7,056 bases of DNA from a virus. Lineage: Duplodnaviria > Heunggongvirae > Uroviricota > Caudoviricetes. Of this stretch, positions 1 to 7,056 are shown one piece after another. Positions within the stretch are counted from its first letter, which is position 1. Each line of letters opens with the position of its first letter. The stretch covers positions 1 to 7,056 of IMG/VR virus record IMGVR_UViG_2913167280_000008. The stretch is one strand, 5' to 3'. The translations under genes were made by a program, and so were the position numbers. Below the pieces are notes generated by a model, which saw only the letters and a list, made by a program, of their open reading frames with translations, ran no database searches and had not been told where the DNA came from.

Positions 1-1005
1 TTAATCCCCCGTGGACACAGCGTGGACACTTACGCCACCTTTCAGTGGATTAAGAGCCACCGCATCCTGCAGGTAATCCGGTGCAAAATGTGCATATGCC
101 ATTGTTTGCTGAATGGTTGCGTGACCAAGAATCTTCTGAAGCGCAATAATGTTTCCCCCATTCATCACAAAATGGCTGGCGAACGTATGCCGTAGCACAT
201 GTGCAGCCTGGCCTTTTGGCAAATCGGGTTTAACTCTTTTCAGCATCAGGCAGAATTCCCGGTACTTCACCTCAAACAAGTTGCCCGTTTCTTTGGTTTT
301 GATCGCCTCACAAACCGCCTGCGAAATTGGCACCGTCCTCTTCCGGCCATTTTTGGTTTCGAGAAACGTCACACGGTTATGAACTACCTGTTCTCCGCGA
401 AGCTTACTGGCTTCACCCCAACGCGCCCCGGTACTTAAACACAAAAGCGCAACACGCCAGTAGTCGCCCTCCAGTGTATCGAGCAATAGCGCTACTTCCT
501 TCTGGGACAGGAAAGCCATTTCTCGCGGGGATACATAAAGAATGGAGATCCCCCTTACCGGATGTTCTGCATCCCAAAGGCCTATTCTTTTCAGAACGGT
601 AAACATGCCGGATAGTCGGTTCATGTACCTGTTAGCAGATGACGGTTTCAATCCAGCAGCTATCTTTTGAGAACGCCACGCGATAATTTTCAGCTTATCA
701 AGATCCACAGCCTGCATATCAGCGCCAAGCTCATTGATTATGTTGCGCAGTTGTTTCCGGTCTTCTTCCGCCTTACGTCTGTGTTGGCCGTGATACATCC
801 ACCACAACTCAAGCAAATCATTCAGTGTCCGGCGATCACGGTAACCCTGTATATATTCCCGCTTTTCAGCGTTCGCCATGATGTAGCGTTCAGTGGCCAC
901 CGCTACTGATTTTTTGTCAAATACCTTACGCACGCGCTTTCCCTTGCGTCCGTTCGGCCTGATGTCCAGCAAATAACGACCATCTTCGAGCTTCTTAATT
1001 GACAT
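1..1005 (-). CDS. int: Tyrosine site-specific integrase, P2 Int-like (about 334 aa from the ATG at 1005..1003; the ORF track extends to a TTG at 1020)
   Basis: Minus-strand ORF ending in TAA at 3..1. N-terminus MSIKKLEDGRYLLDIRPNGRKGKRVRKVFDKKS closely resembles my recollection of the P2 Int N-terminus. C-terminal catalytic signature is present: TGARWGE (Arg), HVLRHTFASH (H-x-x-R box) and LGHATIQQTMAYAHF (catalytic Tyr region). GGAGG sits about 7 nt upstream of the ATG at 1005..1003. Confidence 0.9.
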   Translation of the reverse strand: MSIKKLEDGRYLLDIRPNGRKGKRVRKVFDKKSVAVATERYIMANAEKREYIQGYRDRRTLNDLLELWWMYHGQHRRKAEEDRKQLRNIINELGADMQAVDLDKLKIIAWRSQKIAAGLKPSSANRYMNRLSGMFTVLKRIGLWDAEHPVRGISILYVSPREMAFLSQKEVALLLDTLEGDYWRVALLCLSTGARWGEASKLRGEQVVHNRVTFLETKNGRKRTVPISQAVCEAIKTKETGNLFEVKYREFCLMLKRVKPDLPKGQAAHVLRHTFASHFVMNGGNIIALQKILGHATIQQTMAYAHFAPDYLQDAVALNPLKGGVSVHAVSTGD

Positions 1006-1101
1006 TGCGAAGCCCTCCAATGAACCGCTCTACAATTTCTCCAGCCTCTTTCCAGCAATAATCAGACCAGACAAAGAGCAGGTCTAACCAGTTTTCTGGC
1101 C

Positions 1102-1422
1102 TTAGCGGGGTGATTTTTGGTTTGTTTCGGTTGAAACCTGATCGCCCTCCGAATCGAAGAATCCATCAAGAGAGAGAGCCGGAGAAATTTGCCCAACCTC
1201 CGGCATCGTTTCATCTGTTGATAACCAATAAGCATACTTCTTAAATTTTGGGTGTTTCGTAACCTTAAGTAAGGCACCCTCTGTTACTTGCTTCCCCCTC
1301 ACCTCATAGTTAGTTACCGTCCCATAAGGTAGCCCAACACAATCCGCAAACTCCTGGCGGGTCATACCTTCTGCTTCACGAATCAGGCGAAATTTTTCAC
1401 CCATGCTTGACAAAGATGCCAT
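1102..1422 (-). CDS. C: Immunity repressor, P2 C-like HTH protein (about 106 aa; alternative in-frame starts at 1431, 1440 or 1500)
   Basis: Minus-strand ORF upstream of and co-oriented with int, as in P2. Contains an HTH segment (MTRQEFADCVGLPYGTVTNYEVRG) and a C-terminal GQISPALSLDGF stretch that matches my recollection of P2 C. GGAGGA lies about 10 nt upstream of the ATG at 1422..1420. Start choice is uncertain. Confidence 0.75.
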   Translation of the reverse strand: MASLSSMGEKFRLIREAEGMTRQEFADCVGLPYGTVTNYEVRGKQVTEGALLKVTKHPKFKKYAYWLSTDETMPEVGQISPALSLDGFFDSEGDQVSTETNQKSPR

Positions 1423-1536
1423 ATCGGGCATATCCTCCATCGCAAACATGCCACATCGGGCACACACATAAAAAAGCTCAAATAAGCCTATATAAGCCAT
1501 TTTGAGCCATTCGAACGAATTAGAGAGATTACCACA
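1423..1536. promoter_or_regulatory. Divergent early/repressor promoter and operator region between C (leftward) and cox (rightward), by analogy to P2 Pc/Pe
   Basis: A 114-bp AT-rich non-coding gap between two divergently transcribed regulators; contains the phased direct repeats listed separately and TATA-rich -10-like elements (ctatataag around 1488..1496). Exact hexamers and transcription starts cannot be assigned with confidence by eye. Confidence 0.55.
1483..1510. repeat. Three direct repeats TAAGCC(t)/TAAGCCAT/TGAGCCAT starting at 1483, 1493 and 1503 (10-bp phasing); candidate repressor or Cox operator sites
   Basis: Read directly: aaTAAGCCtaTATAAGCCATtTTGAGCCATtcg. One helical turn spacing places all three sites on the same DNA face. 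Confidence 0.5.
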
Positions 1537-1824
1537 ATGAGCGAATCAGAGCTTGAGGGGTTCATTCAGGTAGCACCATACCCACTTGAAGCGGTGCCAT
1601 ATCAACTATTCGCCAAGATGATTGGCCGCAAAGAATCAACCGTCAGAACCATGATTGACGCCGCAAAGCTACCAACAATTGATTTTGTAAAACCGGGTTC
1701 AGCAAAGACGCGAGCATCAGAAAACTGGGTATATCTGCCAGCATTTAACGCAGGTATGCGCAAAGCGTTTTTTGATCAGCCGAAAGAACGCCGCGATGCA
1801 TGGTTGTTGTGGCTGGGGCTTTAA
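1537..1824 (+). CDS. cox: Cox-like excisionase / early transcriptional regulator (95 aa)
   Basis: First rightward gene, divergent from C. The segments NWVYLPAFNAG and RDAWLLWLGL match my recollection of conserved P2 Cox segments (YWVYLPAWNNG, RDGWLMWLGL). AGAGAGA lies about 8 nt upstream of the ATG. Confidence 0.85.
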   Translation: MSESELEGFIQVAPYPLEAVPYQLFAKMIGRKESTVRTMIDAAKLPTIDFVKPGSAKTRASENWVYLPAFNAGMRKAFFDQPKERRDAWLLWLGL

Positions 1825-1830
1825 TCATAA

Positions 1831-2037
1831 ATGACCAGCAATATCACCAGCGCCATTTTGGCCATTATGTTTATTGAGATAGGCGTAATAGCGATTTATC
1901 TATTTCGCAAGTTAACGGGGCATGAAGAACGCTTTGTTGATCTCAACATCGAGTACATCGCCGCTTATACCAAAGGGCTTTTTCCGGCTGCCATTGGCGC
2001 GGTGCTCATAGCGTTTATTGTTCATTTTATCGGGTAA
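1831..2037 (+). CDS. Small membrane protein, two predicted TM helices (68 aa), function unknown
   Basis: ORF begins 6 nt after the cox stop. Two hydrophobic stretches (SAILAIMFIEIGVIAIYLF and LFPAAIGAVLIAFIVHFI) are separated by a charged loop. The RBS is weak, so expression may depend on coupling to cox. Confidence 0.6.
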   Translation: MTSNITSAILAIMFIEIGVIAIYLFRKLTGHEERFVDLNIEYIAAYTKGLFPAAIGAVLIAFIVHFIG

Positions 2038-2078
2038 AAAACTCAGTAATTCATAATGTTGTAGTAAGGAGATCGGTT

Positions 2079-2186
2079 ATGTGCGGACTGGATAAGATGG
2101 ACCTTTTCTTAATCATAATACTGTCAGTTAACTTCGGGGTGTTATTGGCTTCTATGATTTTCATGCGGGGATATAAACAAAAATGA
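2079..2186 (+). CDS. Tiny single-pass membrane peptide (35 aa, MCGLDKMDLFLIIILSVNFGVLLASMIFMRGYKQK); not in the supplied ORF track
   Basis: Hand-translated. A strong AAGGAG RBS lies 8 nt upstream of the ATG at 2079. A 20-residue hydrophobic core is followed by a basic tail. Its TGA (2184..2186) overlaps the ATG of the next gene (2183..2185) as ATGA. Confidence 0.4.
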   Translation: MCGLDKMDLFLIIILSVNFGVLLASMIFMRGYKQK

Positions 2187-2536
2187 ATAAGCAACAGTGC
2201 AATTCTTCACAGCAACGCTTCCGCAACGGGGCGGAACGCCATGCTAACCGTTTCGCTACCAGTGCATCACGTAGCAACACTCGCTACAGCCTGAGCGAAA
2301 CACACGCTACACCTGATGGCCATCCCGTAAAACAAATTGGTGAACACACCTGGCTGATTGAGAAAGCTGGAATCGTGGTTCACAGATGCCAACGCAACCC
2401 ATTTACCGGAAACCGCATTTTTGCTCTGAGCAACGGCGACAATCAGTTTGGACAGGATTTCACGTTGTACGAAGCTCTGCGCACGGTTGATCGTCTGCTG
2501 CGTGGACAGAATTTCATTAAACAGGCTGATTTATAA
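2183..2536 (+). CDS. Hypothetical early protein (117 aa)
   Basis: Long ORF in the same orientation as the early operon, start overlapping the upstream peptide stop (ATGA). No motif I can assign; polar N-terminus, conserved-looking core IVVHRCQRNPFTGNRIFALSNGDNQFG. Confidence 0.6.
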   Translation: MNKQQCNSSQQRFRNGAERHANRFATSASRSNTRYSLSETHATPDGHPVKQIGEHTWLIEKAGIVVHRCQRNPFTGNRIFALSNGDNQFGQDFTLYEALRTVDRLLRGQNFIKQADL

Positions 2537-2546
2537 CAGGTGCTTT

Positions 2547-2825
2547 ATGACCAAAGACCATGCTCAGGGTGTATTTATCCGCTTTATTGATTTTCGCGGT
2601 GAGCTGTTGTTGCGCGCATCAGCTATTGATGGAGTGGTTCCGGTAGATAAAAGCACGGCCACTTACATTTATCTGAACGGCACACGCCTGACCGTAGAGA
2701 TTCCATATCAACACGTATGCGAAATTATTAGCGAAGCTGAAAAAGCACGTCAGGTTAATGGCAATAACCCCTATCTCGAAATTATCTGCATGGATTCAGA
2801 AGCTGAAATTCAGAAGGCAGATTAA
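2547..2825 (+). CDS. Hypothetical early protein (92 aa from ATG 2547; the ORF-track start at 2448 lies inside the previous gene)
   Basis: ATG at 2547 is 11 nt after the TAA of the previous gene; the track's 2448 start would overlap the upstream gene by 89 nt. No recognisable motif. Confidence 0.55.
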   Translation: MTKDHAQGVFIRFIDFRGELLLRASAIDGVVPVDKSTATYIYLNGTRLTVEIPYQHVCEIISEAEKARQVNGNNPYLEIICMDSEAEIQKAD

Positions 2826-2836
2826 AGGGCGTTGCG

Positions 2837-3079
2837 ATGGATAAAGAATATAAAACTCTCGTCAATAAAGCACTTGAGCGCTTTCATTTTCGCTTAAGCG
2901 CATCGGGCACTCATGCTGAGCTCGCAGCCCGAGAATCATTGACCAGGGCCATCAAGAGTATATACGACACAGCTTTTTACATTGACGACCCGGACGCGCT
3001 CGACGAGCTTTCCGTACTCGTCTGCGCCGCAGAAAACGGGGACCATATTGAGCCATATAAACTGGGAAATATTGCATGA
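2837..3079 (+). CDS. Hypothetical early protein (80 aa), acidic
   Basis: ORF begins 12 nt after the previous stop in the same orientation. Its stop TGA (3077..3079) overlaps the ATG at 3076 of the next small ORF. Confidence 0.55.
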   Translation: MDKEYKTLVNKALERFHFRLSASGTHAELAARESLTRAIKSIYDTAFYIDDPDALDELSVLVCAAENGDHIEPYKLGNIA

Positions 3080-3189
3080 GTATATTTATCTCATGGCTTG
3101 TTCTGATTATTTCGGTGGCCTGCGCTATTGGGATTATGCGAATTATTAATTCAGTAAAAAAGATTGAACGCTTTTTCACTGAAGAATAA
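3076..3189 (+). CDS. Tiny single-pass membrane peptide (37 aa, MSIFISWLVLIISVACAIGIMRIINSVKKIERFFTEE); not in the supplied ORF track
   Basis: Hand-translated. The ATG overlaps the upstream stop as ATGA (3076..3079). A 19-residue hydrophobic core is followed by a KK-containing tail; stop is TAA at 3187..3189. Confidence 0.4.
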   Translation: MSIFISWLVLIISVACAIGIMRIINSVKKIERFFTEE

Positions 3190-3275
3190 CCGCGCAAATA
3201 AGACTCCAGGTTAAATAAGAAAATGTGAAAACAATCCGCATTCGCGGAGGTATTCGCACACGCCAAGGAGGCGTA

Positions 3276-3479
3276 ATGGCAATTAAGCATTTTCCTGTCG
3301 TTCGTTTCACCTCCAGAGGACGTGAATACGAAGTTGACGAACGCCTGATTACCACAATCGACAAACACCGTTCAGAAAAGGATGCACATCACATCTATCT
3401 CACTGACGGTACTTACTTCTGCGCCACCAACGTGGTGCAGGTGAATCTTATCAGACAGGTACAGGAGTCACGCAGATGA
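3276..3479 (+). CDS. Hypothetical early protein (67 aa from ATG 3276; the track gives a GTG at 3225)
   Basis: A strong AAGGAGG RBS (3265..3271) lies 4-5 nt upstream of the ATG at 3276, so I prefer this start over the GTG at 3225. Stop TGA at 3477..3479 overlaps the next start. Confidence 0.55.
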   Translation: MAIKHFPVVRFTSRGREYEVDERLITTIDKHRSEKDAHHIYLTDGTYFCATNVVQVNLIRQVQESRR

Positions 3480-3721
3480 CCATTCTGGACTACATCGCTG
3501 CCAATCCGGGTTGTAGCGGTGGAGAAATCGCCGCAGCACTGAATACACCAACCACAACCATTAATGCGGAGCTACGCCGTCTCTGGCGCAGCGGTTCAGT
3601 CATAAGAAAAGAGCGCAAAACAGGCGGTCGCTTTTCTTATCAGGTAAACCCGATGCCGTTTGGGTGTAGCAACCCACTAACCCAGATGTTCAACCAGCTA
3701 CTGAGGGAAATCAGAGCATGA
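3476..3721 (+). CDS. Putative winged-helix DNA-binding protein (81 aa)
   Basis: ATGA overlap with the upstream gene, and GGAG 8 nt upstream. The sequence ILDYIAANPGCSGGEIAAALNTPTTTINAELRRLWRSGSVIRKERKTGGRFSYQV has the helix-turn-helix-plus-wing layout typical of wHTH regulators; this is a pattern call, not a database hit. Confidence 0.6.
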   Translation: MTILDYIAANPGCSGGEIAAALNTPTTTINAELRRLWRSGSVIRKERKTGGRFSYQVNPMPFGCSNPLTQMFNQLLREIRA

Positions 3722-3729
3722 GCACCTCC

Positions 3730-3774
3730 TGCTGCCGGAAACCACGTCGGGCTTCAGCAGCTCATCCGGCAGCA
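3730..3774. repeat. Perfect 10-bp inverted repeat TGCTGCCGGA (3730..3739) / TCCGGCAGCA (3765..3774) with a 25-nt spacer
   Basis: Read directly from the sequence. It sits in the 141-bp gap between the wHTH gene and the 121-aa gene. No T-tract follows on either strand, so it is not a canonical intrinsic terminator. Confidence 0.5.
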
Positions 3775-3862
3775 AAACAAACTCCGTTAATTCCTGTTCC
3801 GGGCCTTTCCTGCACCTTGCGGCGGGAGGCCTTCGCACATCTGCAACAAGAGGATTGCCGCA

Positions 3863-4228
3863 ATGATTCTCGCCGAAGACTTTTTTGATTACCTGCTGAA
3901 AACCGAGCGCGATTTTGGTATTCGCGTTCTCGACCGCTATGCAATGTATCTGAAATCACTGCCGGAACAGCAGCTCCCGGACGGCCAGATTGTTATTGAC
4001 GGGCGCTACATGGTTGGTAGCTGCCAGGATGATTACACACTTTCCCGCATCGAAAGCGGCACGCCTTCCGTACTGGGTATTTACCAGCGAACTTCATTTC
4101 TGATTGCTGATGTAATTGCTGACAGCATTCGCATAACACACCGTTATGCCAGCACAGAGAGCACCATGCAGGAAATCCAGCGGCTGGCTACCGTCTGCCA
4201 CAATGCACTGAGCGGCAAGGCGGAGTAG
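3863..4228 (+). CDS. Hypothetical early protein (121 aa) immediately upstream of the replication initiator
   Basis: ATG at 3863 is preceded by AAGAGGA about 8 nt upstream. Stop TAG at 4226..4228 is 5 nt before the GTG start of the gpA-like gene. No recognisable motif. Confidence 0.6.
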   Translation: MILAEDFFDYLLKTERDFGIRVLDRYAMYLKSLPEQQLPDGQIVIDGRYMVGSCQDDYTLSRIESGTPSVLGIYQRTSFLIADVIADSIRITHRYASTESTMQEIQRLATVCHNALSGKAE

Positions 4229-4233
4229 TCAGC

Positions 4234-7056
4234 GTGGCAACGGAGTACATCAGAAACTGGCAACAACCACGCCATGCAGTCGGTCGCGAGGGAACGGGGG
4301 AGCCTGTCCGCCCCTCCCTTCTTTCTTCCTGGCTGGATGCCTACCGGGCAGAGAACGAGCGCCGCCAGGAAATGGCTGATGCGGCGTTCTCCGCCACGCC
4401 GCTGGGCAATTTGATTAATAAAAACCTGGACGCACAGGAAAAACAGGACAAAGCCATCACACTGGCAAGAGAAGCCAGAAAACAGGCGTGTGGCGCGGTG
4501 GATGAAGCAATTGCCGCACTGCGCCTGCTGCCGTCCTATCTGCGAGATCCGCTTATCCGCCATCTCTCTTTCCTGCGCAAAAAACAGGAATCCGATCGTC
4601 AGAAAGGCAAAAAGAGCTGGCAGGCTGAACGCTACGCGCGCGGAACCCTGCGCAAAATATTCGAACGTCTGGAGCGCACCGACCGTCGCTGGCTGACACC
4701 GGGTTATCGCTCCCTTGCCGGGCGTGAACGCCTGGATGATTTACTTTACCTGCCGCAGCTCAACAAACACCAGATACAGACGCTGGCCGTCATGACAGCG
4801 GCGATGTTCAGCAGCACCTTCGAAAAACTCTGCGATGACTTTGGCGCGACCGATGGCGAGCTGACCATGGATATAACGCTGAAGGCGTATCAGCTGCTGG
4901 CCCGCATGGCGTTACATCTGCACACAGTGCCGCCGCATTATGACGCACTGACAACAGACAAAGACCGTAAGAGCGAACCGGACACGGAACTGCTGCCGGG
5001 CGCAATCCTCCGCCTGACCTGCGCGGACTGGTGGAAACGCAAACTGTGGCTTTTACGTTGCGAGTGGAGAGAGGAGCAACTCCGCGCTGCCTGTCTGGTT
5101 TCCAGAAAAACATCCCCCTATCTGAGCCAGGACGCATTAAGTGAATTTCGCGCACAGCGCGAGAAAACACGCGATTTCCTGAAAAGTTTCATGCTGGAAA
5201 ATGAAGACGGGTTCACGATTGATCTCGAGACGGTGTATTACGCGGGAGTAAGTAACCCGGTCCACCGTAAGGCAGAAATGATGGCCACCATGAAGGGGCT
5301 GGAACTTCTGGCCGAAGCCCGTGGCGACAGGGCGGTATTTCTGACCGTTACCTGTCCGTCAAAATATCACGCAACAACGGAGAACGGTCATCCGAATCCA
5401 AAATGGAACGGCGCCACCATGCGCGATTCCAGTGATTACCTGGTTAACACTTTTTTTAAGGCGGTCCGCAAAAAACTGAATCGCGACGGCCTGCGCTGGT
5501 ATGGCATCCGCACGGTGGAGCCACACCATGACGGCACCGTACACTGGCACATGATGGTCTTTGCACATTCTGAAGAAATCGACAGCATCGTGGACATCAC
5601 CCGTGATATTGCCATTCGCGAAGACCGCCACGAGCTGGGCAATGACATAACTCCGCGCTTTAAGGCAGAGTACGTTGACGGTTCGAAAGGTACGCCGACC
5701 AGCTACATCGCCACCTACATCGGAAAGAACCTGGACAGCCGCGCCGTGGATGGCATTGACCCGAAAACAGGCAAGCCACGCGTTGATCACGAAACCGGAA
5801 AATCAATGGCCGAGAGCGTGGAACGCGCCATCGGCTGGGCGCGCCTTCACCGCGTCCGCCAGTTCCAGTTCTTTGGTATCCCCTCCCGTCAGGTATGGCG
5901 TGAACTCCGCCGCCTTGCCAGTCAGATGGCCCGCAACCCGGAAGGTCCACAACGTCTGGAAAATGACGCAATGGATGCGGTACTCGCTGCCGCTGATGCC
6001 GGGTGTTTTGCCACCTACATTGAGAAACAGGGTGGCGTACTTGTTCCACGCAAGGATTACCTGATTCGCACCGCCTACGACCTCGCAGAAGAGCTGAACG
6101 ATTACGGCGAGCAAAGCGTACAGATTTACGGGATCTGGTCGCCACAAATCGGGGAATCTTCCCGCGTGTGCACGCACCCGGATAACTGGAAGCTGGTAAG
6201 ACGTAAACCGGAAGCGGAAGACAGCGCCAACGAAAATGGTTTTGACCTTCAGGGCGGCCCTGCCGCCCCTTGGACTCGTGGCAATAACTGTCCCCGTGTA
6301 CAGGAAACGGACAACAACGGGACAGAACAGCCGGAAGAACGGCCAGCACCGTGGCCGCAGCTTCCTGACGGCGTTGAAGTGAATGAATGGATGCGCTCAC
6401 TGAAACGGCACGAACGCCGGGCGCTGATGCGTTCGCTGCGTGACAAACAGGCAAAAAACAGCAGTGATGAAATGCAGAACTGGACACAGAGCCGCAAACA
6501 GCCGCGGCCTTTGCCTGATAACCACGAGTTACTCGCTAAAGAATGGCGGGAGTCTGCCGAATCTCTCGGCCTGCATATCGGTAAACAACAGATGCTGCAC
6601 CTGTTACGGGGCGGCAGTCTGTACGTTGACGGCAGCATCATTGCGCCGCAGGGATATGAAATTGTACGTAAACCGGATACCCGACCGGACAGCCGAATCA
6701 CGCAGCTCTGGCAGCGCCTGAGCCGTAATCACAGCGTAAGCAGCACGGAGATCCGCCATAACCCGGTTTCCAGCTATCTGAAACAGCTCGGTGCATCAGA
6801 CCCAGAAGCCGCCGCACGCCTGGCATCCACACTTCAGCAGGACCAGAACACCATGAAAACCCCCGTTACCGTGCTTTCTGACATGCTGCGCGCCATCCGT
6901 GACGCAGAGCACGCACAGAGAATCAGTGAAACCACTGAACGCGCCCACCGCAAAGCAGACCTGCTGCGGGGTGGCCTGACCCGTGGGAACAAAAAACAGA
7001 CAGAAACGGGATTCACAAATCCCGTAAATGAGCAAAAAACGCGCCGCGAAATATGA
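4234..7056 (+). CDS. A: Rolling-circle replication initiation endonuclease, P2 gpA family (HUH superfamily), 940 aa, complete with stop at 7054..7056
   Basis: GTG start with GGAG 8 nt upstream. HUH metal-binding motif in VEPHHDGTVHWHMMVF (H-W-H at nt 5542..5550, residues about 437-439). Tyrosine pair Y-x-x-x-Y in SYIATYIGKN (Tyr codons 5704..5706 and 5716..5718). Both motifs match my recollection of the P2 gpA active-site region. Position at the end of the early operon matches P2 gene order. Confidence 0.85.
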   Translation: MATEYIRNWQQPRHAVGREGTGEPVRPSLLSSWLDAYRAENERRQEMADAAFSATPLGNLINKNLDAQEKQDKAITLAREARKQACGAVDEAIAALRLLPSYLRDPLIRHLSFLRKKQESDRQKGKKSWQAERYARGTLRKIFERLERTDRRWLTPGYRSLAGRERLDDLLYLPQLNKHQIQTLAVMTAAMFSSTFEKLCDDFGATDGELTMDITLKAYQLLARMALHLHTVPPHYDALTTDKDRKSEPDTELLPGAILRLTCADWWKRKLWLLRCEWREEQLRAACLVSRKTSPYLSQDALSEFRAQREKTRDFLKSFMLENEDGFTIDLETVYYAGVSNPVHRKAEMMATMKGLELLAEARGDRAVFLTVTCPSKYHATTENGHPNPKWNGATMRDSSDYLVNTFFKAVRKKLNRDGLRWYGIRTVEPHHDGTVHWHMMVFAHSEEIDSIVDITRDIAIREDRHELGNDITPRFKAEYVDGSKGTPTSYIATYIGKNLDSRAVDGIDPKTGKPRVDHETGKSMAESVERAIGWARLHRVRQFQFFGIPSRQVWRELRRLASQMARNPEGPQRLENDAMDAVLAAADAGCFATYIEKQGGVLVPRKDYLIRTAYDLAEELNDYGEQSVQIYGIWSPQIGESSRVCTHPDNWKLVRRKPEAEDSANENGFDLQGGPAAPWTRGNNCPRVQETDNNGTEQPEERPAPWPQLPDGVEVNEWMRSLKRHERRALMRSLRDKQAKNSSDEMQNWTQSRKQPRPLPDNHELLAKEWRESAESLGLHIGKQQMLHLLRGGSLYVDGSIIAPQGYEIVRKPDTRPDSRITQLWQRLSRNHSVSSTEIRHNPVSSYLKQLGASDPEAAARLASTLQQDQNTMKTPVTVLSDMLRAIRDAEHAQRISETTERAHRKADLLRGGLTRGNKKQTETGFTNPVNEQKTRREI

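Follow-up and report, generated by a model that had tools for sequence, protein, structure and literature searches.

A probable early-lytic operon segment of nine small genes between cox and A in a P88-like prophage of Escherichia coli

The window, the whole 7,056-nucleotide stretch of viral DNA that was analyzed, carries nine small open reading frames (ORFs), all on the plus strand, between cox (1537-1824) and a gpA homolog (4234-7056). We designated the ORFs by the lengths of their products (68, 35, 117, 92, 80, 37, 67, 81, and 121 amino acids [aa]). All nine were confirmed where the first-pass annotation had placed them. The features of the region are as follows.

1407..1436, plus strand: putative Pe-like early promoter (TTGACA-18-TATCCT), 10 of 12 matches in a consensus scan
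1537..1824, plus strand: cox (95 aa), first gene of the early operon; phmmer match to P2 Cox, E 2e-30
1831..2037, plus strand: o68 (68 aa); phrog_14475 (E 1.5e-33), a family of unknown function
2079..2186, plus strand: o35 (35 aa), single-pass membrane peptide by hydropathy; AAGGAG 8 nt upstream
2183..2536, plus strand: o117 (117 aa), basic (pI 10); start overlapped by the o35 stop
2547..2825, plus strand: o92 (92 aa), acidic; phrog_3800; starts at an internal ATG of a longer TTG ORF
2837..3079, plus strand: o80 (80 aa), acidic (pI 5.0); phrog_2549; pN/pS 0.20
3076..3189, plus strand: o37 (37 aa), single-pass membrane peptide by hydropathy; start overlaps the o80 stop (ATGA)
3190..3275: slot 2, an intergenic gap, empty in the window; defined by breakpoints and the distance distribution among relatives
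3276..3479, plus strand: o67 (67 aa); phrog_3459 (PHROG E 1.3e-45); starts at an internal ATG; stop overlaps the o81 start
3476..3721, plus strand: o81 (81 aa), stand-alone winged-helix protein, predicted to bind DNA; annotated "MarR family"; phrog_1687; pN/pS 0.17
3722..3862: slot 3, a deletion scar, empty in the window; crossed by a non-gene 56-aa ORF (3718-3888)
3863..4228, plus strand: o121 (121 aa); phrog_3237 (PHROG E 1.9e-35); 5 nt upstream of the A start; pN/pS 0.35
4234..7056, plus strand: A, encoding the gpA replication endonuclease (940 aa); PF05840; phmmer matches to 186 A (6e-93) and P2 A (4e-85)

The block between cox and A has a five-part layout: the o68/o35 pair; a core of five genes, o117 to o67; o81; the scar of a lost cassette; and o121, which ends 5 nt before A. 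There are ATGA overlaps at three junctions (o35/o117, o80/o37, and o67/o81), and the remaining gaps are 5 to 11 nt, except for three of 41 nt (o68 to o35), 86 nt (slot 2), and 141 nt (the scar). A starts with GTG, and the GGAG 9 nt upstream lies within the 3' end of o121. The Pe-like site is upstream of cox, in the position that corresponds to P2 Pe, in a region where the scan found three consensus sites, fewer than the 4.8 expected by chance. On the plus strand no promoter-like or terminator-like sites were found within the block, and no terminator-like sites were found from 1000 to 4400. A repeat search of 1000 to 4400 gave nothing beyond short two-copy chance matches. The block had been described as richer in AT than int and A. 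This description held only in part: the GC content was 47.6% for the block, compared with 49.5% for int and 56.5% for A, and within the block it was 44.8% in the left part (1831-3275) and 51.9% in the right part. The lowest GC contents are those of the genes for the membrane peptides o35 (37.0%) and o37 (33.3%). The combination of an own promoter, a terminator, and a marked shift in composition that is found in moron or hotspot cargo was not seen in the block.

Eight of the nine ORFs are real genes; the evidence for o35 is thinner. Independent gene callers called the same nine products on public assemblies. Among about 50 related loci, the unique variants of o68, o92, o80, o37, o67, o81, and o121 contained no internal stops, their variable sites were mostly at codon position 3, and their pN/pS values were 0.15 to 0.42. 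A tenth ORF (3718-3888, 56 aa) was rejected as a gene; its pN/pS was 1.14 and one variant had an internal stop.

The window was 99.94% identical to E. coli assembly GCA_004745395.1, and the element adjoins pdxB. Xuanwuvirus P88_4B11, Citrobacter phage Shae_phiSM, PhiR44_2, and an ST131 prophage had 90 to 92% nucleotide identity to the window over at least 89% of its length, with the same gene order. These alignments place the window among the P88-like prophages of E. coli (Xuanwuvirus, Peduoviridae; P2 family). P88_4B11 (NC_049391), at 90.7% identity across 99% of the window, is collinear with it (int-C-cox-small genes-A), and this order is the same in the P88-type references and in the ST131 prophage; for P88_4B11, Shae_phiSM (OR565851), and the pdxB-adjacent prophage of E. 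coli ST131 together, identity was 90.7 to 91.6% over 93 to 99% of the window length. Escherichia phage P88 (NC_026014) was 89.7% identical to the window, starting only at the DUF4761 gene. The families common to the window and the P88-type references are DUF4761, phrog_3800, DUF4754, the 37-aa peptide, phrog_3459, the winged helix-turn-helix (wHTH) protein, and phrog_3237. The window is the minimal version: its cox-to-A distance is 2413 nt, whereas P88_4B11 has 3297 nt and Shae_phiSM has 4179 nt. Missing from the window are the slot-2 gene that Shae_phiSM carries and the cassette of ead/Ea22, isrK/C4 RNA, and derepression genes that P88_4B11 carries. Its o121 allele is only 66 to 69% identical to those of the P88-type references.

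The block matched 1387 of 5426 complete E. coli genomes (about a quarter), including the ST131 and O157 lineages, and its genes are also present in Salmonella, Citrobacter, and Cronobacter. Every one of the 59 to 61 related loci spanning the core (o117-o92-o80-o37-o67) contained it with constant spacing, and the cox position ahead of it was occupied by at least four different switch genes. A comparison of relatives, which had been recommended as a measure of how variable the interval is, found the core constant; only o68/o35 and two insertion slots varied, and neither slot is filled in the window. Thus, the proposal that the block is variable accessory cargo was contradicted by a core fixed in 59 to 61 loci and by the frequency of the block in E. 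coli. As a segment of early genes in a P88-like prophage, the block is ordinary and widely conserved, and its nine real small genes are not variable cargo.

The block genes had also been regarded as undescribed. However, two of the proteins are in Pfam (DUF4761, 228 bits; DUF4754, 181 bits) and seven match PHROG families, six of these being families of unknown function, and RefSeq annotates every block gene except o35 in the 91.6%-identical ST131 prophage. The related statement that the proteins could not be assigned to known families was right insofar as no function is known, but families and RefSeq annotation exist. The same is true of the profile and structure searches that had been suggested, which returned Pfam and PHROG families but no confident functional match in two structure models.

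Within the core, o117 is a DUF4761 protein (PF15958, 228.4 bits against a GA of 27, profile positions 1-105 of 105). Its N-terminal ca. 35 residues are conserved in sequence and predicted to be disordered, and its core (approximately residues 40-110) is predicted to form five beta-strands followed by a C-terminal helix. o92 is predicted to form a small beta-sheet with one long helix, for which a LytTR or PH-like beta fold is a tentative candidate on structural superposition; it has 16 invariant residues among its first 27, and the rest are mostly near-invariant. o80 is a DUF4754 protein (PF15946, E 3.3e-54, 181.5 bits against a GA of 27, profile positions 1-80 of 80), with relatives in only three species-level GTDB genomes in a scan with the DUF4754 profile. 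o67 (pN/pS 0.15) belongs to a narrow orphan family; a full HMMER search gave only 15 hits in 1.84 billion representatives, and in the phage collection it was found only in Xuanwuvirus records. Among the 15, the sole long hit was to a repeat protein of 1016 aa, and it was dismissed as a chance similarity in a short motif. Both o67 (positions 84-135) and o81 (positions 162-243) matched the 246-position profile phrog_19053. Sequence and profile searches of o117, o92, o80, o67, and o121 against all PDB chains gave no hit or noise only.

o81 reached the Pfam thresholds for MarR_2 (28.7 bits; GA 27) and HTH_24 (27.6 bits; GA 21.9), and it has the wHTH core. MarR family regulators are about 140 to 160 aa long, with N- and C-terminal dimerization helices. 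o81 matches only their winged-helix core (profile positions 9-60), and an 81-aa protein has no room for the dimer-interface helices. Because of this length, and because o81 scored only 14.9 bits against the full Pfam MarR model, below the GA of 24.6, it does not have the full MarR architecture. FeoC/YhgG proteins are stand-alone wHTH proteins that resemble o81 in size, and the nearest solved chains were YhgG/FeoC (78 to 87 aa; E 0.012). The NCBIfam search of all the proteins gave no hits beyond generic wHTH matches for o81. o81 was absent from about 20% of the related loci.

The o68 and o35 proteins are small membrane proteins that travel with the P2-type Cox module. PF10743 (Phage_Cox) was matched by products identical to the window Cox, and pN/pS for cox was 0.07. 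Hydropathy of o68 gave two hydrophobic segments (residues 2-20 and 43-61); its pN/pS was 0.42, with 0 stops in 8 variants. o68 accompanies P2-type cox in most loci, is missing in two (L014 and L027), and occurs in another (L049) without a cox hit. Only 6 loci contained o35, whose two alleles were 63% identical.

The early operon of P2 (cox, orf78, B, orf80-83, A) has the same architecture as the window: cox, a run of small genes, and a DUF5405-type gene abutting A. As the first-pass annotation had noted, the small genes are not the set that P2 carries, and they are not that of 186 either. In phmmer, tblastn, and 144 hhalign profile comparisons of the window ORFs with P2 and 186 early proteins, only the pairing of o121 with DUF5405 stood out; hhalign probabilities were 2.6% or lower for all the others. 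Eight of the nine block proteins have no detectable homology to P2 or 186 early proteins, and P2 orf78, B, orf80 (DUF2732), orf81, and orf82 (a DksA-like zinc finger) have no homolog in the window. None of the ORFs has the size of P2 B, as had also been noted, and none resembles it in sequence. The terminator-like site after P2 B also has no equivalent. Phage 186 (apl, cII, fil, dhr, orf80-84, A) likewise has small early genes before A, with a DUF5405 gene as orf83, but its cII, fil, dhr, and orf80-82/84 have no homolog in the window, and its switch gene is Apl rather than the P2-type Cox.

Residues 42-118 of o121 are probably a distant homolog of DUF5405 (P2 Orf83/186 Orf83). The Pfam match (PF17399) was at E 0.005 and 17.6 bits, below the GA of 21.6, and 3 of 9 members of the o121 family hit DUF5405, at E values of up to 1. 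In hhalign the probability was 68 to 70% (E 4e-5) with 28% identity over 76 columns. The position of o121 directly upstream of A is that of orf83 in P2 and 186. A longer DUF5405 alignment built from IMG/VR (80 loci) was 99 to 100% identical to P2, and no diversity was gained. Loci without o121 carry a 129-aa allele, 18% identical, in the same slot.

Twenty-five of 60 relatives carry an extra 100 to 850 nt in slot 2, at about 3262-3265. The cargo ORFs in that slot (105 to 138 aa) gave no family hits above threshold, and the slot cargo of relatives gave no defense match in PADLOC. At the scar, homology to relatives stops at 3726 and restarts at 3748/3752, and the relatives carry an insert of 0.8 to 1.9 kb. 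The scar retains about 13 codons from the 3' end of a Derepression-family gene and the final 30 codons of an "Ash" frame, whose C terminus (3774-3863) is 93% identical across 30 aa. RefSeq marks a pseudogene at this position in locus L001. Judged from these flanks, the scar is the loss of the cassette found in relatives, which consists of ead/Ea22, isrK RNA, C4 antisense RNA, and a derepression protein. An Rfam search of the window gave no hit, and a structured RNA at 3719-3865 was rejected (fold z-score, -1.54).

We consider it likely that the interval is the early-lytic operon segment, from cox to the replication initiator A, of a P88-like E. coli prophage in its shortest natural form. A mechanism can be proposed from gene size, order, overlaps, and analogy. 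The block genes would be silent in the lysogen, with Pe repressed by C, and after derepression they would be cotranscribed and largely cotranslated with cox and A. Their products would most likely act by binding because they are too small for enzymes and have no recognized catalytic domain. Together o81 and o67 may be a DNA-binding regulator; the inner membrane would be the site of action of the three membrane peptides; and o117, o92, and o80 may bind host or phage macromolecules during early lytic growth. o121 would bring ribosomes to the A start; according to the GenBank record of 186, A appears not to be translated unless translation proceeds to the end of orf84. The same record marks the early genes orf80-84 as "not essential," and by this analogy the block genes are probably accessory rather than essential. 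That the core is so strictly conserved nonetheless points to a real contribution to fitness; it would also fit an essential role, which is not what the 186 analogy predicts.

A more ambitious reading, which we regard as unlikely, is that the core is a genus-specific host-takeover, counterdefense, or replication-assisting module of folds without a characterized relative, with at least one member that has a new molecular activity. The core occurs only in Enterobacterales, and about a quarter of E. coli genomes carry it. A candidate for such an activity would be inhibition of a host replication, recombination, or defense protein.

It is rather improbable that the block is counterdefense or superinfection exclusion cargo, in which at least one small early protein inhibits a host defense or excludes other phages. 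Small genes of an early operon, with no assigned function and no fold match, would suit such a role, and the o68/o35 membrane proteins are polymorphic for presence among relatives with the same cox type. Furthermore, GC content in the left half of the block is lower than in int by 5 points, and o80 and o92 are acidic (pI of about 5), a form that is common in protein-mimic inhibitors. However, the core is invariant in about 60 loci behind at least four switch modules, which is the opposite of typical cargo turnover, and the slots that truly vary are empty in the window. Anti-defense functions had been among those suggested earlier. No defense family was matched in PADLOC, the best similarities of the block proteins being generic wHTH ones at E values of about 1e-3 or weaker; this is weak evidence against counterdefense because PADLOC is a library of defense rather than counterdefense systems. 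For superinfection exclusion, genes repressed in the lysogen would need another promoter, and none was found.

We give equally little credence to the possibility that part of the core is a replication accessory module that replaces P2 B or helps the unusually long gpA at the origin. P2 B is a DnaB helicase loader needed for lagging-strand synthesis, and no homolog of it is present anywhere in the window. Conservation of the core, which shares an operon with A, is universal. The replication module differs in that gpA, at 940 aa, is longer than its counterparts in P2 (761 aa) and 186 (694 aa). o117 is a basic protein whose N-terminal tail is conserved and flexible, as in many nucleic acid binders. 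Yet the 186 early operon also lacks a B homolog, and thus a phage-encoded loader is not obligatory in the P2 family; no similarity to a helicase loader, single-stranded DNA-binding protein, or primase was found in sequence or fold; and all of the block proteins are far below the 166 aa of B.

That several of the small ORFs, especially those of 35 and 37 aa, arose by chance is highly improbable. In favor of chance, both are very short, without a hit in Pfam, PHROG, NCBIfam, or PADLOC families, and o35 is not annotated by RefSeq in L001. Against it, o37 is intact in 18 of 18 unique variants (81 to 100% identical to the window peptide, no stops, pN/pS 0.35), is conserved in every locus covering its position, and has a fixed ATGA coupling to o80 with constant spacing in 60 loci. 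o35 keeps its length and hydrophobic profile between its two alleles and has a strong AAGGAG site, and gene calls for it exist in L139, L140, and L143. Noncoding behavior was seen only in the 56-aa ORF at 3718-3888.

The preferred reading remains that of an early-lytic operon segment. The first-pass annotation is partly supported, in that its observation was right but its interpretation as variable, undescribed cargo was wrong. Nor were all of the ORFs P2 or 186 homologs in an interval free of variation, the outcome that had been set against the cargo interpretation, and the truth lies between the two readings because neither was fully borne out. A search of one literature library returned no paper mentioning DUF4761, DUF4754, or DUF5405, and papers on P88 and Citrobacter prophages contained nothing on the function of the block genes. 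Public databases already contain these genes, in this order and with these families, and as a discovery the window adds nothing. The interval ranks low as a home of new accessory cargo. Its invariant core is well defined and would be a reasonable choice for routine functional studies of P2-family phages, bearing on what a Xuanwuvirus does within minutes of induction and on how it replicates when it has no homolog of P2 B. Another variable position of the P88-like group is the region downstream of A, outside the window.

The small genes between cox and the gpA homologue (1831-4228) repeat a gene set already known and catalogued, that of the P88-like early region, and are not the undescribed block proposed in the first-pass annotation; a specialist in P2-family phages would find nothing surprising in them. 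By megablast, the window belongs to the P88-like phages of the P2 family (genus Xuanwuvirus, Peduoviridae): its identity is 90.7% to P88_4B11 over 99% of the window length, 90.9% to Citrobacter phage Shae_phiSM over 93%, and 91.6% to the pdxB-adjacent prophage of E. coli ST131 over 99%. Several E. coli assemblies identified through exact protein matches show this arrangement, adjacent to pdxB every time, and one of them, GCA_004745395.1, shares 99.94% identity with the window over its full length.

Features of the window (oNN, ORF of NN aa; PHROG-u, PHROG family of unknown function; pN/pS from ungapped homologues out of ~50 related loci)
1-1020, minus: tyrosine integrase
1102-1500, minus: HTH repressor
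1537-1824, plus: cox; pN/pS 0.07
1831-2037, plus: o68, PHROG-u, two hydrophobic segments; pN/pS 0.42
2079-2186, plus: o35, one hydrophobic segment
2183-2536, plus: o117, PHROG-u, Pfam DUF4761 (228 bits)
2547-2825, plus: o92, PHROG-u; pN/pS 0.25
2837-3079, plus: o80, PHROG-u, Pfam DUF4754 (181 bits); pN/pS 0.20
3076-3189, plus: o37, one hydrophobic segment; pN/pS 0.35
3276-3479, plus: o67, PHROG-u; pN/pS 0.15
3476-3721, plus: o81, winged helix (MarR_2 28.7 bits, HTH_24 27.6 bits); pN/pS 0.17
3718-3888: o56; pN/pS 1.14
3863-4228, plus: o121, PHROG-u; pN/pS 0.35
4234-7056, plus: gpA-type replication endonuclease, 940 aa

The true start of the repressor ORF is uncertain; it encodes 132 aa from the first ATG, and the same gene is 99-132 aa long in public records.

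The block had also been taken for variable, probably accessory cargo, a view that its conservation contradicts. Of 5426 complete E. coli genomes, 1387 contained a match to it, and in 870 of these the match covered at least 80% of its length. The core o117-o92-o80-o37-o67 was present wherever a contig covered it (48 loci from IMG/VR plus a further dozen), and its spacing was constant in 59-61 loci. The remaining value of the region lies in this strictly conserved five-gene core, which is of unknown function and occurs in a quarter of E. coli genomes. Ahead of the same core, the place of cox is taken by at least four unrelated genes, encoding a P2-type Cox of 95 aa or proteins of 67, 92, and 108 aa (related loci L006-L056 and L137); therefore, immunity/switch modules are exchanged and the early core is retained. 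Only four places vary: the cox-o117 interval, in which o68 and o35 go with the P2-type Cox and are missing in L014 and L027; slot 2 between o37 and o67 (~3262-3265), with a minimal gap in 35 loci and 100-850 nt extra in 25; slot 3 between o81 and o121 (3726-3748), minimal in 19 loci with 0.5-1.9 kb extra in the rest; and the gene immediately upstream of A, which differs in allele. The cox-to-A distance of the window falls in the shortest class (2413 nt versus up to 4637 nt). Among relatives, the slots hold cargo such as an SPFH/Band 7 lipoprotein, ead/Ea22-like proteins, a Derepression-family protein, and several proteins with no family assignment; a PADLOC search of this cargo gave no match.

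The window was searched with all early proteins of the annotated P2 and 186 regions, using phmmer, tblastn, and 144 profile comparisons. The window resembles P2 in Cox (2e-30) and both phages in A (4e-85 and 6e-93 to the P2 and 186 proteins). The sole small protein of the nine with a signal to the P2/186 early proteins was o121, a probable distant relative of DUF5405 (the family to which P2 Orf83 and 186 Orf83 belong); it matched below the gathering score in Pfam (E 0.005, 17.6 bits versus 21.6) and with an hhalign probability of 68-70% (E 4e-5, residues 42-118). Its end lies 5 nt upstream of the A start codon, where P2 has orf83. Loci without a tblastn match to o121 carry a 129-aa allele that is 18% identical; because this allele aligns end to end with o121, the slot before A is always held by the phrog_3237 family. 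The same three methods found no P2 B homologue anywhere in the window, and it appears unlikely that a block protein stands in for B as a replication helper. As had been anticipated, the block genes are uncharacterised and unlike those of P2; the block represents neither variable cargo nor a gene set of the P2/186 type. The gpA protein is 940 aa long here, compared with 761 aa for P2 A and 694 aa for 186 A; alignments to these two stop near 6450-6465, leaving the C-terminal ~197 residues (6466-7053) without a counterpart in either.

The block families are narrow. DUF4761 comprises 154 clusters and the o92 family 103, with named members from Escherichia, Shigella, Salmonella, Citrobacter, Cronobacter, and Hafnia, the exception being one assembly labelled Vagococcus. 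There were 19 clusters for o121, 15 matches for o67 among 1.84 billion representative proteins, and only three species-level genomes with DUF4754. In the exception (L054, NZ_JBQPOM010000071.1, Vagococcus sp. WN89Y), a 226-kb contig under a Gram-positive label carries this enterobacterial prophage block with 66-97% protein identity across it, probably reflecting contamination or a mislabelled assembly. No mention of DUF4761, DUF4754, or DUF5405 was found in the literature searched, and the papers on P88 and on Citrobacter prophage are silent about the block genes. The single profile phrog_19053 matches both o67 and o81, consistent with a putative fused form elsewhere. The solved chains nearest to o81 are YhgG/FeoC (78-87 aa); at 81 aa, o81 is too short to be a true MarR. 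Residues 1-27 of o92 (2547-2627) include 16 invariant positions, with most others nearly so, and the remainder varies; residues 1-35 of o117 (2183-2290) form a predicted-disordered N terminus with invariant E18, R19, S27, and Y35. Both N termini look like conserved interaction segments. NCBIfam and PADLOC searches of the block proteins returned generic wHTH similarity only, and a role for any of them in counter-defence or exclusion is improbable.

All nine ORFs listed in the first-pass annotation were found with exactly the sizes reported, and gene callers predicted the same products on public assemblies. With one ungapped homologue each, o35 and o117 were left out of the pN/pS comparison. No variant of cox, o68, o92, o80, o37, o67, o81, or o121 contained an internal stop. 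Present in six loci only, o35 has two alleles, 63% identical, that agree in length and hydrophobic pattern, and it is preceded by AAGGAG at a distance of 8 nt. One variant of o56 is interrupted, so o56 is not a gene and the count of about ten falls to nine; a chance-ORF reading is excluded for every other ORF, on thinner evidence for o35. The AT-richness judged by eye holds in part: the block has 47.6% GC versus 49.5% for int and 56.5% for A, and its left part (1831-3275, 44.8%) owes its low value to two membrane peptides, o35 (37.0%) and o37 (33.3%).

All block genes lie on one strand, with one Pe-like promoter predicted upstream of cox and no terminator-like site on the plus strand within 1000-4400. 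ATGA overlaps join o35/o117, o80/o37, and o67/o81, and other gaps are 5-11 nt except at o68/o35 (41 nt), in slot 2, and at the scar that separates o81 from o121. Upon derepression, the block would be cotranscribed with cox and A, with translation largely coupled. Its products may act through binding rather than catalysis: o81 with o67 would be a DNA-binding regulator, three peptides would act at the inner membrane, and o121 might bring ribosomes to the A start, as is noted for orf84 and A in the 186 record. By analogy with 186 orf80-84, described there as 'not essential', the block genes are probably accessory. Confidence is high in the structural description of the block and low in the functional part of this explanation.

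The scar (3722-3862) marks a lost cassette. Homology to P88_4B11 halts at 3726 and restarts at 3748, skipping 801 nt of P88_4B11 that hold an ead/Ea22-like gene, an isrK-type RNA (Rfam 64 bits, GA 50), a C4 antisense RNA (83 bits, GA 45), and most of a 76-aa Derepression-family gene (PF25738). From the derepression gene the window retains only the final ~13 codons, and from an overlapping 'Ash' frame the final 30; an Rfam search of the window gave no match, and the remaining 147 nt of the scar fold no better than shuffles (z-score -1.54). RefSeq lists an 'ash family, incomplete' pseudogene here in the ST131 prophage because only the 3' ends of the cassette remain. Relatives carry, within a P2-like early operon, a P4/P1-type antisense-RNA and antirepressor cassette that the window has lost. 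P88 was obtained via mitomycin C induction (PMC5285337), and the cassette may bear on how a phage of this group, with a P2-type C repressor, would respond to DNA damage.

In P88_4B11 (L002, 4631-5248, matching the deletion point at 3726-3748 of the window), a 205-aa ORF annotated among relatives as 'ash family protein', 'Phage_ASH', or 'transcriptional regulator' holds both RNAs and, in another frame, the 76-aa derepression gene. The Ash annotation is probably not a real product in the overlap, because pN/pS is 1.73 for Ash versus 0.31 for derepression.

Directly downstream of A in relatives L139-L143, outside the window, lie either a ParM-like actin with a Plasmid_stab_B protein or a Dam-type methyltransferase with an AAA_15/AAA_21 ATPase; this region appears to be where the group has its genuine variable hotspot.

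Follow-up and report, generated by a model that had tools for sequence, protein, structure and literature searches.

The single-pass peptides SidA (Caulobacter), MgrB, AcrZ and MgtR, of about 30–50 residues, bind a larger membrane protein. The type I toxins TisB and HokB form oligomers in the inner membrane, with depolarisation or arrest of the host as the outcome, and phage T4 has the early proteins Imm and Sp, both small membrane proteins, for superinfection exclusion or injection blocking. Small bacterial membrane-protein modulators have been reviewed (PMC12648545), and type I toxins are generally described as small proteins with a single transmembrane (TM) helix and short charged flanks (PMC12648545). 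Small membrane proteins in the early regions of phages are a known kind, and that understanding stands after the present analysis; as a class they are systematically under-annotated and under-studied.

Of the two proteins considered here, ORF1 (35 aa) and ORF2 (37 aa), the second is an orthologue of the P88 gp07 "membrane protein" (YP_009113050.1), with 94.6% identity over 37/37 residues (tblastn, NC_026014 2931..3041), the same length, the same position after a DUF4754 gene and the same 4-nt overlap with it, and nothing of substance differs between them. Elsewhere the ORF2 gene is recorded by PGAP as "hypothetical protein" (WP_000021668.1, WP_000021655.1 and WP_000021666.1) and in UniProt as "Prophage membrane protein", and its annotation is already routine in RefSeq records of phages and of E. 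coli. Homologues of ORF1 are annotated in two phage records, Xuanwuvirus P88_4B11 (gp42) and PhiR44_2 (XSB42690.1), as 35-aa hypothetical proteins that are 63% identical to ORF1 and share its length, its position after the gene for the small protein tm68 and the overlap of its stop with the next start, whereas an extra 35-aa ORF (MNQQSAKRENN...) that is absent from the DNA studied here follows them downstream. The description of both frames as unannotated in an earlier note on this DNA therefore holds for an ORF track with a length cut-off, but not for ORF2 in RefSeq nor for the homologues of ORF1. No paper with the ORF2 peptide, DUF4754 or DUF4761 was found in the literature; the P88 paper and the C. 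rodentium phiSM paper contain no discussion of these genes, and both peptides are absent from the UPEC small-protein preprint.

The early operon of a P88-like prophage

The window, by which we mean the whole 7,056-nt stretch that was analysed, is the integrase/repressor/early region of a P88-like (Xuanwuvirus, Peduoviridae; P2-family) Escherichia prophage. Its genes for the integrase, the repressor, cox, DUF4761, DUF4754, a MarR-type regulator and a gpA-like replicase are 84–97% identical in nucleotide sequence to those of P88-like phages. ORF1 and ORF2, like tm68, follow cox in the early operon and are read from its coding strand, and the features of this segment are as follows.

1407..1436, plus strand: promoter-like site TTGACA-18-TATCCT between the repressor gene and cox, the probable early promoter Pe
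1537..1824, plus strand: cox (Cox-like excisionase/repressor), gene no. 1 of the early operon (Pfam Phage_Cox, E=3.4e-23; PHROG 272)
1831..2037, plus strand: tm68, accessory gene for a 68-aa protein with two hydrophobic segments (PHROG 14475, unknown function, E=1.5e-33; KD19 2.41)
2066..2071, plus strand: Shine-Dalgarno sequence AAGGAG of ORF1, 7 nt ahead of the ATG
2079..2186, plus strand: ORF1, predicted 35-aa single-pass membrane protein, ATG 2079 to TGA 2184-2186; product MCGLDKMDLFLIIILSVNFGVLLASMIFMRGYKQK
2183..2536, plus strand: DUF4761 gene, its ATG overlapping the ORF1 stop (ATGA) (Pfam DUF4761, E=1.1e-68)
2837..3079, plus strand: DUF4754 gene for a predicted three-helix bundle, its stop overlapping the ORF2 ATG (ATGA) (Pfam DUF4754, E=3.3e-54)
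3076..3189, plus strand: ORF2, predicted 37-aa membrane protein, P88 gp07 orthologue, ATG 3076 to TAA 3187-3189; product MSIFISWLVLIISVACAIGIMRIINSVKKIERFFTEE
3235..3248, no strand assigned: conserved stem-loop TCCGC-ATTC-GCGGA, 45 nt past the ORF2 stop, travelling with the ORF2 module

In a consensus scan the site at 1407..1436 was the sole plus-strand sigma-70-like match within 1300..4300, its location corresponds to that of Pe in the annotated P2 record, and no terminator-like site was found downstream of it on the plus strand in the scan of 1300..4300. It probably represents Pe and would drive the whole rightward operon. Both ORFs lie where the earlier note had placed them, each joined to a neighbour by ATGA: the strong AAGGAG and the overlap of the ORF1 stop with the DUF4761 start at 2183 are as it described, and ORF2 does start on the stop of DUF4754 (TGA 3077-3079), with an overlap of 4 nt. 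Its view that tm68, ORF1 and ORF2 make three small membrane proteins in one early operon also agrees with the sequence, tm68 having two hydrophobic segments.

ORF1 consists of an N-terminal tail (MCGLDKMD), a hydrophobic segment at about residues 9–29 that includes the conserved N18-F-G20, and a basic tail, RGYKQK (+3); its maximum Kyte-Doolittle 19-residue mean (KD19) is 2.59, at residues 9–27. The idea of a lipoprotein was rejected: the cysteine is at position 2, and there is neither a signal peptide nor a lipobox. ORF2 begins with a TM helix without charged residues (residues 1–21; maximum KD19 2.68 at residues 3–21), followed by an amphipathic helix, RIINSVKKIERFF, and an acidic end. A hydrophobic core followed by a basic tail had been ascribed to both proteins; the cores are present in both and the basic tail in ORF1, but the tail of ORF2, RIINSVKKIERFFTEE, is of mixed charge (4 K/R, 3 E) and strongly amphipathic, with a hydrophobic moment of up to 0.87. 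The window has 92 ORFs of 25 aa or more, and these two proteins are the most hydrophobic among them.

The AlphaFold (AF2) model of DUF4754 (pLDDT 87.9) has helices at residues 2–22, 25–48 and 52–67; it has no Foldseek neighbour in the PDB at E<=0.001 and gives no clue to function. Sequence searches of the PDB with ORF1, ORF2, DUF4754 and DUF4761 returned no match, and a scan of genome contigs with DUF4754 found one locus only.

Conservation of the two frames

Comparison with related loci marks both mini-ORFs as real, conserved genes for tiny, predicted single-pass membrane proteins under purifying selection. Conservation of the reading frames had been named in the earlier note as the way to check its proposal, and the frames do survive nucleotide divergence of 32–35% at omega 0.23–0.29, with 39/39 copies of ORF1 and 85/90 copies of ORF2 intact.

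ORF1 occurs as three alleles that diverge by up to 32% in nucleotide sequence, with zero indels and a constant length of 35 codons. Between the window and locus L002, 35/108 nt differ (dS 1.35, dN 0.31, omega 0.23), and these yield 13 amino-acid differences as against 20.8 expected under random substitution, a figure that no simulated open sequence matched. Among the alleles omega is 0.22–0.44, and N18, F19 and G20 are identical in all three even though 13/35 residues differ. A Shine-Dalgarno-like motif is retained in every allele (AAGGAG, AAGGAGA or GAGGG), as is the junction with DUF4761, AAAATGAAT, and the overlap is preserved in 33/33 ORF1 copies compared. ORF1 is an accessory gene that was found, among the loci examined, only where tm68 (carried by 46/92 loci) is also present. 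Since many otherwise similar prophages are without it, ORF1 is not needed for phage growth. An exhaustive phmmer search of 1.84 billion representatives with ORF1 returned its own cluster only, and so did a search for homologues with the translation extended upstream (2061-2183).

ORF2 lies directly 3' of DUF4754 with a 4-nt overlap in 92/92 loci, as ATGA in all except one GTGA, and this junction persists even in locus L052, where DUF4754 is 44% identical, and in locus L056, where DUF4754 is too diverged for alignment by eye. The ORF2 region was found in 1372/5426 complete E. coli genomes (~25%), including O157:H7 and ST131 strains. Variable sites fall 16/8/29 by codon position, and the synonymous to nonsynonymous ratio of 25:28 against about 24:84 sites gives a ratio of 0.33 (p=7e-5), which is based on a small count of substitutions (25 synonymous, 28 nonsynonymous); for the TM part the ratio is 0.24. 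The two other forward frames gave 11:42 and 9:44. Against L056, 39/111 nt differ (35% divergence) with omega 0.29, and an open frame with 17 or fewer amino-acid changes has P=0.001 under random substitution. Nucleotide diversity in the TM part is also the lowest in the region (pi 0.034–0.071 versus 0.08–0.17 in DUF4754). Diversity is low at synonymous sites as well, so part of the conservation of ORF2 could reflect nucleotide-level constraint or recent recombination. A minority of copies have a frameshift in the tail, at an A6 or a T5 run, and encode variants of 45 aa and 34 aa, so either those copies are decaying or the last 5–10 residues can be dispensed with. A homologue search with a natural 41-aa variant (P0014) returned only relatives from the Escherichia group, at 64% identity or more and all unnamed. 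On the opposite strand a 138-aa ORF (2952..3368, minus) was rejected as a real gene, as a stop interrupts it in relatives with the His25 variant of ORF2.

The stem-loop at 3235..3248 is found at the same offset in 90/92 loci and shows two compensatory double changes, TCCGT/ACGGA in 12 loci and TCTGC/GCAGA in 6 loci, with variable loops. The plus-strand fold has z=-2.9, and on the minus strand the element is terminator-like.

It is very improbable, then, that ORF1 and ORF2 are chance frames in non-coding spacers: they are short, they are without a Pfam, PHROG or NCBIfam family and PGAP leaves ORF1 uncalled, but all the conservation tests go against this explanation and the comparative data contradict it, 200 shuffles of the window gave a mean of 0.03 ORFs reaching KD 2.5 against the 2 observed, and ab initio gene finders consistently call both.

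Possible roles of the two peptides

The explanation that we favour, and hold to be on balance probable, is that ORF1 and ORF2 are genuine genes for bitopic inner-membrane proteins in a Pe-driven early lytic operon, and that the peptides act through helix-helix contacts. Both genes would be silent in the lysogen, since the C-type repressor represses Pe in P2-family phages, a state of repression carried over to this operon from P2 and 186 by analogy; their products would appear on induction or infection, when Pe is derepressed. Translation of ORF1 would start from its own strong Shine-Dalgarno sequence and hand ribosomes on to DUF4761. That of ORF2 would be coupled to translation of DUF4754, so that the ORF2 and DUF4754 products would appear together. 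By the positive-inside rule the two peptides are predicted to insert in the inner membrane with the N terminus out and the C terminus in. There they would bind a partner membrane protein, encoded by host or phage, through sequence-specific helix-helix contacts, rather than forming non-specific pores; the suggestion of specific contacts comes from the ratio of 0.24 and the lowest pi in the ORF2 TM part and from the invariance of N18-F19-G20 in ORF1. The working parts of ORF2 would be the almost invariant TM helix and the cytoplasmic amphipathic helix, and that of ORF1 the TM helix with its conserved mid-membrane Asn-Phe-Gly. The role may lie in early host takeover, or the peptides may serve as a membrane anchor or modulator for the adjoining soluble protein.

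A more elaborate arrangement, to which we give only a small chance of being correct, is one of two-part modules, with ORF2 and DUF4754 as an obligate pair. The 37-aa ORF2 would then anchor or regulate the three-helix soluble DUF4754 protein at the inner membrane, and the module would include the conserved RNA stem-loop downstream. The pair might act in an early membrane-linked step, for example in organising replication or in disabling a host envelope protein, and ORF1 with tm68 would form a second membrane module, which is exchangeable. About one in four sequenced E. coli carries a P88-like phage; if this arrangement is true, either module would represent a new family of small-protein effectors by which phages act on a specific host target.

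The earlier note had likened the two peptides to type I toxins, Kil-like proteins or exclusion peptides. As membrane-damaging toxins of the type I, holin or Kil kind, they would oligomerise in the inner membrane early in the lytic cycle and depolarise or arrest the host. Their size, single TM helix and short charged flanks fit the general description of type I toxins (PMC12648545), both being hydrophobic, below 60 aa and with one TM helix (35 and 37 aa; KD19 2.59 and 2.68), both occupy the early-operon position expected of a Kil-type gene, and the conserved mid-membrane Asn of ORF1 could favour self-association. Neither ORF matched anything in Pfam, PHROG, NCBIfam, PADLOC, the PDB or Rfam, however, and among the first four no family of the Hok/Gef, Ldr, TisB, Ibs, ShoB, Zor, DinQ, Kil or Imm type was hit; nor was similarity to lambda Kil, Rac KilR, Mu Kil or 186 Fil seen (Pfam and PHROG; the 186 Fil translation was compared by eye only). 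No Rfam family of antitoxin or toxin mRNA, or of any other kind, was found in the window at E<=1 by a scan for known families, which a novel sRNA could escape, and a consensus scan, with the same proviso, found no promoter-like site near 2079..2186 or 3076..3189 on either strand. There is hence no sign in these scans of a cognate antisense or adjacent sRNA antitoxin with its own promoter, or of an independent transcription unit with a structured 5' UTR, the only promoter-like site being that upstream of cox. Because each ORF shares 4 nt with a flanking gene in one operon, neither is an independent toxin cassette, and with no antisense promoter found and neither ORF a separate transcription unit, membership of the type I toxins or of Kil is unsupported. 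The TM helix of ORF2 lacks charged residues, and a depolarising toxin at the onset of lytic growth, ahead of replication, would harm the phage. We consider a toxin of this kind unlikely.

We are equally doubtful that the peptides act during lytic growth as superinfection-exclusion or injection-blocking proteins. The predicted inner-membrane location and the early-operon position agree with such a role, and the accessory nature and variability of ORF1 and tm68 are what arms-race genes would show. ORF2, unlike typical exclusion genes, is among the least variable stretches of the region, no similarity to an exclusion family of the T4 Imm/Sp, HK97 gp15 or P22 SieA type was found (Pfam, PHROG and PADLOC gave no match below E=0.2), and both ORFs are probably unexpressed in lysogens because Pe is upstream of both and no promoter-like site was found inside the operon.

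There is very little likelihood that the frames merely pass ribosomes to or from their neighbours via ATGA and encode functionless peptides. The ATGA overlaps are perfectly conserved and the Shine-Dalgarno-like motif of ORF2 is weak (GGGA/GGGGA), as a relay would have it, yet purifying selection acts on the amino-acid sequences, whose hydrophobic character is retained; in relatives that lack ORF1 the DUF4761-type gene begins 12 nt past tm68 and has a Shine-Dalgarno sequence of its own, and ORF2 relays ribosomes to nothing, since an 86-nt untranslated gap comes next.

The purifying selection on both genes makes them reasonable targets for functional work on small proteins, and it argues for a family model, of which Pfam, PHROG and NCBIfam hold none for ORF2, and for consistent annotation.

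Comparison with toxins, phage 186 and membrane-protein modulators

Type I toxins (Hok, Ldr, TisB, Ibs, ShoB, ZorO and DinQ) are like ORF1 and ORF2 in having fewer than 60 residues, one TM helix and short polar ends, but ORF1 and ORF2 belong to a polycistronic phage operon in which start and stop codons overlap, and no antisense RNA or promoter of their own was detected. In phage 186 the small genes fil (a cell-division inhibitor) and dhr (a host-replication inhibitor) occupy the same stretch of the early operon, from cox/apl to the replicase. Their products (Fil, 75 aa; Dhr, 66 aa) look unrelated to ORF1 and ORF2 by eye and show no N-terminal TM helix, and homology of the early-operon module to the early genes of P2 and 186 was rejected, as neither of those operons contains a mini-ORF of comparable hydrophobicity. 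For ORF1 and ORF2 we propose the mode of action of SidA, MgrB, AcrZ and MgtR, a likeness by analogy and without homology.

Gene order around the two mini-ORFs

By its sequence, the window represents the left arm of a prophage in the P88 group of the P2 family (genus Xuanwuvirus, Peduoviridae). Positions 1500..4300 are 84-97% identical at the nucleotide level to P88-like phages and prophages, and this segment was found in 1387 of 5426 complete E. coli genomes; in relatives, the integrated prophage is adjoined by pdxB. The features are as follows.

1..1020, minus: integrase
1102..1500, minus: C-type repressor
1407..1436, plus: promoter-like site TTGACA-18-TATCCT, the sole plus-strand match in 1300..4300
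1537..1824, plus: cox
1831..2037, plus: tm68, 68 aa, two hydrophobic segments
2066-2071, plus: Shine-Dalgarno AAGGAG of ORF1, 7 nt upstream of its ATG
2079..2186, plus: ORF1, 35 aa
2183..2536, plus: DUF4761 gene
2547..2825, plus: PHROG 3800 protein, 92 aa
2837..3079, plus: DUF4754 gene
3076..3189, plus: ORF2, 37 aa
3235..3248 (region 3224..3274): stem-loop TCCGC-ATTC-GCGGA, 5-bp stem, 45 nt past the ORF2 stop
3276..3479, plus: PHROG 3459 protein, 67 aa
3476..3721, plus: MarR-type winged-helix protein gene
3863..4228, plus: 121-aa protein gene
4234..7056, plus: gpA-type replication endonuclease, 940 aa

The promoter-like site matches in position the early promoter Pe in the annotated P2 record, and a scan of 1300..4300 found no plus-strand terminator-like site downstream of it. 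The endonuclease is longer than the annotated A proteins of P2 (761 aa) and 186 (694 aa), the extra part being C-terminal. A 56-aa ORF at 3718..3888 starts on the stop of the MarR gene (ATGA) and overlaps the next gene; its counterpart in the related locus L001 is marked by PGAP as an incomplete 'ash family protein' pseudogene, its place is taken in other relatives by 99-aa, Ea22-like or other genes, and it is probably a deletion scar rather than a gene.

Conservation of the two reading frames

The comparison set comprised 103 related loci, drawn from IMG/VR, phage records, E. coli genomes and public assemblies. In each of these loci that has DUF4754, ORF2 directly follows it, and the 4-nt overlap between them is conserved in 92/92 loci. 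The frame is intact in 85 of 90 copies, the others being four tail frameshifts (three at an A6 run) and a divergent 41-aa homologue in locus L056, counted as non-intact since the 114-nt extraction cut its frame short. Among the 34 distinct intact nucleotide sequences, 16, 8 and 29 sites vary at codon positions 1, 2 and 3, and the distinct single-site variants comprise 25 synonymous and 28 non-synonymous changes over about 24 and 84 sites (ratio 0.33, binomial p=7e-5; 0.24 in the TM part); the other two forward frames give 11:42 and 9:44. The L056 homologue, MSVFMSWLILILAIIYAVGIMRVINSINTIESLFTGDKRRK, is provided with a strong AGGAGG site, and its start again overlaps the stop of the gene before it as ATGA, although that 80-aa gene is very different. 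Compared with ORF2 of the window, it has changes at 39/111 nt (6, 12 and 21 by codon position; dS 1.22, dN 0.35, omega 0.29), and when an equal number of substitutions was placed randomly the frame stayed open with at most 17 amino acid changes in 0.1% of trials.

ORF1 lies within some 140 bp of sequence that certain tm68-bearing loci have and others lack; in the latter, a DUF4761-type gene begins 12 nt past the tm68 stop. Its three alleles (window, L077 and P88_4B11) differ at up to 35/108 nt and show no indels. Each has exactly 35 codons, an SD-like motif and a stop that overlaps the ATG of the next gene, be it DUF4761, a 62-aa ORF or a 35-aa ORF; all 39 of 39 copies are intact. Pairwise omega is 0.22-0.44, and the window and P88_4B11 alleles differ at 13 amino acids, as against 20.8 under random substitution, and no open simulated sequence had so few. 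Residues M1-C2-G3, D5-K6, D8-L9, S16, N18-F19-G20, L22-L23, M29, G31, K33 and K35 are identical throughout. The comparison of homologous prophages named in the earlier note as a check on both frames thus finds them kept and under purifying selection, and because of these tests we conclude, on comparative grounds, that ORF1 and ORF2 are protein-coding and selected for amino acid sequence.

Several variants were seen alongside. Frameshifts at the A6 and T5 runs in ORF2 codons 27-34 (3154..3177) replace the last 5-10 residues to give 45-aa or 34-aa products, all with the TM helix kept; some are common, one cluster having 63 member sequences and another occurring on 388 contigs. A sequence module about 35 aa long, 'MN(K/Q)Q...R(F/L)(N/R)RKYFE.G.YAG', lies between ORF1 and DUF4761 in relatives and is absent from the window (equivalent position about 2183). 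It is free-standing in the P88_4B11 locus (L002 2682..2789), extended to 62 aa in L077 (2852..3040) and fused in frame to DUF4761 in L081-type loci (L081 2050..2508; 152 aa); the sequences suggest recurrent indels at the ATGAA(T/C)AAGCA(A/G)CAG starts. A 138-aa antisense ORF (2952..3368, minus), which runs opposite ORF2 and the next gene, is uninterrupted in the window; in relatives with the His25 ORF2 variant it is broken by a stop, and it is therefore spurious.

The offset of the 3235..3248 stem-loop is unchanged in 90/92 loci, with two independent compensatory double changes (TCCGT/ACGGA and TCTGC/GCAGA) and four loop variants. Homology among loci ends just past it, so that it forms part of the ORF2 module. 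On the plus strand it forms part of a longer hairpin, and a second hairpin after this one contains the SD of gene 3276 (z=-2.9); read on the minus strand, it is succeeded by TTGTTTTCAC and resembles a weak terminator. It may mark an mRNA end or a processing site, or act as a weak terminator.

Membrane character and annotation

Both mini-ORFs described in the earlier note are present with the features it listed, including the strong ORF1 ribosome binding site and the ATGA junctions, which join the ORF1 TGA to the DUF4761 ATG and the DUF4754 TGA to the ORF2 ATG; these overlaps imply coupled translation. Of the 92 window ORFs with 25 aa or more, ORF1 and ORF2 have the highest 19-residue hydropathy (2.59 and 2.68, respectively), and shuffled windows average 0.03 ORFs of comparable hydropathy. 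Each has a single TM helix, that of ORF2 free of charged residues, and both belong to one rightward operon behind cox, in line with the early operon of the earlier note. The proposed basic tail holds for ORF1, whose 8-residue N-tail has a net charge of -1 and whose C-tail is +3, but to call the tail of ORF2 basic is too simple: this peptide lacks an N-tail, and the four K/R residues past its helix belong to a strongly amphipathic helix (hydrophobic moment up to 0.87) with acidic residues at its end. By the positive-inside rule, both should be N-out/C-in. It is very probable that ORF1 and ORF2 are genuine small membrane proteins encoded in the early operon.

Their description as unannotated is partly right for ORF1, which is annotated in two phage records and called by ab initio finders but skipped by PGAP. 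ORF2 is not new as annotation: it is a 'membrane protein' in P88 (gp07), a 'putative membrane protein' in vB_EcoM-569R5, a 'Prophage membrane protein' in UniProt and a PGAP 'hypothetical protein' in 24/24 full-length matches from 25 sampled E. coli genomes. Its region occurs in 1372 of 5426 complete E. coli genomes, O157:H7 included, and its relatives, at least 64% identical, are limited to Escherichia and close genera. The window allele of ORF1 is rare (closest match 85% identical, in 2/5426 complete genomes), the P88_4B11 allele occurs on >1000 contigs, and an exhaustive search found no relatives outside the cluster of ORF1 itself. Neither ORF has a family in Pfam, PHROG, NCBIfam or PADLOC or a relative in the PDB, and no literature mention of the ORF2 peptide was found. 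The worth of the finding lies in the documented purifying selection and the very wide distribution in E. coli. The only match of a DUF4754 search in the genome-contig set was L004 (NZ_JBQPOM010000071.1, a 226-kb contig), labelled Vagococcus sp. WN89Y, of a Gram-positive genus; it carries an Escherichia-type prophage region with intact ORF2, and the assembly is likely contaminated or mislabelled.

Possible role and comparison with P2, 186 and a Klebsiella relative

ORF2 is strictly linked to DUF4754 and ORF1 to tm68. No stretch of the region varies less than the ORF2 helix (pi 0.034-0.071), and the ORF1 helix keeps a mid-membrane Asn-Phe-Gly while its other residues drift among hydrophobic ones. 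Because the former is near-invariant and uncharged and the latter retains this motif, we tentatively read each as contacting a partner membrane protein through a specific helix-helix interaction. ORF2 would probably act jointly with the three-helix DUF4754 protein (AF2 pLDDT 88), made just before it. By analogy with the annotated P2 and 186 records, the early operon would be repressed in the lysogen and the peptides made only after induction or infection; such timing speaks against a part in lysogenic conversion, and also against a general membrane poison, since that would damage the phage ahead of replication.

Membrane-damaging toxins of the type I or holin kind would agree with the general shape of the peptides, but we consider them unlikely, as consensus and family scans found no antitoxin RNA family, no promoter near the ORFs, no transcription unit of their own and no family match; the type I toxin-like label of the earlier note is thus not upheld, nor is the Kil-like one, with no Pfam or PHROG family for either ORF. 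Superinfection exclusion during the lytic phase, as by Imm and Sp of T4, is similarly doubtful: the variability of the ORF1/tm68 pair makes it especially possible there, but similarity to known exclusion proteins is lacking and ORF2 is unusually invariant. Selection on the amino acid sequence and the 86-nt gap past ORF2 make translation relays with functionless peptides highly improbable, and chance ORFs, contradicted by all comparative tests, are equally so.

As for known systems, the early operons of P2 and 186 contain no comparable hydrophobic mini-ORF. The distant Klebsiella relative L094 (Klebsiella pneumoniae record CP052639.1, 2501..3015) differs in that a 92-aa soluble protein, rather than a TM mini-protein, occupies the ORF2 position; its DUF4754 is only 34% identical and likewise has an ATGA overlap with the next gene, whose product begins with MSIF, as does ORF2.

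Follow-up and report, generated by a model that had tools for sequence, protein, structure and literature searches.

The long C-terminus of a P2-type replication initiator as a probable patchwork of embedded origin, usual C-terminal region and clade-specific tail

Results

The window analyzed here is a 7,056-nucleotide stretch of a virus record (IMG/VR IMGVR_UViG_2913167280_000008, positions 1 to 7,056) and stops at the stop codon of a gpA-family initiator gene. The original prediction described the end of this protein as a low-complexity, polar extension that resembles a disordered or added domain and might recruit host factors. Based on our analysis, with a probability of roughly 0.7, the stretch is a P2-type initiator gene at and beyond its own origin, in which the origin, the usual C-terminal region and a clade-specific tail are joined as a patchwork.

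The initiator gene and its family

The gene and its catalytic motifs are located as follows:

4234..7056, + strand: gpA-family rolling-circle initiator ORF, 940 aa plus stop, GTG start, the sole ORF of the interval
5542..5718, + strand: catalytic motifs HUH (H437-W-H439, 5542-5550) and Y491/Y495 (5704-5718), invariant alignment columns

Pfam PF05840 (Phage_GPA) matched ORF 4234-7056 at residues 179-503 with an E-value of 7.6e-128 and a score of 426.5 bits (cut-off 31.4), phrog_91 ('nicking at origin of replication') covered residues 3-940 (E = 2e-272), and phrog_6857 covered residues 252-940 of the 940-aa protein. H437, H439, Y491 and Y495 were invariant in alignments of 7, 21 and 67 sequences, and the two tyrosines align with Y450/Y454 of the P2 initiator, which has two active-site tyrosines (PMC3986222). 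Upstream of the ORF we found an integrase, an HTH repressor, Cox, DUF4761, DUF4754 and a DUF5405-like ORF, a P2-like early-region context with the layout of PhiR44_2. An E. coli 'replication endonuclease' cluster is 97% identical and also 940 aa long, and the database clusters holding the intact ORF comprise 16,881, 3,025 and 707 sequences. The 940-aa protein is an ordinary, extended member of the known gpA family and is very common among E. coli prophages. The length of 940 aa and the placement of the HUH and tyrosine motifs at residues of about 437-495 had both been predicted correctly; residue 650, where the unusual region was said to begin, starts at 6181 rather than 6180.

P2 gpA (NP_046795; NC_001895 28034-30319) has 761 aa, in agreement with the predicted value of about 760. 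It belongs to the same Pfam family, has the same HUH and two-tyrosine motifs, lies in the same early-operon context (int, repressor, cox, A), and is ~31% identical to the window protein. The window protein is 179 residues longer, and the alignment placed ~38 of the extra residues before the HUH motif, ~22 between HUH and origin, and 119 after the origin (254 vs 135), so that the excess is mostly C-terminal, as predicted.

A putative replication origin inside the gene

The C-terminal part includes a linker that contains the candidate origin:

6211..6378, + strand: acidic P/E/Q-rich linker (residues 660-715) holding the putative origin; RQEP 41%, hydrophobic 12%, net charge -9; predicted disordered
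6252..6268, + strand: putative origin hairpin GGGCGGC-cct-GCCGCCC, in frame G-G-P-A-A-P; 7-bp GC stem; DNA fold -10.9 kcal/mol, z = -2.4
6270..6290, + strand: putative origin nick core TTGGACTCGTGGCAATAACTG, in frame (P)WTRGNNC; homology to annotated P2/186 nick sites

The peptide GGPAAPWTRGNNC, which the original prediction quoted as an example of the polar composition, begins at residue 666 and is the in-frame translation of the hairpin and nick core; it looks G/P/A-rich because the DNA forms a GC hairpin. In P2, too, the origin is embedded in the coding sequence of gene A and read in the same frame; its hairpin and nick core are homologous, with a different stem and a core that differs at 5 positions (16/21 bases identical). 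The P2 RefSeq record places the 'nick site at ori' at position 29892, which is base 3 of the homologous TCGGAGTCCTGTCAATAACTG, and the 186 record annotates a nick site at the homologous motif by similarity; relative to the core, the two annotations are one base apart. Transferred from the P2 annotation, the nick in this phage would fall at or next to G6272, a position that rests on the RefSeq annotations and on PMC3986222, in which the P2 ori was located in gene A and found conserved in a Vibrio relative. Full-text literature searches for the nick sequence returned no match.

The nick core sits within an invariant block of ~30 nt (6264-6294) and has exactly one match per locus, located within A and in the same reading frame in 12/12 lineages checked, from Escherichia to Burkholderia and Acidovorax. 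Klebsiella-type genes, whose protein identity is only 43%, have exactly the same DNA in the 30-nt block; outside of it the same gene pairs show 26-78% nucleotide identity (60-nt windows). In 23 of 25 distinct contexts the core is preceded, at a distance of 0-5 nt, by a perfect GC stem (5 bp or more), which is kept across 15 different 5' arms; the background frequency is 5%. Judging from these sequence comparisons, the gene carries its cognate origin in its own 3' part, as expected of a member of this family. The protein would be expected to cut at this origin via Y491/Y495, leading to rolling-circle replication, and selection would act on the origin DNA, with GGPAAPWTRGNNC as a by-product within the disordered acidic linker. 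An Rfam search gave no match, and neither a sigma-70-like promoter nor a plus-strand terminator was found in 6100-7056.

An origin in its own gene is also known for the phiX174 gene A protein, an HUH/two-tyrosine rolling-circle initiator that acts preferentially in cis; it represents a different family, from a phage with a small ssDNA genome, and its gene makes an internal in-frame product, A*. For the window gene, no evidence of an A*-like product was found beyond database fragments that start at the internal Met874 (P0121), and an internal start at this codon was not adopted.

Composition and predicted order of residues 650-940

The region is not of low complexity. Its Shannon entropy is 4.06 bits vs 4.14 bits for residues 1-649, and its lowest 12-residue window reaches 2.36 bits, above the SEG-type criterion of ~2.2 bits or less that we used; the catalytic part holds equally low windows. 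The predicted richness in R, Q, E and P held up as a modest rise (32.3% vs 25.0%, Fisher p = 0.02), accompanied by fewer hydrophobic residues (22.0% vs 29.3%, p = 0.02), but the charged fraction is the same in both parts (29.6% vs 29.0%). The shift is concentrated in residues 660-715, where RQEP reaches 41%, hydrophobics fall to 12% and proline makes up 14%.

About 40% of residues 650-940 have an AlphaFold pLDDT below 50, with values of 26-44 (about 30) over residues 661-706; since the alignment behind the model was shallow (67 sequences), low pLDDT does not by itself establish disorder, and the conserved stretch 592-652 likewise scores low. Low predicted order coincides with few hydrophobic residues, again on the shallow alignment, at 661-706 and 912-940, and not at 760-815 (pLDDT about 80). 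A single-sequence model of 650-940 (pLDDT 49) was too poor for use. The description as one disordered or added domain does not hold for the region as a whole: the quoted peptide is the translated origin, residues 716-832 have homologues in the C-termini of other gpA proteins, and only ~833-940 are specific to the lineage. Searching the PDB by sequence and by fold brought up no solved structure for the C-terminal region; with the full-length model as query, Foldseek found no PDB match better than E = 0.001, and only weak matches of AAV Rep to the HUH core.

The canonical region and the lineage-restricted tail

Beyond the linker, the protein can be divided into three parts:

6379..6729, + strand: canonical gpA C-terminal region (residues 716-832), delimited by alignments, tblastn and post-origin BLASTP
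6730..6828, + strand: helical segment (residues 833-865), common only to some relatives (Hafnia P0080, Shigella P0048, distant P0129); pLDDT 52-67
6829..7053, + strand: lineage-restricted tail (residues 866-940), a long predicted helix at 877-920 followed by a disordered basic end; pLDDT 35-61

Residues 727-736 are predicted to form a basic helix, ERRALMRSLR, and the ERRxL helix is common to the window protein, 186 A (694 aa) and PSP3 A (708 aa). Residues ~760-815 (6511-6678) are predicted to form a small helix-helix-three-strand domain with the motif LLRGGSLYVDG (pLDDT 75-83, about 80, for residues 760-810), and PSP3 A has the LxxGG..DG small domain in common with it. Single tblastn alignments to PSP3 and to Klebsiella and Yersinia P2-like phages reach residue 796-800, the one to PSP3 extending to residue 800. 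When only the post-origin part was compared by BLASTP, matches were obtained to a Yersinia phage (E = 4e-6), a Klebsiella phage (1e-3) and PSP3 (1e-3), while P2 alone gave a marginal match (E = 4.3). Residues 650 to ~832 thus align with canonical C-termini, where the original prediction had considered conservation in gpA proteins of similar length as evidence against an addition; the proteins concerned are shorter, and those of 186 and PSP3 have much shorter post-origin parts (77 and 123 aa) with no counterpart of 833-940.

Variable sites in residues 688-832 are distributed over the codon positions as 18/14/39, and five close relatives gave dN/dS values of 0.15-0.28, except for L014 with 0.51, compared to 0.09-0.14 for the core. 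The third-position variation, which extends over 688-865, indicates that selection acts on this reading frame, and residues 716-832 are under purifying selection. They may act as an accessory adaptor, binding DNA or a partner and separable from the nickase.

Only residues ~833-940 are lineage-restricted, with no relatives outside the clade; the distant relative P0129 ends ...DIRYDPVGNYADMLKKADPEAW... An exhaustive search of 1.84 billion representatives with the tail gave 10 matches, namely gpA fragments or clade relatives and two large repeat proteins (P0124 and P0127), which on inspection were spurious repeat matches. A word-indexed search with the post-origin module returned fragments only, the C-terminal region had no match in Pfam, NCBIfam or PDB, and the module was found in no other protein context, all matches being clade-internal. 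The tail ORF is intact and gapless in 22 loci (21 alleles), with dN/dS below 1 (0.23-0.71); in residues 866-940 the variable sites (11/8/15) show a weak third-position excess, based on small substitution counts. Some function of the tail is compatible with the intact ORF and a dN/dS below 1. Residues 833-940 would represent a clade-specific tail, first helical and then disordered, under weaker constraint and probably dispensable.

The tail end, a 42-nt repeat and the parM/parR cassette

Two further features lie at the end of the gene:

6943..7053, + strand: last ~37 codons, co-varying with the downstream cargo (L029/L031 comparison)
6990..7031, + strand: 42-nt repeat unit with the palindrome ACGGGATT-caca-AATCCCGT (7006-7025), repeat family D1

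Two relatives, L029 and L031, are 95-96% identical to the window up to 6940-6944 and then diverge; downstream they carry an AAA ATPase gene, not parM/parR. The linkage to parM/parR itself was seen in relatives of 86-97% identity, beyond the point at which the window ends. In relatives, the 42-nt unit recurs once, 73 bp downstream, in the spacer that separates the A stop codon from parM (5757-5798 and 5830-5871 in L009), so that two palindrome-bearing repeats flank the A stop upstream of parM as a candidate parC array, of which the window holds one copy. The last ~37 codons, with this cis-acting-looking repeat, would belong to the neighbouring parM/parR cassette. One complete phage of the lineage has been recorded as a circular 'plasmid' of 34.5 kb.

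It is possible, if doubtful, that the tail-coding DNA is kept for roles at the DNA level and the protein tail is incidental, the two repeats being either a ParR-binding centromere/operator of parM/parR or minus-strand terminators that shield gene A from antisense transcription. One repeat lies inside the last 22 codons and the other in the A-parM spacer; the repeat was present in all 24 fetched loci with the window-type tail end (two copies in 13/24), and for the palindromic element at 7005-7028 zero occurrences were expected by chance. The element accompanies parM/parR and is absent from loci with the AAA ATPase gene as cargo, both copies score as weak minus-strand terminator-like hairpins (hairpin plus T-run), and the weak codon-level constraint in 866-940 is in line with such roles. 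However, well-studied type II centromeres, e.g., parC of plasmid R1, contain many iterons in contrast to the two copies here, no sigma-70-like promoter was found beside the repeats, and plasmid parM homologues match from the parM start codon onward only, without the upstream repeats. Moreover, roles of this kind cover only ~6990-7031 and leave residues 833-900 unexplained.

Mosaicism at the origin

Based on sequence comparison among relatives, the origin appears to be a recombination junction. The hybrid proteins L089/P0101 have 42-61% identity to the window protein up to the origin and 94-100% beyond it, at residues 688-865, while the CP-933T-type proteins P0068/L090 are 92-94% identical before and 18-30% identical after the origin. 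The CP-933T-type protein (830 aa, P0067/P0068), 92-96% identical through the nickase core and origin, diverges right after the origin core into an unrelated, shorter C-terminus followed by other downstream genes. One left-flank type pairs with six right-flank types, and the downstream genes switch in step with the C-terminus. In twelve lineages the post-origin part measures 34, 45, 73, 77, 82, 123, 123, 123, 135, 151, 156 and 254 aa, with just 34-45 residues in the Burkholderia and Acidovorax relatives. The invariant origin core would act as the crossover point, because of which everything downstream of the nick, that is, the C-terminus and the adjacent cargo, would be exchanged as a block between P2-like phages.

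A competing proposal takes the last 290 residues to be a functional module added to the protein, acquired by the lineage and needed for replication, for example through recruitment of host helicase or polymerase factors or through oligomerisation. Such a module would fit the known dependence of P2-type initiators on proteins of host replication, the intact ORF in thousands of database members, a dN/dS that is everywhere below 1, and the predicted helices and small folded domain. We nevertheless consider it unlikely: residues 716-832 are not extra, being common to shorter gpA proteins, and the truly extra 833-940 are without a relative elsewhere or a domain match. In close relatives whose nickase core is 92-96% identical, the protein ends in a shorter C-terminus of unrelated sequence (total lengths of 830 and 879 aa), the Burkholderia and Acidovorax relatives make do with their short post-origin ends, and the extreme tail is weakly constrained and swapped out in close relatives. 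We found no supporting evidence for host-factor recruitment, and the extreme tail end probably represents largely tolerated read-through into mosaic DNA.

An artefactual fusion of gene A and a downstream ORF by frameshift, loss of a stop or mis-assembly, for which the co-variation of the last ~37 codons with the cassette and the fragments beginning at Met874 could be cited, is effectively refuted because the same 940-946 aa ORF recurs in isolated phages (PhiR44_2, annotated with 946 aa, and 520873), IMG/VR contigs and thousands of E. coli genomes, with 22 gapless full-length DNA matches and third-position variation in 688-865 that marks this frame as selected.

Discussion

If the patchwork reading holds, a G/P/A-rich, 'disordered-looking' peptide ~60-250 residues before the end of gpA would mark the replication origin in P2-like phages, and the sequence after the origin would best be treated as an exchangeable module and not as part of the nickase. 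This module accounts for most of the variation in gpA length (597-946 aa here). The flagged C-terminal feature itself opens no long-standing question; of modest interest for phage evolution and for the design of P2-type replicons are the mosaic boundary centred on the origin and the hairpin with its covarying stem.

As to how the downstream DNA is exchanged, we can only speculate that nicking and joining by the initiator at the embedded origin, rather than homologous recombination over 30 identical bases, swaps it between co-resident P2-like phages, the C-terminus and cargo (here ParM/ParR) moving as one cassette; we regard this as improbable. If true, such joins would have left the unusually long tail behind as a footprint, and the tail could couple the initiator to plasmid-like maintenance, a coupling suggested by the circular 'plasmid' record.

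The full-length architecture including the tail is found at 87-97% identity in Escherichia phage PhiR44_2 (replication protein of 946 aa), in phage 520873 and in clusters from E. coli (940-946 aa), with parM/parR downstream. Many of these close relatives carry a different N-terminal module of 90 residues (17-20% identity), so that the window protein appears to be one common allele and not a rarity.

Genomic context and prevalence of the gpA-family gene

The window covers the early region of a P2-like (Peduoviridae) prophage, with the following genes:

1-1020, minus strand: integrase
1102-1500, minus strand: HTH repressor
1537-1824: Cox
upstream of the gpA ORF: several small early ORFs, DUF4761 and DUF4754 among them
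4234-7056: gpA-family rolling-circle initiator ORF, 940 aa, the last gene of the window

PF05840 covers residues 179-503 of the initiator (E 7.6e-128), and phrog_91, 'nicking at origin of replication', spans residues 3-940. The nearest phage relatives are those of Escherichia phages 520873 (94.9% identity) and PhiR44_2 (87%, annotated at 946 aa). Three 90%-identity clusters with 16,881, 3,025 and 707 members, all named 'replication endonuclease [Escherichia coli]', match it full length at 87-94% identity; the protein is thus very common. It belongs to a known family as an ordinary but extended member and has already been annotated thousands of times. A fusion artefact as the source of the 940-aa length was ruled out, since the ORF recurs in relatives.

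The N-terminal residues 1-90 (4234-4503) are a separate mosaic module: three relatives with 88-97% identity to the rest of the protein share just 17-20% over this part, and two others (P0013 and P0009) match it at 86-87%.

The lengths of gpA proteins vary widely, and the best 120 family-profile matches range from 706 to 898 aa. The parts beyond the origin measure 34, 45, 73, 77, 82, 123, 123, 123, 135, 151, 156 and 254 aa in twelve lineages, that of the window being the longest by about 100 residues.

Lengths of gpA proteins across the family
Burkholderia phage: 597 aa
Acidovorax phage: 652 aa
186: 694 aa
PSP3: 708 aa
P2: 761 aa
HP1: 775 aa
Mannheimia phage: 786 aa
K139: 800 aa
Klebsiella phage: 804 aa
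ACA1: 828 aa
Yersinia phage vB_YenM_42.18: 925 aa
Window protein and close relatives: 940-946 aa

Composition of the C-terminal region

The original prediction gave the 940-aa length, the positions of the catalytic motifs and the peptide quoted from residue 666 correctly, and its figure of about 760 aa for P2 gpA agrees with the 761 aa of the P2 record. It had further described a low-complexity, polar and charged C-terminal region from about 6180 (residue 650 actually begins at 6181). Low complexity was not borne out, the entropy being 4.06 bits versus 4.14 for the rest of the protein, with none of the 12-residue windows near the usual SEG level. A modest gain in polar and loss of hydrophobic residues was confirmed (p about 0.02), and charged residues were unchanged. 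This compositional shift is concentrated in residues 660-715.

In the best-supported reading, the region would start at a replication origin embedded in the gpA gene, its middle would be the normal, separable C-terminal domain of the gpA family, and it would end in a tail specific to the clade, the last part of which would be read-through into the neighbouring cassette.

A replication origin within the reading frame

An origin embedded in gene A is textbook knowledge for P2 and 186, and a hairpin followed by a core is the typical layout of HUH-enzyme origins. The P2 RefSeq record annotates the 'nick site at ori' at 29892 in gene A, inside GCGCCTCGGAGTCCTGTCAATAACTG, and the 186 record places its nick site at the same motif. 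A nearly identical counterpart of the P2 ori in gene A has been reported in a Vibrio relative (PMC3986222). A fuzzy search of an initial nine sequences, one of them the window, returned exactly one homologous core in each:

6252-6268: origin hairpin GGGCGGC-cct-GCCGCCC, directly upstream of the nick core
6270-6290: origin nick core TTGGACTCGTGGCAATAACTG, 16 of 21 bases identical to P2

The hairpin has a DNA folding energy of -10.9 kcal/mol (z = -2.4). Translated in frame, the 39 bases of hairpin and core read GGPAAPWTRGNNC, so the quoted peptide appears to be the replication origin in translation, and its G/P/A-rich look results from translation of the GC hairpin.

Klebsiella-type genes, with just 43% protein identity and 26-78% identity of flanking DNA (60-nt windows), match the window base for base over a block of about 30 nt around the core, even at synonymous positions. 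Twelve lineages, among them Escherichia, Vibrio, Haemophilus, Mannheimia, Pseudoalteromonas, Burkholderia and Acidovorax, all keep the core in the same reading frame. In 23 of 25 distinct contexts, a perfectly paired GC-rich stem of 5 bp or more ends 0-5 nt upstream of the core, compared with only 5% of the control positions taken from these loci; the stems are built from 15 different 5' arms (e.g., GGGCGAC/GTCGCCC, GGACGGC/GCCGTCC, GTCGGC/GCCGAC, GCGCAC/GTGCGC). The invariant block, the constant frame and the stem kept through 15 arms indicate that the constraint acts on DNA. The two other contexts, loci L075 and L089, each have one mismatched stem position (GGACGC..GCGCCC and GAGCGC..GCGCCC), which could reflect either a sequencing error or natural variation that weakens the origin.

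Useful refinements are that the hairpin covaries, that crossover occurs at the origin and that the end of gpA derives from a cassette; no description of these was found in the literature searched, which did not reach key older P2 papers.

Exchange of gene halves at the origin

Judged from segment-wise sequence comparison, the origin is a mosaic junction. Two relatives, P0068 (CP-933T type, 830 aa) and P0048 (879 aa), share 92-97% identity with the window protein through the origin peptide, directly past which identity drops to 18-44% over aligned segments. The reciprocal pattern was observed for P0101 and P0100, which have a Klebsiella-type core with just 42-61% identity before the origin and 94-100% identity past it (residues 688-865). 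At the DNA level both patterns switch inside the common 30-nt block, the hairpin going with the left part. The neighbouring genes change in step with the gpA halves: in the hybrid locus L089 the left arm is of 186/Klebsiella type (CI, CII-like, Fil, Dam) and the right arm of window type (ParM, StbB-like), and downstream genes differ in the CP-933T type. When 300-nt flanks on both sides were clustered for 91 sequences, a single left type was seen combined with six right types, and different left types had right types in common. Either homologous recombination over the stretch of 30 identical bases or strand transfer by the initiator at the nick could give rise to such mosaicism.

Further recombination junctions lie in the C-terminal coding region, near 6707 (L035 is about 91% identical only from there on) and at about 6940-6944 (in L029 and L031 the 95-96% identity stops there).

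Domains and selection beyond the origin

Beyond the origin peptide, four segments were distinguished:

residues 687-715: acidic P/E/Q-rich linker, pLDDT about 30 together with the origin peptide
residues 716-832: homologous to ordinary gpA C-termini (tblastn, BLASTP, shared motifs)
residues 833-865: common to few relatives only, including a distant 841-aa gpA (P0129)
residues 866-940: clade-restricted (HMMER search)

The pLDDT values come from a full-length AlphaFold model built on a 67-sequence alignment. In tblastn, one alignment each to the PSP3, Yersinia and Klebsiella phages extends through residue 796-800, and the post-origin parts alone match the window by BLASTP (Yersinia, E = 4e-6; Klebsiella, 1e-3; PSP3, 1e-3; P2 marginal). 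Residues 716-832 share two features with other gpA C-termini: the basic helix ERRxLxRxLR, and a small unit of helix-helix-three-strand form that carries the motif LLRGGxLxxDG and is modelled at pLDDT 75-83. For residues 866-940 the model shows a single long helix (877-920) that gives way to a basic, disordered end. When residues 821-940 were searched exhaustively with HMMER against 1.84 billion representative proteins, ten matches were obtained, all clade members or fragments save two repeat proteins, which were rejected as spurious.

Pairwise dN/dS against close relatives was 0.09-0.14 for the core, 0.15-0.28 for residues 688-832 in four of five relatives (0.51 in L014) and 0.23-0.71, on small counts, for the tail. 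The 21 distinct alleles vary at 18/14/39 sites (codon positions 1/2/3) in residues 688-832, at 4/3/11 in 833-865 and at 11/8/15 in 866-940. Both measures indicate that the C-terminal frame is translated and constrained, the last 75 residues weakly so.

From its conservation, its fold and the fact that it can be exchanged without regard to nickase-origin specificity, we infer an adaptor or DNA-binding role for the small domain. The host-factor recruitment module suggested in the original prediction is possible for residues 716-865, although nothing in the present results supports such a role, and is unlikely for residues 866-940.

Upstream of the origin, residues 592-652 (6007-6189) are strongly conserved in the family, with invariant Q599, G600, G601, Y624, G633 and W652. 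They were modelled with beta strands at pLDDT <50, which is an effect of the shallow alignment and not disorder.

The end of the gene and the downstream cassette

The stop codon of gene A closes the window; genes further downstream were seen in close relatives, where plasmid-type ParM (StbA_N and ParM_N) and Plasmid_stab_B (ParR-like) genes lie directly 3' of gene A:

L009, 5900-7172: ParM and ParR-like genes
L001, 8230-9505: ParM and ParR-like genes
L089, 6884-8162: ParM and ParR-like genes

Where the sequence changes at about 6944, in L029 and L031, the downstream gene is an AAA ATPase, not parM/parR. Because this switch tracks the downstream gene, the final ~37 codons are evolutionarily part of the cargo cassette. 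Inside these codons lies a repeat unit:

6990-7031: 42-nt repeat unit with the palindrome ACGGGATT-caca-AATCCCGT (8-bp arms)

Relatives carry a second direct-repeat copy 73 bp further downstream, in the spacer that separates the A stop codon from the start of parM (both copies in L009: 5757-5798 and 5830-5871). Candidate roles for these repeats are ParR binding and weak termination on the minus strand.

A complete phage of the window lineage, L097 (NZ_CP148288.1, 34,461 bp, circular), has been deposited as an E. coli 'plasmid'. It encodes an integrase, cox, a 946-aa initiator, parM/parR and P2-type head, tail and lysis genes, and its circular record may point to maintenance outside the chromosome or to a replicative form that was assembled.
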